64,000 nt of DNA from Alphaproteobacteria bacterium (GTDB lineage Bacteria; Pseudomonadota; Alphaproteobacteria; JANQMY01), in the NCBI GenBank assembly GCA_965227095.1, contig CBDDFL010000001.1:85539-149538 (forward strand), given 5' to 3'. Below the pieces are notes generated by a model. The model ran no database searches. It worked only from the letters and a program-made list of their open reading frames with translations, and was not told the origin of the DNA. A program made the position numbers and the translations under genes. Shown piece after piece: positions 1-64,000 of this stretch; within the stretch, counting starts at the first letter, position 1, and each line of letters starts with the position of its first letter.

Positions 1-2
1 CC

Positions 3-413
3 CATCCTACCCACCTTCTCGACCAAATCCCGCAGGACCAGGAAATCGGTAGCGTTACGGCTGATGGCGCCTACGACACGCGCAAATGCCACGATGCGAT
101 TGCAGATCGCGGTGCCCATGCCGTCATCCCGCCCCGCAAGAACGCGAAGCCCTGGAAGACGATCACCGCCGGAGCCGTGGCGCGAAATGAGGCCCTGCGC
201 GCGGCGAAATACCTGGGCCGCGCGCTCTGGCGACGATGGAGTGGATACCACCGCCGAAGCCGCGTCGAGACAAAGATGCATTGTATCAAGTTGCTGGGCC
301 AGCGGCTCATGGCACGGGACTTCGATCGACAGGTCGCCGAACTCCAGGTCCGCATCGCCGTCCTGAACGGCTACACCGCGCTCGGAATACCCGTCACGGA
401 AGCTGTGGGATAA
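3..413 (+). CDS. IS5-family DDE transposase, C-terminal portion (5' end lies outside window)
   Basis: Frame-3 translation is open from the window edge: ...DGAYDTRKCHDAIADRGAHAVIPPRKNAKPWK...HRRSRVETKMHCIKLLGQRLMARDFDRQVAELQVRIAVLNGY... This is a typical IS5/IS903-group transposase C-terminus; stop at 411-413. Confidence 0.7.
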   Translation, partial: HPTHLLDQIPQDQEIGSVTADGAYDTRKCHDAIADRGAHAVIPPRKNAKPWKTITAGAVARNEALRAAKYLGRALWRRWSGYHRRSRVETKMHCIKLLGQRLMARDFDRQVAELQVRIAVLNGYTALGIPVTEAVG

Positions 414-562
414 GTCCGTCCGGGGAAAGGGGAACCTCGGCCTTAAGCCGATTTGTGCATCAGAGCCCTTGACACTAATAATTAGCTATCTATGTTTTTC
501 CCGGCGATGGTTCCCCGGAAGAGGAGCCGGATTTCATCGCTGCATCAAACTGGAGGAAATTC

Positions 563-1945
563 ATGTCACGGACAGCCAATTTGGCCGGCCCGCTCGCGTC
601 GGCGCAGGAGCAGCCCGCCTTCAACGAACATGCGGGAACCCTGCCGGACGGGACGGCATGGCTGATCCGCGTGCCCGAGAACTGGAATGGTCGACTACTC
701 AGGGATCTGGATTTCGCCAGCAACGTTTCGGTCGCGTCAGCGGTCCAGCGGTATGACGACCTGCTCGGTCGTGGCTATGCCTTCGCCGGGCTCGCCCGGC
801 ACCCGCTGCGCCTGTGGCAATACGATCCGCAGCGTGAAATCCTGAATCTACAAGCTGTTCAGGACATTTTCACGGACCTGGAGCGCGCTCCTGACATGGT
901 GCTGCAATACGGCTGTTCTGGCGGAGGGCTCGACAGCCTCGCTTCGGCCGAGGATTACCCGGACAGGATCGACGGTGCCGCCGTGCTTGCCGCCCATACG
1001 CCGGTCTGGATCATGAGCAGTTTCCTGGATGGCTGGTTCGCCATGCAGACCCTGCTGGGCGAAAGCTATGAGGCCGCTGGGCACGGTCCGGCCAGCGATC
1101 TCGCCATCGTCGGCCTGCCCAATGCCGGAGCGGGTGGCGAGCGCAGCCTTGACGCGATCCGTGCGTCCTGGATGGCCGCCATCGAAACGGCGGGCGAAAG
1201 CCCGGAGGGCCGCGCGCGGCTGGCGCTTGCCTTCGCCATCGGACAGTGGTCGCCGTGGATGGTCGAGGGGACCGAACTACCCGACACCGCGGATGCCGGC
1301 GCCATGGCCGACATGATCGTGGCCTCGGCGCTGCGCATCGGCGGTAATGTTGGCGGGTCCTCGCGGCTTCTGTTCGAAAACGCCGCATCGGGGCAGCAAC
1401 TTTCCGGGAACGAGGGGGTCGACTATGCCGCCTTCTACCAGAATGCCGCACCCGCGATGGCGCGGACGGTTGAGGCGCTCTACGAACAGGCCGGTTTGGA
1501 CCTTCAGGCCGACATTGCCAGGATCGACGCCGCCCCCCGCATCGCGGCCTCGGATTATGCGCGCGATTTCTGGGCCGCAGACGGGCGCACGACGACCGGC
1601 GATCTGCAGGTTCCGGCGATCCGCATCCACATGCTGGGCGACTGGGCCATTCCCTACACGCTGATGGAAGGCTACGGCGCGCTGGTGCAGGAGCAGGGTA
1701 CCGGCGATCTGTATCGGCAGTCGCTGGTCCAGGGCACGGGCCATTGCGAGTTCACGGCTGCCGAAAGCACGGCCATCGTCGAGACCCTGGTCGAACGGAT
1801 CGAAACGGGCGCCTGGCCCGAGACATCGCCCGAGGCGCTGAACGCCGCAGCCGAGGCGCTGGAAACCGGGAGCGCCCCCCGGTTCATCGAACACGGTGAT
1901 TGGCGCGTGGCAGCCTATAACCGGCCCTGGGTTCCGGCAGAATGA
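563..1945 (+). CDS. hypothetical protein, possible alpha/beta-hydrolase-like (G-C-S-G-G nucleophile-elbow-like motif)
   Basis: 460-aa ORF with coding-like composition; motif LQYGCSGGGLDS resembles GxSxG of serine hydrolases; no other family recognised. Confidence 0.5.
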   Translation: MSRTANLAGPLASAQEQPAFNEHAGTLPDGTAWLIRVPENWNGRLLRDLDFASNVSVASAVQRYDDLLGRGYAFAGLARHPLRLWQYDPQREILNLQAVQDIFTDLERAPDMVLQYGCSGGGLDSLASAEDYPDRIDGAAVLAAHTPVWIMSSFLDGWFAMQTLLGESYEAAGHGPASDLAIVGLPNAGAGGERSLDAIRASWMAAIETAGESPEGRARLALAFAIGQWSPWMVEGTELPDTADAGAMADMIVASALRIGGNVGGSSRLLFENAASGQQLSGNEGVDYAAFYQNAAPAMARTVEALYEQAGLDLQADIARIDAAPRIAASDYARDFWAADGRTTTGDLQVPAIRIHMLGDWAIPYTLMEGYGALVQEQGTGDLYRQSLVQGTGHCEFTAAESTAIVETLVERIETGAWPETSPEALNAAAEALETGSAPRFIEHGDWRVAAYNRPWVPAE

Positions 1946-2400
1946 GCCGATGGGGAACTGGCGCTGCGCCGGTTCCCCCACAGGTCCGGTGGCGCAAGTC
2001 ATTGGTGGACCGTCGCCAACGCGCAGTGGGCATCTCTGGCGAGGGCAAGTGTTCCCATGTCTGGACGACCCCTGCTGCGCAAGCTGGGAATTGACGCGCC
2101 TATGCCGAAAGCAGTCATGTCTACGGCCTTTGTGGTGCGGTCTAGCCGCTGGCCCAGATGAAGTCCGCGGATCGGGTCCCAATCAAAATTGCGCGCTTTC
2201 TGCGCCTTGACCCCCTGGGGTGTCCCGATCCCCGGTTCGACCGGTTTGTCATCTCTTCTCAGCTTCACGCATTCCGTCAGCGGTTCCGCGCTCAGGAGAC
2301 AGGGGCCGCGTAGATCTCGTTGCGGCGCAGGAGCGCCCAAGCGATCCGGGCAGTCTTGTTGGCGAGCGCGACCGCAACGACTTTCGGTCGCTTGCGTGCT

Positions 2401-2460
2401 TGTCGCGTTGCCCTTAAATCTGAGACACGACGCGTTCGGGGATATTTTTTGCCCTTAATT
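2401..2460. repeat. Left-end transposase-binding repeats (TTGCCCTTAA x2) incl. terminal IR
   Basis: tgtcgcgttgcccttaaatc at 2401-2420 and ttgcccttaatt at 2449-2460. Confidence 0.7.
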
Positions 2461-3306
2461 ATGAGATTCCACTGCCATCGCGCCTATGCTTTTCGCGCGC
2501 TGCCGGGCGATGTAAACAACCGCGGCAAGCAGACGTGGCTCCTTATCGAAGGCGCGCAATAGAGCAACCCTTGCATAGTCGTCGATGCCGGAGCTTGAGA
2601 TGGCCGCTTTGACCAGTGGACGGGATTGGGCTGCATCAATTGCAGCAAGGCCAAACAGCCTTACTTCCAGCCTGTGGCCCTGAAGAGCGTATAACGGATC
2701 TCCGCGGAAGGCCTTTAATGATATGGCAAAGGTGACCGCGCGCATTGCGCGCCGAAATTGCTTGGAGCTGCGTAATCGCGCGGCGTATTCAAGCCGCGCG
2801 GCGCCGTTGCGCGCACGATTTATCAGCTTTTCGGGCATCTGTTCGCCACTGGCCTTGCCGAGCGTCGGCACAAGTCTCGTCCCACAAACCTGGCAGTCGA
2901 ATGCCCAGGCTCGCCTCCAATGCTTGAGCGAAAGGCCCTCTCTGGAACATTGCAGGCAATGCTGGAATGGTATCTGGGCCGTCAGCGAGGCTTCTCGTGT
3001 CGTCATTGCTGGGAAGGTCAAAGATCGCACAACATCTGGGTCAATCCGTGCGGCGTTGGCAATCTTCGCCGCCGCAGCCGCGTCGACGTTGAAGTTCAAG
3101 GCGGTGCCATGCGCGGTATCGATTCTGAGATGAGCCAGTAGTTCCGCATCATCACAGTAGTTGGCCGCCGCCAGCCTAGACAACCAACCTGACAACAACT
3201 CGTCGGGCAGCGGCGCGACAGTCTTGGGCAGCGGGTGCGGCTTCACACCCCGGACTTCTCGAGCCGCCGATGGGGGTTCGCATGGCGCGACCAAACCGGC
3301 GTCCAT
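2455..3306 (-). CDS. tniQ: TniQ-family transposition protein
   Basis: N-terminus ...LPDELLSGWLSRLAAANYCD... plus Cys pairs (CLQC...CQVCG) are typical of the TniQ/TnsD domain; lies downstream of tniB, overlapping its end. Confidence 0.7.
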   Translation of the reverse strand: MDAGLVAPCEPPSAAREVRGVKPHPLPKTVAPLPDELLSGWLSRLAAANYCDDAELLAHLRIDTAHGTALNFNVDAAAAAKIANAARIDPDVVRSLTFPAMTTREASLTAQIPFQHCLQCSREGLSLKHWRRAWAFDCQVCGTRLVPTLGKASGEQMPEKLINRARNGAARLEYAARLRSSKQFRRAMRAVTFAISLKAFRGDPLYALQGHRLEVRLFGLAAIDAAQSRPLVKAAISSSGIDDYARVALLRAFDKEPRLLAAVVYIARQRAKSIGAMAVESHN

Positions 3307-4241
3307 TTTGCGATTGCGTCATCGGTGATGCATTCATCACCTGTGACAATGGCGTCGATGGAAAGATCCTTGATCAGGGCGAAGATGCGCGAGGTCACCC
3401 CGCCGGTCAGCGCAAGTATCTGCTTTAGTGACTTGACCTTCAGATTGGATTTCTTCTCGAGGGGCATTGCCGCGATGAGTGTCTGGATCATGTCCGAGAA
3501 CTCGGCGTCGTCGCGCCAGTTTGGAAGGTGATGTTCGTCCAGCCGCCTGGCAAGCTGGATATCACCACGGATGGCATCGACGGCCTCGCTGACCCCCAGG
3601 CAGACCAGCGACACTTCGAGTTCATTGCTGAGATACCGCAGAACATTGAGAAAGCGGCGCTGTTCGCGGTGGGTCCCGGCCAAGAGGTTGTGGACTTCGT
3701 CGATCATGATCATCCGCAGGCCAAGGTCGCGCAAGAGCGCGACGACACGGACTTCGAGGGAGGCCACATTTTGAGCGCGCGCGCTCAGTGCCGTGGCCGG
3801 TGCCCCGACGGTCGCCAGGATGTGCAGATAGAACCGTCGTTCGTCGGGAGCTGGTGGTGCTTGTAACAGTAACAGCGGCGTTCGCGTAATTCCCGATGCT
3901 GGGTCATATTCCGGTGCATATCTGCGCGAAAGATTGCGGGCGATCATCGTCTTTCCGATCCCGGACGCGCCATGCACAAGAAGGCCAGGCATACGGGTTT
4001 GCCTTGGCGCTTCGATCATACACTGCAAACGGTCCAGAACTTGTTCGGCCCGCGGAAAGCCAATCCAGATATCCGATTGAATGAGGGTGATCCGACCGTC
4101 TTCCTCTGTTTTTCCTGCCCTCAATTCACCATCTCTCCACCTTGAACAATGGGCGCGATGTATCACCCGTATCGATCGCGCGCAGCCCTTCGGTTGTTGA
4201 GACGGCCGAGTTGGCGCCCTCCAATGTCCCTTTTCTTTCAC
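3243..4241 (-). CDS. tniB: TniB AAA+ ATPase (transposition helper, TnsC-like)
   Basis: Walker A GASGIGKT and Walker B MIMIDEVHNLL; size and position after tniA. The annotated start overlaps tniA by 116 nt, so the true start may be an internal or non-ATG codon. Confidence 0.8.
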   Translation of the reverse strand: MKEKGHWRAPTRPSQQPKGCARSIRVIHRAHCSRWRDGELRAGKTEEDGRITLIQSDIWIGFPRAEQVLDRLQCMIEAPRQTRMPGLLVHGASGIGKTMIARNLSRRYAPEYDPASGITRTPLLLLQAPPAPDERRFYLHILATVGAPATALSARAQNVASLEVRVVALLRDLGLRMIMIDEVHNLLAGTHREQRRFLNVLRYLSNELEVSLVCLGVSEAVDAIRGDIQLARRLDEHHLPNWRDDAEFSDMIQTLIAAMPLEKKSNLKVKSLKQILALTGGVTSRIFALIKDLSIDAIVTGDECITDDAIAKWTPVWSRHANPHRRLEKSGV

Positions 4242-5775
4242 GGGATCGGCGTTCGGCCCTCGTCAGGCTCCGGCTTTCAGACTCGATTTGGCGTTGCTGT
4301 CGGATCAGCTCAGCCAGGACCAGCTCATTGGACCCGGACTTGCCAAGGGCACGGGCATTCCTCATGGCTTCGCGATATTCCCAGAGCGACACAGGCGGAA
4401 TTTCCAGGTTTCGGTACCGAGCTTCGACGTATCGGTCATTATCCAGTTCGACCCAGATCACCGAGAGGTCGCGAGGGTCGTAGCGGACGACCACCTTTCC
4501 ATCCCCGCGCCCGATGTGGCCTGCAAGCGCATCGGACCAGTACCGTATCTGGAACAGATGGATGCCGTCACGCCTGACCTTGCGCAGTTCACTTGGCAGA
4601 AAGCTCACCCGAAAGGCTTCAATCTCGAAGGGGATATCGCCCATCATTTGCTCTGAGAGCGCCTCCCATTTGGCAACGGGCGTGCAGCCAAGACTTGAAT
4701 GAATGCTGTTGTTGTAGCGGCAGATTTCCAGAGCAAACCAGCGATCGAAGTCGCTTAAGGTCATCGTGGCCATGCCCTCGGCGTCATAGTCGCCCTTGGC
4801 CACGACCGAGGATTGCGTTGTTCCAGGCAACAGGTGCACGGCCCCCATCATCGTGCCGATCAATCGTTCGATGTGCCCTCCGAAATGAGGACTGCCTGGC
4901 GGCCGATAGACCAGATCGATCCCCCATTCCGCACATGCCGACCGAAAGGCATGCGACCGGAAATCGCGCCCGTTATCGACGTGGATGCTATGCGGTTTAC
5001 CCTGCGCGGGCCAAGGAACATTGCGCACCAATTCCGCCAGAAGTTCCGCCTTGGGGGCCACAGCCTGTGTCAGGCAAAGCGCCACCGACAGACGCGAAGG
5101 TGCCTCGAGAGAGGTGTAATATCCGGTCACCATCCGCGTTGCGACGTCGATCGCCAGCGTGACCCAAGGCCGCCCAATTGGTTTGCGTTCAAAACTGTCG
5201 ACGAGAATGATGTCCGCAGGCGTATGGTCGATTTGCACGACCTCCAGTGGCCGGTTTGCCTTGTTGTCGCCTACGACCGGCGCAAATTTCTGGCGGGCCG
5301 CCTTTGCGCCTTCGCGTGCCTTGGCAATTTCACGGGCATCCATTGCATCCAGCCTGCGCTGAACCGTCCGACGTGTCGGCGGTTGCAAGCCCTGCTGCCA
5401 GCACGCGCTTCGGATTTCTGTCACGATGCGCGACAGGCTTGGGCGTTCCCGCCGTAAGAAATAACGGCGAAGATGTTCTTCGATCACCGCTTCCACCTTG
5501 CCGGATATCAAGGTTGTACCAGTCGGGCGGCCCCGTTTCCGAGAAGCCAGCGCGCTGGTGCGCCCACCCTCTTCGGCCAGACGCTTTATCCAGCGCCAGA
5601 CAGTCGCCCTGCTGACACCAAGCTCCCAAACGGCGTCATTGATGCCACTTTCCAGACTGCCAGTTCCTTTGAGATATGCCTGAACAAGCGGACGCAGAAC
5701 GGCCGCCCTGCGCGCCTCCTCAGCACCAGCGGCAACGAAGTCTTCGCGATCATCATCCATCAATATTTGCCACAC
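4126..5775 (-). CDS. tniA: TniA DDE transposase (Mu/TnsB-like, rve integrase core)
   Basis: N-terminal HTH region, then integrase core ...VVQIDHTPADIILVD...WVTLAIDVATRMVTGYY...HVDNGRDFRS... (D, D, E spacing typical of the TnsB/TniA/MuA family). Confidence 0.85.
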   Translation of the reverse strand: MWQILMDDDREDFVAAGAEEARRAAVLRPLVQAYLKGTGSLESGINDAVWELGVSRATVWRWIKRLAEEGGRTSALASRKRGRPTGTTLISGKVEAVIEEHLRRYFLRRERPSLSRIVTEIRSACWQQGLQPPTRRTVQRRLDAMDAREIAKAREGAKAARQKFAPVVGDNKANRPLEVVQIDHTPADIILVDSFERKPIGRPWVTLAIDVATRMVTGYYTSLEAPSRLSVALCLTQAVAPKAELLAELVRNVPWPAQGKPHSIHVDNGRDFRSHAFRSACAEWGIDLVYRPPGSPHFGGHIERLIGTMMGAVHLLPGTTQSSVVAKGDYDAEGMATMTLSDFDRWFALEICRYNNSIHSSLGCTPVAKWEALSEQMMGDIPFEIEAFRVSFLPSELRKVRRDGIHLFQIRYWSDALAGHIGRGDGKVVVRYDPRDLSVIWVELDNDRYVEARYRNLEIPPVSLWEYREAMRNARALGKSGSNELVLAELIRQQRQIESESRSLTRAERRSRERKGTLEGANSAVSTTEGLRAIDTGDTSRPLFKVERW

Positions 5776-5797
5776 GAAGCTGCGAACCCTGTCTCAG

Positions 5798-5906
5798 GTT
5801 TAAGGGCAAAAATATCGGATTTAAAGGCAAAATATCATATTTAAGGGCAAAGCAAGGCCGTTGATTTCGTTGGATTTCTCATCTCACAATTAAGGGCTAC
5901 GCGACA
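5798..5906. repeat. Right-end transposase-binding repeat array (TTAAGGGCAAA-like x4) incl. terminal IR
   Basis: gtttaagggcaaaaat (5798), ttaaaggcaaaat (5821), ttaagggcaaagc (5841) at ~20-bp spacing, then caattaagggctacgcgaca ending at 5906. Confidence 0.7.
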
Positions 5907-5925
5907 CCGGGGCTTCGGCACCCGC

Positions 5926-6963
5926 ATGCTCAACGACTATGAAATCGCGAATGGCATGGTTCAACCAGCCCGCGCCTATGCTCTGTTTGAAAATGCGTGG
6001 CGCAACAAACACGGCCTCTCTCGAGACCAGCATCGCGCCCTGATCGGTGAATTGTTCGCCCCCTTTTCCGAGGTGGCGGCTCAAAATCCGTATGCGCAGT
6101 TTAGAGAAGCACGAACGCCGGACTATCTGGCAACACCGTCGGATGGGAACTTTGAGCTGGTAGACCCCTATCTGAAATGGCATGTGGCGCAGGATTCCGT
6201 AAACCAGGGCGCCGCCGTCATCCTGACCTCGGTCGCCAAAGCGCGAGAACTTGGCATTCCGGAAAGCAAATGGGTGTACCTGCATGGCTATTCCGACGCC
6301 TATGACCGGTTGGTAACCGCCCGCCGCGATTTCACCCGGTCAAACGCCATGCATGCAACGGTGAGCGAAGGCTTATCCACGTCCGGACGCACGGTCGATC
6401 AGATCGACCATTTTGAGATCTACAGCTGCTTTCCCTGCGCGGTGCTCTTTGCCTGCGATGCCTTGGGAATCGATTGGCGCCAGCACCAACTGACGCAAAC
6501 AGGCGGCCTTCCCTTCTTTGGCGGCCCCGGCAACAATTACAGCATGCATGGTATTGCCGCCATGGTGGAAAAATTGCGCGCCCATCCCGGCGACACGGGA
6601 CTGGTCCTCGCCAATGGGGGCTTTTTGACGAAGGAAGCCGTTGGGGTTTATTCGACCAGCCCGCAAGCGGATTGGACACCGAACCGCCGCAAGCAAGCCC
6701 AAGCGGAGGTGGACCGCGATGCCGAAATGCCCGTTTTTGAAACGCCGACCAGTGGAACGGTTGAAAGCTTCACGGCCTTCTACAAAAAGAAGGAAGCCTA
6801 TTCCGGTATGATCACCGGGCTGTCAAACGGTCAACGTTTCATGGCGCGCGTAGGCCAAGAAGATATGCGGACATTGCAAGAGCTTGTGTCCGGCGATCCC
6901 ATCGGCAAGCCTGTGACCGTTGAGAAGACCGACAAGGGCAACACGTTCCATCTCAGCTCTTAA
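5926..6963 (+). pseudogene. Thiolase-family protein, apparently 5'-truncated (about the N-terminal 130-150 aa incl. catalytic Cys missing)
   Basis: The translation matches the central and C-terminal parts of thiolase-like proteins (GAAVILTSVAKARELG, GxG-rich C-terminal domain). The ORF begins only 20 nt from the transposon terminus. No N-terminal thiolase segment is found on the other side of the element. Confidence 0.45.
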
Positions 6964-6971
6964 ACGCTCAT

Positions 6972-8081
6972 TCAAGACGCGCGCGCACCGTCGCCCAAAA
7001 ACCAGTTCATAATTTTCGCGTTTTCTTCGCGCGGATAGGTGTGGGACAGATCCGCCACTTCGCTGTAGGTGACATCGGCCCCCGCCGCCAACAACGCCGC
7101 CTGTGCCGTGCGGGCAATGTCGACCGGGAACATCCAATCCCACGCGCCGTGCACCAAATAAACGGGAAGGTTTTTAATGCGTCCCGGATCCATCATCTCC
7201 AGCAACATGGGGTGGAAGGCAGCGGATATGGGGGCGAGATGGGTGAAGGGCGACTCTTTTCTCAGTCCACTGACATATGAAAACGTGCCGCCATCGCTCA
7301 TGCCGGTGAGCAGCAACTTCTCGCGATTGATATTCCAACGCCCACACACTTGTTCCAGAATGTGATCCAGATTTTCGCTGTCGATATCCGGCCCCATCAG
7401 CGACCACGTATCGCCCCGCGAAGTGGGGCTGACAAGGATGGCGCCGTTTGTGCGGGCCGTGTTGAGCCAGGTCCATAAAAACCCGCGACCATGGCCCGAG
7501 CCCCCATGCATGGCCATGATCAACGGATAGGATTGAGTCTCGTCATAAAATTCGGGCACATAGATCGAACAACCGCCACGCTGATCCCGGCCATTTTCCG
7601 CATGCAGGACGCCCACATTGTCGCGGCCCGCATCCGCGTTATCGAGACGCGCAATCAGGTCGGCATCGCCCTGCCGCTCGTGATCGAGATAAAACTGGCT
7701 GACCGGCGGCAGCGTGGACGCGACCGGGTACAGAACTTCCACCGCGCGGGTATAGCGGCGCAAGGCGCGATAGGCGGCCATGGCACCATTTGGATCGGTC
7801 GCCGCGCCGCGCAACCCGTCGAACGCCTGACACGCCGCCTCGGCGGACTTGGCCACCCGGTCTTTGAAGGGGACCAATCCCTCTGGCCATTGTGCTGATT
7901 GAAAGCCTGGCAGCTTGGCGCGCAGATCCGCATCGATATCGCCCACATTCGCCATCACCTGATCCAGCCGGGGAGGGTGTAAGTGCCGCGCCACGAAGCC
8001 GAGCGCTTCCAGGCAGTTCAATAAAGGCGGAAGAATTTCGGAAATGGTCTCGAGCAGGTCTTCCGATGGTTTTTCACTCAT
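6972..8081 (-). CDS. alpha/beta-hydrolase esterase (PHB-depolymerase/carboxylesterase-like)
   Basis: Nucleophile elbow GMSDGG and HGG-type oxyanion region MAMHGGSG; 369 aa. Confidence 0.7.
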   Translation of the reverse strand: MSEKPSEDLLETISEILPPLLNCLEALGFVARHLHPPRLDQVMANVGDIDADLRAKLPGFQSAQWPEGLVPFKDRVAKSAEAACQAFDGLRGAATDPNGAMAAYRALRRYTRAVEVLYPVASTLPPVSQFYLDHERQGDADLIARLDNADAGRDNVGVLHAENGRDQRGGCSIYVPEFYDETQSYPLIMAMHGGSGHGRGFLWTWLNTARTNGAILVSPTSRGDTWSLMGPDIDSENLDHILEQVCGRWNINREKLLLTGMSDGGTFSYVSGLRKESPFTHLAPISAAFHPMLLEMMDPGRIKNLPVYLVHGAWDWMFPVDIARTAQAALLAAGADVTYSEVADLSHTYPREENAKIMNWFLGDGARAS

Positions 8082-8208
8082 ATGGTCCGCTTCCAGATCC
8101 GCCCGTCAACATGAGCCCCCACCATACGCCTTTACAATCGCCCCGTCATGTTTACATGTTTGTCGCCCACAAATCGCATCGTTACCCAACGTCATATCGA
8201 GCATAGAA

Positions 8209-9015
8209 ATGAGATCATCTGTCTTGAAGCTCGTCGAGCGCGACGATTTTAAGAACCTCGTCACCCTGGTCGTGGTGATCAACGCCGTCACCTTGGGATT
8301 GGAAACCTGGCCCTTTGCCATGAACCGCATCGGCGGTCTACTGCGTATTTTGGACACACTGGCAATCTCTATCTTCGTTGTCGAGATCGGCCTCAAACTG
8401 TTCGCCTATCGCTTGAGCTTCTTCCGGTCCGGATGGAATGTGTTTGACTTTGTCATTGTGGGCGTTGCGCTTGTGCCGTCCGCCGGCGCGTTTTCCGTGC
8501 TGCGTACCTTACGGATTTTGAGGGCCCTGCGCTTATTATCCGTAGTGCCCCAAATGCGCGCGGTTGTGGGCGCGCTGCTGGGCGCGGTGCCGGGCATGGG
8601 TGCGATCGTCGCGGTGTTGTTGTTGGTGTTTTACATTGCCGCCGTCATGGCAACGAAATTGTTCGCCGCAACGTTTCCGGATTGGTTCGGCAGCGTCCCC
8701 TCTTCCATGTACACGCTGTTCCAAATCATGACGCTGGAAAGCTGGTCCATGGGGATTGTCCGCCCTGTGATGGACGTACACCCCTGGTCCTGGGTGTTCT
8801 TTGTCCCCTTCATTATCGTCACCAGTTTCGCCGTTTTGAATCTGTTCATCGCCTTGATTGTGGATTCCATGCAAGCCATGCACGCCTTCGAGGACAAAGA
8901 AGATGCCGATAAGAAAGAGGCCGTCGCCCATCGCGAGCGAGAGGCCCTGATGGCGGAACTGCGCGCCGTTCGGGCGGAATTGGCGGAACTCCGCGATACC
9001 TTAAAGAATGCCTAG
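8209..9015 (+). CDS. Bacterial voltage-gated sodium channel (BacNav, NavAb-like)
   Basis: Six TM segments, S4 voltage sensor RTLRILRALRLL, selectivity filter FQIMTLESWSMGIVRPVM (TLESWSM as in NavAb/NavMs), C-terminal coiled-coil. Start set at the internal ATG 8209 giving a 269-aa protein. Confidence 0.85.
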   Translation: MRSSVLKLVERDDFKNLVTLVVVINAVTLGLETWPFAMNRIGGLLRILDTLAISIFVVEIGLKLFAYRLSFFRSGWNVFDFVIVGVALVPSAGAFSVLRTLRILRALRLLSVVPQMRAVVGALLGAVPGMGAIVAVLLLVFYIAAVMATKLFAATFPDWFGSVPSSMYTLFQIMTLESWSMGIVRPVMDVHPWSWVFFVPFIIVTSFAVLNLFIALIVDSMQAMHAFEDKEDADKKEAVAHREREALMAELRAVRAELAELRDTLKNA

Positions 9016-9094
9016 ATAAAGGCGTTGATCTAGATCATCGCTGGCAGGCGGCGCGGTCTTCTAAAACAGGCTTGTTAGCTATAGGAGAAGAGAA

Positions 9095-9313
9095 ATGGTT
9101 GGAACAACCGAACTTGTAAGGGGGCATGTGGATGCGACGCTAAAAGCTGCCGACGAACACAAAATCCCCCATGACAGCGTGGCCCGCGCCATGATGTCCC
9201 TGGCGATTGAGATTTTTCTCAAGGAACGGTCTCCGGATGACGTCAAAAGCGAACTGGAATATATGATCAGCAACGTGGTGAGCGACGAAGACCAAGAATT
9301 TATGCGGCCCTAA
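9095..9313 (+). CDS. small hypothetical protein (72 aa)
   Basis: Preceded by an AGGAGAAG Shine-Dalgarno; acidic small ORF; no family recognised; 3' end overlaps the convergent LysR gene by 14 nt. Confidence 0.35.
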   Translation: MVGTTELVRGHVDATLKAADEHKIPHDSVARAMMSLAIEIFLKERSPDDVKSELEYMISNVVSDEDQEFMRP

Positions 9314-10181
9314 GCCGGAAGTTTTCGGTCAAGTGATCCAGAAACACACGCACCTTCAACGGTAAAAACGCCCGGTGGGCGTAGAGTGCCCGAATGGTGA
9401 GGGTCCGCTGGGCCCCACCAAACGGCAGTTGGACCAAGCGCTTGGCGCGCACATCCGTCGCCACAAAGAAATCAGGCAAAAAGGCAATCCCGGCACCCTC
9501 AAGGGCCAGGCGCCTCAACCCATCACCACTTGAGCACCGCACGGCCCACGCCGGGACGAACCCTCGGCCGGACATTTCCCAGTCCGTTATGCGCGTGCCT
9601 TGCGCGAAGACCAAGCAGCGATGCTGCGTCAGGTCCCGCTTTGAGGCGGGTGTGCCGTACTTCTTCACGTAAGCAGGGCTCGCGAAATAGCCATGCCGCG
9701 TCTCATCTATGGCGCGGCCAATCAGATTGCTTTCCATATCGCCGCCGACCCGGATGGCCACATCAATGCCCTCTTCCACCAGATCCACAAATCGGTCCGT
9801 GAGGTCCAGTTCAAGGCGCAATTGAGGAAAAGCGTCCAAGAAATCAGGCAACAACGGCGCAATCGCGAATTGGCCATAGGAGACCGGCGCGCTTATCCGC
9901 AACACCCCGTGCGGTTTTGCCGATTGTTCGGCAAGCGCGTCTTCAGTGGTGGCGATCTGTTCGAGCACGCTGCGCGCATGGTCTAGATACAGACGCCCTG
10001 CTTCCGTCAAACTGTTTCGCCGCGTGGTACGATTGAGAAGACGCGTCCCAAGATGGTCTTCCAGTGACGCAATCTGTTTGCTCACAACCGGCTTTGACAG
10101 GTTCAGCTTGCGGCCTGCGGCGGCGAAGCCACCTTCCTCTTCGACCGCCACAAACGTCTTCATGGCGCGCAAAACATCCAT
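9300..10181 (-). CDS. LysR-family transcriptional regulator
   Basis: MDVLRAMKTFVAVEEEGGFAAAGRKLNLSKPVVSKQI... wHTH plus LysR substrate-binding domain. Start chosen at the MD... codon (10181); the ORF extends to 10211. Confidence 0.85.
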   Translation of the reverse strand: MDVLRAMKTFVAVEEEGGFAAAGRKLNLSKPVVSKQIASLEDHLGTRLLNRTTRRNSLTEAGRLYLDHARSVLEQIATTEDALAEQSAKPHGVLRISAPVSYGQFAIAPLLPDFLDAFPQLRLELDLTDRFVDLVEEGIDVAIRVGGDMESNLIGRAIDETRHGYFASPAYVKKYGTPASKRDLTQHRCLVFAQGTRITDWEMSGRGFVPAWAVRCSSGDGLRRLALEGAGIAFLPDFFVATDVRAKRLVQLPFGGAQRTLTIRALYAHRAFLPLKVRVFLDHLTENFRLRAA

Positions 10182-10477
10182 CAGTTTGTTTCCCTTTGAC
10201 AAACAAAACACAGCAAATACTTCCCATTGTTACTCCATCCGCGAATCCATTGCCATTTGGGGGCGTTTCCGCGTTAAGATATAGCGTCACAGCAGCGATT
10301 CTTTGCAAAACACTCGGTTTCGCGAGATCCGCAGTGACTTGACGGGCGATAAGAAAAACAAAAATGCCCGTGGGGGACAGTGATGGACATTCGAATTGAT
10401 TTCACACTAGTGGAACGTATCGCCGAAGGACCTGCTTCGGTCATTTGGTGTACGCGCATCTCTAACAGAAAGACATT

Positions 10478-11260
10478 ATGACCGATCTCTTATTGACTGA
10501 CATTCAAGACGGCATCGCCACACTGACCATCAACCGGCCGGAAAAGAAAAACGCCATGACCTATGCGATGCTCATGGAGTTTACGGAACTTGTCGGCACA
10601 CTCGGGCAAAATCCGGATGTCCGTGTTCTGATTATTACCGGCACGCAAGGGGCATTTTGTGCCGGAACCGACCTTGCGGATCTCGCGACCGTTCCCGGCA
10701 AAGAACGCGGGCTCCGAGGAAGCGCTGAAGAAAAACACCGGTGGTGGCCCATTGTGGAATGCCCCGTTCCGGTCATCGCGGCCATTGATGGTCCCGCCGT
10801 TGGCATGGGGGCCGAATTTTCCAGCCAATGCGACATTCGATTGGCGTCTTCCAATGCCCGTTTTGCTTGGAACTTCGCACAGCGAGGATTGGTGCCTGAT
10901 ACCGGCGCCGGATCTTGGCTACTGCCTCGCTTGATCGGGCATTCAAATGCCTTGCGTCTGCTGTACACGGCCGACTTCATCTCCGCCGAAGAAGCGCTTG
11001 ATCTTGGTTACCTTCACCAAGTTCTTCCGTCCGAAGACCTCTTGCCGGCGGCCAACGCGCTGGCCCAGAAAATGTTGCAAAGCTCGCCCTTTTCGTTACG
11101 CCGCATCAAATCCCTCGTCTACGAAGGCATGGGCAGTCACGTGGACGATCATATGCAGCGCCATACGCAAGCCATGTCGGAATGTTTCAAAAGTGATGAT
11201 CACGCTGAAGGCGTCGCCTCCTTCTTGGAACGCCGCCCCGCCAAATTCTCCGGCACCTAG
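10478..11260 (+). CDS. enoyl-CoA hydratase/isomerase (crotonase family)
   Basis: ITINRPEKKNAM..., GAFCAGTDL, VIAAIDGPAVGMG motifs; divergent from LysR. Confidence 0.85.
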   Translation: MTDLLLTDIQDGIATLTINRPEKKNAMTYAMLMEFTELVGTLGQNPDVRVLIITGTQGAFCAGTDLADLATVPGKERGLRGSAEEKHRWWPIVECPVPVIAAIDGPAVGMGAEFSSQCDIRLASSNARFAWNFAQRGLVPDTGAGSWLLPRLIGHSNALRLLYTADFISAEEALDLGYLHQVLPSEDLLPAANALAQKMLQSSPFSLRRIKSLVYEGMGSHVDDHMQRHTQAMSECFKSDDHAEGVASFLERRPAKFSGT

Positions 11261-11296
11261 ATCGATTTTGCCTTCTGCCGCTCAGGATACCAGACA

Positions 11297-13168
11297 ATGA
11301 CACGACATCTCCGCGAGACCTTTTTTCTATCAACGCTGTGCGCTGCTCTGGGTGCTTTGTCTGTTCTGACTGTGGCACCGGTGCAGGCAAACCATATCTT
11401 CCTCAGCACAACAATGTGTACCAAGGCGGACAATCGCGACCCACATACGTTAGAAACGGTTTACGCGCGGCCTGACCAAGCCGCCCCCTGCCGGGTGTAC
11501 CATACAAAACAAGGCCTACGCCGCCAGGTGGGCAGCGGCAACAACACCCCCCCTGGGGCCAAGAGTTGCGAATCTATCGAAAAGAACATTCTCAACAATC
11601 TCAAGGTCGGCGGTTATCAGTGCACGAATAATGTAAGCGCCGCCGGAGAAGGCCCTCATCACGATGTCTCGTCCTTGGTCGGGCGCACAGCAGCAGACCA
11701 TGGGCGCTATGCGGTCCTTATTGATGCCTTCAAAACGGAGGACGATGCGCAAATTTTCGCCGCCGGCATTAAGCGCATGCTGCCGCTTGTTCCTGTTCAT
11801 ATCCGCAAACTTACACAAAGTGGCCTGCCCTTTTCCGTTTATGCGGGCGCCGAGGCCTCAGAAGATGGGGCACGCGCTTTAGTCGAGAAAATAGGGGCGG
11901 CCGCATCCCCCGACGGACAGGTGCTCGATCTGTTCGCCCCCTTTGGCAGCAAAATTGCGGCGGACTGGCAACGATATGCCGTGGCTTCTTGTTTCCATCA
12001 GGGGCACGAAACACAGCGCGCCATGGCCCATTGCTCCGGTTTGGTCGTGGATGCAACACAGCTGACCTCGTGCCTAAATGGCGGATTGTGCAGGCCGCCA
12101 CAACTTGCCCCGATTTCGGGCACGCCCCTTAGCTCGGTGCCGGAACGAGCCCTGATCGAACAACCTTGGATCGGCGACCAAATTGCCGCCTGTGACGCAA
12201 ACGCCGAAGATGGAAACGTCACGGAATGCGGTATCAACCTGATGCTATCCGCGGATCAGCGCAAAATGCTCAGCTGCAGCCGCAGCTCGGAAACAGAAGC
12301 CGACGCGCTGGCCTGTATGGCGGGTCCGCGTCTTGGTCCGACCGAAAAGAAAATGCTCACCTGCCTACAGAACAATGACGGCACGGCGCCCATGTCCACG
12401 TGCCTCATGACCGATTATGCCGCCGCCGACAGCCGCGCGGTAACCACATGTTTCGACAACCGGACAACGGAAACCTTTGCCTCCTGTATCGCAACAAATG
12501 TCAGTGCCGTGACCGATCAGCGCGTTACCGAGTGCGCCCAAAAATCAGACAACGATCCTATCGCAACCGGTTTGTGTGCGGCGGAATTCTACCTCACGGC
12601 CCGTCAACGGCAGACTCTTGAGTGTTGGTCGCAAACGTCGTCGCTGACGGCTTTTGGTGTCTGTACATTGGGAAGCGATTTAGGCTTTTCGGCCTCTGAT
12701 CAGCTTGTCGCAACCTGTGCCGCCACATCGAAAGGCGACATTCACACCTTTGCGATGTGCGCCGGAGGCAGCCTGACCTTACGGGAAATGAAAGTATGTT
12801 CTGAAACCCCCGAAGATGTGCGCGCCGCCTGTTATCAAAGCGACAGCGCCATGACGGCGTTTTTGGACAGCACGCCGAAAGACCCGAATGCCGGTTTGAA
12901 GCCCACAAGCAAAATCATGGAGCAACGGGTGTCTGTGCTTGGGACCCCTGCCGTTCAAGAAAAAATCGAGCAGGTGGCTCAGGAAGAGCCATTGGTTGAC
13001 ACGGAAGCAACCGGCGCGCTACAGGCGGACCCCGCAATGGGGCCCGTGTTGGACGACAGTGCACCGCCTCCCCTGGTAGAGGTGCCCAACCCTCAGACCG
13101 AAATACCAAACGAGGTCACGCCGCCTCCAACAGTCGCAGAGGATGTTTTCCATCAACCATCCCCATAA
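11297..13168 (+). CDS. Secreted protein with SPOR-like domain followed by about 13 Cys-containing short repeats and a Pro-rich tail
   Basis: Signal peptide MTRHLRETFFLSTLCAALGALSVLTVAPVQA. Region YAVLIDAFKTEDDAQIFAAGIKRML...FSVYAGAEASEDGARAL resembles SPOR. Repeats of the form (M/V)(L/T)xC every about 12-14 aa (MLSCSRS, MLTCLQN, MSTCLMT, VTTCFDN, FASCIAT, VTECAQK, TLECWSQ, FGVCTLG, VATCAAT, FAMCAGG, MKVCSET). C-terminal PPPLVEVPNPQTEIPNEVTPPP. Confidence 0.7.
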   Translation: MTRHLRETFFLSTLCAALGALSVLTVAPVQANHIFLSTTMCTKADNRDPHTLETVYARPDQAAPCRVYHTKQGLRRQVGSGNNTPPGAKSCESIEKNILNNLKVGGYQCTNNVSAAGEGPHHDVSSLVGRTAADHGRYAVLIDAFKTEDDAQIFAAGIKRMLPLVPVHIRKLTQSGLPFSVYAGAEASEDGARALVEKIGAAASPDGQVLDLFAPFGSKIAADWQRYAVASCFHQGHETQRAMAHCSGLVVDATQLTSCLNGGLCRPPQLAPISGTPLSSVPERALIEQPWIGDQIAACDANAEDGNVTECGINLMLSADQRKMLSCSRSSETEADALACMAGPRLGPTEKKMLTCLQNNDGTAPMSTCLMTDYAAADSRAVTTCFDNRTTETFASCIATNVSAVTDQRVTECAQKSDNDPIATGLCAAEFYLTARQRQTLECWSQTSSLTAFGVCTLGSDLGFSASDQLVATCAATSKGDIHTFAMCAGGSLTLREMKVCSETPEDVRAACYQSDSAMTAFLDSTPKDPNAGLKPTSKIMEQRVSVLGTPAVQEKIEQVAQEEPLVDTEATGALQADPAMGPVLDDSAPPPLVEVPNPQTEIPNEVTPPPTVAEDVFHQPSP

Positions 13169-13367
13169 AGGGCGGATAGACGGAATACCCCACCAAGGCC
13201 TGAAGGTCCGGAGATAGGCCACGCACTGTTTCCTTGGACAACTCCAGCAAATAGTTTTCCTGTTGGCGCATATAGGCCTCGCAATATTGATGCGTCACAC
13301 CGAAACGCGGAGCCGTGGACATGTTTTCACCGCCGCCGTGCCATGTGGTGCCGAGAAAGAAGATCAC
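13116..13367 (-). pseudogene. Possible C-terminal remnant of a PhyH-family dioxygenase
   Basis: 83-aa ORF beginning FFLGTTWHGGGENMS (resembles the xFHxxTxHGSGxNxS region of phytanoyl-CoA dioxygenases); no upstream remainder present. Confidence 0.3.
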
Positions 13368-13455
13368 GGAACCGGCAGAAAGATGGCATGCCGGTAGCCC
13401 TCGACAGGCACATCTTTCGATTGAATAAAACGATTAGCCACACCATAATGTTGGC

Positions 13456-13869
13456 ATGAGCCGCCTTGTGGAAATCGCGACCTTCTATGACCCCGAAGAA
13501 GCCTATTGCGCCCAAGCGGCAGTGCGATCCGGGGGGTGCTATAGTATTCTGTATAATGAACACCATTTAGGTGTCGCGCCGGCCCTGCGCATCGGCCTAG
13601 AAGGGTTTCGATTGATTGTCCTGGAACAAGACGCCGCGGACGTGCGCAACGCCCTAAACGGGTACATGGATGACGCTGTCGCGGAAATTCAGAACGCACC
13701 ACTTCCGGAGACCGGCCGGACAAAACGAAAAAACTGGTTTTGGTTTCCGGTCGCCCTGGCAACCGCCGTTCCGTTTCTGCCATCCTACAGCTCACGAAAC
13801 GTTCTTATCGGCCAGATACTGGTGTCTCTGCCATTCTATTTCATCATACTGGCCAGCCTGGCCTCTTAA
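13456..13869 (+). CDS. hypothetical membrane protein (DUF2007-like N-terminal domain + C-terminal TM)
   Basis: N-terminal VEIATFYDPEEAYCAQAAV...GFRLIVLEQDA pattern and C-terminal hydrophobic helices. Confidence 0.5.
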   Translation: MSRLVEIATFYDPEEAYCAQAAVRSGGCYSILYNEHHLGVAPALRIGLEGFRLIVLEQDAADVRNALNGYMDDAVAEIQNAPLPETGRTKRKNWFWFPVALATAVPFLPSYSSRNVLIGQILVSLPFYFIILASLAS

Positions 13870-13940
13870 CGCCATCTGATATTGCAGTTCTTCTCTACTT
13901 CGCCTAAAGTGATGCCAAACAGAATGTTGGAGGCGAGACA

Positions 13941-15005
13941 ATGACGACCACACAGCTGCCCGGACGCTTGGGCAACCCAGATAGCACCTTTGAAACAGAC
14001 AGCCGCGCCGATCCGCGGATCGTGGCTGCGGTTGAATTGATGGGTGGATTTGGTAATGGCGTCGAACCCATTGGGCCGAATGCGTCTTACGAAGAGGCTT
14101 TGGCCTATTGCACCGCTTTCGAAGAAAGCGCCGATGCGGGCAATGAGGCCTTGCGGGCCGCGCTGCCGGACTGGCCCCACATCATCTCCCGCACGGAAAC
14201 CATTAAAGGTGTGGATGGCAATGACATAAAGCTTTTCATCCACCATCCGCGCGATCAGGACGGGCCTCTTCCCTGCATTTACCACACCCATGGCGGCGGC
14301 ATGGTGGTGATGAGCGCGGAAGATCCTGGCTTCATCCGCATACGAAATGATCTTGCGAGTCACGGCCATGTGGTTGTTGGCGTGGAGTTCCGCAACGGGG
14401 GCGGTCGTCTGGGCGCTCACCCCTTTCCCGCCGGCCTCAACGATTGCGCCAGCGGCCTGCAATGGGTGCATGAAAACGCTAAGGACCTAGGCGTCGGCAA
14501 GATCACGATCGCGGGCGAATCCGGCGGCGGCAATTTGGCAATCGCGACCACAATGAAAGCGAAGCAAGAAGGCTGGCTCGACATGATAAGCGGTGTCTAT
14601 GCCATGTGCCCCTTTATTTGCGGCGATTATGCCAGCCCGCCGGCAGAACTGACCTCGCTCACCGAAAACAATGGCTATATGCTGGACACAAAGCAAATGG
14701 CCGCTCTGGCCTACGTGTACGATCCGTCGGGGGACAACAAGAACAATCCAATGGCATGGCCGCTTTCCGCGGCTCCACAAGAGTTGGCGGGCTTGCCCCC
14801 TCATATCATTTCCGTCAATGAACTGGACCCTCTGCGTGATGAAGGTCTTGCCTTTTTCCGCAAATTGCTGGCAGCGGGTGTGCCCGCGATGGCGCGGACG
14901 GCGATGGGCACCCCCCATGCGGGCGATCAAATGTTCGCCGACGTGGTGCCTGACGCTTATAGAGATTTATTGGGATCTATTTCGGGGTTTTCTAAGCGCG
15001 TTTAG
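13941..15005 (+). CDS. alpha/beta-hydrolase fold-3 esterase/lipase (HSL family)
   Basis: HTHGGGMVV (HGGG oxyanion motif), GESGGGNLA (GxSxG), downstream DPLRDEG and His. Confidence 0.85.
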   Translation: MTTTQLPGRLGNPDSTFETDSRADPRIVAAVELMGGFGNGVEPIGPNASYEEALAYCTAFEESADAGNEALRAALPDWPHIISRTETIKGVDGNDIKLFIHHPRDQDGPLPCIYHTHGGGMVVMSAEDPGFIRIRNDLASHGHVVVGVEFRNGGGRLGAHPFPAGLNDCASGLQWVHENAKDLGVGKITIAGESGGGNLAIATTMKAKQEGWLDMISGVYAMCPFICGDYASPPAELTSLTENNGYMLDTKQMAALAYVYDPSGDNKNNPMAWPLSAAPQELAGLPPHIISVNELDPLRDEGLAFFRKLLAAGVPAMARTAMGTPHAGDQMFADVVPDAYRDLLGSISGFSKRV

Positions 15006-15208
15006 AAAAACTATTCTTAAGTCGCAAAAGCAATACTTGAAAATGCGCCATTTTTTACCAATTCACCTTCAATGAAACGGTTGGCGTTAACATAAAAAAC
15101 AGAATTATGCCCTTAGAAGCGCCCTTTACTCTATAAATACTTTACTTTGAGAAGCTGATCGGAAATAGAATACCCGTTATAACGCGTAAGAGTTCGATCG
15201 GTTCCCAA

Positions 15209-15460
15209 ATGACACGTAAACCGCTAGCTAAGGTCCTGGTGCTGGGAATTGATTCCGGCGAGCCGAGCATGGTCACCCGCTATGCTGCCGAAGGATTGCT
15301 GCCCAATATTCAACGCTTGCAGAACCGCTCCGTTTGGGGGCGCGTTGCAAATCCAAAAGGGTTCGAATCCAGCGCTGTTTGGCCCACCTTTCAAACGGCA
15401 AAACGGCCCGGCAATATGGGGCAGTATGAGGGCTTGCGGTATTTCGATCCGCAAACGTAC
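15209..15460 (+). pseudogene. Alkaline-phosphatase/nucleotide-pyrophosphatase-family paralog, 5' part (interrupted by IS)
   Basis: MTRKPLAKVLVLGIDSGEPSMV...YEGLRYFDPQT aligns with residues 1-84 of the intact paralog at 18531. The reading frame runs into the IS inverted repeat. Confidence 0.8.
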
Positions 15461-17137
15461 CAGACCGTGTGAAAACGGCGGCTTGGGATTCCTGTTGCGG
15501 CGTTTGTGGAGTATGCTGAGGCATGAGATACATGACCGGAACACCACGTTCGCAAGCGTTGCTTTTGCCGGAGCGCGTTGAAGACTACGTTGGCCCAAAC
15601 AATCCAGTGCGGTTTATCGATGCCTTTGTTGACGGGCTTGACCTCGCTGCAGCTGGGTTCGCGCGGGCGATGCCCAAGTCGACCGGCCGACCAGGTTACG
15701 ATCCGGCTGACCTGCTCAAACTCTACATCTACGGTTACTTAAACCGGGTGCGTTCAAGCCGCCGTCTGCAGGCCGAAGCGCACCGCAATCTTGAGGTGAT
15801 CTGGCTGATGCGGCATCTAAAGCCGGATTTCAAAACAATAGCCGATTTCCGGAAGGATAATCGATCAGCATTTCGGAACGTCTTCCGGCAGTTTGTTCGG
15901 CTGTGCCGAGACCTTGATCTTTTCGGGCGCGAGCTGCTGGCTGTGGACGGGACACGGATCAAGGCGGTGAACAACGGTGGCAAGAATTTCACCAAAGCTT
16001 CGCTCAAGCGCGATTTGGCTCTGATCGACAAGCGATTGGAACATTATCTCACCTCCCTCAACAATGCAGATGCAGAGGATGACGGTAACGCTGATATCGC
16101 GTCGAAGGAGGATATTTCCAAGAAAATCGAAGCTATGAAGGCGCGGCGCGAACGGCTGATCGGCCATCAAAAAGAACTGGAGGAGACCGGCGCGGACCAA
16201 CTGTCTCTGACCGACCCTGACGCCCGCGCCATGGATCGCAACACGCGCGTTGGCGTTGGCTATAACATCCAGATCGCCGTGGATGTGAAGCACAAGTTGA
16301 TCGCTGAGCAACAAGTTCATTCCAAGGTAAGCGACCTTGGGCTGCTCGCAACGACCGCGGTTGCGGCACGCGAGGCGCTGGATGTTGAGCGCATCAATGT
16401 GGTCGCGGACAAGGGGTATTTCGCGATCGAGGATATCGAGGCCAGCGAAGCAGGGAGCGCCTTTCCAATCGTCCCAAGGCCGCGGCGTGGGGCTGCCGCG
16501 AGTAGAAATTTGTTTGTCAAAGAGCGATTTCAATACGACGCGACGGCAGACCGCTACACCTGCCCCGGCGGTCAGACCCTCCCCCCGAATGGGAAAAAGC
16601 TTTACGTCCGAGATGGTGTTTTCGAGCAGAAATATCGCAACTACCGCGCCTGCAAGCAGTGCCAGCTCAAGCCGCGATGTACCGGAAGTGAGGCTCGAAC
16701 TGTTTCGCGATATGAAAACGAAGAGGTTTTAGAACGTATGGCTGAGCGCCTTGCCGCCCGCCCCGAAGCGCTCGATCAGCGCCGCGAGACCGTCGAGCAC
16801 CCCTTCGGATCCATCAAGCAATGGATGGGTCAAGGCGCGTTTTTGACACGCCGTCTGGATAACGTCCGTGGCGAGTTCAGCCTAACGGCGCTCGCCTACA
16901 ACATCCGCCGGGCGATCACATTGGTCGGAGTGCCGACCCTAATCCAAGCAGCACGGGTGTAGGCAACCAACCTGCGACTGTTTCGGCGCCAGAAAATGCG
17001 CGGCTGGCCCTGTCACGCCCTCAATAGCCTCTGCTGGCCGACGTTAGGCCACTCAAAGCCCATTTCCACACGATATATCCAAAGACCGATCGTTCTCCGT
17101 ATTCGCGGCCAGAAGGCCGCCGTTTTCACACGGTCTG
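15461..17137 (+). mobile_element. Intact IS1182-like (IS5-family) insertion sequence, 1677 bp
   Basis: 22-bp perfect terminal IRs CAGACCGTGTGAAAACGGCGGC (15461-15482 and rc 17116-17137), flanked by GTAC on both sides (4-bp TSD). Single transposase ORF. Confidence 0.85.
15523..16962 (+). CDS. IS1182-group (IS5-family) DDE transposase
   Basis: N-terminal ...PNNPVRFIDAFVDGLDL...GRPGYDPADLLKLYIYGYLNRVRSSRRLQ and C-terminal Cys cluster CPGGQTL...CKQCQLKPRC typical of IS1182-group transposases. Confidence 0.85.
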   Translation: MRYMTGTPRSQALLLPERVEDYVGPNNPVRFIDAFVDGLDLAAAGFARAMPKSTGRPGYDPADLLKLYIYGYLNRVRSSRRLQAEAHRNLEVIWLMRHLKPDFKTIADFRKDNRSAFRNVFRQFVRLCRDLDLFGRELLAVDGTRIKAVNNGGKNFTKASLKRDLALIDKRLEHYLTSLNNADAEDDGNADIASKEDISKKIEAMKARRERLIGHQKELEETGADQLSLTDPDARAMDRNTRVGVGYNIQIAVDVKHKLIAEQQVHSKVSDLGLLATTAVAAREALDVERINVVADKGYFAIEDIEASEAGSAFPIVPRPRRGAAASRNLFVKERFQYDATADRYTCPGGQTLPPNGKKLYVRDGVFEQKYRNYRACKQCQLKPRCTGSEARTVSRYENEEVLERMAERLAARPEALDQRRETVEHPFGSIKQWMGQGAFLTRRLDNVRGEFSLTALAYNIRRAITLVGVPTLIQAARV

Positions 17138-18461
17138 GTACGATTTCGACCACTTCACCGAAGATCAAGTGCCGGAAGACTATCTATGGCAGCGTTTGTC
17201 GCGTGCCGGTAAGCGTTGCTTCGTATTCGATGCGCCTTATGCGCTGCTTGACCGATCCATCAACGGTACGATGATTGTAGATTGGGGTCCTCATTTGCCC
17301 GCCAAAGGCTATGGCCAGGCTGATTTTCAAACGCAACCGCCCGAAGTGGCGGAAGAAGTGCTCGCGGTTGGCGGTCCCGACCCGTTCTGCGGTGAAATGT
17401 GTGATGACCTGTCTATCGCGTCAGCCGCGGACTATCGGGAGTTCGTCGATCAGCATATTGACCGCATACAGAGAAAAGCAAAGATCGCGAGTTACTTTCT
17501 GAAAAAGGGTGATTGGGATTACTTTCAGACTGTCTTCCCCGATATGCATTGTGTGGGACATCACGTGTGGCATATCAGCGATGAGAACCACCCTGACCAC
17601 GATCCGGACTTCGCGAAAAAGACCGGAGATTTGTACAAAGATGCGTTCATCGCCATTGACCAGGCCATCGGTGATATCATGGCCAATGTGGATGACCGGT
17701 CGCTCACCCTGCTCTATTTCAGTCATGGCATGCGCCAACAACGCACGGGCACGGGAGTGTTGGATCGGGCGCTGGCCTTGATTGACGGTCAGACCCTTGA
17801 TCTTGGCGGCGCGACCACTAAAACCCGCCTTAAGAAATTATGGCAAAAGACACCCGCTGAGTTTCGGTCTTTAGTGGCGCCCTTGAGACGCAAATTCCGC
17901 GGTGCTCTGGAAGTTTCCACCCTGCTTGAGAACCGGGACGACCGGCGTTTTTTCGAAGTGCATAACAATCGGCGCACGGGGGGTGTTCGCCTCAATCTGA
18001 TCGGCCGGGAAGCCAACGGAAAAGTAGCCCCGGAAGAATTCGACATGGTGCTGGATGAGATTATTGCGGAACTCTCCAAAATAACCAATGTGGAGTCCGG
18101 AACGCCGTTGGTGGAGGAATTTATCAAAACCCGCGACGTGCATGACGGCCATTGCATTGATCGGTTGCCGGACCTGCTGGTGCGCTGGAATCAGCACCAT
18201 CCGATCCGCGCGGTGACGTCGCCCACAATTGGCAGGATTGATCAGAACTTCGAAAACACGCGTAGCGGGGATCATTCCTCTTACGGACTATTCGCGGCGC
18301 AAGGCGGCGGCATTGAACGCACGCCCCTCAACCATGATGTGAATGCGGAAGACTTCGGCCTTACATTGATGGAAATATTGGGCGTGTCGCCTGAAGACAC
18401 TGATGGCGATGCCATCGAACAATTGCTGGTATTCGACCAGAAACTCGAATTGGCCAGTTGA
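17138..18461 (+). pseudogene. Alkaline-phosphatase-family paralog, 3' part (resumes after IS)
   Basis: In-frame YDFDHFTEDQVPEDYLWQRLSRAGKRCFVFDAPY... aligns with the intact paralog from residue 85 onward; GDHSSYGLFAAQG near the C-terminus. Confidence 0.8.
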
Positions 18462-18530
18462 TAAAATCTGCCCCCCGTTAAACCAACTCCGAATAGAAAA
18501 CCTATTCGGTAACAGAGTGTTGGGGACTGA

Positions 18531-20105
18531 ATGACTGAACCGCGTACACGTATACTGGTATTGGGCATTGATTCCGCGGAGCCACGACTTGTGCATGAAA
18601 TGGCGGGTGCGGGGCGTCTGCCCCATGTCGCCTCCTTGCTTAAAGGCGGCCTAACAGGGGCGGTTCAGAACCCTCGCGGTTTCGAATCCGGCACGGTGTG
18701 GCAGAGCTTTCATACGGGCAAAGAACCCGGCGGCCATCCCATGTATGATGGGCTACGCTATTTCAATCCGCAAACCTATGGTTTTTCGTTTCTCGAACAA
18801 TCAGAGGTCGGCGCCGATCTCATCTGGGAACATTTGTCAAAGCACGGCAAACGGTGCGCGGTGATTGACGCGCCTTATTGTCAGATCGGCCAAACCATCA
18901 ATGGCATTCTGGTTGCGGACTATGCGGTGCATGACGCCGCCCTCGGCGACAATGTGATCACCTTTGCAACCGACCCCGCCCCTCTGGCGCAAGAGCTGCT
19001 GGACCTGGTAGGTCCCGACCCCACGGGGGGCATTCAAAGTGACATTCCGCTGGTGGAAACACTGCAAGACCATATCGACTTCCGCGATAAATATTTCGCC
19101 CGCGTCGAGAAAAAGGGGCGCCTCATCAACCACATCCTGCAAAAAGAGCCGTGGGACTATGTAGAGGCCGTGTTTACCGAACCCCACAGTGTGGGGCATC
19201 GGTTGTGGCATGTGGCCAATCCCGACCACGACCAATATCAGCGGCATCTGCATGAGGCCCTGGGAGATCCCATCCGCGATCTTTATGAACTGACCGACAA
19301 GGCGATCGGCGAGGTTCTAGCCCAGTTGGATGACCGTACGCTGGTGATTTTCTACATAAGCCACGGCATGGAAAACCATTACACCGGCGTTGGTCTTCTG
19401 GATGAAGCCTTGGTTCAACTTGAACGTGGCGTGCCGGCCACCGGAGACCGGTCGCTCAAGGAAAAATTGCGCGGCGCGTGGCGGTCGATCCCGTCTGAAA
19501 CCCGGGGGCGCTTGCGTCCCTTCAAGAAGTTTTTCCACGGTGCGCTGTCTCCGCGCGAACAAGATTTCGCGGGCAACCGCCGTGACCGTCGCTTCTTCGA
19601 AGTCTATGCGAATTACAGAACCGGCGGTGTACGGATTAATCTGCAAGGGCGGGAAGCCAATGGATTGGTCGCCCCAGAAGACTATGATGCGCTGCTCACG
19701 GAACTGACAACCGATCTGCTGGCGCTGAAGAATGCGGATACGGGCGACAATTTGGTGGAAGAAGTGCTGCGCCCGCGCGACCTTTACGACGGCGCCTATG
19801 TAGACTATCTGCCTGACCTCTTGGTCTCGTTCGACCGGCGGGCGCCGATCAACCGTATCTCGTCAGATAAAATTGGTCTGATTGAACGCGCCTTTCCACC
19901 CGCCCGGTCCGGCGATCATTCCCGTTACGGACTGTTTGCGGCCACGGGCGCTGGCATCCCGCCCCGGAAACTCAACGCTACCGTCAACGCCGTGGATTTC
20001 TTTCCGACAGTGTGCCAAGCATTGGGTGTGGCAGCCCCAGGCTTCCCGGGAAAACCGATTGAGCATCTGCCCGCCGCCGCCCGCATGCTCGAAGACGCAC
20101 GTTAA
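18531..20105 (+). CDS. Alkaline phosphatase-like / type I phosphodiesterase-nucleotide pyrophosphatase family protein
   Basis: ILVLGIDSAEP...LPHVASLLKGG N-terminus (PF01663-like), ...ARSGDHSRYGLFAATG metal-site region; 524 aa; tandem paralog of the IS-disrupted gene. Confidence 0.75.
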   Translation: MTEPRTRILVLGIDSAEPRLVHEMAGAGRLPHVASLLKGGLTGAVQNPRGFESGTVWQSFHTGKEPGGHPMYDGLRYFNPQTYGFSFLEQSEVGADLIWEHLSKHGKRCAVIDAPYCQIGQTINGILVADYAVHDAALGDNVITFATDPAPLAQELLDLVGPDPTGGIQSDIPLVETLQDHIDFRDKYFARVEKKGRLINHILQKEPWDYVEAVFTEPHSVGHRLWHVANPDHDQYQRHLHEALGDPIRDLYELTDKAIGEVLAQLDDRTLVIFYISHGMENHYTGVGLLDEALVQLERGVPATGDRSLKEKLRGAWRSIPSETRGRLRPFKKFFHGALSPREQDFAGNRRDRRFFEVYANYRTGGVRINLQGREANGLVAPEDYDALLTELTTDLLALKNADTGDNLVEEVLRPRDLYDGAYVDYLPDLLVSFDRRAPINRISSDKIGLIERAFPPARSGDHSRYGLFAATGAGIPPRKLNATVNAVDFFPTVCQALGVAAPGFPGKPIEHLPAAARMLEDAR

Positions 20106-20214
20106 CACCGCGGTAAGCTTTGCCCGCGTTAACGCTAGCGGTTTATTAGGATTAATGCGCCATAGTCGCCCCAGTTTTACTGGTATTTCAAAGTAGTTCT
20201 CAGGCGGGCGTTTC

Positions 20215-21051
20215 ATGAAACCTGGCGTATACAAAGTATCCGATCTTCCGGCAGAGTTGGTCAGCACTCTTGATCTTAAAGGCGATTATGCGCTGTACGA
20301 CAAAGCACGCGGCGGCAGTTACCATTTCTTCGAAGTAGAACTTCTCAAGCGCATTGAAAGCGAACGGCAACTGATTGAAATCATTCGCTCGCCTGTGCAT
20401 GGGCATTTTCTGGTGCTGGATGGCGAGGTGCAAATCGCCAGCGCCGACGAACACGAATATCATGGTGCCTTTGCCCGCGAATCCCTTGCCTTCCTGGAAG
20501 AGCGCAACGCTAAACCCACCTACAAAGCCATGGTGTTCGGCGGCGGCGACGGCTGCCTGGCCCGCGAAATGCTGGATACGGATAAATTTAATTCCATCGA
20601 AATCATCGATTGGGACAAGGATGTGCTGGGCCTTTTCAGCGATGGCGAGATGGCGGATGTGTTTAACACCAAGCGGGTGTTTGCATCCGACACGGTCAAG
20701 GTCTACAGCGAGGACTTTCGGGATTATCAATTCGAAGCCTTGGGCGACAGTGTCGACATCCTTTATTTCGATTTGACCGACGAAGCGGTGGACGACCCCG
20801 CCTGGTCCGGCCAAATGGTCGACCTGCTCAACTACTTCATCGCCGACCAAAAGCAAGAATTGGTTCTGGCGGTGCAACTGGGGTCGCGCTTCTGTCACAC
20901 GCCGACGCAGAATTTTGAGCTGTTGCTCGGCGCGCTGAAAGACAAATTCAGCGATCAGAAAATCAAACTGACCCACAAGGAAATTTGCTTCTACATCCCG
21001 TCCTATTCCACCTATTGGGCGCTGGGATTTGTAGGCATTTCCTACGACTAG
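20215..21051 (+). CDS. Spermidine-synthase-like (polyamine aminopropyltransferase fold) protein
   Basis: FLVLDGEVQ and MVFGGGDGCLAREM motifs correspond to the SpeE substrate and SAM-binding signatures. The antisense ORF 20200-20976 was judged spurious. Confidence 0.6.
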   Translation: MKPGVYKVSDLPAELVSTLDLKGDYALYDKARGGSYHFFEVELLKRIESERQLIEIIRSPVHGHFLVLDGEVQIASADEHEYHGAFARESLAFLEERNAKPTYKAMVFGGGDGCLAREMLDTDKFNSIEIIDWDKDVLGLFSDGEMADVFNTKRVFASDTVKVYSEDFRDYQFEALGDSVDILYFDLTDEAVDDPAWSGQMVDLLNYFIADQKQELVLAVQLGSRFCHTPTQNFELLLGALKDKFSDQKIKLTHKEICFYIPSYSTYWALGFVGISYD

Positions 21052-21072
21052 AGTTCAAGGGGCACGGCGCCC

Positions 21073-21810
21073 CTACACGGACACTTTTTGATCGGCGCCC
21101 GTCTCTTTGGGGAGGGGCGCCATCTTCGTTTCAAGCGCCGAAATCTGGTCCCGAAACCGTCGCGCCGTGTCGTCATCGGCATAGGCCAGAAGATTGCACA
21201 GCCCCGTATGTTCGACGCGGGTCACAAAGTCCGCATCGCTCAACGCCCCCCGCGCCCACAAAATGGCCGTGCCGAACCAGCCCACCGTCAATTGAGAAGC
21301 GAGAATGTGCGGGTCGAAGCGCGCCGCCAGCGCCCCTTGTTCCAAGGCGCGGATCAAGGCGGTTTCCGCAAGTCCGGCGCCAAATTCCATGAACTCCAAA
21401 GGGCGGCTGGGGGAGCCCAAGGGGCGGTCCTTGTCGCCCGCCCACATGGGATGAAAGAGCGCCTTGCGCGCAATGCATTTTTCCGCCGCCACCGTCATGA
21501 TGGTCAGCACCTGCTCGATGGGGTCTTGATCTTCGGGGAGCGCCGTCAGTTCTTCTTCCAGGGTCGAAAAGGCGCGGTCTTCCAGCACGGCGGCGATGGC
21601 TTCCTTGCCGCCGCCATAGAGGTTGTAAAGCGTCTTGACGCTCAGCCCCACTTCCTGGGCCAGCGCCCGCATGGTGAAAGCGCTCAAGGAATCGCGCATG
21701 ATCAACCGCTCCGCCGAATCCAAGATTCGCTGGCGCCTGGCCTCCATATTGAGTGCGCGTTGATCCATCCCGACCACGGTCGATCCCATTGAGTCCCCGA
21801 TCTTTGGCAT
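21073..21810 (-). CDS. TetR-family transcriptional regulator
   Basis: HTH RQRILDSAERLIMRDSLSAFTMRALAQEVGLSVKTLYNLYG; divergent from the CYP153 gene. The true start is probably an internal Met (MDQRAL or MEARRQ). Confidence 0.8.
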   Translation of the reverse strand: MPKIGDSMGSTVVGMDQRALNMEARRQRILDSAERLIMRDSLSAFTMRALAQEVGLSVKTLYNLYGGGKEAIAAVLEDRAFSTLEEELTALPEDQDPIEQVLTIMTVAAEKCIARKALFHPMWAGDKDRPLGSPSRPLEFMEFGAGLAETALIRALEQGALAARFDPHILASQLTVGWFGTAILWARGALSDADFVTRVEHTGLCNLLAYADDDTARRFRDQISALETKMAPLPKETGADQKVSV

Positions 21811-21854
21811 CTAGCAAGTTGGCGCCGCAATCCGCAAGTGCCATTCACATTTTG

Positions 21855-21899
21855 CTTGACTACAACGCCGTTGTAACTTACAACATTGTTGTAGTCAAG
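21855..21899. promoter_or_regulatory. Nested perfect palindrome, likely TetR operator in tetR/CYP153 divergent promoter
   Basis: Outer IR CTTGACTACAAC (21855-21866) / GTTGTAGTCAAG (21888-21899); inner IR GTTGTAA-C-TTACAAC (21870-21884). Confidence 0.6.
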
Positions 21900-21917
21900 A
21901 TTTTCCCGGAGATCTCC

Positions 21918-23192
21918 ATGAGTCAGGCCGCCCTGAAACCGTCCACAACAGACACTTTCGACCCAAACGCGATCGCGCTGGAGGACATCGATCTGACGGA
22001 CGCGAATTACTATTTCAACCAACAGCATTGGGCCCTGTTCGAACGCCTGCGCAATGAAGATCCGGTGCATTTCTATGACCATGAAGAATTTGGCCGCATC
22101 TGGTCGGTGACCCGCTATGCGGACATCATGGCGGTGGACACCAACCACAAAACGTTCTCCTCCGAACCGTCCATCTTTATCGTCGATGGGCCCACGGGCG
22201 ACGATGAAAACTTCGACCCGGAAACCTTCATCGCCATGGACCCGCCAAAACACGACATTCAGCGCAAAGCGGTGACCCCGGCCGTTTCGCCCTCTGCGTT
22301 GATGGATTTGGAACCCCTGATCCGCGAGCGTGTGTGCAAGGTGCTCGACGGCTTGCCGGTGGGCGAAACCTTCAACTGGGTGGACCGGGTGTCGATCGAA
22401 ATCACCACCCAAATGTTGGCCACCCTGTTCGATTTCCCCTTCGAAGACCGCTACAAGCTGACCTTCTGGTCAGACCTCACAACCGCCAACGAAGAAGTGT
22501 TGGAAGAAATGGGGCTCACGGAAGAAGAACGCCGCGGACACCTGTATGAATGCTTGGAAACTTTCGGCAAGCTTTACGCCGAACGCGCGGCTCTTCCGCC
22601 TGCGAATGATTTCATCTCGCTGATGGCTCATAACGAGCATATGAAAAGCCTGGACCCCATGAACTTGCTCGGCAATCTGATGCTGCTGATCGTGGGCGGC
22701 AACGACACCACGCGGAATTCCATGTCCGGCGGCGTGCTGGCCCTGCATAACCATCCGGACCAATTCGCGAAGCTGAAGGCCGACCCGTCGGTCATCCCGA
22801 ACATGGTGTCGGAAATCATTCGTTGGCAGACGCCGCTGGCCTATATGCGCCGCACTGCCACGGAAGATGTGGAACTGGGCGGCAAGACCATCAAAAAAGG
22901 CGACCGGGTATTGATGTGGTACATCTCCGGCAACCGCGACGAGCGGGACATTGACCGCCCCAATGAATTCCTGATCGACCGGGAAGGCGCCCGCCGCCAC
23001 CTATCCTTTGGCTTCGGCATTCACCGCTGCATGGGCAACCGTGTGGGCGAAATGCAGGTGCGCATTCTGTGGGAAGAAATTCTCAACCGCTTCGACCGGG
23101 TGGAAGTGGTGGGCACGCCCGTGCGCACTTTCTCGAACTTCGTGATGGGCTTCACCGACCTACCTGTCGTCGTGCACCCGAAGACGAGCTAG
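21918..23192 (+). CDS. Cytochrome P450, CYP153 family (alkane/alkyl omega-hydroxylase-like)
   Basis: CYP153 signatures LLIVGGNDTTRNSMSGG, EIIRWQTPLAYMRRTA, heme loop FGFGIHRCMGNRVGE. Confidence 0.9.
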   Translation: MSQAALKPSTTDTFDPNAIALEDIDLTDANYYFNQQHWALFERLRNEDPVHFYDHEEFGRIWSVTRYADIMAVDTNHKTFSSEPSIFIVDGPTGDDENFDPETFIAMDPPKHDIQRKAVTPAVSPSALMDLEPLIRERVCKVLDGLPVGETFNWVDRVSIEITTQMLATLFDFPFEDRYKLTFWSDLTTANEEVLEEMGLTEEERRGHLYECLETFGKLYAERAALPPANDFISLMAHNEHMKSLDPMNLLGNLMLLIVGGNDTTRNSMSGGVLALHNHPDQFAKLKADPSVIPNMVSEIIRWQTPLAYMRRTATEDVELGGKTIKKGDRVLMWYISGNRDERDIDRPNEFLIDREGARRHLSFGFGIHRCMGNRVGEMQVRILWEEILNRFDRVEVVGTPVRTFSNFVMGFTDLPVVVHPKTS

Positions 23193-23204
23193 GCGATCAG
23201 CCTT

Positions 23205-23232
23205 GACGGACGGGGTTTGCAACCCCGTTTAC
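23205..23232. repeat. REP-like palindrome (degenerate copy) immediately after CYP153 stop
   Basis: gacggacggggtttgcaaccccgtttac (compare consensus TTGACGGACGGGGTTACAAACCCCGTCCGTCAA). Confidence 0.5.
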
Positions 23233-23238
23233 CTCTGT

Positions 23239-23637
23239 TTATTTCTCACCAGGTTCACCTTGCGCGGTGGAGAGGAGTCTGACCAACAGTCCAAGCAAGG
23301 TCAAAGAGATTAGACCGTAGAGGCCGACGATTGACCAGCCATTTTCATTCGCCCCGGCATACTGTCCCTGGATCGCCATGACCGTGCTCAAAGACGTTGC
23401 GATCAGAAGGGATGACACAAACCCCATACGCAGGTTTCTATCCTCAGTTCGACGGGCGAACCATGCGCACATGCCCATGCCGATGAGTGTCGAGCCCCAG
23501 AACCGATAGATGACGATCCCCATGGCGCTCAATTGAACATCGTAATTTGCCAACATATCTTCGGGGAACAGAACACATAGAGCGCCAGAGACAATGGTTA
23601 CTACGGCCAAAATTGAAAGTACCAATTTATACGTCAC
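23239..23637 (-). CDS. hypothetical small membrane protein (4 predicted TM)
   Basis: 132-aa hydrophobic ORF; no family recognised. Confidence 0.5.
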   Translation of the reverse strand: MTYKLVLSILAVVTIVSGALCVLFPEDMLANYDVQLSAMGIVIYRFWGSTLIGMGMCAWFARRTEDRNLRMGFVSSLLIATSLSTVMAIQGQYAGANENGWSIVGLYGLISLTLLGLLVRLLSTAQGEPGEK

Positions 23638-23676
23638 GGCCTTTTCCTTTTTTTTAGGGTCTAATGATGTCGAGTG

Positions 23677-24984
23677 TTAGGCTGACAAGCTCAGCCCCAC
23701 TTGCTTTTTGACCTGGGCCAAAGCAGCGCGATAGGTGTCGATATGCACATAATTTGCATGTCGTTGAGAGTCGACATAACGGTGGCCAGCCGTGAGGTCG
23801 GGCTTATGCGTCTTTTTCATTTTTGAAAGCTTTTCTTTCAAGGGCGATTCGGCATTGGCCGCGGCATCTGCCGCGATTAACTCAGCCATCTGATCAAAAT
23901 TTGCGTATGCCGCCGAGGAGAATTCCACAAACCCAAGAAACGCCAAATTGCTGTGCTTTCTGGAAAACATTCCCAAATAAAGATCGGGCCGCCCCTTCTT
24001 TTTGTCTACGTCGGCTGGGTCCAGGAACGGGATGTCGTGTTTGTATCCGGTCGCCGCTATGATGAGATCCACCTGCTCTCTAGACCCGTCAACAAATTCA
24101 ACACAATGGCCATCCAATCTCGCAATGTCCGGTTTAACGACACAATCGCCGTGCCCCACATAGTGCAGAATCTGGGTGTTCATCAACGGATGAGATTGAA
24201 ACAGTTTGTGGTCCGGCTTCGGAAATCCGTATCTCGCAACATTGCCATTCATCAAGTTCAGGATCAACGTGATTGCCGGCGTGGAAATCCAGTCCGGAAG
24301 CTTGGCCCCTTTCCTCGCAAACACATCCGTCGGCTGTCCCATGATGTATTTCGGCACAAAATGATAACCCCTTCGTACGCTGATGAATGTCTGCTTCGCT
24401 GCAAATGCCGCATCACACGCAATGTCTGCGCCGGAATTCCCAGCGCCAACGATCAGCACACGTTTTCCAGCAAACTCCGACGGCGATCGATATGTGATTG
24501 AATGTCGAATTTCTCCGTCAAAATTTCCGGGCCATGAAACTAAGTTAGGTTCCCAAGTCACTCCATTGGCGCAGATCAAATAACGGGCGGTAAGGGTTTC
24601 ACCCTCTTTCGTTTCTAACTTCCATTTCCCCTGACGGTCACGCTTGGCATGGGTAATATGGGTGTTCAGTCTTACGTGTTTGCGTAAATCAAACGTGTCG
24701 GCGAACGACCGGATATAGTCGAGAACAAGTGTGTGATTTGGGTAGTCGGGGTAACCATCGGGCATTGGAAATCCGGGAATTCCCGACAATGACCGAGACG
24801 AAATAAAGTGGGCGGAGTCGTACATCGGCGATCCAGGTGCATCAATGTCCCAAACACCTCCTACGTCAGACCCACGATCAATTAACTGAAACCTTGTGTC
24901 ATATGACTGGAGGTGTTTTGCCAGAATCAATCCGGCAGGGCCCGCACCAACAACCAAAACATCCCATTCTTTCGTCTCATTCAT
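23677..24984 (-). CDS. Flavin-containing monooxygenase (FMO-like, two dinucleotide-binding motifs)
   Basis: VLVVGAGPAGL (FAD) and LIVGAGNSGADIA (NADPH) GxGxxG motifs, FMO-like FxGxxxHS region. Confidence 0.85.
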   Translation of the reverse strand: MNETKEWDVLVVGAGPAGLILAKHLQSYDTRFQLIDRGSDVGGVWDIDAPGSPMYDSAHFISSRSLSGIPGFPMPDGYPDYPNHTLVLDYIRSFADTFDLRKHVRLNTHITHAKRDRQGKWKLETKEGETLTARYLICANGVTWEPNLVSWPGNFDGEIRHSITYRSPSEFAGKRVLIVGAGNSGADIACDAAFAAKQTFISVRRGYHFVPKYIMGQPTDVFARKGAKLPDWISTPAITLILNLMNGNVARYGFPKPDHKLFQSHPLMNTQILHYVGHGDCVVKPDIARLDGHCVEFVDGSREQVDLIIAATGYKHDIPFLDPADVDKKKGRPDLYLGMFSRKHSNLAFLGFVEFSSAAYANFDQMAELIAADAAANAESPLKEKLSKMKKTHKPDLTAGHRYVDSQRHANYVHIDTYRAALAQVKKQVGLSLSA

Positions 24985-25004
24985 TCAAATACCCCCCCTC
25001 TTTC

Positions 25005-25048
25005 GTGACTAGTAGTCACGTTACAAAATACGACTATTAGTCACGTTT
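25005..25048. promoter_or_regulatory. Candidate operator in FMO promoter: palindrome GTGACTAGTAGTCAC plus direct repeat of CTAnTAGTCACGTT
   Basis: gtgactagtagtcac at 25005-25019; ctagtagtcacgtt (25008-25021) and ctattagtcacgtt (25034-25047), 20-60 bp upstream of the FMO start. Confidence 0.45.
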
Positions 25049-25230
25049 TGAGTTTTGTCAAGCGGAACTCCGCATCGGAAACACGCAGACGACAGAAAAG
25101 TTTCGCTGCTCTTTCACCGGATGAGGGAGCCGACCGTTCTCCAAAAGGAAAGTTGGGGTGTTCAAATTAAAGCACGCGGTCGAAACAATGTGCCGCGAGA
25201 ATGTCGGTTGCGCCGTGCTAAGCAGCATTA

Positions 25231-25309
25231 CTCAGCACTCAGCACTCAGCACTCAGCACTCAGCACTCAGCACTCAGCACTCAGCACTCAGCACTCAGCA
25301 CTCAGCACT
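25231..25309. repeat. Heptanucleotide microsatellite (CTCAGCA)x11.3, perfect
   Basis: Direct reading of ctcagca repeated 11 times plus ct, ending at the tetR stop codon (25309-25311); lies in the 324-bp FMO upstream region. Confidence 0.95.
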
Positions 25310-25932
25310 TAAGATACCGATCGATTTTCCAAAATATGCAAGCAGGTTAATCCACAGAAGGCATCAATCGTTCTTTTTGCCTCCGCTGGAGACAGGACTG
25401 CTACGAGACGAATTGCGGCATCTGCCAATTCCAGCATCAACAAGACGCGCTCCGCAATCGATTTGCGGGACCCGTGAACACCTCGGCTCGCCAAAAACCC
25501 AGCGACGATTTTTGCGTTCTTTCGACTGTCTTCCAAATCCAGACGCGAGAGCTCCGGATCTTCACGAATAACGGCTCTCAACTGCACACGAAACGGTTCT
25601 CTTTGATGCCGTTCAAGATATTCCCGAAAGCCAATGCGCAATATTTCCTCCGGCGATATATCCGGCCCAATCGTTGCGTGGATCAGATCAGCCCCATCCT
25701 TATAGACCCGTTTGATAAGCGCATGGACGATTGCCGGTTTTCCCGGGAAATACCGATAGACTGCCGCTTTCGATATCCCGGCCCGTTTCGCGATTTCGGT
25801 AATCGTGATCTTGTCGATACTATTGGACGACAACAACTCCTCCAGCGCCCCCAGAATCGATTCAACACCGGTCTTGCTTCGGGTTTGCTCGGGTTCACGT
25901 CTGAGCTCTAAGTCTGTGTTAGACATTCTCAT
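25309..25932 (-). CDS. TetR-family transcriptional regulator
   Basis: HTH ITITEIAKRAGISKAAVYRYFPGKPAIV; 207 aa. Confidence 0.85.
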   Translation of the reverse strand: MRMSNTDLELRREPEQTRSKTGVESILGALEELLSSNSIDKITITEIAKRAGISKAAVYRYFPGKPAIVHALIKRVYKDGADLIHATIGPDISPEEILRIGFREYLERHQREPFRVQLRAVIREDPELSRLDLEDSRKNAKIVAGFLASRGVHGSRKSIAERVLLMLELADAAIRLVAVLSPAEAKRTIDAFCGLTCLHILENRSVS

Positions 25933-26091
25933 TCAATTCCTTATGTCGGTCGCGCCGGAGAAGCTGACATCGTGTTTTGTAATCCTACCCTCGAGAAGCT
26001 CGACATGCACCGTCGCTGATGGAACCGAATAGGAAATGCCACACGAACAGAGCAACAAGGCCATAACGACGCTGGCAATGAGTCTTGGCAT
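25933..26091 (-). CDS. possible small lipoprotein (52 aa), not in supplied ORF track
   Basis: Manual translation MPRLIASVVMALLLCSCGISYSVPSATVHVELLEGRITKHDVSFSGATDIRN; signal-peptide-like with Cys; stop abuts the tetR start codon. Confidence 0.25.
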   Translation of the reverse strand: MPRLIASVVMALLLCSCGISYSVPSATVHVELLEGRITKHDVSFSGATDIRN

Positions 26092-26133
26092 TTTCTAACC
26101 CCCAATTCGGAAAATGGGTCTAGTTTCTCTATT

Positions 26134-26170
26134 GATGGGCGGGGTTACAAACCCCGTCGGTCGCCCGCCT
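26134..26170. repeat. REP element copy 2
   Basis: gatgggcggggttacaaaccccgtcggtcgcccgcc; palindromic core GGGGTTACAAACCCC. Confidence 0.7.
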
Positions 26171-26179
26171 TAAAGCGTC

Positions 26180-26956
26180 TTAGCGCGGCGACCGCCCATA
26201 GACGAGGCCGAGGCCTTGTGTCTTGTATCCTAACAATACCAACAATTCGTCCGACGCGGTTTCGATCACTTCCTTGTCGAGTGACAGAAACCAGTTTTCC
26301 TGCGTTCGGTAAATCGGCCTCGTGTACCAGCCGAACAACGCCGCGCGCGGATGTTGGGAACGGTTGCTGCCGGTGCGGTGGCGCACGCGGCTTTCGAACA
26401 CCATCAGCGTTCCCGCCGGTGCGATCACGGGAATCGCTTTTGCGGGAAGCTCGGTTTCGTCCGCATCGCCGGGCAACACATGGCTGTGTGGCACCACTTC
26501 GGTTGCCCCATTATCCGCCGTGAAATCGTCCAGCAGCACACCCACATTCATGCCTTGCGGGGCCGCCGGCCATGGCGTGGGCACGAAAAGCTGATCGGCA
26601 TGTAACATGCCGCCGTCACTGCCTGGTTCGGCGATATTGGCGGAGATATTACCGAGGAGCGCCGGCCAGCCGATCACCTCGCGTAACAGGTCGAGCACGA
26701 TCGGCAATTGGACGATGTCGCGAAACACCGCATCGCGATTGAGAATGTTCCAAACACGGACATTTTTATCGCCATAATCCAGGCCGAACATATCGGCTTT
26801 TCGGCCCAGACGCCGGTCCTCGTCCACCGCCGCATAGGTCGCGGCGCGCGCCGTTTCCAGTTGCGCGGCCGACAGCTGTCCACAGATCAACGCCAATCCG
26901 TGCTCGCGAATATGGTCCTTGGCATCGGCAGCGTTATCAACGACGGGAGGGAGCAT
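26180..26956 (-). CDS. Phytanoyl-CoA dioxygenase (PhyH) family Fe(II)/2OG oxygenase
   Basis: HADQ...H...R pattern (GGMLHADQLF, TEVVPHSHV, RHRTGSNRS), 258 aa. Confidence 0.8.
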   Translation of the reverse strand: MLPPVVDNAADAKDHIREHGLALICGQLSAAQLETARAATYAAVDEDRRLGRKADMFGLDYGDKNVRVWNILNRDAVFRDIVQLPIVLDLLREVIGWPALLGNISANIAEPGSDGGMLHADQLFVPTPWPAAPQGMNVGVLLDDFTADNGATEVVPHSHVLPGDADETELPAKAIPVIAPAGTLMVFESRVRHRTGSNRSQHPRAALFGWYTRPIYRTQENWFLSLDKEVIETASDELLVLLGYKTQGLGLVYGRSPR

Positions 26957-27030
26957 GGTTACGTCCAGATTTGTGCAGCGGTTGTGACGATCTCATAGTA
27001 TGACACAACCAATTGACATACACCTCCCTA

Positions 27031-27064
27031 TTGACGGTCGGGGTTACAAACCCCGTCCATCAAC
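27031..27064. repeat. REP element copy 3
   Basis: ttgacggtcggggttacaaaccccgtccatcaa. Confidence 0.8.
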
Positions 27065-27077
27065 TGGGAACCAATCC

Positions 27078-27620
27078 TTAGCTTCTACCGTCGGGATCAC
27101 TTTCGCCGCCATCCTTCCAATTCTGTTGAAGGTCTGTCCACAGTTTGGACTGCTGATCAGGCGAGTCGAGACGGGATTGAAGATAAGTTCGCGGGCTGGG
27201 GGGAACGATATGGGTGTTTTCTGTTTGGGTCCACCATTCCGGAATTGACCGAATGGTAACAAGAAGAGATTGCATGATCACTTCAAACGATTCCTCATCC
27301 AACAGGCCCTTTTCGTACAATTGCAACGCGTCATGCGCATTTCCCAAATAGCGCCACATGAACATGTCGAACGACGAGCTGTCCTGCTGGTCCATTGTTG
27401 CGTATCCATTTACCGCCGCCAGCATGATGCGACGCAATTCGGCGTTTTTCGCAACATCCCAAGAGTTGCCGTGAAAATTGCCCATAACGGACCGTGCGCT
27501 TTCGATGCGATAGTTGCGATTTGACTGGCGGATCTGAATCGCGAGGTAAATGAGCGATAAGATGACGCCCACTGCCGCCAAAAAATCTGAAATCGCGCTA
27601 ATGGCTGACCAGTTCATCAT
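27078..27620 (-). CDS. hypothetical membrane-anchored protein (paralog of 27843-28364)
   Basis: N-terminal TM ...VGVILSLIYLAIQIRQSNRNYRIESARSV resembles ...AAILGSLIFVGVQIRQNTLATRRQSLDGV of the neighbour. Confidence 0.55.
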   Translation of the reverse strand: MMNWSAISAISDFLAAVGVILSLIYLAIQIRQSNRNYRIESARSVMGNFHGNSWDVAKNAELRRIMLAAVNGYATMDQQDSSSFDMFMWRYLGNAHDALQLYEKGLLDEESFEVIMQSLLVTIRSIPEWWTQTENTHIVPPSPRTYLQSRLDSPDQQSKLWTDLQQNWKDGGESDPDGRS

Positions 27621-27683
27621 CTTTCCTCTCGTTCACATCAGGGATTTTTAGTTGATTTTCCAAAGGATGTCTTCTCTACATTC

Positions 27684-27729
27684 TCTCGACGGACGGGGGG
27701 ACGGGGTTACAAACTCCGTCCGTCAACGG
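27684..27729. repeat. REP element copy 4
   Basis: ctctcgacggacggggggacggggttacaaactccgtccgtcaacgg. Confidence 0.8.
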
Positions 27730-27842
27730 AAACTGTGATGCAACCAATGTCACTTCTCTCATCGGCCTGACAATGACATTCTTTGATCAGACAGATAATG
27801 TCGCTCGTCTGCAAAACACCTCTTTTATGCGGGGAGAAGGTC

Positions 27843-28364
27843 ATGTCGCTCGAGACCATTTACTATATCGGCCAAACGATTGCCGTTGCGGCGATTCTAG
27901 GTTCGCTCATATTTGTTGGCGTTCAAATTCGCCAGAATACGCTTGCGACCAGAAGACAATCTCTAGACGGCGTGATTGACCGAATTGTTCGGTGGCAGTC
28001 AAGGCTAACCAGCACGCCGACTCATGTGGATAGCTGGGTCAAAGGGCTGCAGAACTTTGACAGTCTTCCCGTTGAAGAAAAAATCCATTTCAATGCCCTC
28101 ATCATAGAAATTCTGGTAACTCTCGAGGCGGGACGAGAGGCCGGTAAGACGGGCGATATTAAGCCTGAAACCATTGAGGCGATGGACGGCATGATCGTCC
28201 AACTCTTCCGAAACGCCGGCGTAAGGGAATATTGGCGCCAAGCAAATTACGCGGCGGATTTTATGGCCTACGTCGATAAAATTACAGAGAAGGTGACAGC
28301 GATCCCCAATAGTGACCCCGGGTCCTTGCCGTTTTATGTACCGCCGGAAGAGGCAACTCAATGA
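27843..28364 (+). CDS. hypothetical membrane-anchored protein (paralog of 27078-27620)
   Basis: GGAGAAGG SD before the ATG at 27843; the same N-terminal TM-IQIRQ architecture as the divergent neighbour. Confidence 0.55.
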   Translation: MSLETIYYIGQTIAVAAILGSLIFVGVQIRQNTLATRRQSLDGVIDRIVRWQSRLTSTPTHVDSWVKGLQNFDSLPVEEKIHFNALIIEILVTLEAGREAGKTGDIKPETIEAMDGMIVQLFRNAGVREYWRQANYAADFMAYVDKITEKVTAIPNSDPGSLPFYVPPEEATQ

Positions 28365-28519
28365 AATGCGATGCAGTCTGGTCTGCTCCCTTCGACATTG
28401 CCTTTGGACTGTGATGACCGGATCAAGTATTGCAGCGTTTGGTTTTTTTGAAAGAGATCTAAGGTTATCCGGCCGTTTATGAACATCATAACAACGTCCA
28501 CGTCATAAAAATTCTTCAC

Positions 28520-28557
28520 TCTCGACAGACGGGTTTTGTAACCCCGTCCGCAGGTTC
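28520..28557. repeat. REP element copy 5 (inverted relative to copy 6; flanks RAYT start)
   Basis: ctctcgacagacgggttttgtaaccccgtccgcaggttc. Confidence 0.8.
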
Positions 28558-28559
28558 AT

Positions 28560-29111
28560 ATGATCCGCCTATTAGATCGGAGAACGTGGCCTATGCCAAT
28601 CGTGCGTATCAAACCGTTTGCAAAAGATGGTGTCTATTTCGTGACGCCGACGGTTTGGAATTGGTACTACCTGTTCGATCGGCACAATCGGTGGCAGATC
28701 ATCGCGGACAGTCTGCGGTATTGCCAAGATCACAAATCTCTCAAGATCTACGCTTACGTCTTCATGCTGAACCATCTGCATTTGATCATTCAGGCGGACG
28801 ATGCCGAAAACGTTTTGCGGGATTTTAAGCGGCACACCTCAAAAGCGCTCAAAGAGAATATTCGCGCAACGGAACCAAATGTCCTGACATTATTCGAAAC
28901 CACTGATAGCACCTGGCGTCTTTGGAAAGCAGATAACCAACCACAGCTGATTGAAACGGAAAAGTTCTTTCGCCAGAAGCTCGATTACATTCACGCCAAC
29001 CCCGTACGCAAAGACGACGGGTCACAAGCCGAACACTGGAAATGGTCATCCGCTAATCCGGATAGCCCTCTAAAAATTGAACCGTTATCCTTATTGACGG
29101 GACAGCAATGA
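28560..29111 (+). CDS. REP-associated tyrosine transposase (RAYT, IS200/IS605-like Y1 HUH)
   Basis: HUH motif MLNHLHLIIQ and catalytic Tyr region LDYIHANPVRK; 183 aa; flanked by inverted REPs. Confidence 0.85.
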   Translation: MIRLLDRRTWPMPIVRIKPFAKDGVYFVTPTVWNWYYLFDRHNRWQIIADSLRYCQDHKSLKIYAYVFMLNHLHLIIQADDAENVLRDFKRHTSKALKENIRATEPNVLTLFETTDSTWRLWKADNQPQLIETEKFFRQKLDYIHANPVRKDDGSQAEHWKWSSANPDSPLKIEPLSLLTGQQ

Positions 29112-29149
29112 ACCTGCGGACGGGGTTACAAACCCCGTCCGTCAATGGC
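29111..29149. repeat. REP element copy 6 (flanks RAYT stop)
   Basis: gaacctgcggacggggttacaaaccccgtccgtcaatggc; the outer arm gaacctgcgg is the inverse of ccgcaggttc at copy 5. Confidence 0.8.
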
Positions 29150-29187
29150 ATAGGCAGCGTTGTCAACGAGAGGCGGCAGCACGTTTA
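29150..29187 (-). pseudogene. 12-codon remnant of a second PhyH-like gene start fused to REP copy 6
   Basis: The rc reads GTG-LPPLVDNAAYA..., compared with the intact PhyH N-terminus MLPPVVDNAADA; about 80% nt identity over about 100 bp to 26921-27030, including upstream sequence. Confidence 0.45.
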
Positions 29188-29418
29188 CGTCCGTATTTGT
29201 TTGGGCGGCTGAAGACGCTTCTCAGTATGGCATAGACATGATGCGTGCTTATCCCGCTCTCTACGCGGGAATAGGCAACATTAGCGAACGAATCACTAAC
29301 CTGGCAGCCTAATTAAGTATAGCAGGTGCCAATTTGGTGGGAAACCAAATGGATCGCACTTGCCCTCCATCGGTGCTTTGTTATTCTGGGACAATCTTAA
29401 CGATAATGGAGGAAGCTC

Positions 29419-29847
29419 GTGTCTACACCGACAGACGGTAGTTTTGACGCCCTAAATCTAGACGCTGTCTTAAACACAGCTGTTGATCAAGCCTCTGGAA
29501 TAATCAGCAGTGTCAAAAATCCTTCGTGGGATAAACTATCGCCGGTAAAGCAGTTCCCCGGCAAAATTTCGAAAAATGTCATCCCAATAGATTTTGAAGA
29601 ATATCGGATGCAGATTGTCACAAAAGTTGAACCCGGCACTCTTGTCGACACACATAAGCATGTGGAATCCGTATTCCGATATGTCCTGGATGGCGACCTT
29701 ACAATAAATGGTCTGGCACACGGACCAGGTGATTGGGTACTTGTCCCTGGAAACACCCCATATCGAGTAACAACAAACGGCGGATACACAGTTCTAGCTT
29801 CTTACGGAGCCAAATGCGGATCCCCACATGACCGCGTCGTTAAGTAA
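29419..29847 (+). CDS. cupin-domain protein
   Basis: ThkHvesvFryVLdGdLti...GpGdwvlvPgn pattern of small cupins; located in a low-GC islet. Confidence 0.55.
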   Translation: MSTPTDGSFDALNLDAVLNTAVDQASGIISSVKNPSWDKLSPVKQFPGKISKNVIPIDFEEYRMQIVTKVEPGTLVDTHKHVESVFRYVLDGDLTINGLAHGPGDWVLVPGNTPYRVTTNGGYTVLASYGAKCGSPHDRVVK

Positions 29848-29926
29848 GACATTGAAACATCAGCACAGAACCTTTGCGGACGAGATATCAAACTGTCGAT
29901 AGATAATCTATGTGGGGTTTCGCTGA

Positions 29927-30616
29927 ATGCCTCTCACCATGACTATATTTCCAAAATTAAATGAGAAGGTACTAATACGGTGGATCGAGACATATTGCGA
30001 GCTCCATGATGTTTCCCATTGTCGTCCAAAAGTTTTCGCCGAATCCGATTGGGAAACCGATATTGATATTTTTGCAGATCAGAACAGTTGGGTGCGCGTG
30101 GAATGGCCTCCGTTATTCGGTATAAACACGGTCCCAGCTTCAGAGTATTTTTCACGAGCGCTTGATTCTGTCGTCGTTTCCTCGGAATTTCTTGATGACC
30201 ACGGATGGACCTATGTGATTCTGGATCGAGGCGTGATCAAGGACAAGTTTGTAAATTCACGTTTCAGATATAACCTTACCGAGGAGGAGGCAAAAGATTA
30301 CGTCGGGAATGCAGAGATTTTGGCTAAACACTTCAACATCCCTACACAGAATATCATTCCGTATTTGCGGCACATTGAAAGCTATGGAATATGGGATGAG
30401 CTAAAAGTCTTGTTGGGCTTAAAAATGAGACCCAAACCAATTGGCAAAGTTTTTTTGGATGACCGCTATCAATTGGATGACGAGCGTGTTTTTTTTGATT
30501 TTTGGCGCCGACTTGGTTTTAATCTTTCTTACGATGGTGCACCTGCAGGAACTGCTCGAATCAAGATAAAAAAAGGCTTTCACGACAAGTTCCCCAAAAA
30601 TCAAATAAGTTTCTAG
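29927..30616 (+). CDS. hypothetical protein (low-GC islet)
   Basis: 229-aa ORF, about 40% GC versus about 60% surroundings; no family recognised. Confidence 0.5.
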   Translation: MPLTMTIFPKLNEKVLIRWIETYCELHDVSHCRPKVFAESDWETDIDIFADQNSWVRVEWPPLFGINTVPASEYFSRALDSVVVSSEFLDDHGWTYVILDRGVIKDKFVNSRFRYNLTEEEAKDYVGNAEILAKHFNIPTQNIIPYLRHIESYGIWDELKVLLGLKMRPKPIGKVFLDDRYQLDDERVFFDFWRRLGFNLSYDGAPAGTARIKIKKGFHDKFPKNQISF

Positions 30617-30647
30617 CGACCTCCACGTTATCACAGCAAACTGGCCC

Positions 30648-31310
30648 CTACTCCACCCGCTCGAAATCCTTGAACAGCAGCACATAGTCTTCCGAGATGG
30701 CGCGGCGCAGGGTTGAGCCTTCGCGGCAGATGACGGCACGGGTAAGCAGTGGCGGCAGGTCCGCGAACACGCGTTCGAAATGGTGTTCGAACACGAACTT
30801 GTCGAAACGCATGAATAGGGTCGGTTCGATTTTTTCATCCGTACGGATACTATATCGGGTAAGGCCGCCTAGTGGACCTAAACCAAGTTCCGCCTGCACG
30901 TTTTCAGCCACCTTGGACTGCCGCGGCGCCTGAAACCGATAGACCGTTTCGACAGGTGACATGGAGATCAATTCCGCTCCCGCGATGGACTTGCGGTAGT
31001 CCGCCGCCACCAAGCCGCCTGGCATGGCCTCCAACCGTTTGGCGTGGGCCAGTTTACCGCGCGCCGTCGCGTCGAGTGCATTCGGGTCGCCCTTGAGCAC
31101 CGTCCACCGCCCGCTTGAGGCGTTGTAGCGTTCGACGATTTCGGGGCCGTCCGCCCATTGAAACACCAAGGTGAACGATAGGCGCAGATCCGCATGGGCT
31201 TCGGCCTCTCGCAGCGCTTGCTCCACCGGATCGGGCAAGGTGCTGGCCCCTGCGGGCACCGCACCCAATAACGCCCCTATGAGGGCGAGAATTTTGACCA
31301 ATGACCCCAT
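30648..31310 (-). CDS. hypothetical secreted protein
   Basis: Signal peptide MGSLVKILALIGALLGAVPAGAST; 220 aa. Confidence 0.55.
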   Translation of the reverse strand: MGSLVKILALIGALLGAVPAGASTLPDPVEQALREAEAHADLRLSFTLVFQWADGPEIVERYNASSGRWTVLKGDPNALDATARGKLAHAKRLEAMPGGLVAADYRKSIAGAELISMSPVETVYRFQAPRQSKVAENVQAELGLGPLGGLTRYSIRTDEKIEPTLFMRFDKFVFEHHFERVFADLPPLLTRAVICREGSTLRRAISEDYVLLFKDFERVE

Positions 31311-32130
31311 GGGCGTTTTCTGCTATCCTCTTTGGTGAGGGAGGCATCTGACAGCAGAGGCCTCACATGAGAGAGCGAACAAACCGCACCGAGAGTACCA
31401 GAGGGTCCACCAGGGCCCTTTTGTTTTGTGTGGTTAATCGGGGTCACTTTTCCGTTAGGTGGATGACCCCCTGTGTGCCCGTGAATTGGGTTGGCGGCAC
31501 GCCAAATCAGGGATGTCGTCCCAGCCCTGAGCTGGGACCCATAGCCCCTAATTTTACGGGTTTGGCCGAGGCCTTTGTGACGGGAAACGAGGCGTCGTCG
31601 CACCTTGTGTGCTGCGGCGTATGGATCCCAAGCTCGCGGACAGGGTCCGCTCCTTGGGATGACAGCAAGAGGGTGCGGCCGTCCGGTTCCCCGACCGCCA
31701 CCTCCGCGATAACAAGAGCCAAAACGAAACACCGCCGTCATTGCGAGCACAGTGTCTATCCGCTTGGCCCGTTCTGCCCCCACTCGAAGCCACCCGCCAG
31801 GGTACCGTATCCGGGTGCTTGGGAGGGGGAGTGGGTGGCATGGTGATCAAACATTGGATGAACCCCATGCGCCCATCTTCTATGGGCTGCGCCACCCGAC
31901 TCTCTTCTCCACGCCATTGCCTGTCGTGTTCCGGCAATCCAGGGGCCATCTGCTCCGAACAAGCTGCTCTGGATCCCAGGGACAAGCCTTGGGATGACGA
32001 CGGCAGTAGGCCAATCCCTATTGTTTTGTTTTACCGAACAATGTGTTTCGAATTATCCGAATTGTTTTCGAACCATCGCGCCCGCATATTTCCCCCAGAC
32101 GCAATCGAAACCCTTTTGGAGATACGGGCC

Positions 32131-32589
32131 ATGACACAGAATTCCCTCATCTTGCCGGTGTTTGAGCCGCTCTATGACGGCCTTACCAAATATACGGACA
32201 CCGCCGTGCGCGTGGCCGCCGGCTTGTTCCTGGTACCCCACGGCGCACAGAAACTGTTCGGCTGGTTCGGCGGTTACGGACCTGCCGCTACAGGTCAATT
32301 CTTCGAACAGCAATTGGGCTTTTCTAACGGCTTGCTCATGGCCGTGGCCGCGGGCTCCGTCGAATTCTTCGGCGGCATGTTGCTGGCCCTGGGCCTGCTC
32401 ACCCGGCCCGCCGCGGCAGCAGCCTCGGTTCTGCTGTTGGTGGCGCTGACCATGCATGTGAGCAACGGCTTCTTCTGGACAGAGGGCGGCTACGAATACC
32501 CCCTTCTCTGGCTGATCGTGACACTTACCTTTGTTGTTAAAGGCGGCGGCGCCTATTCGCTGGACCGCATGATTGGAAGGGAATTTTAA
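32131..32589 (+). CDS. DoxX-family membrane protein (YqjF-like)
   Basis: DoxX hydrophobic pattern ...AVRVAAGLFLVPHGAQKLFGWFGG...; start set at the internal ATG 32131 (the ORF extends upstream through implausible sequence). Confidence 0.8.
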   Translation: MTQNSLILPVFEPLYDGLTKYTDTAVRVAAGLFLVPHGAQKLFGWFGGYGPAATGQFFEQQLGFSNGLLMAVAAGSVEFFGGMLLALGLLTRPAAAAASVLLLVALTMHVSNGFFWTEGGYEYPLLWLIVTLTFVVKGGGAYSLDRMIGREF

Positions 32590-32590
32590 G

Positions 32591-33562
32591 ATGGGACTGC
32601 TTATCGACGGCGCTTGGAAAGACCAGTGGTACGACACCGGAAAAACCAAAGGCGAATTTGTGCGCCAAGAGGCCAAATTCCGTAATTGGATCACGGCGGA
32701 TGGGTCACCGGGCCCGTCCGGCACGGGCGGATATAAGGCGGAAGCAAACCGCTACCATCTTTATGTCTCACTGGCCTGCCCCTGGGCACACCGGACCGTG
32801 ATCTTCCGTAAGCTGAAGGGCTTGGAAGACATGATCGGCCTGACCATCGTGCACCCCCATATGCTGGAAAACGGCTGGGAGCTGCGCGACGACAACGGCA
32901 ACAGTGTGGATCCGTTGCACGGCCACCGGTTCATGCACCAGGTTTACACCTCTGTGGTGCCGGACATGACCGGACGCGTGACGGTGCCGGTTCTGTGGGA
33001 TACCCAGACCAACACGATCGTGAGCAATGAATCGTCGGAAATCATCCGCATGTTCAACTCCGCCTTCAATCACTTAACCGGCAATAGGGATGATTATTAC
33101 CCCGCTGATTTGCAAGATGAGATCGATGCGCTGAACGAACGTGTCTATCACACGGTGAACAATGGAGTGTATCGCGCGGGCTTTGCCACCACCCAGGATG
33201 CCTATGAAACAGCGTTCGCCGATTTGTTCGACAGTCTGGATTGGCTGGACGAACGCGTGAGCCAACAGCGCTATTTGTTTGGCGGCCGATTGACCGAAGC
33301 CGATTGGCGCTTGTTCACCACTTTGATCCGGTTTGATGCGGTCTATCACGGCCATTTCAAAACCAACAAGAAGCGGATCGAGGATTACGAACACCTGTCC
33401 GCCTATCTGCGGGATTTGTACCAGCACCCCGGCGTCAAGGAGACCGTGGATTTCTGGCACATCAAAGAACATTATTATGTCAGTCAGCGGACGATTAACC
33501 CCACCCAAGTGGTGCCCGCCGGCCCCGAATTGGACTATGACCGGCCGCACGGCCGGGCCTAA
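32591..33562 (+). CDS. Glutathionyl-hydroquinone reductase (Xi-class GST, YqjG/ECM4-like)
   Basis: Active-site CPWAHR motif, YHLYVSLACPWAHRTVI; conserved pairing with the upstream doxX as in E. coli yqjF-yqjG. Confidence 0.85.
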   Translation: MGLLIDGAWKDQWYDTGKTKGEFVRQEAKFRNWITADGSPGPSGTGGYKAEANRYHLYVSLACPWAHRTVIFRKLKGLEDMIGLTIVHPHMLENGWELRDDNGNSVDPLHGHRFMHQVYTSVVPDMTGRVTVPVLWDTQTNTIVSNESSEIIRMFNSAFNHLTGNRDDYYPADLQDEIDALNERVYHTVNNGVYRAGFATTQDAYETAFADLFDSLDWLDERVSQQRYLFGGRLTEADWRLFTTLIRFDAVYHGHFKTNKKRIEDYEHLSAYLRDLYQHPGVKETVDFWHIKEHYYVSQRTINPTQVVPAGPELDYDRPHGRA

Positions 33563-33805
33563 AATTGAAATGCTGATGAAAGGATGAACATCTTGATAGC
33601 AGACTGCGCGTCATACCAGCGCCTGTCGCTGGTATCCAGGGTGAGGCTCAAGGGCGTGACGGCACGCTCATCGTCTTGTGGCCCCTGGATTCCCGCAACG
33701 CGCTCCCGCGCGCGGGAATGACGCCGGGGTTGGAGAAAGGATGTACAGGAACAAACATTATTGGGCAGGCGCAACGTGTACCCGTCCAAATCGTGGAGAT
33801 GTATT

Positions 33806-34510
33806 ATGATCACAACACGGAGACATGAAGACCGAGGACACTCAAAATATGGCGGATGGCTGGACAGCCGCCACAGCTTTTCTTTCGCGCATTATCACGA
33901 TCCGGATCACATGGGTTTTGGCCCCTTGCGCGTGATCAATGAAGACACAGTGCTGGGTGGTGCGGGGTTTGACGGCCATGGCCACCGGGACATGGAAATC
34001 ATTTCCTATGTGATTGACGGCGCCTTGGAACATAAGGATTCCATGGGCAACGGCTCTGTCATCCGCGCAGGCGATGTGCAGCGCATGTCCGCCGGCACGG
34101 GTGTGATGCACAGCGAATACAATGCGTCACAGACCGATCCGGTTCACTTTCTTCAGATTTGGATTGAGCCCCATGCCACGCGGCTTGCCCCCGGCTATGC
34201 GCAAAAGTCGTTTGCGGATATCAGCACGGCAGATGGCCTGGTGCTGGTGGTGAGCGGCGATGGCCGCGGCGGATCCTTGTCCATGAACCGGGATGCGGAT
34301 GTGTATCTGGCGGCGCTTGAGGACGGCACAATGCTGAACCAGGCTTTACGGCCCAACCGGCAAGCCTGGCTGCATGTGATCTTAGGCAATGTGCGCGTCA
34401 ACGGGCAGGATCTGTCCTCCGGCGATGCGGTGGCCATCCGCCAGGAAGAGGGCATTGCCGTTACCGGAACCGGCGACGCCAAAATCTTGCTGTTCGATTT
34501 GGAGGCTTAG
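33806..34510 (+). CDS. Pirin-family protein (bicupin, quercetinase-like)
   Basis: GFDGHGHRDMEIISYVIDG and SAGTGVMHSE pirin signatures. Confidence 0.85.
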   Translation: MITTRRHEDRGHSKYGGWLDSRHSFSFAHYHDPDHMGFGPLRVINEDTVLGGAGFDGHGHRDMEIISYVIDGALEHKDSMGNGSVIRAGDVQRMSAGTGVMHSEYNASQTDPVHFLQIWIEPHATRLAPGYAQKSFADISTADGLVLVVSGDGRGGSLSMNRDADVYLAALEDGTMLNQALRPNRQAWLHVILGNVRVNGQDLSSGDAVAIRQEEGIAVTGTGDAKILLFDLEA

Positions 34511-34950
34511 CGCGTGGCGGACAGGACCGCGAACACATATCCGCCCAAGGCGCCCGCCACGGCTTGGCCCGACATGCCGAGCAGACCGCGGGCGCCTGCA
34601 ATGGGGGTGACACCCCAAAACTGCGCGCTCATGGCTTCGAGCGCCACCACAATGGCAACGGCCCCCGCCAGCACATATCCGGTGGTCCGCAGGAAGGGCA
34701 CAAAATAGATGATGGCCGCCGCCACCAAAAAGGCGATCAAAAAGCCGATGGCCACGACCGCGCCATATGTGGGCGCCATGCCGGTCAGATCAAACCAGGT
34801 GGTGGCCACCCGGTCGGCAAAGGGAATGGGGCCACTGACCTCCGCCAAGGCCGCCAACACGAATTGGGTGTGCGAAAAGCAGCCCGCCACAACCGCGACG
34901 ATCACCGCTACCAAGAATGCAAGAAACACCCTGCCAATTGATGCTACCAC
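34507..34950 (-). CDS. hypothetical integral membrane protein
   Basis: 147 aa, 4 hydrophobic helices. Confidence 0.5.
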   Translation of the reverse strand: MVASIGRVFLAFLVAVIVAVVAGCFSHTQFVLAALAEVSGPIPFADRVATTWFDLTGMAPTYGAVVAIGFLIAFLVAAAIIYFVPFLRTTGYVLAGAVAIVVALEAMSAQFWGVTPIAGARGLLGMSGQAVAGALGGYVFAVLSATR

Positions 34951-35101
34951 CGGACATCCCCCTGTTTTCGCCGGATTATCCTCCGGCTTTATCGCCGCAA
35001 AGAACCGGACATTGTGTGTGCTCGGTCAGCCACGTAAGGTATACAGGTTAGTCTGGTGGGGAATGAAAATCAAAGAGGGCCCAGTGACACTTCTTCATAA
35101 C

Positions 35102-36214
35102 ATGATTAGGGGCATCGCCCGGGGCGCGGCGGCCATGGCCGTGGGGGCAATGTTCTGGACCGGCGCTTTCGCCGACGAGGTCTATGAGGTTTCAACGGTG
35201 GCCGAGGGATTGGACCACCCGTGGAGCATCGCCTTCCTGCCCAATGGCGACATGCTGGTGACGGAACGGCCGGGCCGGTTGCGCGTGATCCGCAATGGCT
35301 CGCTGATGCCGGACCCGATTGGTGGCGTGCCCAATGTGTATGGGGTCAATCAAGGCGGCCTGTTGGAAGTGGCATTGGACCCTGATTTTGCATCGACCCG
35401 CACGATTTTCATTTCTTATGCCCATGGCACGCCCAACGCGAACACCACGCGCCTGGCCCGCGCGACCTTTGACGGTGTGACGCTCACGGACCTGCAGGTC
35501 ATTTTCGAAGCCGGACCCATGCGGCAAACCTCTGCCCATTATGGCGGCCGCATGGCGTTCTTGCCGGACGGTACCTTGTTGCTGACCTTGGGCGACGGCT
35601 TTGATTACCGCGAGCAGGCACAAGTGTTGAGCAACCATCTCGGTAAGGTGGTGCGCCTCAACAAGGACGGCTCCGTGCCGGACGACAATCCCTTTGTGGG
35701 CGCGGGCGATGCGGCGCCTGAAGTGTGGTCCTATGGCCACCGCAATGTGCAAGGCATTGTCTATGACGCGGCGACGAACCGCGTCTACACCAACGAACAC
35801 GGACCGCAGGGCGGTGACGAATTAAACCTCACCGAAAAGGGTAAAAACTATGGGTGGCCGGTCGCCACCTATGGCCTTGATTATTCGGGCGCGCGCATTT
35901 CTCCCTATACGGAGCGTGAAGGAACCGAGCAACCGCTGACCTATTGGGTGCCGTCCATCGCACCGTCCGGCATGGCGATTTATAACGGCGATAAATTCCC
36001 CCAATGGCAGGGGGACCTGTTCGTGTCGGCCCTGGTGCCGGGGGATGTGCGCCGCATCGATGTGCAGGAATTCGGCCTGGGGCTTGAAGAAACACTGTTT
36101 GCCGAATTGGAAGAACGCATCCGCCAGATTGCGGCGGGACCGGATGGGTATCTTTATTTGCTGACCGACAATCCGGAGGGCCGCGTGCTGAAGGTAACGC
36201 CGAAGCGATACTAG
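35102..36214 (+). CDS. PQQ-dependent soluble sugar (glucose/sorbosone) dehydrogenase, beta-propeller
   Basis: Signal peptide MIRGIARGAAAMAVGAMFWTGAFA; sGDH motifs HPWSIAFLPNGDMLVTER, SYGHRNVQG, NYGWP. An alternative start is ATG 35063. Confidence 0.8.
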   Translation: MIRGIARGAAAMAVGAMFWTGAFADEVYEVSTVAEGLDHPWSIAFLPNGDMLVTERPGRLRVIRNGSLMPDPIGGVPNVYGVNQGGLLEVALDPDFASTRTIFISYAHGTPNANTTRLARATFDGVTLTDLQVIFEAGPMRQTSAHYGGRMAFLPDGTLLLTLGDGFDYREQAQVLSNHLGKVVRLNKDGSVPDDNPFVGAGDAAPEVWSYGHRNVQGIVYDAATNRVYTNEHGPQGGDELNLTEKGKNYGWPVATYGLDYSGARISPYTEREGTEQPLTYWVPSIAPSGMAIYNGDKFPQWQGDLFVSALVPGDVRRIDVQEFGLGLEETLFAELEERIRQIAAGPDGYLYLLTDNPEGRVLKVTPKRY

Positions 36215-36240
36215 GGGCGCTTTTTGCGCAGCAAGGGCTG

Positions 36241-36693
36241 CTAGATACCGTCGAGAAACGCGCGAATGCCGGGATTATCTTTAAGCTGATCAAGTTCGTC
36301 CGTGGTCGGAAGCTGTGGACGATCCCTCTCCGCGTTGACCATGCATAAAAAGCCCAGCGGTTCGCCTTTGGTCGCACGGAACTGATGCCACGTCATCGGA
36401 TCGATTTTAACAAGATCGTTCGGCGCCACCTCCCGCACCTCATCGCCTACCAGGCAATGCCCATGCCCGCGCAGGATCATCACCGCATGTACATGTTCAT
36501 GACGCTCGAGCGTTGAATGTCCGCCCGCGGCCATTTCGAAATAGCGCAATTCGCAGCCAAGGTTCTGATCCTGAAACAAAACCTGGCGCGTGATATCTTT
36601 AAACGGCGCCGCGCCTTCTTCCTTGTAAGCCAGAAGATCCACATTGTCCCAGCGGTAATCCGGCTGAGCTGGTCGGAATGGAGTCTTAGACAT
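36241..36693 (-). CDS. cupin-domain protein
   Basis: Start at MSKTPF (SD-supported internal Met); His-rich cupin motifs HEHVHAVMILRGHGH. Confidence 0.6.
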   Translation of the reverse strand: MSKTPFRPAQPDYRWDNVDLLAYKEEGAAPFKDITRQVLFQDQNLGCELRYFEMAAGGHSTLERHEHVHAVMILRGHGHCLVGDEVREVAPNDLVKIDPMTWHQFRATKGEPLGFLCMVNAERDRPQLPTTDELDQLKDNPGIRAFLDGI

Positions 36694-36706
36694 AGCGATC
36701 TGGCCT

Positions 36707-37807
36707 TCACGCGTAGGAATGAGATTTGACTTTATCTGTGAACAGAGCGGTCTGTTCGGTGAGCTTGTCGCCGGCGGACAGCAGCCCGCCACCAATCAAC
36801 AACATCACATCCTGACCGTAAAAATCTAACATTTCCGGAACACGGTCGACCGTCATGCCGCCGGCGGGAATAGGCACGCAAGACTTAACCGGCAGACCGC
36901 TCGTCAATGCGGTCTCCGCCAGTGTTTTGCAGGTCTGCGGAGAATAGCCGAAGCGGCCGCCATGATTGGGAAAGATGGTTGCATCCGCCCCCATCACGCG
37001 AAAGATTTTCCCCAACAACAATGGCGGCAGAATGTGCGACGCGCCCGCCAACGCCGGATGCGCCATGAACGCCACTTCCGGGTTTTCGCGCGACAATTGC
37101 CGAAATGCAGCGAGCCCCGTAATCATCGGCGCAATCAAAAACGTGTTGAGGCCGCGTTCTTTACCACGGGCGACCTGTTCCCGCAGCTGATCAAGATGGC
37201 CCGAGAGGCTCGGCACATAGCTGGTTTTGCCCCCGGTCTGGGCATTGGCCGTCGCGACAGCATCGCTACAGGCATCCACGCGATCCGCAAACGGACTATA
37301 GGCCTGATCGGCCAAACCATGATCGTCTTTAATGAAATCAAGTCCGCCCAAAGCCATTTGATGCGCAACCCGTCCCAACGCCTTCGCCGGCAAGCCTTGC
37401 GGCTTTAGCGCCGAACAGGTCATGCCCCGATTCTCGGCCCCGCACCGCGCGCGCCAGCCTTCAAGTCCTTGATTTGGTCCGCCAAACGCGCCGGCAACCT
37501 CTGACGGAAACTCGATATCCGCAAGCGTCACGTCCGCATGGATGGACGTGTTGCCAAACGCCATATTCATGAGCTGCCCGGGTTCAAGGCCGGTGGTTTC
37601 GGTCGCCAAACCGATTTTTACTTGAAAGACACCGCTGCCAAGATCGTCTATCTGGGTAACCTTGCCCACAATATCGGAAAGCACACGTTCATCGGCGATC
37701 GCGGACACGGGCATTTCGACGCTTTGCTCAACGGCAATGGTGTGGGCGCGGGCGTCAATTTGATCCGCCGCTTCCCGCACATGATAAATCGCTGTTATTC
37801 TTGACAT
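36707..37807 (-). CDS. RuBisCO-like protein (form IV RLP; no carboxylase function expected)
   Basis: GLDFIKDDHGLADQ (compare RuBisCO GGLDFTKDDE), ~366 aa, RuBisCO large-subunit fold hallmarks. Confidence 0.75.
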   Translation of the reverse strand: MSRITAIYHVREAADQIDARAHTIAVEQSVEMPVSAIADERVLSDIVGKVTQIDDLGSGVFQVKIGLATETTGLEPGQLMNMAFGNTSIHADVTLADIEFPSEVAGAFGGPNQGLEGWRARCGAENRGMTCSALKPQGLPAKALGRVAHQMALGGLDFIKDDHGLADQAYSPFADRVDACSDAVATANAQTGGKTSYVPSLSGHLDQLREQVARGKERGLNTFLIAPMITGLAAFRQLSRENPEVAFMAHPALAGASHILPPLLLGKIFRVMGADATIFPNHGGRFGYSPQTCKTLAETALTSGLPVKSCVPIPAGGMTVDRVPEMLDFYGQDVMLLIGGGLLSAGDKLTEQTALFTDKVKSHSYA

Positions 37808-37878
37808 GAACCCTGTATTTCCGCTTTCACATAAACCCCCATTCATAATCGTTTTCGAAGGGACAAACCAGCGTTCGT

Positions 37879-38673
37879 ATGTCTATCACCGATTTTCTAG
37901 GCCTAAAATCCACCCACAACCCTCACCGTTGGATCCTGCCGGTGGAACAGCGCATCTGCACCCCAGGGGATTTTCTCTTCGGAGGCGCCGCCCTTGCCGC
38001 GGGTATTGAGGCGATGGAGCAAACTACCGGTCGTAAGACGGTTTGGGCCACCGCGCAGTATCTCTCCTTCGCTCGGCGCCCCGCCATAATTGATATCGAT
38101 GTGGAAGTACCCGTGTCAGGCAACAATATCAGCCAAGCGCGCGCTATCGCCCATGTGGGGGACAAAGAAGTGATTGCCGTCAACGCTGCTTTGGGGGACC
38201 GACCGAACAGCCCGGAAGGCGTGTGGGCTGAGTGCCCTAACGTTGCGCCGCCGGAAGACTGCGATGTGGTCCAACTGCCACCAGAGTTCCCACCCAACAT
38301 TCACAACCATGTGGAAAAACGCCTGGTTCACGGTAAATTTGGTTTCTTTGATTTTGGCGAGCCGTCCGATGACGGACGATTAATCTTTTGGTGCAAATTT
38401 CCCAATGTCGAGATGAGCGCCGCCACCCTGGCCATGATCGCGGATTTCATGCCGTCCGGCGTGGGCAATGTGCTGAACCGGCGGGCCGGCGGTAACAGCC
38501 TGGACAACACCTTGCGGGTCATTGCCTTAGAGCCTACTGAATGGGTGCTTTGCGACGTGCATGTTCATGCGTTGGCAAGAGGGTTTGGTCATGGCCGAAT
38601 CCACCTGTGGGGCCAGAACGGAAAGCTTCTTGCCACGGCAAACCAATCGGTGATCGTGCGCATTCACGATTGA
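37879..38673 (+). CDS. acyl-CoA thioesterase II-like (double hot-dog) protein
   Basis: Size and pattern ...RWILPVEQRICTPGDFLFGGAALAA... / ...HALARGFGHGRIHLWGQNGKLLATANQ typical of the TesB family. Confidence 0.6.
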   Translation: MSITDFLGLKSTHNPHRWILPVEQRICTPGDFLFGGAALAAGIEAMEQTTGRKTVWATAQYLSFARRPAIIDIDVEVPVSGNNISQARAIAHVGDKEVIAVNAALGDRPNSPEGVWAECPNVAPPEDCDVVQLPPEFPPNIHNHVEKRLVHGKFGFFDFGEPSDDGRLIFWCKFPNVEMSAATLAMIADFMPSGVGNVLNRRAGGNSLDNTLRVIALEPTEWVLCDVHVHALARGFGHGRIHLWGQNGKLLATANQSVIVRIHD

Positions 38674-38808
38674 TCAAGCCGAAACGGCACGAATGTCATA
38701 GATTGATGTTTTAGGAGTCTCATAATGGGCGCGACCGCAGTCTTTGCGTAACTAACCAACAGTGCTCAAGAGCTTCGGTCTTCCATCGATCACGCTATTG
38801 AGGTCACC

Positions 38809-40416
38809 ATGAGCACCGGACAAGATATCTTACGCGACAATGCGCGCAACAAATCAACGGCCTTTTCACGTGAAGAGCGTGAACGTTTGGGGCTGCGCGG
38901 TCTTTTGCCTTACGCTGTCGCTGATTTCGAAACTCAGCAACGCCGCGCGCTGGAAAATATGCGGCGCAAAGCATATGACATTGAGAAATATATTTTTTTG
39001 AACGCTTTGCTGGAACGGAATCAGGTTCTCTTCTACCGTACACTGATCGACAATATCGAAGAACTGATGCCGCTCATTTACACGCCCACTGTCGGACAGG
39101 CGTGCAAGGAATTCGCCCACATCTTTCGAAAAGCGCAAGGTTTCTACATCACCCCGGAAGACCGTGGAGAAATTCACAAAATTCTGGGCAATTGGCATGA
39201 AGACGACATTCGCATGATCGTTGTCACCGATGGGGAACGCATACTGGGATTAGGTGACCTCGGTGCCAATGGTATGGGTATCCCCATCGGTAAATTATCG
39301 CTCTATGTCGCGGGCGCCGGTATCCACCCCAAACACTGTCTACCGGTCATGCTGGATGTCGGCACCAACAATGAAGACATGCGCAATGACCCGCTTTACC
39401 TCGGCTACCCTCATCCGCGCTTGGAGGGTGACGCATATGATTCGCTGGTTGAGGAATTTGTCCAAGCAGTGCAAAAGCGGTATCCGGGCGCCCTGATCCA
39501 GTTTGAGGATTTTCTGACCCCCAACGCCTACAAGCTTCTCAATCGATATCGGGACAAAGTCCTTTGTTTTAACGACGATATTCAAGGCACCGCAGCCGTG
39601 GCCTTGTCGGGCGTCTATGCGTCCACGCGCATATCCAACACGCCGTTTGAAGACCTTAAGATCATGTTTCTGGGCGCCGGATCAGCAGCGACTGGCATTG
39701 CGGATCTGATGACGTCGGCCTTTGAAGCGGAAGGGTTGTCCAACACGCAAGCCCGTGAGCGGCTATGGTTTGTGGACGTTGACGGCTTGGTGGTGAAGTC
39801 GCGAACCAATCTCATGCCCCACAATCTGCCCTACGCCCATGATGCGGCGCCGGCGGATTTCTTGAGCGCGATCAATTCCTTAAAACCGCATATCCTGATC
39901 GGCGCGACAGGCGCACCCGGGACCTTCACTGAAGCCGCCATCCGCGCCATGAGCACCCATCACGAACGGCCGGCCATTTTCGCCTTGTCCAACCCGACGT
40001 CTCGCGCCGAATGCACAGCGGAACAGGCTTATGACTGGTCGGACGGACGCGCAATTTTTGTAAGCGGCAGCCCCTTCGACGCGGTAGACACCAAGAATGG
40101 GCAGCTTCAACCAGGCCAAGGCAATAATGCCTATATATTCCCGGGCATCGGTCTGGGAGCCCTCGCCTGCACAGCCTCTCGTGTGACGGACAGCATGTTC
40201 CTGGCCGCGGCCCGGTCTCTCGCTGACCAAGTCGCCCAAGAACAAGTTGATCGGGGCACGCTTTATCCCCCTCTGACTCACCTTCGGCGCGTGTCCAAGG
40301 GAATTGCCAGAGCAGTGGCACAGGCCGGATTTGATGACGAGGTTGCCCAAGCGAACTCTATGGCGGACGTCGATGCCTATATTCAATCGAGTTGGTATGA
40401 CGCCTCTTACGGCTAG
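38809..40416 (+). CDS. maeA: NAD-dependent malic enzyme
   Basis: Malic enzyme signatures FNDDIQGTAAV, GAGSAATGIA, YTPTVGQAC. Confidence 0.9.
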   Translation: MSTGQDILRDNARNKSTAFSREERERLGLRGLLPYAVADFETQQRRALENMRRKAYDIEKYIFLNALLERNQVLFYRTLIDNIEELMPLIYTPTVGQACKEFAHIFRKAQGFYITPEDRGEIHKILGNWHEDDIRMIVVTDGERILGLGDLGANGMGIPIGKLSLYVAGAGIHPKHCLPVMLDVGTNNEDMRNDPLYLGYPHPRLEGDAYDSLVEEFVQAVQKRYPGALIQFEDFLTPNAYKLLNRYRDKVLCFNDDIQGTAAVALSGVYASTRISNTPFEDLKIMFLGAGSAATGIADLMTSAFEAEGLSNTQARERLWFVDVDGLVVKSRTNLMPHNLPYAHDAAPADFLSAINSLKPHILIGATGAPGTFTEAAIRAMSTHHERPAIFALSNPTSRAECTAEQAYDWSDGRAIFVSGSPFDAVDTKNGQLQPGQGNNAYIFPGIGLGALACTASRVTDSMFLAAARSLADQVAQEQVDRGTLYPPLTHLRRVSKGIARAVAQAGFDDEVAQANSMADVDAYIQSSWYDASYG

Positions 40417-40564
40417 CCCCAAAACCTCCTCAATTCGGCCATATTGCTGGCATTCCCGCCATAGAAACTTCTAACTAGGTCAGTTTCGACTCGCCTTCAT
40501 GGGTCAATTGTTTAAGATCTCAAGGGTAGTATTTCGGCTCTTCGAGAGTAGCAGTGGGTGTGTC

Positions 40565-41275
40565 ATGTCAGTGTTGCGTACGGATTATTATGTCGTTTCT
40601 GTGACAACCAAGGTCTTAGCTTTGGGTGCATTTCTCTTCACCAGCGCATGTGCGGCGCCCGAAGAGAATTCAGTGGCGGAGCTTCTGGTCGACGCCGCGA
40701 TGGAGCGCACGACCCATAGAGTGACCTATGACGGCGCCTATATGCAGATCGGCTACCCGAATGGCGATGTGCCCAACAATATTGGGGTGTGCACGGATGT
40801 TGTGATCCGTAGCTATCGTGCCTTAGGGATCGACCTTCAAGAACTGGTTCACGAGGACATGAAAGTTGCGTTCTCGGAATATCCTAATCTGGAAATGTGG
40901 GGCCTCCGGGCGCCGGATACAAATATCGACCACCGTCGCGTACTCAATCTTCGTGTCTTCTTTGAGCGCCATGGCGAAAGCCTGCCTGTCACGCAAGACC
41001 CGAACAATTACAGACCGGGCGATCTGGTGACGTGGGATTTAGCGGATGATGGCGACGGCACCAAGAAACCACATATCGGCATCGTGGCCAATGAACGGTC
41101 CTTAAATGGGGTACGGCCCAAGGTCATTCACAATATCGGATGGGGACCTGACATGAACGATATGTTGTTTAAGTTCCAGATTACAGGCCACTATCGCTAC
41201 AATGGCCCCCTCCCGGTGGATCAAGATATTGAGTTGGCGTCCCGATCCGTCGAGGATGACGATTTCGACGACTGA
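40565..41275 (+). CDS. DUF1287-like lipoprotein
   Basis: Signal/lipobox-like LFTSAC; YRPGDLVTW...HIGIV pattern. Confidence 0.5.
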   Translation: MSVLRTDYYVVSVTTKVLALGAFLFTSACAAPEENSVAELLVDAAMERTTHRVTYDGAYMQIGYPNGDVPNNIGVCTDVVIRSYRALGIDLQELVHEDMKVAFSEYPNLEMWGLRAPDTNIDHRRVLNLRVFFERHGESLPVTQDPNNYRPGDLVTWDLADDGDGTKKPHIGIVANERSLNGVRPKVIHNIGWGPDMNDMLFKFQITGHYRYNGPLPVDQDIELASRSVEDDDFDD

Positions 41276-41318
41276 AGGCTAAAGGCTATAAAATTTAGGC
41301 CGTATCGACGTTTATCGG

Positions 41319-42644
41319 CTAGGCTTTGCGGTGGCAGACCACGGGCAGCCACGCATATCCGTGTACGAATGAATTCGGCACCAAATTCGGCTCGTCCAAC
41401 ACCTCGATATGCTCAAACCGCTTGAGCAATTCTTCCCACAACACACGCAATTGAAGCTCCGCAAGGCGGTTGCCCACGCATCTATGAATGCCAAATCCAA
41501 ATGAGACGTGGTTACGCGCTTGTTTGCGGTCAATGATTAGGCGGTTTGGATCTTCTTCCCAGAACGTTTCATCGCGATTGGCGGATATGTACCACATGGC
41601 GATTTGATCGCCTTTCTTGATGGTTTTGCCATGCATCTCTACGTCTTCCAGCGCGGTCCGCCGCATATAGGACAGCGGTGTCTGCCAGCGGATAATTTCC
41701 GCAACCATATTGGGGATGAGCGCGGGGTTTGCTTTTAACTTGGCATATTCATCCGGGAATTTGTTGAGCGCATAGACACCGCCCGACATGCTGTTGCGGG
41801 TCGTATCGTTCCCCCCAACAATCAGCAGCAACACGTTCCCCAGCAACCAATTCATATCGAGATTGCGTGTGGACGCACCATGGGCCAACAGGCTCATCAA
41901 GTCATGACCAGCAGGGGCCGACTTACGTTCTTCATAGATACCGGAGAACGTTGTGAGGCAGTCAGACAATTCCTGCTGCCATTGGTCCCGGCCCCCAGGA
42001 CACACGTCTTTATCGAATGGATTGGTGGTCACATCTGACCAGCGGGTGAGTTGGCGCCGTCTTTCCTGAGGAAACCCGAACAAGGTCGCCAGCATCATGG
42101 CCGTCAATTCGATAGAGACAGTATCGACCCAATCGAAGGGCTCCCCCACCGGCAACCGATCCAATACTTTTTGCGTCCGACCACGGATAAGGGGTTCATA
42201 TTCCTGCAGCATGTTCGGGGCAACGCCGGGCTGAACAGTTTTGCGCTGAACCGAATGAATGGGTTCATCCGCCGTTATAAAACTGTTGGCGTCAAAGCCC
42301 TTGGCTGGCGGGCCCAACACGATGCCGCCATATTTAGCGTCTGATGAAAAACGCGTGTGATCCGTATCTATCGCCAGCACGTCCTTATAGCGGGTGACCG
42401 ACCAATAGGGACCAGAAATGCTATCAGGCGTCCAATGCAACGGATCTTCTTTGCGCAGACGGTCGAACCGATCCCACATTTTGTTCTGCCGCCAGACTTC
42501 CACGTCAATGAGATCGAGCGTTTCCAGATCCAATTCGCTCGCCGGAGGGACGCGATCCCCTTGATCTAAATATTGAGGCCGAGCGGGCTTGCGGTAACTG
42601 AGAGTTGGACGTTCCAACGTCAGGCTGCGGGCGGCTTCCCCCAT
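41319..42644 (-). CDS. Cytochrome P450, CYP153 family (second copy)
   Basis: LLIVGGNDTTRNSMSGG, EIIRWQTPLSYMRRTA, FGFGIHRCVGNRLAE; paralogous to 21918-23192. Confidence 0.9.
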   Translation of the reverse strand: MGEAARSLTLERPTLSYRKPARPQYLDQGDRVPPASELDLETLDLIDVEVWRQNKMWDRFDRLRKEDPLHWTPDSISGPYWSVTRYKDVLAIDTDHTRFSSDAKYGGIVLGPPAKGFDANSFITADEPIHSVQRKTVQPGVAPNMLQEYEPLIRGRTQKVLDRLPVGEPFDWVDTVSIELTAMMLATLFGFPQERRRQLTRWSDVTTNPFDKDVCPGGRDQWQQELSDCLTTFSGIYEERKSAPAGHDLMSLLAHGASTRNLDMNWLLGNVLLLIVGGNDTTRNSMSGGVYALNKFPDEYAKLKANPALIPNMVAEIIRWQTPLSYMRRTALEDVEMHGKTIKKGDQIAMWYISANRDETFWEEDPNRLIIDRKQARNHVSFGFGIHRCVGNRLAELQLRVLWEELLKRFEHIEVLDEPNLVPNSFVHGYAWLPVVCHRKA

Positions 42645-42671
42645 GGGATTTGTTCCTCATGATCACGACTG

Positions 42672-42707
42672 TTGACACTGTCTACTCAAATCTGTAGACA
42701 GTGTCAA
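42672..42707. promoter_or_regulatory. Perfect 14-bp inverted repeat, likely TetR operator in CYP153/tetR divergent promoter
   Basis: TTGACACTGTCTAC-tcaaatct-GTAGACAGTGTCAA, ending 1 bp before the tetR ATG. Confidence 0.6.
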
Positions 42708-42708
42708 C

Positions 42709-43335
42709 ATGGAAGCAGCATTGCTAGAGTCACCCACCCCCCCGCGCAGTGACGGTTTGCGCGCAAGACTCATATCTGTGGCCCTGAAGATCCTAAAAGA
42801 CCAAGGGATTGAAGCCCTTACGCTGCGGGCTGTGGCACGCGGGGCCTGTGTCTCGCATGGCGCGCCCGCGCGGCATTTCAGGAATTTGGATGATCTGAAG
42901 GCCGAAGTGGCGGCGGAAGGCCTGCGTATCGTTTCCGGCGACGTATCGGATGCCATGGCTCAAGTCCCCCCCGGCAGCCCCCCCAAAACGCTGCTCATGG
43001 CGGCCTCACGCGCATATGTAAATTGCGCCCTTGAGAACCCGGGCCTTTTTTCGCTTATCATTCGGACGGGCACGCTGCCCGCATCGAACGACGCGCTGCG
43101 CGTCGAATCCCAATCAACTTACGAACGCTTCCATCGCATGGTTTTAAAGCTTCAGGAAAGAGGGTGGAAAAAAGGGATGGACCCCAAACTGCTTGCGGGG
43201 TCTCTTTGGTCGTCCGTGCATGGGCTGTCTACGCTTTGGATGCACGGGACATACCAACAAGCCCATCCTGATGCCACGCTTGACGATGCGATAGAAAACA
43301 TCTTGGACCTTAATTCACATCCGCGATCCGATTGA
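42709..43335 (+). CDS. TetR-family transcriptional regulator
   Basis: HTH LTLRAVARGACVSHGAPARHF; divergent from CYP153. Confidence 0.85.
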   Translation: MEAALLESPTPPRSDGLRARLISVALKILKDQGIEALTLRAVARGACVSHGAPARHFRNLDDLKAEVAAEGLRIVSGDVSDAMAQVPPGSPPKTLLMAASRAYVNCALENPGLFSLIIRTGTLPASNDALRVESQSTYERFHRMVLKLQERGWKKGMDPKLLAGSLWSSVHGLSTLWMHGTYQQAHPDATLDDAIENILDLNSHPRSD

Positions 43336-43346
43336 AGAAACGCACC

Positions 43347-44966
43347 ATGACCACAGACAGCACACACCATCAATTCATTATCATCGGCGCAGGGGTTTCA
43401 GGCATTTATCAAATCAAGCGTCTCAGTGACATGGGGCTCGATGCAATTGTACTGGAGGGCGACGAAGATTTGGGAGGCACGTGGTATCGCAACAGATATC
43501 CAGGCGCCCGTTTCGATTCCGAAAGCTACACTTATGGCTATTCATTTTCGCAGGAACTTTTGGATGAATGGCACTGGACAGAACGCTTTTCGTCCCAACC
43601 GGAAAATCTGAAATACCTGAACTTCGTCGCTGACAAATTCAACCTGCGCCAATACATGAAGTTTAACGCCCGCGTTGAGTCCATGATCTGGGACGACACC
43701 GCAAATCAATGGCAGCTAACCTTACAGAATGGTGAAACATACACGGCCCAATTTGTAATCACCGGTATTGGCGTCTTGTCGATGCCGACGATGCCCCGCA
43801 TCAAGGGAATTGACGATTTCAAAGGTGAATCCTTCCACACCTATTGGTGGCCCAAAGAACCTGTATCGTTTGCCGGCAAACGGGTTGGCGTGATCGGAAC
43901 AGGGGCGACCGGCATTCAGGTCATCGCGGAGATCGCCGACAAAGTCGGTACACTGACCGTCTTCCAGCGCCGCCCAAATTGGAGCACACCTTTAAACAAC
44001 GCGCCGATCTCTGAAAGTGAGATGGCGGAGATCCGGTCTCGCTATGACGAGATTTTCGCGAATTGCGCCATGTCACCCGGCGGTTTCGAACATGTGCCGG
44101 ACCGGCGTGGCTTTTGGAACGTGAGCAAGGAAGAACGTATTGCCACGTGGGATCGCCTTTATGACACGCCAGGTTTTGCCCTTCTGGCGGGAAATTTTCG
44201 CGAAATCTTCATGGATGAGGCTGCGAACAAAGAGATCTCTGACTACGTGGCCGATCGCATTCGTCAGCGCGTAAACGACCCGAAGGTCGCCGAAAAACTT
44301 ATCCCGAAGGATCACGGATTTGGCGTGCAACGGCTGCCGTTAGAAAGCCGATATTTTGAGGCGTACAATCGCGACAATGTTGAGCTGGTGGACATTACAG
44401 ACTCACCGATCGAGAGGATTACGGAAACAGGCATTCAAACAACCAACGCACACCATGACCTCGATATGATCATTTATGCCACGGGCTTTGACGCGGTGAC
44501 CGGCGCCTTCGACCGTCTGACTGTCAAAGGTGTCGGAGGCGTGGATCTTCGTGACAAATGGAAAGACGGGCCGAAGACCTATCTCGGCCTTCTCGTTCAT
44601 GGATTTCCAAACATGTTCATGGTCGCAGGGCCACAAAGTGCTTCAGGGTCTACAAATTACCCGCGTGCGATCGAAAACGGGGTTAACTGGGTCACCGATC
44701 TGATCGAACACTTGGTCGCGAACGACATAAACAGGTTCGAGGCGACGGCTTCAGCGGAAGAAAGCTGGCAAGAAGCCGTCCAGGACGCCTACGCGGCATT
44801 GCTTCTGCGTAAAAGCCAAGGATGGTTCACGGGATATAACTCGAACATCGCCGGGCGCGAAGTTGGAAAAATCCGTTACCAAGCCTATTTCGGCACAGGC
44901 CCCAAATACACGTCGATCATCAAACAAGTGGCAGAGGACGGGTACCGCACACTTAAGTTCGGTTGA
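43347..44966 (+). CDS. Baeyer-Villiger monooxygenase (type I BVMO)
   Basis: FIIIGAGVSGI (FAD), BVMO fingerprint FKGESFHTYWWP, second Rossmann VGVIGTGATGIQ. Confidence 0.85.
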   Translation: MTTDSTHHQFIIIGAGVSGIYQIKRLSDMGLDAIVLEGDEDLGGTWYRNRYPGARFDSESYTYGYSFSQELLDEWHWTERFSSQPENLKYLNFVADKFNLRQYMKFNARVESMIWDDTANQWQLTLQNGETYTAQFVITGIGVLSMPTMPRIKGIDDFKGESFHTYWWPKEPVSFAGKRVGVIGTGATGIQVIAEIADKVGTLTVFQRRPNWSTPLNNAPISESEMAEIRSRYDEIFANCAMSPGGFEHVPDRRGFWNVSKEERIATWDRLYDTPGFALLAGNFREIFMDEAANKEISDYVADRIRQRVNDPKVAEKLIPKDHGFGVQRLPLESRYFEAYNRDNVELVDITDSPIERITETGIQTTNAHHDLDMIIYATGFDAVTGAFDRLTVKGVGGVDLRDKWKDGPKTYLGLLVHGFPNMFMVAGPQSASGSTNYPRAIENGVNWVTDLIEHLVANDINRFEATASAEESWQEAVQDAYAALLLRKSQGWFTGYNSNIAGREVGKIRYQAYFGTGPKYTSIIKQVAEDGYRTLKFG

Positions 44967-45065
44967 GGCCGGAGTGGCAGACATTTAGCCTGACCGATGT
45001 CGGTCATGCTGCCTTTTTCGTCTGTCAGGTTCTGACATCATCGCATGGCAGTACGGATCGATGCG

Positions 45066-46100
45066 CTAAGCCAAACGCGGGAATATTTTCTTGGCGTTAC
45101 CGCTTGCGATCTTGTCTCTGTCCGCAGCATTCAGCCCGTCAAACTTCGACACACCCGCCCAAGCCGCCACACTTACCGGCGGCGGTGCGAATGGGAAGTC
45201 GCTGCCAAACAGGATCTTGTCGCTGGGAACCAGATTTGTAAGCGCCCCGAGCGCTTGCGCGCCGCCTGACAAGGCCGTGTCGTAGTAGAAGTTTTGCAGA
45301 TAATGCAGAAACCCCTTCGGAAAGTTTGTCTTGGTGACCGGCAGCTGCTCCAAAAGTGACCAACGCCACGCCAGAAACGGCGCCGTGCCACCTGCGTGGG
45401 AAAAGATGAATTTGATGTTGGGATATTTTTCCGCCACGCCCGTCCAGATCAAGTTCGCAATAGCCCGGCTGGTATCGAACACAAACTCGGTGGCAAAGGG
45501 CGGAATGGTGAGCTGCTCGCCCGGCGCGCTGACCGGCACCGTCGGGTGCACGAATGCAACGGCGGAACGGGCATCCAGCGCGGCCATCAAGGCATCGAAT
45601 TTAGGATCGCCCAGATAGGTGCCGTCTGAATAGCTGGACAAAAGAACAACGCCATCCAATTCGAGCTGGTCGAGTGCAAATTCTGCTTCTGCAAGCGAGG
45701 CGTCAACCAACGGCATGGGCAAGACGGCGAAAACACCAAAACGGTCAGGGTCTTGTTTTACCAGAGACGCGGCGTATTCATTGCAAGATCTCGCCAAGTC
45801 CACGGCAGCCCCGTCATCGCCGAAATGCACGCCCGGCGCCGAAATGGAAAGGATGCCGGTTTTGATGTTTTGGCCGTCCATCATCTCAAGCGCACCGTCG
45901 GGTGTCCATTTAGGAAAATCGACGCCCCCTGCGCCGTAAATCCCCAGCTTCGCCAGTGCGGTCACATAGACATCCGGTAAAAAATGCTGGTGTACGTCTA
46001 TTTTTGACATGTTGGTGTTCCCTATCGCGGCGCCAGCGCCCATTGCTCCCATCGCAAGCGCGGCTGCGCTCGTCTTTATCATGGTTCTTCTGTTGATCAT
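45066..46100 (-). CDS. Amidohydrolase-2 family metal-dependent hydrolase with Tat signal
   Basis: Twin-arginine INRRTMIKTSAAALAMGAMGAGAA; IDVHQHFLP metal-binding start typical of PF04909. Confidence 0.75.
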   Translation of the reverse strand: MINRRTMIKTSAAALAMGAMGAGAAIGNTNMSKIDVHQHFLPDVYVTALAKLGIYGAGGVDFPKWTPDGALEMMDGQNIKTGILSISAPGVHFGDDGAAVDLARSCNEYAASLVKQDPDRFGVFAVLPMPLVDASLAEAEFALDQLELDGVVLLSSYSDGTYLGDPKFDALMAALDARSAVAFVHPTVPVSAPGEQLTIPPFATEFVFDTSRAIANLIWTGVAEKYPNIKFIFSHAGGTAPFLAWRWSLLEQLPVTKTNFPKGFLHYLQNFYYDTALSGGAQALGALTNLVPSDKILFGSDFPFAPPPVSVAAWAGVSKFDGLNAADRDKIASGNAKKIFPRLA

Positions 46101-46127
46101 CTTTCCCTCCCGGACTTCTTGTGGCCC

Positions 46128-46655
46128 CTAGTCATTGCTTGCCGCCAATATCGGAGGCATTGATTCCAAGGGGTGTTTACTGGATGGCGCTTTCTCGCGC
46201 CAATACACCTTGGACAATAAACCCAGCAACTGCCGCACCTCTGACTGGGAAAGCGCACTCCATTGTTCCCGATGCAGACTTTTTATATCTGCGGTGAGGC
46301 GCAAAAAAAGATCCCGGCCGCTTGGCGTCGCTTTAACCAGAACAACACGCCGGTCATATTCAGATGGGAAACGTTCTAGATGCCCTGCTTTTGTCAAACG
46401 ATCCACCAGACGCGTCACATCCGATGCCCTCGTGAACAGACCATCGGCGATCGCCCCCATGGGCACACCATTTTGGTGCTCGCCGTCCGAAAGACAGACA
46501 ATCCACAACACCGTGTAGTGCGCCATGGTGAGGTCTTGCGCCTTACAGACGGTTTCCACTTCGTCCGTCAGGCGCCCAGCCGCCAGGAACAAATTGATAA
46601 AGGTTTCGCGGCCGATCCGATCGATTTCCGGTTCACGTGTTTTGATTTTGGTCAT
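46128..46655 (-). CDS. MarR-family transcriptional regulator
   Basis: wHTH ...LTMAHYTVLWIV...GLFTRASDVTRLVDRL; 4-nt overlap with the upstream monooxygenase. Confidence 0.75.
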   Translation of the reverse strand: MTKIKTREPEIDRIGRETFINLFLAAGRLTDEVETVCKAQDLTMAHYTVLWIVCLSDGEHQNGVPMGAIADGLFTRASDVTRLVDRLTKAGHLERFPSEYDRRVVLVKATPSGRDLFLRLTADIKSLHREQWSALSQSEVRQLLGLLSKVYWREKAPSSKHPLESMPPILAASND

Positions 46656-48445
46656 GCAGCGTTTCTCAATTCATCCTTCCTCAAAACAAGAGAGAGAGCC
46701 TGTTGAAGCTCCGCCACGGGCGAGCCAGCGGCACCTAAGCTACGCCAGGCGACGAAGCGATCCGGCCTGACAAGCACAGCGCCGGCCTTGGATATCCCCC
46801 GTTGGCTCAGCCAATCACTTCGCTGGTCCAGATAGTCCCCACGTGCCGCCCCAATGGTAACTGAATCGAGCGGTATCTGCATCATCTCCGCCAGGTGTTT
46901 GGCCGCGTCCACCCAGGCACCTCCGTCTTCGCCGGCAATCAACAGGAAATGCCCAGGCCGCACGAGATCGAGCGTGGAGATGCGATCGGCGTCGTAAGTG
47001 TCCAGCCAAGCATGGGGCAAACAACTGCCGGGTTCCGTGTTTGCTTGATAAATCCGCCGCATGTCCGGCGAGGGCGGAAGCTCCCCGGCGCTGGGTACAA
47101 TGGCAGCACCTTCCGCCCGATAATTGTAGCCGTATTCCACATTGTGTTCCGCAAACTCCATGGTCTGCGTGTGGATGGCGCGCACCACATTCCGACGGAA
47201 ATCATCGTCCTCGGGGCGGTCACTCCACAGGCGCTTGAGGTTTTTCCAGTTCGCATCTGTTCCTGCATTTGGGCCAACTTGCATCGCTTCCGCTATTGCA
47301 GAATGATTAAGCGCGCTCTCAATGGAACAATTCACATTGTTTTGCACCACAGGTTTGCGTTCGACTTCATAAGACTCAAGAAGGCGATCGGAGGCCTTCC
47401 CGGTCAGAACGGCGGCCAACTTCCAACATAAATTGTGAGCATCTTGGATCGCGCTGTTTAGGCCCAATCCACCGGTGGGCGGATGCCGATGGGCGGCATC
47501 TCCCATCAGAAACACCCGGCCCGCCTGAAACCGTTCCGCCACCACACCTTCCAAGGACCACCGGGTGATCTTGTGGATCTTCACAGGATGATCCCCAATA
47601 CCTAACGCGTCTCGCATGGCGTCTTCGATTTGAGCATCATCCACCGCTTTCGGATCATCCATGGGATAATTCAGGTGAAACACCCATTCCTCGGAATGAG
47701 GCCCCCATTTTTCCGGCCCCATCGGAACCAACACACACATCACCCCTTTATGCGGCGGCCAAATCCATCTGATCAGCACCTCCGGGTCGCGCGCCCAGGC
47801 AGACAGATCCGCAGTCATGTGGATGGTCACTTGCCGCTGCAAGTCGCGAGGGCCTTCCATGGCGATTCCAAGAGCCGGGCCAATGGTTCGCCCTCCATCG
47901 CATGCCAGCACATATTTTGATGTTACCGTGTACTCACTGTTTTCGTTCAGATTACGGATTGTTGTTGTTACCCCGTCCTCATCTTGGTGGATGTCCACCA
48001 CTTCGTGAGAAAAGTGAATTTTGCCGGGTGCTAATTCTTCCGCTCGCTGCCGCAAGATAGGCTCCAGACGTATTTGCGGAAGATTTGTCGACGGGCACGG
48101 ACTTGCGGCGGCCCAATCGGGATTGGTGTAGCCCGCCCCCCAGGCTTCCAACTGCCCGATCTTACGCCCATAGTCTTCGTCATCTCCCGCAAGGCCTGCA
48201 TACCATGCGGATGCTTTCATGTTTTCGAGCGGCGTGCCGCGCGCGTAGATCGCGTCCGCGATCCCCACATCCTTCAAGATTTCCATGGCCCGTTGATTCA
48301 ACACATGAGCTTTGGGAAGGTCTGATGTTGAAGGGCGGGCATTCACCAGCCAGGTTTCGATACCCAATTGAGACAACAACATGGACGCGGTCAGGCCGGC
48401 ACCACCGCCGCCGACAATGAGGACGGGCACGTTAACGTCAGACAT
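46652..48445 (-). CDS. FAD-dependent aromatic-ring hydroxylase (PheA/TfdB/MhpA-like class A flavoprotein monooxygenase)
   Basis: VLIVGGGGAGL, DG motif region, GDAAHRHPPTGGLGLNSAIQDAHNLCWKLA; ~597 aa with C-terminal thioredoxin-like extension. Confidence 0.85.
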   Translation of the reverse strand: MSDVNVPVLIVGGGGAGLTASMLLSQLGIETWLVNARPSTSDLPKAHVLNQRAMEILKDVGIADAIYARGTPLENMKASAWYAGLAGDDEDYGRKIGQLEAWGAGYTNPDWAAASPCPSTNLPQIRLEPILRQRAEELAPGKIHFSHEVVDIHQDEDGVTTTIRNLNENSEYTVTSKYVLACDGGRTIGPALGIAMEGPRDLQRQVTIHMTADLSAWARDPEVLIRWIWPPHKGVMCVLVPMGPEKWGPHSEEWVFHLNYPMDDPKAVDDAQIEDAMRDALGIGDHPVKIHKITRWSLEGVVAERFQAGRVFLMGDAAHRHPPTGGLGLNSAIQDAHNLCWKLAAVLTGKASDRLLESYEVERKPVVQNNVNCSIESALNHSAIAEAMQVGPNAGTDANWKNLKRLWSDRPEDDDFRRNVVRAIHTQTMEFAEHNVEYGYNYRAEGAAIVPSAGELPPSPDMRRIYQANTEPGSCLPHAWLDTYDADRISTLDLVRPGHFLLIAGEDGGAWVDAAKHLAEMMQIPLDSVTIGAARGDYLDQRSDWLSQRGISKAGAVLVRPDRFVAWRSLGAAGSPVAELQQALSLVLRKDELRNAA

Positions 48446-48492
48446 CTTATTCCTCCCTTTGCTCGGTTTTGACTTATATACGTTGTCACATT

Positions 48493-48508
48493 ATTTGTTG
48501 CAACAAAT
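48493..48508. promoter_or_regulatory. Perfect 16-bp palindrome ATTTGTTGCAACAAAT upstream of monooxygenase-marR operon
   Basis: Read directly from sequence; about 50 bp upstream of the 48445 start; candidate MarR site. Confidence 0.4.
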
Positions 48509-48580
48509 ATTAATCCGAAAAAACGATCTCCATGACCGTTTGGCGCTAATTTTCTGTTGTAAACAGCTACTTAGGAAGGT

Positions 48581-49219
48581 TTAGAGGTAGCGGATTTTTG
48601 GTTTGCCGCCATAGTAGGTAAACAAAGGCGTCGGTGTGGATGCCGCATTGTCGTCCGCCAACCGCCGCTTGGTTTCGCCGAGCATAAATTCAGTCACATC
48701 GATGATGGGCAGTTTGAGCGCCTCATCAATGGGGTACCAATCCAACTCGTTGAGTTCGCCATTGCTGCGCAACGTGCCGTGCGTCGCCGCCCCGTCCGTA
48801 ATGAAGAACCGGGCGTGAAACCGGATGGGGCTTTCCGGCGGCGTGATCGCACGCCCGAGAAAAAACATATCCGCTTGGTCTGGCAAAAAAGGTAGATCAG
48901 TCCCGTCCGTTTTGGGTCCGATCATAAGACCCGTTTCTTCGAAGGTTTCCCGCAAAGCGGTGGTGGCAAGTATCGCCGCCTTGTCGCGGTTCGCCGCGCC
49001 ATGCGGGTGCATTTGAGCATGCGTGATCTTGGGCAAAGGGCGATCAATCGGGATCAACCGATCGGTCGCATCCATGCGGCCGCCTGGAAACACAAACGCA
49101 TCGGGAATGAAGGATGCTTTGGACGGGCGCTTGCCCATTAAAATTTCGACCTGTCCCCCGCGCCGCCGGTAAATGACCAAGCTTGCCGCGTTGCGGGGAT
49201 GGACGCGAGACGTGGACAT
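48581..49219 (-). CDS. NUDIX hydrolase
   Basis: Nudix box GGRMDATDRL...ATTALRETFEETGL. Confidence 0.75.
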   Translation of the reverse strand: MSTSRVHPRNAASLVIYRRRGGQVEILMGKRPSKASFIPDAFVFPGGRMDATDRLIPIDRPLPKITHAQMHPHGAANRDKAAILATTALRETFEETGLMIGPKTDGTDLPFLPDQADMFFLGRAITPPESPIRFHARFFITDGAATHGTLRSNGELNELDWYPIDEALKLPIIDVTEFMLGETKRRLADDNAASTPTPLFTYYGGKPKIRYL

Positions 49220-49233
49220 CAGCCGTGTCCGCC

Positions 49234-50676
49234 TTACCGTGGCAACAATGTGGAACCGGTCAGATATTCATCCACCGACCGGGCGCATTGGCGCCCTTCC
49301 CGAATGGCCCACACCACCAAGGATTGGCCGCGCCGCATGTCGCCAGCGGAAAATACTTTGTCCACAGATGTTTTGTAATCATCCGTATTGGCTTTCACAT
49401 TGCCGCGACCGTCCAGGTCGAGCGCCAGTTCCTTCACCATGCCGCCCTGTTCCGGATGAATGAACCCCATGGCCAGCAACACAAGGTCCGCGGGCAACTC
49501 AAATTCGGACCCCGGTACTTCTTTCATGGTCATGCGGCCATCGTCGCCTTTTTCCCAGGTAACGCGCACCAATTCCAGCGCGGTAACTTTACCGTCCTTG
49601 CCTTTGACAGATTTCGTATTCACGGCCCAATCGCGGTCACAACCTTCCAGATGCGAACTGGAGGTGCGCAGCTTCAACGGCCAATCGGGCCACACCAACC
49701 CTTTATTTTCTTTTTCCGGCGGCTGCGGCATGATTTCCAATTGGGTGATTGATTTCGCCCCATGCCGGTTTGACGTGCCGATACAGTCAGAGCCCGTATC
49801 GCCGCCACCGATAACGATGACGTTTTTACCGTCGGCCAAGATGGGCTGATTATCCCCGATCTGTTCACCGGCAACGCGCCGATTCTGTTGGGTGAGGAAC
49901 TTCATGGCGAAATGGACGCCGTCCAGTTCTTCACCCGGCACACCTAAGGGCCGTGGCACTTCAGCCCCGCCCGTCAGCACGACCGCATCGAAGTCGTCAT
50001 AGAGCTTCTTGATGTCCACATTGACGCCCACATGGCTGTTCGGGCGGAATTCCACCCCTTCCGCCTGCATCTGCGCCATGCGCCGATCAATAAGGTGCTT
50101 TTCCATCTTAAAATCAGGAATGCCGTAGCGCAGCAACCCGCCGATGCGGGCATTTTTTTCAAACACAACGATTTTATGGCCCGCGCGGGCCAATTGCTGG
50201 GCACAGGCCATTCCCGCCGGTCCCGAGCCGACAACAGCAACGGTCTTGCCGGTACGATGCTGGGCAATTTGAGGGACAATCCAGCCTTCTTCCCAGGCCC
50301 GGTCTACGATCGCGCATTCGATCGTTTTAATCGTTACAGGCCGCTCCGAGATATTCAATGTACAGGCTTCTTCACAGGGCGCCGGACAAATACGACCCGT
50401 AAATTCCGGAAAATTATTCGTGGAATGGAGAACATCGCTCGCCCGCTTCCAATCCCCCTGGTAGACCAAATCATTCCAGTCGGGGATAATGTTATTGACC
50501 GGGCAGCCATTGTGGCAAAACGGAATGCCACAATCCATGCAGCGCGCCCCTTGGGCACGGACTTCGTCTTCCGACAACGGAATAACGAACTCGTTATAGT
50601 TCTTCAACCGATCAGCGACGGGGGCGTAGACCCGATCCTTTCGATCGATCTCTTTAAATCCGGTTGGTTTTCCCAT
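49234..50676 (-). CDS. gltD: Glutamate synthase (NADPH) small subunit
   Basis: Fe-S Cys cluster [12 protein letters not shown], dinucleotide motifs [12 protein letters not shown] and [13 protein letters not shown]. Confidence 0.9.
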
Positions 50677-50681
50677 GAACT

Positions 50682-53600
50682 TTACTCTCCTGCCACCGCG
50701 CTGACTTTTTGTGCGGGCGCGGCTTGCGGCCGGTCTTTCATTTCCGTCAAAGCCCGGCGATAATCCGTCGGGATCACTTTGACAAATTTCGGAAGATAGC
50801 TGTCCCAGTTATCCAGAATGTGACGTGCGCGTGCACTATCCGTGTACAGCATGTGTTTTTCGATGAGACGTTTTAACCGCGCCGCATCATGGCTCAACAT
50901 ATCTGCCGCGATGTCTGCGTCGGACACAGTTCCTTCGTCTCGGATTTTTTCCAGTTCAACCATCGCCGGATTGCACCGCTCTTTGAAGCAATCGTTTTCG
51001 TCCAACACATAGGCCAAACCGCCACTCATACCGGCGGCAAAGTTACGGCCTGTTTCGCCCAGCACCACCACGACACCACCGGTCATATATTCGCAACCGT
51101 GGTCGCCGACGCCTTCAACAACCGCATGCGCGCCGGAGTTACGAACGCCAAACCGTTCTCCGCCGACGCCTCGGAAGTAGCATTCGCCGCCGATGGCGCC
51201 ATAGAGCACCGTGTTGCCGACAATAATGTTTTCTTCAGGCTTAAAACTGCTGACCGATGGCGGATAAATCACCAAGCGGCCACCGGACAAGCCTTTGCCC
51301 ACATAATCGTTGGCATCGCCTTCCAATTCGAAGGTCACCCCTTTCGACAGGAAACCGCCGAAGGTTTGCCCGGCATTCCCGGTAAACTTCACATGCAAGG
51401 TCTCGTCACCAAGGCCTTCATGCCCATGTTTTTCGGCAATGCGGCCCGCCAGCATAGCCCCAACGGTACGGTTCACATTGGTGATCTTCGTATCAATGCG
51501 CACCGGCGTGCCATCGTTGATGGCCGGTTGGGCCTCCGCAATCAGGGTGTGATCCAGTGCTTTGTCCAGGCCATGGTCTTGACGTTCACAATTGTAGATT
51601 GCCACATCCGGCCCGACGTCCAACTCATGGATCAACGGGGCCAGGTTCAGCCCTTTCGCTTTCCAATGTTCGACCGCTTCACGCACTTCCAACTTGTCAC
51701 GGCGGCCGATCATCTCATCGAAGGAACGGAAGCCAAGCTGCGACATCAGTTGGCGCACCTCATTGGCCACAAAGGTGAAGAAGTTGATCACATGTTCTGG
51801 CTGGCCGGTGAACAATTTCCGCAATTCCGGATCTTGGGTGGCGACACCGACAGGACAGGTATTCAGATGACATTTGCGCATCATAATACAGCCGGCGGAA
51901 ATCAACGCCGCCGTGGCGATGCCAAATTCATCCGCCCCCAGAAGGGCGCCGACCACAACATCGCGGCCGGTACGGATACCACCATCCACCTGAACGGCGA
52001 TGCGGCCGCGCAACCGATTGCGCACCAGCGTCTCGTGGGTTTCGGCCAAGCCGATTTCCCATGGGCTGCCGGCACTTTGGATCGAAGTGATGGGGCTCGC
52101 CCCTGTACCGCCGTCGAAACCGGAAATGGTCACATGATCCGCATGCGCCTTTGCAACGCCGGCAGCCACGGTGCCCACACCAATTTCGGACACCAGCTTC
52201 ACACTGATGCGGGCCTCTGGATTCACATTTTTGAGGTCGTGGATCAGCTGCGCCAAATCCTCGATGGAATAAATGTCATGGTGCGGCGGTGGTGAGATGA
52301 GGCCCACACCCGGTGTCGAATGGCGCACCCGCGCAATCCATTCATCCACCTTGTGGCCCGGCAACTGTCCGCCTTCACCGGGCTTTGCACCTTGCGCCAT
52401 CTTGATTTGAATGTCCGACGCATTGACCAAATACTCCGCCGTGACGCCAAACCGGCCCGACGCCACCTGCTTGATGGCCGACCGCATCAGATCGCCTTTT
52501 TCGTCCGGTTGGTAGCGGGACGATTCTTCCCCGCCTTCGCCACTATTGGACTTGCCGCCCATGCGGTTCATGGCGATGGCCAAAGTGGTATGCGCTTCCC
52601 AAGAGATGGAGCCGAAGGACATGGCGCCCGACGCAAAACGCTTCACGATCTCGGACGCCGGCTCAACTTCATCCAGCGGCACGGGCGTGTCCGCTAATTT
52701 GAACTCGAAAAGACCGCGCAAATTGCGCAGTTTTTTGTCCTGCACATTCATCCGCTTGGAGAAGGCGAGATATTTGGCTTCATCGCCCGACCGCGCCGCA
52801 TGTTGTAGCAGGCCGATGGTTTCCGGTGTCCAAGCGTGTTCCTCACCGCGCAAGCGATAGGCCACTTCGCCCCCCACATCCAACGCATCGCGATAGATCA
52901 GAGCATCGCTATAGGCGATGCTGTGGCGCCGAACGGTTTCTTCGGCCACTTCCGCAAGACCCACACCATCGATCGCGCAATGGGTGCCGGTAAAGTAATT
53001 GTCCAAGAATTCTTGGCTCAACCCGACCGCATCAAAAATCTGGGCGCCGCAATAGGACTGATAGGTGGAAATGCCCATTTTGGACATCACCTTCAAAATC
53101 CCCTTGCCCACCGCTTTTACATACCGCTTGTGGATATCTTCCACGCTGAGATCACCGGGAAGGGACGCCTTCAAGGACGTCAGCGTGTCGAGGGCCAAAT
53201 AAGGATTGATCGCTTCGGCGCCATAGCCTGCCAGCAAGCAGAAATCATGGACCTTGCGCGCTTCGCCGGTCTCCACCACCAGGCCAACTTCCGTACGCAG
53301 ACCTTCACGAATAAGGTGATGATGCACACCTGCCGTGGCCAGTAAAGCAGGGATCGCCACGCGATCCGCGTCCATTGCCCGGTCCGACAAGATCAAGATA
53401 TTGCAGCCTTCGCCTTGGGCTTCTTCGGCCAACGCGAAGATCCGCTCAAGCGCGCTTTCCATGCCGGCGGCCCCTTCGATCGCCGGATAGGTGATATCAA
53501 TTGTCTTTGCACGGAAGGCATCGTCCAAATGATTTTCGATGCGGCGAATACGTTCCAAGTCGAAGTTCGACAGGATTGGCTCGCGCACTTCCAAGCGCAA

Positions 53601-55304
53601 TTGGGAGCCGCCCTTATCATGGTCCAACAGGTTCGGGCGCGGCCCGATGAGGGACACGAGGGACATCACCGATTCCTCGCGGATCGGGTCGATCGGCGGG
53701 TTGGTCACCTGCGCAAAACACTGTTTGAAATAGTCGTAGAGAACCTTCGATCGGTCGGACAGCACCGCGATGGGCGTGTCCCGCCCCATGGAGCCAATCG
53801 GGTCTTGGCCGCTTTCCACCATGGGCATCAAGAAAGTACGAATGTCTTCTTGCGTATAACCAAACGCTTGCTGGCAATCGAGCAAGGTTTTTGGATCCGG
53901 CGGCATGGGTGCCACTTCGGTCGGCAAATCTTCCAAATGGATCTGGGTTTCGTTCAGCCATTGCTGATAGGGCTTGTTGTTCGCAAGCTCTGCTTTCAGC
54001 TCCTCATCGTCGATGATGCGGCCTTGTTCCATATCGATCAGGAACATCTTGCCCGGCTGCAAACGCCATTTTTTGACAATCTTTTCCTCCGGAATGGGCA
54101 ACACACCCACTTCCGATCCCATGACCACCAGATCGTCGTCGGTCACCACATAACGGGCGGGACGCAACCCATTGCGGTCCAGCGTCGCGCCGATTTGGCG
54201 TCCGTCGGTAAAGGCGACAGCGGCCGGCCCGTCCCAGGGCTCCATCATGGCAGCGTGATATTCGTAGAAAGCGCGGCGATCTTCATCCATGAGTGGATTG
54301 TCGTTCCACGCTTCCGGGATCATCATCATCATGGCGTGGGACAAGGAATAACCGCCCGCCACCAGCAGCTCGAGCGCATTGTCGAAGGTCGCCGAATCCG
54401 ACGACCCATCGCCGATCAACGGCCATAATTTGTTGAGATCGTTGCCCAGGATCGCCGAGACCATGGAATGGCGCCGCGCCGCCATCCAATTGATGTTGCC
54501 GCGAACCGTGTTGATCTCGCCATTGTGGCACAGATAACGGAACGGCTGCGCCAGCTTCCACGATGGGAAGGTATTAGTAGAAAAACGTTGATGCACCAAC
54601 GCTAAGGCGGAGGTACAGCGCGGGTCCGTCAGATCCTTGAAATAGGACGGAAGGTTCGGCGCCAACACCATGCCCTTGTACACAATCGTCCGTGTAGAAA
54701 GTGACGTGATGTAAAAATCTTCCGCAGGCTGACCAGCGCGGCTTTTTGCGACGCGGTGCGCTTGCTTGCGGATCACGAAGAGCTTGCGCTCGAACGCATC
54801 TTGGTCCGGGGTATCGGCACCCCGCCCCACAAAGAACTGACGAATGATTGGTTCGTCCGGTTTGACGCTTTCACCCAGCACGGCATTATCCGTGGGCACA
54901 TCGCGCCAGCCCAGCATCTTTTGGCCTTCTTGCGCGACCGTGTCCGACACCGCTTGGGCACAAATTTCATCAAGCCCTTTTATCGGCGGAATGAATACCA
55001 GCCCGACGGCGTAGTCCCCTTCCGTCGGCAGGTCCATGCCTTTCGACGCACAATCTTCACGCAGCAATGTATCGGGCACCTGAATCAAAATGCCCGCACC
55101 ATCGCCCGCCAATGGGTCCGCCCCAACAGCGCCACGGTGATCCAAGTTCACGAGGATCTCTAATCCCTGCCGGACGATTTCATGGCTTTTGCGGCCTTTA
55201 ATGTTGGCCACGAAGCCAACGCCGCAATTGTCATGTTCCTTGTCGGCACGGTAAAGCCCGCCCGTCATCTGCTTGTTCTGTTCCAGCATTCCCACAGTCG
55301 CCAA
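50682..55304 (-). CDS. gltB: Glutamate synthase large subunit
   Basis: 1540 aa; N-terminal Ntn amidotransferase CGVGFVA, FMN/Fe-S central domain, C-terminal GXGG beta-helix. Confidence 0.95.
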
Positions 55305-55717
55305 AACCCTATCTTGTCGCCTCAGAAAGCGGTCCTTTGGTCATCCAAATCACCGCCGCCAGCCGAGCCTCTCCAGAAACTTCCGCTCCCGTTGGACCGA
55401 CCAGCCGATCTCGTAACCCTCTGAAAATGCTTACGCATTCTCTAATTTTTGTTTTTCCGGTTGCCGATGAGACCGGTGAGCGGGCCGCGGCCAGTGTGCC
55501 GTTGCGCACACACTTTATCCAACAAGCCCAGTCCTTGCGCTTGTCGGCCCTATGCTCCATTTGTGTCGGGAATAACGCATCCCGAAGGGGCCTTATATCA
55601 CAAATTCAGAAGTGATACTGCTTCCTATTGCCCCAATAACGGCCCGTTTTCTGGGGCGACACCCCAAAAAACGTCATGAATACTGACCTAATCTAGCGAT
55701 TTTATCGCCGAAAACAA

Positions 55718-56662
55718 GTGCCACAAGACATAGCCAAAGCTCAAGCACCGAATTTAACCCGCCTGGCAGGGCGTTCCCCGCCCAGCGCCCCGACCAGCAG
55801 CGCCGCCCTAAGCCCCTCAAAACAAACACTTTTCGGGATTGGCCTGGCCGCCTTGGCTTTTGCGATCCTGGCAGCGGTGGACGCCATGGTCAAAACGCTG
55901 TCGGGCGATTATGTGGTGTTTCAGCTCACCGCCATGAGGGGTCTGATCGCCTGCAGTTTATCTCTGGCGATTCTCTTCTGGCGCCAGGAACACGCACAGC
56001 TACGCTCGCCGTTCCTCAAACTCCACCTTCTCCGCGGCGTCTTGAGCTTCGTCGCCGCCTCATCGTTCTTTTTTGCCCTGTCGCAGATGCCGATCGCCGA
56101 CCTCTATGTCATCGCCTTCACGGCGCCTTTCATGGTCGCGGCCATGTCCTGGCCCCTGCTGCGCGAACGGGTGGCGCACGGCACCTGGTGGGCCATTGGT
56201 GCCGGATTCATTGGTGTGCTGATTGCTTTTCAGCCAAGCGGCGTGACCTTTGGAACTGCGGCGGCCATCGGCTTCCTGGCCACTTTTTCCTATGCCATTT
56301 CGAACATCCTCATGCGCTGGGTCGGCCCCACTGAGAATCCGTTGGTGACGAGTATCTATGGCATGGGCGGAGGTGGCGCGCTGTCGCTGTTGGTGGCGCT
56401 GCCGTTCTGGGTGATGCCAAGCGTTGGTGACGCCTTCATGATGATTGGGGTGGGGTTGTTGGCAGGGCTTGGCTCAATCGCGTTGGCCGCGAGTTTTCGC
56501 TTCGCCCCCGCTGCGGTGATTTCCCCCATCGATTATTCATCGATCCTGTGGGGCGGATTTTACGGCTATCTCATTTTTGGCGATGTGCCCGGCGTGCCCA
56601 CTTTGGTGGGTGCCACAGTCATCGTTGCCGCCGGACTGTGGTTGGTCCGGCAGCACCGATGA
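55718..56662 (+). CDS. DMT-superfamily (EamA-like) transporter
   Basis: 10 TM pattern with two EamA-like repeats; the true start may be an internal Met. Confidence 0.65.
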   Translation: MPQDIAKAQAPNLTRLAGRSPPSAPTSSAALSPSKQTLFGIGLAALAFAILAAVDAMVKTLSGDYVVFQLTAMRGLIACSLSLAILFWRQEHAQLRSPFLKLHLLRGVLSFVAASSFFFALSQMPIADLYVIAFTAPFMVAAMSWPLLRERVAHGTWWAIGAGFIGVLIAFQPSGVTFGTAAAIGFLATFSYAISNILMRWVGPTENPLVTSIYGMGGGGALSLLVALPFWVMPSVGDAFMMIGVGLLAGLGSIALAASFRFAPAAVISPIDYSSILWGGFYGYLIFGDVPGVPTLVGATVIVAAGLWLVRQHR

Positions 56663-56668
56663 TCATTC

Positions 56669-57196
56669 TTAGTCGGCGCCGAACTGACGGATCGGGTCGG
56701 TCTTGCCGTCCCATTCGGCGTGGCTTTGTTCCAGAACCCCGAAGAAGGCGCGGACACCCGGATTGTCTTCATAGATTTCCACATAGCCGCCCAGATCCTT
56801 GCGCGCATCCATATAGGCAACGCGGCCCGTGGCCACCAGTTCCGTGATGGAGGGATAGCCCGCTTCTTCGAAGCGTTTCTTTTCCGCAGGGAAATCTTCC
56901 ACCAAGATCGCCCAATGGTGAAAGCCTTCTTCGCCCGGTTTATAGGCATGGCGATACACCGACGGCGTGTCGTCATTCTGTTGGATGAGCTGCACGTGAG
57001 CAGGCCCCACTTGACCGAAGGCATAGGTCACATCGACCACCGCCTTCTGACCCAAGAAGGTTGTGGAATCGATTTGCACATTTTCCATGAGGTAGAAAGG
57101 ACCGGCCCCGAACATTTCTGTCCACTTGGCGCAGGCCGCTTTTACGTCATTCACCACATAGGCGTATTGTTGGATGGGATGTTTGAGAAAAGCCAT
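56669..57196 (-). CDS. VOC-family (glyoxalase/bleomycin-resistance/dioxygenase fold) protein
   Basis: Paired beta-alpha-beta-beta-beta modules; start set at MAFLKHPIQQYAYVVNDV. Confidence 0.6.
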   Translation of the reverse strand: MAFLKHPIQQYAYVVNDVKAACAKWTEMFGAGPFYLMENVQIDSTTFLGQKAVVDVTYAFGQVGPAHVQLIQQNDDTPSVYRHAYKPGEEGFHHWAILVEDFPAEKKRFEEAGYPSITELVATGRVAYMDARKDLGGYVEIYEDNPGVRAFFGVLEQSHAEWDGKTDPIRQFGAD

Positions 57197-57219
57197 GGCG
57201 TCCTCCGGCGTTTGGGTTG

Positions 57220-57807
57220 TTATGAATTCTGTATGCGTTGATCTAGGGCGCGATCGACTGATGGCCACTCGCCCCGCAGGATTGAGAAATAGGCGCTGTC
57301 CCGATACGTGCCGTCCGGCAGCAGCATGTGGTGGCGCAAAATGCCTTCTTCGACGGCCCCTAACTTGCGCAACGCGGCGCGGGACCGGGCATTGCGCGCA
57401 TCGGTCTTAAACTCTACCCGGTTCGCCCCACAATCGAACGCATGTTGCAACAGCAAGCGTTTGCAAGAGGGATTCACCTGCGTTCCGTGAACGGAGGGGT
57501 GATACCAGGTGCCACCGATTTCCACCTTATGATCATGCGGCGCGATGTTGAGATAACAGCTCATGCCGACGATGCGGTCGCCTGACATGCCTTTGGCAAA
57601 CACCGTGTGCGGGATCCACCGGCGCGCGTCAAATTCGTGCCGCAGATAGGCAAAGAAAGGTTTGAATTGTTCGCCGGCGCCCCCGGCCGGCATATAGGTC
57701 CAGATGTCTGTATCATCTGCCATGTCCAGAAGACCCGGCAGGTGGGCATCCACAATCGGCTCCATACGGACGAAATCATTTTCTAAAACAGCGGGTTCGA
57801 GCTTCAC
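57220..57807 (-). CDS. GNAT-family N-acetyltransferase (RimJ/RimL-like)
   Basis: Acetyl-CoA motif A region RVEFKTDARNARSRAALRKLGA. Confidence 0.75.
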   Translation of the reverse strand: MKLEPAVLENDFVRMEPIVDAHLPGLLDMADDTDIWTYMPAGGAGEQFKPFFAYLRHEFDARRWIPHTVFAKGMSGDRIVGMSCYLNIAPHDHKVEIGGTWYHPSVHGTQVNPSCKRLLLQHAFDCGANRVEFKTDARNARSRAALRKLGAVEEGILRHHMLLPDGTYRDSAYFSILRGEWPSVDRALDQRIQNS

Positions 57808-58154
57808 GTGTTCACCTCACGCGCGCTGGCGCACGCGGTGCAGACGGCCGCAGCCGGATCTAGATCCAATCTCTTCTCCACAATCTCTTCCCCGCAGGCC
57901 ACACAGTAGCCAAATTCGTCATCATCCATTCGGGCAAGTGCTGCCGCAATTTGCTTCAGGCGCACACCGCGCCGCCGTTCTTCCGCCAGGGCCATGCTTT
58001 GCTGTTGCAGGGCGTCCATGCGCGACAAACGCCCGACGCTTTGCTGGTCCAGCTCCACCGGCGCGCGCTCGTCCGCACTGGCCGTTTGCAGGGCGGTGAT
58101 CTCTTCGCGTTCCTGAGATAATAGAGAGCGATATTTTTGAACGTCTAGTGCCAT
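57804..58154 (-). CDS. DksA/TraR-family C4-type zinc-finger protein
   Basis: Coiled-coil then CVACGEEI...CTAC four-Cys finger. Confidence 0.75.
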   Translation of the reverse strand: MALDVQKYRSLLSQEREEITALQTASADERAPVELDQQSVGRLSRMDALQQQSMALAEERRRGVRLKQIAAALARMDDDEFGYCVACGEEIVEKRLDLDPAAAVCTACASAREVNT

Positions 58155-58260
58155 AGTCGCTTCATGGTAGACGAATTAGCTGCGAAAGGTGAACACAGCC
58201 TGGAAACCGATCCTTTTTGCAAGACGAACCTTGCATGTGGAAAGGAATGAACTCTCGGGC

Positions 58261-59262
58261 CTAGTGTTTCGCGTCCAGCGACAACCATAGGCGCAGCAGG
58301 TGGCGCTTGCGGTCCGGTTCCGGCCAATCCTCATAATTCGTGCGGGCATGAAGGTTGGTGTGGTTCGATAACAGCTGAATGTCGCCGGGTTCCAGATCCA
58401 TATCGAAATAGAGCGCTGGGTCGGCGGCCACCTTTTCATAGAGGTCCATCAAGGTTTGGCGCTCTTCCGTGAAGGGCGGCACATCGTCGTGGCGTACCAC
58501 GGATCGAAAATAATCCGAATGATAAAACGTCCGCAACGACCCATTAGCAAACCGGCAGGGTTCAATGGGAATGTGGCCCGGCATGCCATCATTGCCTTCA
58601 TTGCGCCGGTCCAACAAAAACGCCTCGAACAATTGCGGCGCAAGGTCCGGCCGTTGTGCGAGTACTTCATTGAAAACCGTCACGGAGCTGACGATCCGGC
58701 TTTTGCCGCCGGATTTTGCTTTTTGCAAGCAGAGGAGGCCCACCACATCCGCCGCATCGCAGTGATATTCAATATTCGAAGCGGTGCGATAGAGCCGCAC
58801 AAACGGATCGTCGGCACTGTCGCCCGTATCGGTCACATGGCCCAGCAGATCTCCTTGCGGATTTTGCGCACCCGGCAGACCCAAATGCAGGCCAAAACAC
58901 CAAAAGACCCGTTCGGAGTCTTCTTGGCTCCACTCTGACACAGGGACGCCAGAGATCACTTGGAAGCCGCGTCCCGACGTAAGCTCTTCACGCCAGGCGC
59001 TAAACTGATCGGCCAGGGACGGCAGTGGGAAGTCATTGGCCACCAGCTCCCCCACCGGTTTTCCTGTGGCCTTGGACTGAGTGATGGCCTGCGTAATTTC
59101 ACCCACATCCGATGGTGTCAGTGCATAACGCCAGCCATCCGTCTGCCGCACCTCGTCGCCACGCCATGCGGCCGCAACGCGCAGCGGTTCCGACAATACA
59201 TCCGTATGGGGACGGTCAAAATAATGCAGGGTTTGATCGAGAAAGCTTTTGTAATGGGCCAC
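58261..59262 (-). CDS. TauD/TfdA-family Fe(II)/2-oxoglutarate dioxygenase
   Basis: HxD facial triad context IEYHCDAAD, distal His and Arg (NLHARTNY). Confidence 0.7.
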   Translation of the reverse strand: MAHYKSFLDQTLHYFDRPHTDVLSEPLRVAAAWRGDEVRQTDGWRYALTPSDVGEITQAITQSKATGKPVGELVANDFPLPSLADQFSAWREELTSGRGFQVISGVPVSEWSQEDSERVFWCFGLHLGLPGAQNPQGDLLGHVTDTGDSADDPFVRLYRTASNIEYHCDAADVVGLLCLQKAKSGGKSRIVSSVTVFNEVLAQRPDLAPQLFEAFLLDRRNEGNDGMPGHIPIEPCRFANGSLRTFYHSDYFRSVVRHDDVPPFTEERQTLMDLYEKVAADPALYFDMDLEPGDIQLLSNHTNLHARTNYEDWPEPDRKRHLLRLWLSLDAKH

Positions 59263-59279
59263 GGGACGCGTCCTTGTTG

Positions 59280-60623
59280 TTATCCACCCGAACCTATGGA
59301 GACGCCGCCCAAATATTTCTGGAAAATCCCATCACGCGTGCCGTCAATGGTTTTTTGGGTAAGCCAGGTATCCACATAATGGCGCCAAGCATCGTCCTGA
59401 GGCAGAAGGAATCCCTTTTCCGCAACCGTCAAGGTGCGCCCCGGCATGGCCCGGCACAAAGACGGGTTGCGCCCGGCTTGATAGAGCACTTCGATCAAAT
59501 CCGTGACCATCACATCCGCGCGGTTCGCTGCTATTTCCTGGAAGATCTTCGTATTATCGTCGAACACCGTCACGTTCGCGGCGTATAGATTTTTGGTGGT
59601 GAACTTTTGATTTGTGCCACCCGGGTTCACCACCACCCGCGTGGTTGGCCGGTTGAGATCGCTGAGCGAATGGTATTTGCTCACATCACCGCACCGGACG
59701 ATGGGTGCTTTACCGCCCGAATGATAGGCGCCCGAGAAATAGGCCTTCTGCGCCCGGGCAAGTGTGCGGGTGATGCCGCTCATGGCGATGTCGAATTTGC
59801 CCGCTTCAAAATCTTGCATCAGGGTAGGCCAGGTGGTCTGCACAAATTCCACCTCAACACCCAGCGTTTGGCCCAGACTATTGGCAAGATCGATGTCGAT
59901 GCCGGTGAAGCCGTCCCCTTTTGCAATCGAAAACGGCGGATAATCCCCCGTGGTGCCCACGCGCAATGTGCCGGCGGCCAGCACCGCGCCTAAGACGCCG
60001 TCCGGTTCTGTGGAGGCATCGCCCGTGCCATATTCAATTTGCGCGGCGGTGCGCACCAGAGTGTCGGCGGTTTCCGCGCCCAGCCCCAAGGGCTCCAATT
60101 GGGCGGCCAATCGGATAGCCAATGCTTCCTTCTGATCATCCGACGCAAGAAGGGGCTGGACCATCAGCAACTGATCCAAAATCCGCGCCGTGACGGCGGA
60201 GATCGCCGGGCGTAACGTTCTGCTTAAACTGGGTGCTGGCGCGGGAGAAGACTTACCGGCGCGCCATTGTTTGGTCGCTTGGTTCTGAATGGCCTTAGCG
60301 GCATCCATTTGCGCCACCACAAAGGGCGTGATGGTATCGGGGTCAAGGCCCGCTGCCGCCGCGTTTTTCTTGGACGCATCGATCACACGTGCCTCGCGCG
60401 GTGCGTCGGTGATCTTGCCATAGGCCTGCCATTTGGCAGCGGCCACTTGTTCCATCAGATAGAGACGGTGCACCAGCAAATCGCCCAAGCGTTCAAGTTC
60501 CGGCGACAGCACCACCTGTTCTTGAACCGGGTCGTCTTCCGCCACGCTGGCATAGGGAACTGCCATGAAACCGATGGCCACAACGCCTGCACACATGAAC
60601 GCCGCTGATCTGAGGAATGACAT
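59280..60623 (-). CDS. Periplasmic chorismate mutase (AroQ-gamma) fused to cyclohexadienyl dehydratase (PheC, SBP_bac_3 fold)
   Basis: Signal peptide; N-terminal CM domain ...RLGDLLVHRLYLMEQVAAAKW...; C-terminal PBP type-3 domain LRVGTTGDYPPFS...DIAMSGITRT. Confidence 0.75.
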   Translation of the reverse strand: MSFLRSAAFMCAGVVAIGFMAVPYASVAEDDPVQEQVVLSPELERLGDLLVHRLYLMEQVAAAKWQAYGKITDAPREARVIDASKKNAAAAGLDPDTITPFVVAQMDAAKAIQNQATKQWRAGKSSPAPAPSLSRTLRPAISAVTARILDQLLMVQPLLASDDQKEALAIRLAAQLEPLGLGAETADTLVRTAAQIEYGTGDASTEPDGVLGAVLAAGTLRVGTTGDYPPFSIAKGDGFTGIDIDLANSLGQTLGVEVEFVQTTWPTLMQDFEAGKFDIAMSGITRTLARAQKAYFSGAYHSGGKAPIVRCGDVSKYHSLSDLNRPTTRVVVNPGGTNQKFTTKNLYAANVTVFDDNTKIFQEIAANRADVMVTDLIEVLYQAGRNPSLCRAMPGRTLTVAEKGFLLPQDDAWRHYVDTWLTQKTIDGTRDGIFQKYLGGVSIGSGG

Positions 60624-60625
60624 GG

Positions 60626-62335
60626 TCAGCCTTTCTTGCCTTTGGCTTTGCTCCAGCTATCCCGCAACCCGATGGTGCGGTTATAGACCAGATGATCCGG
60701 CGTACTGTCCGGATCCGGAACAAAATAGCCCAACCGTTCAAACTGCACGGTTTCCGGATTGTTCGCCGCCGCAAGGGAAGGTTCCAGTTTGCAGTTCAGC
60801 AGAACCTCCCGCGAGGTCGGGTTCAAATCTTCCATCACGTCTTCCTTGCCCGCCCCCGGCACTTCCGAGGCAAACAACCGGTCATAGATCCGCACTTCCG
60901 CATCCACCGCATGGCGGGCAGAGACCCAATGCATGGTCGATTTCACTTTACGTCCATCCGGTGCGTTGCCGCCCTTTGTTTCCGGGTCATAGGTGCAACG
61001 GACTTCTATAACCTCGCCATTTTCATCTTTGATGACACCGGTGCAGGTAAGGAAATAGGCATAGCGAAAGCGCACTTCCCGGCCTGGGGCCAGACGGAAG
61101 AACTTTTTCGGCGGATCTTCCATGAAGTCGTCCCGCTCAATGTAAAGCTCGCGCGAGAACGGCACGGGCCGGCGGCCCGCTTCTTCATCTTCCGGATTAT
61201 TGATGGCCTGAACCTCTTCCACTTGGTCTTCCGGATAGTTTTCAATCACCACTTTCAACGGATTGAGCACGGCCATGCGGCGCGGAGCTGCTTTGTTGAG
61301 ATATTCCCGAACACAGGCATCCAGCAGCTCAATTTCCACCGTGCCTTCATTCTTGTTGATATCAAGCCGGCCGATGAAATCCCGCAGCGCTTCGGGGGGG
61401 ATGCCCCGGCGCCGCATCCCTGAAATGGTGGGCATGCGCGGATCATCCCAACCGTCCACATGGTTTTCCTGAACCAGTTGTATCAAACGGCGTTTGGACA
61501 GCACCGTATAGGTCACGCCGAGCCGCGCGAATTCATACTGGCGCGGTTCCGACGGCACGGGCAGTTTTTCCACCAGCCAATCATAAAGCGGTCGATGGTC
61601 GGCAAATTCCAGCGTACACAGGGAATGGGTGATGTGTTCCAGCGAATCCGACTGGCCATGGGCAAAGTCGTAGGTCGGATAGATATGCCAGGTATCGCCC
61701 GTGCGCGGGTGATGGGCATTCAAAATGCGGTAGAGCGTCGGGTCGCGCATATTGATATTGCCCGCGGCCATGTCGATTTTCGCGCGCAGAACCCGTTCCC
61801 CATCGGCGAATTCGCCCGCCTTCATACGCCGGAACAGGTCGAGATTTTCCTCAACGCTGCGGTCGCGGTAGGGGCTGGGTTTGCCGGGTTCGGTCAAGGT
61901 GCCGCGATATTCCCGCATTTCTTCCGCGGACAGATCTTCCACATAAGCAAGCCCTTGTTCGATTAGATATTCCGCCCAATCATAGAGCTGCTGGAAATAG
62001 TCTGACGCAAAGAACAGATTGTCGCCCCAATCGAAGCCCAGCCATTTCACATCGCGCTGGATGGCATCGATATATTCTTGCTCTTCCTTCTTGGGATTGG
62101 TGTCATCAAAACGCAGATGGCAGGTGCCGCCAAATTCTTCCGCCAACCCAAAATTGAGGCAGATGGACAAAGCATGTCCCATATGCAGATAGCCATTTGG
62201 TTCCGGCGGAAACCGGGTCACGATGCTTTTATGTTTTCCGGACGCAAGGTCTTCACGAATGATGGTGCGGACGAAATCGGTCTTTTCGCGGGGGGCTGCA
62301 TCCGTTTCCGTGGCAGCAATATCGGTCTTTGTCAT
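60626..62335 (-). CDS. glnS: Glutaminyl-tRNA synthetase
   Basis: Class I HIGH ([12 protein letters not shown]) and KMSKS-equivalent (VLSKR) motifs, GlnRS anticodon-binding beta-barrels; start at MTKTDIA. Confidence 0.9.
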
Positions 62336-62477
62336 GTATCGGCACAATTGCGGGCGTTAGCGAACCCGCAGATAGAGGTGGAAAATATTTCTCCCTGTGT
62401 GCCAGAAAATGCCTCTCACGCCAACCGCGCAGAAAAGCATTCAAGGAGGGACACGGATTTCGGATCTTGATGACCGC

Positions 62478-62870
62478 CTAATCGTTCGGCAAGACCACTG
62501 GTTTGCCATGGGGGGTGTCGCGATAGGCCTGGGCCCAGGCCACCTTCAAATCGGTCAGACCGTCGGCATCTGCCGCCCCTTTCTGGGTGACGATCCGTTC
62601 CAATGCCGCCAACCAGAACTCATAATAGCGCCCGCCCGACTGGTCATCTTGACCGCGATGGTCGCCGATAACGGCTCCCAAGGTACTGGCCCACTCGTCC
62701 CACGAAAAAAGGCCGTTTTGATACAGCGCGATGGTCATGGCGAAGGCGTGCGCCTGCCACGGTTCGGCAAAGACGGGGTCCGCCTCTTGTTTCAACGCGT
62801 CCGGCACCAGGGACGCGAATTTCTGTTGTGATGGGTCAGGCGCGTTCAAGATAGGGCTCCCACAGATCAA
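62478..62870 (-). CDS. Nitrile hydratase accessory/activator protein (beta-homolog, P14K/NhlE-like)
   Basis: FAEPWQAHAFAMTIAL...LFSWDEW resembles the NHase beta N-terminal helix; immediately downstream of beta; overlaps the beta 3' end. Confidence 0.6.
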   Translation of the reverse strand: MICGSPILNAPDPSQQKFASLVPDALKQEADPVFAEPWQAHAFAMTIALYQNGLFSWDEWASTLGAVIGDHRGQDDQSGGRYYEFWLAALERIVTQKGAADADGLTDLKVAWAQAYRDTPHGKPVVLPND

Positions 62871-63516
62871 GGGTCACGGTGTCTTTCGGATGGGCCGTCT
62901 CGCCCCACAGGGTTCGCGCTGTAAACCGCACCGAATAAAGATGCGCGGGATTTTCCCCCTCAAACTTTGCGTTGGTATCGGGAAAGACATGGGCGCCGTG
63001 ATGGGCAACGATGGTGCCCACCTTGTCGCGCGCATAGCGCGGCAGCCTGGTGTGCCCCTCCACCCGAAGATTTTTCGTGTGAATCTGGTCGCCTACCTTG
63101 AAAGCTGGTGTCGCCTCAATCTCTCGAGAAGCCGGGGCCCCTGCTTGCAGGACTGCCAGCACCAGGTCAGCCGGCACGGGTGGCGTATCCGGCTTCGCCC
63201 CCAAATCCGGCGTCCTGCCCTGGTTCACCTGATCAATCTGATCGTCCGACAGCACGCCGTTAACGCGACATCGGGACATCACGCCTTCAAACCAGCGTTC
63301 GTAATAGGATATACGCAGATAGTCCGCTGGCGGAACGGTTTCCATGGAATGACGGGTATTGTCCGTATTGCCTGGTAAAAATGCCGTGCTGACAAGATTG
63401 AGGGCCAAGACGCGTCCTTCCCATGGCGCGTGAAACACGGGCTCATCAATTTCGATCGGGATGGGACCGAAGCCCGCCATGCCGCCCATATCGTGAATGC
63501 CATCCATGAGCGTCAC
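62836..63516 (-). CDS. nthB: Nitrile hydratase beta subunit
   Basis: [16 protein letters not shown] start, central and C-terminal beta-barrel ...[15 protein letters not shown]...LWEPYLE. Confidence 0.85.
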
Positions 63517-64000
63517 CCTTTTTCCGGCGCAGCGGCAAGACCCGTGCCGATCATTGAATCGCGTGTTACCAATTCCGCGAGCTGATCTTCCGTCATACCG
63601 TCCGTGCCGTGCGGCCGCTCGGGCAACACCAGATACCGCACTTCAGCGGTGGAATCCCACACCCGCACTTCCGTGTCATCGCTTACCGTAACGCCGAATT
63701 CTTCCAACACCTTTCGCGGTTCGCTGACCGCACGGGCACGGTAAGCGGAAGACTTGTACCAAGCAGGCGGCAGCCCCAGGACCGGCCAGGGGTAACACGA
63801 ACACAATGTGCACACGACCATGTTGTGCACCGCGTCCGTATTTTCCACAACCACCATATCTTCGCCTTGCATGGCGGGAAAGCCAAAGTCCGCGATGGTG
63901 GCCGACCCGTCTGCCAGCAGTTTTTGTTTGAAGGCCGGGTCGGACCAGGCACGGGCCACAACACGGGCGCCGTTTTTCGGGCCCACTTTGTTTTCATAGA
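63513..64000 (-). CDS. nthA: Nitrile hydratase alpha subunit, cobalt type (N-terminus outside window)
   Basis: Metal-site [10 protein letters not shown] (T and Y define Co-type versus Fe-type CSLCSCT). The alignment implies about 45 further N-terminal residues beyond 64000. Confidence 0.85.

Follow-up and report, generated by a model that had tools for sequence, protein, structure and literature searches.

A candidate translated leader with an attenuator-like 5' module upstream of doxX in uncultured Alphaproteobacteria

The DNA upstream of doxX reads best, in our tentative view and with a confidence a little short of even, as a long 5' leader that is specific to this clade, belongs to the doxX-yqjG(-pirin) operon and overlies the ancestral doxX promoter; in it a translation-coupled attenuator would act and ribosomes would carry transcripts from a distal promoter into doxX. 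The tract is an 820-bp divergent spacer (31311-32130) in a window of 64,000 nucleotides (the whole stretch analysed, to which all positions refer); it lies between a minus-strand 220-aa ORF (30648-31310) and doxX (32131-32589), and a yqjG-type GST gene follows doxX. The original prediction had described this region as an unexplained, GC-rich and hairpin-dense non-coding tract of 0.8 kb. The tract and its hairpins are real, and the whole tract folded somewhat better than shuffled sequences (z = -2.9, from only 20 shuffles), but its GC content of 0.58 is that of the flanking genes (0.55 to 0.63). Among the three identities that had been offered, a long leader fits best, given a promoter-like box at the far end, a start codon, a terminator and, in relatives, an open frame to doxX. 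A structured noncoding RNA holds only for the first ~95 nt, where a stem-loop and a terminator had 94% of cells paired and two compensated pairs, and matches no Rfam family; a decayed element applies to several REP-like remnants (e.g., 31913-31941 compared with the intact copy in L088). Treated as a single unit at the outset, the tract was resolved by comparison with 12 homologous loci from uncultured Alphaproteobacteria into a mosaic of four parts, which are a 5' module (31321-31428), a unit in which two copies of motif A flank a 64-nt palindrome, paired REP-like hairpins, and an ancestral doxX operator/promoter (32036-32090). The features are as follows.

31321..31329, plus strand: P1, an extended -10 promoter-like box, TGCTATCCT (TGnTATnnT), in the same register in 8/8 module-bearing loci
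31337..31364, plus strand: G-rich SD-like GAGGGAGG at the predicted 5' end and stem-loop (GAGGC/GCCTC, inner stem); GAGGG(G)AGG in 8/8 module-bearing loci
31367..31369, plus strand: conserved ATG, putative start of the leader ORF, kept in all loci although the flanks diverge
31367..31846, plus strand: leader ORF-a of the window, 159 codons; the same truncated ORF occurs in relative P0132 (93% identity, same end)
31400..31428, plus strand: predicted intrinsic terminator within the 5' end of the ORF, AGAGGGTCC-ACCA-GGGCCCTTT and then a T tract, from a terminator scan; conserved in all loci
31440..31482, plus strand: GGGGTCA/TGACCCC hairpin, with a first and degenerate copy of motif A at 31461-31480; intact copies lie at the same offset elsewhere
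31515..31663, no strand assigned: REP-like doublet 1, GTCGTCCCAGC..GCTGGGACCC (31515-31543) and inverted GGATCCCAAG..CTTGGGATGAC (31623-31663)
31737..31765, plus strand: REP-like remnant GTCATTGCGAGC
31776..31839, no strand assigned: 64-nt palindrome with C-rich arm, GGTACC centre and G-rich arm
31840..32130, plus strand: ORF-b frame, whose start, ATG 31840, is in overlap with the stop of ORF-a (ATGGTGA) and which continues into doxX without a change of frame
31856..31892, plus strand: motif A copy 2 (GGATGAACCCCATGCGCCCATC) and short hairpin
31913..31998, no strand assigned: REP-like doublet 2, decayed GCCATTGCCTG..CCGGCAATCC (31913-31941) and GGATCCCAGG..CCTTGGGATGAC (31971-31998), with an intact homologue in L088
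32036..32067, no strand assigned: operator-like inverted repeat GAACAAT-N18-ATTGTTT, conserved in all clade members
32062..32090, plus strand: P2, proximal doxX promoter-like TTGTTT-17 nt-CATATT, with the 17-nt spacing kept in 8 loci
32118..32133, plus strand: doxX SD (GGAG) and ATG; the ATGA is also the leader ORF stop in relatives

The 5' module was kept in 8 loci spanning 51 to 100% identity of the neighbouring 220-aa protein, in which the flanking DNA could not be aligned. Its P1 box, a putative promoter, was present also in L001, where the divergent 220-aa gene is missing; a generic sigma-70 scan found no full promoter. The 5' hairpin formed in every locus (-13 to -20 kcal/mol, 93% of cells paired), and the invariant columns of the SD-like motif were GAGGG and one further G. 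This motif lies 22 nt from the AUG and is largely base-paired, which counts against the leader model. In most loci an in-frame stop stands 15 to 18 nt 5' of the ATG with no alternative start between them, and the distance from the ATG to CCCTTTT was 49 nt in 10/10 loci and 58 nt (+9) in L090. The terminator has the expected form, a GC-rich stem-loop that on the transcribed strand leads straight into a T/U tract; its stem (31400-31421) has 9 pairs, is followed by TGTTTTGTGT, and begins 33 nt after the AUG, at codons 12 to 20. As in a pyrBI-type attenuator, the ATG stands upstream of the hairpin, and in every locus the frame crosses the hairpin without a stop. In the terminator helix (helix 2), 96% of cells were paired and one pair was compensated (CG/UA/UG), with modest support from few sequences; over the module as a whole 94% of cells were paired, versus 31 to 68% when the partners were slid. 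Covariation analysis against homologous upstream regions, which had been proposed as a check, yielded compensated pairs in the 5' stem-loop and terminator, in only two simple helices. The other proposed check, against Rfam, matched no family: Rfam 15 at gathering thresholds gave no match in the whole 64-kb window, and at E values up to 10 the region 30500-33000 gave a single chance match (E = 7.3) inside the neighbouring gene. No tRNA was found, self-BLAST of the tract against the 64-kb window revealed no second copy, and literature searches brought up no description of an sRNA or leader upstream of doxX. A riboswitch-like or other structured cis-regulatory RNA that senses a ligand and controls the terminator would account for a stem-loop and then a terminator upstream of a stress-related operon. 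We regard it as very improbable, since no Rfam match emerged even at the relaxed threshold, the interval that separates the 5' hairpin from the terminator shows little conservation and no predicted pairing, a search for a multi-helix core with covariation found just the two simple helices and no multi-stem core, and the target gene lies 0.4 to 0.9 kb off, across variable repeats.

Under the leader model, RNA synthesis would start at the distal P1 (31321) and place the SD-like GAGGGAGG in a 5' stem-loop just before the AUG at 31367. Without a ribosome behind the polymerase the terminator would form and an RNA of ~95 nt would be released, while upon prompt translation a ribosome would melt the terminator and then cover the whole 0.4- to 0.9-kb spacer, crossing the unit of motif A and palindrome, then REP-like hairpins and the operator of P2, before halting at, or reading into, the doxX start codon at the ATGA overlap. 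Such coverage would protect the transcript from Rho and bring ribosomes to doxX. What the sequences show is the layout and its conservation, a terminator-like hairpin, a stop-free frame, an unconserved peptide and compensated frameshifts; an active P1, a used AUG, a working terminator, a part for Rho and whatever signal the 5' stem-loop might sense are predicted from them. Ribosomes close behind the polymerase prevent both terminator hairpins and Rho loading, as a published account sets out (PMC5021804). In pyrBI-type attenuation of Escherichia coli, a leader ORF begins upstream of an intrinsic terminator, and a close ribosome blocks the hairpin. The putative leader ORF of the tract likewise starts before a predicted intrinsic terminator and reads through it, but it does not end soon after the terminator, going on for 113 to 308 codons to doxX; it also differs in having no U-rich pause region before the hairpin and no apparent nucleotide- or amino-acid-sensing logic. 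To our knowledge, the leader ORFs of known Rho-polarity leaders (tna, mgtA/mgtL and corA-type) are short, and the long spacer that follows is untranslated. In those leaders as in this one, downstream expression would depend on ribosomes covering a long leader, whereas the whole doxX spacer appears to be kept translatable and a role for Rho is here only presumed. C-rich tracts such as CCCACTCCCCCTTCCCAACCACCC, if untranslated, would be good Rho loading sites.

The frame that starts at the conserved ATG had no stop up to doxX in 9/10 complete loci (339 to 858 nt, or 113 to 286 codons; L081, L082, L088, L089, L091, L092, L093, L003 and L001), with 1 to 12 stops in each of the other five frames and 1 to 9 in the other plus-strand frames of the same loci; the window is the tenth locus and has 2 stops. 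Stops on the plus strand were about half as many as on the minus strand. Relative to the leader frame, the doxX ATG was in phase 2 (ATGA overlap) in 7 loci, in phase 0 in 3 and never in phase 1. An uninterrupted ORF is conserved among relatives: ORF listings for L003 and L001 contain one that ends at the doxX ATGA, and the listing for L081 one that is fused to doxX. Called ORFs of 166 to 308 aa with the same layout occur in further lineages (P0133, P0134, P0138, P0139, P0140 and P0143). Four of these peptides (P0133, P0134, P0138 and P0143) end in ...RRW(T/I), which, from the peptide, would fit an xxATGAC overlap with an MT... start. With dinucleotide shuffles, the probability of zero stops was ~0.01 per locus; for the variable middle segments alone, the product over 5 lineages of such shuffle-type probabilities was 5e-7; and with a random phase for each plus-strand stop and shared segments counted once, our own arithmetic gave ~1e-5, all of which overstate independence because the lineages share ancestry. 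As a control, the REP-rich stretch upstream of P1 in L001 had stops in all frames. The repeats may owe their scarcity of stops to something other than doxX, and this counts against the leader model, as does the break of the frame after 159 codons in the window and at least one relative (P0132), where continuity is had only via an assumed overlapping restart at ATG 31840. Restart of ORF-b at that codon would restore continuous ribosome coverage, and the doxX frame is open over 31741..32589 in the ORF list. The leader frame runs in frame into doxX in 3/10 loci, as does ORF-b in the window, and this would give an N-terminally extended DoxX, an implication that likewise speaks against the leader model.

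An independent trans-acting sRNA gene of ~95 nt, from P1 to the terminator, could stand beside neutral palindromic repeats and a normal doxX promoter, with the open frame a by-product of stop-poor repeats and shared ancestry. Its layout of promoter-like box, 5' hairpin and terminator with U tract would be typical of an sRNA, the module stays with the 220-aa gene where an IS110 element parts it from doxX (L090/L002), the palindrome, terminator and operator read without a stop in any plus-strand frame, and the repeats occur in other ORF contexts. We nevertheless consider this account unlikely, though the strongest of the competing ones. Stops were absent from exactly the ATG frame in those nine loci, frameshifts were compensated, stop counts differed between the strands, and the repeat region serving as control in L001 was closed in every frame. 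Moreover, conservation covers the ATG but not the putative seed region that separates hairpin from terminator: when the module was searched for a conserved accessible seed, the conserved elements were limited to GAGGGAGG (mostly paired), the ATG and an ACC, and the single-stranded middle varied. Run over ~1 Mb of related loci, a covariance model of the module matched just the 8 loci it had been trained on; it detected no paralogue there or in the window, and there was no Rfam match. If the leader model holds, premature termination at 31428 would release an RNA of ~95 nt with a 5' hairpin and terminator, in the manner of sRNAs derived from 5' UTRs or attenuators, but the module has no conserved single-stranded seed, known targets or paralogues.

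That the tract holds no credible ORF, as originally stated, is borne out for the window taken alone, by the absence of a Pfam match and a flat codon-position composition, and fails for relatives, in which the frame from ATG 31367 is kept open. Pfam gave no family for the leader ORF, and phmmer against 1.84 billion representatives matched only equivalent leader ORFs. Mean column identity of the leader peptides was 36%, confined to DNA-level motifs, and residues 2 to 10 were unrelated between lineages whose DoxX is ~80% identical. GC at codon positions 1, 2 and 3 was flat in the leader (~0.54/0.57/0.57) in comparison with doxX, yqjG and the 220-aa gene (0.6/0.42/0.72). Homologous DNA would be translated in differing phases: the operator falls in phase 0, 1 or 2 depending on the locus, and motif A reads as WMNPMRP or LDEPHAP. 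Indels of other than a multiple of 3 were compensated nearby (13+1, 1+4 and 2+8), where several loci come from 2x-coverage long-read contigs in which 1-nt indels may be errors. A frame that stays open over an unconserved peptide suggests that the act of translating the tract, and not the peptide, is what matters. The lack of a protein family, of peptide conservation and of coding composition and the differing phases, together with conservation of motif A at every codon position and an intrinsic terminator at the twelfth to twentieth codons, make it quite improbable, slightly more so than a junk spacer (below), that the ORF is a very fast-evolving orphan protein gene, the first of the doxX operon, that absorbed palindromic repeats in frame. 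Such a gene would find support in a frame that stays open after a conserved ATG, in a stop that overlaps the doxX start at the ATGA, as is typical of operon genes, and in its annotation by gene callers in several assemblies. The comparison would be with the RPEs of Rickettsia, palindromic elements inserted in frame in protein genes. In both cases alphaproteobacterial palindromic repeats lie inside an ORF without breaking the frame, but the doxX-leader ORF lacks conserved protein sequence and coding composition, and no sequence relation of the tract repeats to RPEs was seen among Rfam and Pfam matches.

A wider reading, which we hold more doubtfully than the leader model itself and still above any of its rivals, is of an operon leader of 0.4 to 0.9 kb whose only coding constraint may be to stay translatable: a start codon placed before the terminator would gate transcription, the ribosome would cross repeats and operator/promoter to doxX, and the repeats would persist as stop-free, "ORF-neutral" passengers. 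Selection on an open frame rather than on a peptide would mean that palindromic repeats can accumulate so long as they add no in-frame stop. If the frame is functional, gene finders and intergenic-RNA screens would both misread such regions, which would be translated spacers and neither protein genes nor noncoding RNA; the tract would offer a case, open to testing, in which selection acts on nothing but ribosome traffic; attenuation, Rho polarity and tolerance of REP/MITE-like repeats in transcribed DNA would become linked; and doxX-yqjG-pirin, which we take to be a thiol/quinone stress operon, would gain a second, post-initiation input besides its LysR-type operator. If general, the arrangement would define a class of leader ORFs that are long and free of sequence constraint, and repeat families would have adapted to living inside them. 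If the frame is not functional, the tract is still accounted for by an sRNA-like module, palindromic repeats and a promoter of the ordinary kind.

The length and hairpin density of the tract, with spacers of 397 to 924 bp among relatives, are due to variable paired REP-like hairpins. These have the flanks GTCAT..ATCC/GGAT..ATGAC, and their number and position differ between lineages. Hairpins were found at 31518-31538 (GTCCCAGC/GCTGGGAC, 8/8 bp), 31625-31660 (ATCCCAAG/CTTGGGAT) and 31973-31995 (ATCCCAGGG/CCTTGGGAT). CCTTGGGATGAC is present exactly twice (31652-31663 and 31987-31998), and the first hairpin listed in the original prediction is present at 31440-31471, with arms GGGGTCA...TGACCCC and not ggggtcac...gtgacccc. 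Doublet 1 is common to the window and L081, is seen as peptide in P0133 and P0134, and is absent from L082, L088 and L089; related doublets occur in L088, L089, L001 and L003. Three inverted doublets in the window (31515/31663, 31913/31998 and 33610/33722) show the arrangement of REP/REPIN elements, and all five or six REP-like copies within the 64 kb lie in doxX operon spacers. Like REP/REPIN/BIME and RIME elements, they are short GC-rich hairpins with conserved flanks (GTCAT..ATCC), form inverted doublets in operon spacers, and come and go among closely related loci; unlike those, they sit in a stop-free frame, and the nearby RAYT is flanked by other REPs. This RAYT gene (28560-29111), 2.2 kb from the tract, was considered as the cognate of the tract hairpins and rejected, its flanking GACGGGGTTTGTAACCCCGTCCG hairpins being unrelated to the GTCAT..ATCC type.

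The motif A/palindrome unit, together with REP-like hairpins, is found also inside called ORFs elsewhere (P0141, P0142 and P0144). Intact motif A copies lie 94 nt from the ATG in L088, L089, L082 and L001. The window, L001 (two copies) and L003 share an identical 16-nt core (TGGATGAACCCCATGC), and a 19-nt form, GGATGAACCCCATGC(G/A)CCC, is present in the window and six loci, with L001 carrying A. Since motif A is conserved at every codon position, its conservation is at the nucleotide level, and such strong conservation is not explained by the leader model and counts against it. In the window, copy 2 is in phase 0, and its own TGA is an in-frame stop. The arms of the palindrome co-vary between loci (TT/AA versus GG/CC), and its centre is inverted between L091 and L092. 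Several identities of motif A were tried and rejected: by eye, a sigma-54 promoter (GG-to-GC spacing one base too long) and an ECF or RpoH promoter (no conserved -10 at a fixed distance); and a leader-peptide start, MNPMRPS (L003 and the second copy of L081 have it in another phase). A minus-strand peptide, MGAWGSS, was also rejected (no SD, length not conserved). A scan of metagenome data (JGI) for motif A returned 4 chance matches in coding regions, and the motif is not a widespread repeat there.

The TTCGAA-rich near-palindrome before doxX, located at 32036-32075, is the conserved doxX operator/promoter and no part of an RNA element. A related repeat (GGACAAT..ATTGTC) stands in the short upstream region of L004, and a P2-like arrangement (TTGTTy-17 nt-CATAT) beside divergent LysR genes in L095 and L013; with these LysR-bearing relatives the window shares a conserved inverted repeat overlapping a -35/-10 pair directly before doxX, as in a LysR-type doxX promoter. 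P2 probably works as the doxX promoter, and doxX has no obvious need of P1, another observation that counts against the leader model. The tract could, in a further account, be a junk spacer inflated by REP/MITE-like insertions, with only this proximal promoter/operator functional and the 5' module belonging to the divergent 220-aa gene as its promoter and 5' UTR. Repeat number and position do differ between close relatives, in relatives whose DoxX is ~70% identical a spacer of roughly 100 bp suffices beside a divergent LysR gene, and the -10 box reads AGGATAGCA on the opposite strand, close to the start codon of the 220-aa gene. This account is nonetheless improbable, somewhat more so than a separate sRNA gene, in that the module is intact in L001 without the 220-aa gene and the terminator is strand-specific with compensated pairs, and the open-frame statistics count here too. 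The promoter/operator is older than the leader, and doxX has its own conserved SD, both of which count against the leader model; in L095 (DoxX at 70% identity) the leader is absent.

The interval upstream of doxX had been described as a GC-rich, hairpin-dense noncoding tract that might be a structured RNA, a long leader, or a decayed element. The hairpins were indeed present and the CCTTGGGATGAC motif was repeated as stated; GC content (0.58) was no higher than in the flanking genes. The observation was real, but what had been taken as a single object proved to be four. "Long leader" came nearest to the outcome, and the sequence comparisons best support a translated leader in which attenuation is coupled to translation. 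The features considered are as follows.

28525-28559 and 29109-29146: inverted REP hairpins (GACGGGGTTTGTAACCCCGTCCG) flanking the transposase gene
28560-29111: REP-associated tyrosine transposase gene (NCBIfam REP_Tyr_transpos, 85.5 bits; cut-off, 80)
30648-31310, minus strand: 220-aa ORF with a signal-peptide-like N-terminus
31311-32130: divergent spacer (820 bp) between the minus-strand 220-aa ORF and doxX
32131-32589: doxX (Pfam DoxX)
32591-33562: yqjG-type glutathione transferase gene, 3' of doxX
33610-33722: third REP-like doublet (GTCAT..ATCC / GGAT..ATGAC), in the yqjG-pirin spacer
Downstream of the yqjG-type gene: pirin-like ORF

The 220-aa ORF had no match in Pfam or NCBIfam, and no part of the tract had a second copy elsewhere in the 64-kb window. 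Homologous loci were taken from uncultured alphaproteobacterial MAGs identified in a genome scan with YqjG (L001 to L003; 82 to 86% identity) and, for L081 to L083 and L088 to L093, from contigs retrieved for the hits of DoxX and the 220-aa protein in protein searches; several came from low-coverage contigs. Coding regions of these relatives could be aligned with the window, the spacer (397 bp in L082 to 924 bp in L001) in patches only.

The spacer begins with a 5' module consisting of a promoter-like extended -10 box (TGnTATnnT; P1, 31321-31329), approximately 7 nt, GAGGGAGG with a stem-loop, an ATG (31367), and a terminator (GGGyCC-loop-GGrCCCTTTTGTTTT) detected by terminator scan. Its length was ~108 nt in 8/8 loci carrying it. 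In a model-guided alignment of these eight sequences, 94% of cells were paired versus 31 to 68% with partners slid, and two pairs were altered on both sides, which lends the structure modest support. When the window and ~1 Mb of doxX-yqjG loci of other taxa were searched with a covariance model of the module, no additional copy turned up. The tandem GAGG-GAGG may be a hairpin-bridged SD. A riboswitch was considered as an alternative. The tract folded moderately better than shuffles (z = -2.9; 20 shuffles), and Rfam returned zero matches, with no described RNA family fitting the tract. In one MAG, an IS110-family transposase insertion separates the 5' module from doxX (L002 1-1175 and L090 1-100); the two contigs overlap at the end of the insertion.

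Because gene callers had annotated 168- to 172-aa spacer ORFs in L091 to L093, stops were counted in each frame from the conserved ATG to doxX. The ATG frame contained none in L081, L082, L088, L089, L091, L092, L093, L003, and L001 (339 to 858 nt) and two in the window, and the remaining five frames contained 1 to 12 each, close to the number predicted from composition (5 to 10). Two partial loci were also open, L083 in the ATGA phase and L090 up to the contig end. ORF listings placed ORF ends at the doxX ATGA in L003 (4570-5544) and L001 (4939-5544) and joined the leader frame of L081 to doxX in a single 438-aa ORF; relative to the doxX start codon, the leader ORF ended in phase 2 (ATGA overlap) in seven loci, in phase 0 (in frame) in three, and in phase 1 in none. 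Dinucleotide shuffles gave P values of ~0.01 per locus, the product over variable middle parts only was 5e-7 (five lineages), and conservative phase randomization with shared segments counted once gave ~1e-5 (our own arithmetic on the same counts), all of these values being optimistic since the loci share ancestry. Stops were about half as frequent on the plus as on the minus strand. In L003, the 474 nt preceding doxX also lack stops in the doxX frame (5067-5999), so that two of three plus frames are nearly stop-free there. Ten loci have exactly 49 nt between the ATG and the terminator, whereas L090 has 58 nt (+9); an open-frame constraint would by itself account for this fixed spacing.

An orphan protein gene containing in-frame palindromes would likewise keep such a frame open. 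However, on comparative grounds the leader frame behaves unlike a protein gene. Residues 3' of the ATG were unrelated between lineages with ~80% identical DoxX, and peptide similarity was restricted to translated DNA-level motifs. The doxX operator was read in phase 0, 1, or 2 depending on the locus, and motif A, conserved at every nucleotide, was read as WMNPMRP or LDEPHAP. Single indels were not multiples of three, yet were compensated nearby, and GC content was flat over codon positions 1, 2, and 3. The leader ORF had no match in Pfam, and an exhaustive phmmer search returned equivalent leader ORFs only, among them two more distant versions with unchanged element order (P0133 and P0134). 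Profile searches added P0138, P0139, P0140, and P0143 (201 to 308 aa), of which P0143 corresponds to P0133 with two additional REP doublets and nevertheless keeps its frame open as far as the shared C-terminus; having been found because they are ORFs, these illustrate the pattern and do not test it. A frame that appears stop-free yet unconstrained in sequence is surprising and testable.

Pure accumulation of repeats was also weighed. REP-like hairpins, with conserved flanks (GTCAT-stem-loop-stem-ATCC) and always in convergent doublets, occur twice in the tract and once in the yqjG-pirin spacer. Their presence varies among close relatives, which explains tract length and hairpin density. The yqjG-pirin spacer has stops in every plus frame (in L091 and L093 it is just 36 nt long), and in L001 no frame is free of stops in a 324-bp REP-rich control stretch that precedes P1. 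Motif A (GGATGAACCCCATGCGCCCATC plus a short hairpin) lies at a fixed offset 3' of the terminator, and in L088, L089, L091 to L093, and L001 a second copy follows a ~65-nt palindrome (C-rich arm, GGTACC center, G-rich arm) whose arms covary across loci (CCCCCTTCCC/GGGAAGGGGG versus CCCCCGGCCC/GGGCCGGGGG). L091 and L092 (~2100-2170 in each), otherwise 96% identical without indels, carry the middle 23 nt of the palindrome in opposite orientation, one being the exact reverse complement of the other, which shows that the stretch separating the inverted arms has recently flipped. At the protein level, called ORFs whose N-termini are unrelated (P0141, P0142, and P0144) also contain the translated motif A/palindrome/motif A unit, and the 308-aa P0139 has four motif A-like peptides; by these matches, the unit is a dispersed repeat of the clade and not unique to doxX.

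The window copy has a degenerate first motif A (31461-31480) and ~300 bp of extra hairpins before the palindrome (31776-31839). Its leader ORF (31367-31846; 159 codons) ends at a TGA from motif A copy 2 in phase 0 (GGA TGA), followed by a second in-frame TGA at 31859. The break is probably genuine, since P0132, from a relative, has the same 159-aa end. The stop of the window's leader ORF is overlapped by an ATG (ATGGTGA; ATG at 31840) that opens a frame without stops into doxX, so that coupled restart could possibly keep ribosome coverage continuous.

The pyrBI system is a precedent for translation-coupled attenuation, and the tna/mgt systems are precedents for leader translation that suppresses Rho-dependent polarity. 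P1 transcripts without read-through would end at 31428, giving a ~95-nt RNA, the product also expected under the rival reading of an independent sRNA followed by neutral repeats. Under the attenuator model, a ribosome started at 31367 would alternatively carry transcripts past the terminator and then cover the long, hairpin-rich, C-tract-containing spacer up to doxX. According to PMC5021804, close ribosome-polymerase coupling blocks terminator hairpins and Rho loading as a general principle.

The near-palindrome noted just before doxX was present and is identified here as the ancestral doxX operator/promoter. GAACAAT-N18-ATTGTTy overlaps a promoter-like pair (TTGTTy-17 nt-CATATy; 32062-32090 in the window); the SD and start codon of doxX come next. 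This arrangement was kept in every clade member. This identity follows from conservation beyond the clade, in loci with short upstream regions: L095 (DoxX 70%) has TTGTTT-17 nt-CATATC adjoining a divergent LysR gene, and L004 (DoxX 71%) a related repeat (GGACAAT..ATTGTC). L013 likewise has a divergent LysR-type gene. By this comparison, the long leader is confined to this clade and was added to the ancestral operator/promoter.

Elsewhere in the window, ARAGORN called a permuted tmRNA ("tmRNA*," 502 nt) at 1800-2301; Rfam gave no tmRNA match there at the gathering threshold or at E up to 1, long ORFs overlap the call, and it is probably a false positive. The REP transposase and its flanking REPs (28525-29146), distinct from the tract hairpins, are also found in L081. 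A low-GC segment (0.41 to 0.47) at 29145-30641 holds a cupin ORF (29419-29847) and a 229-aa ORF (29927-30616) assigned to no family. The close relative L081 has ~550 bp in its place, pointing to a likely recent insertion or replacement.
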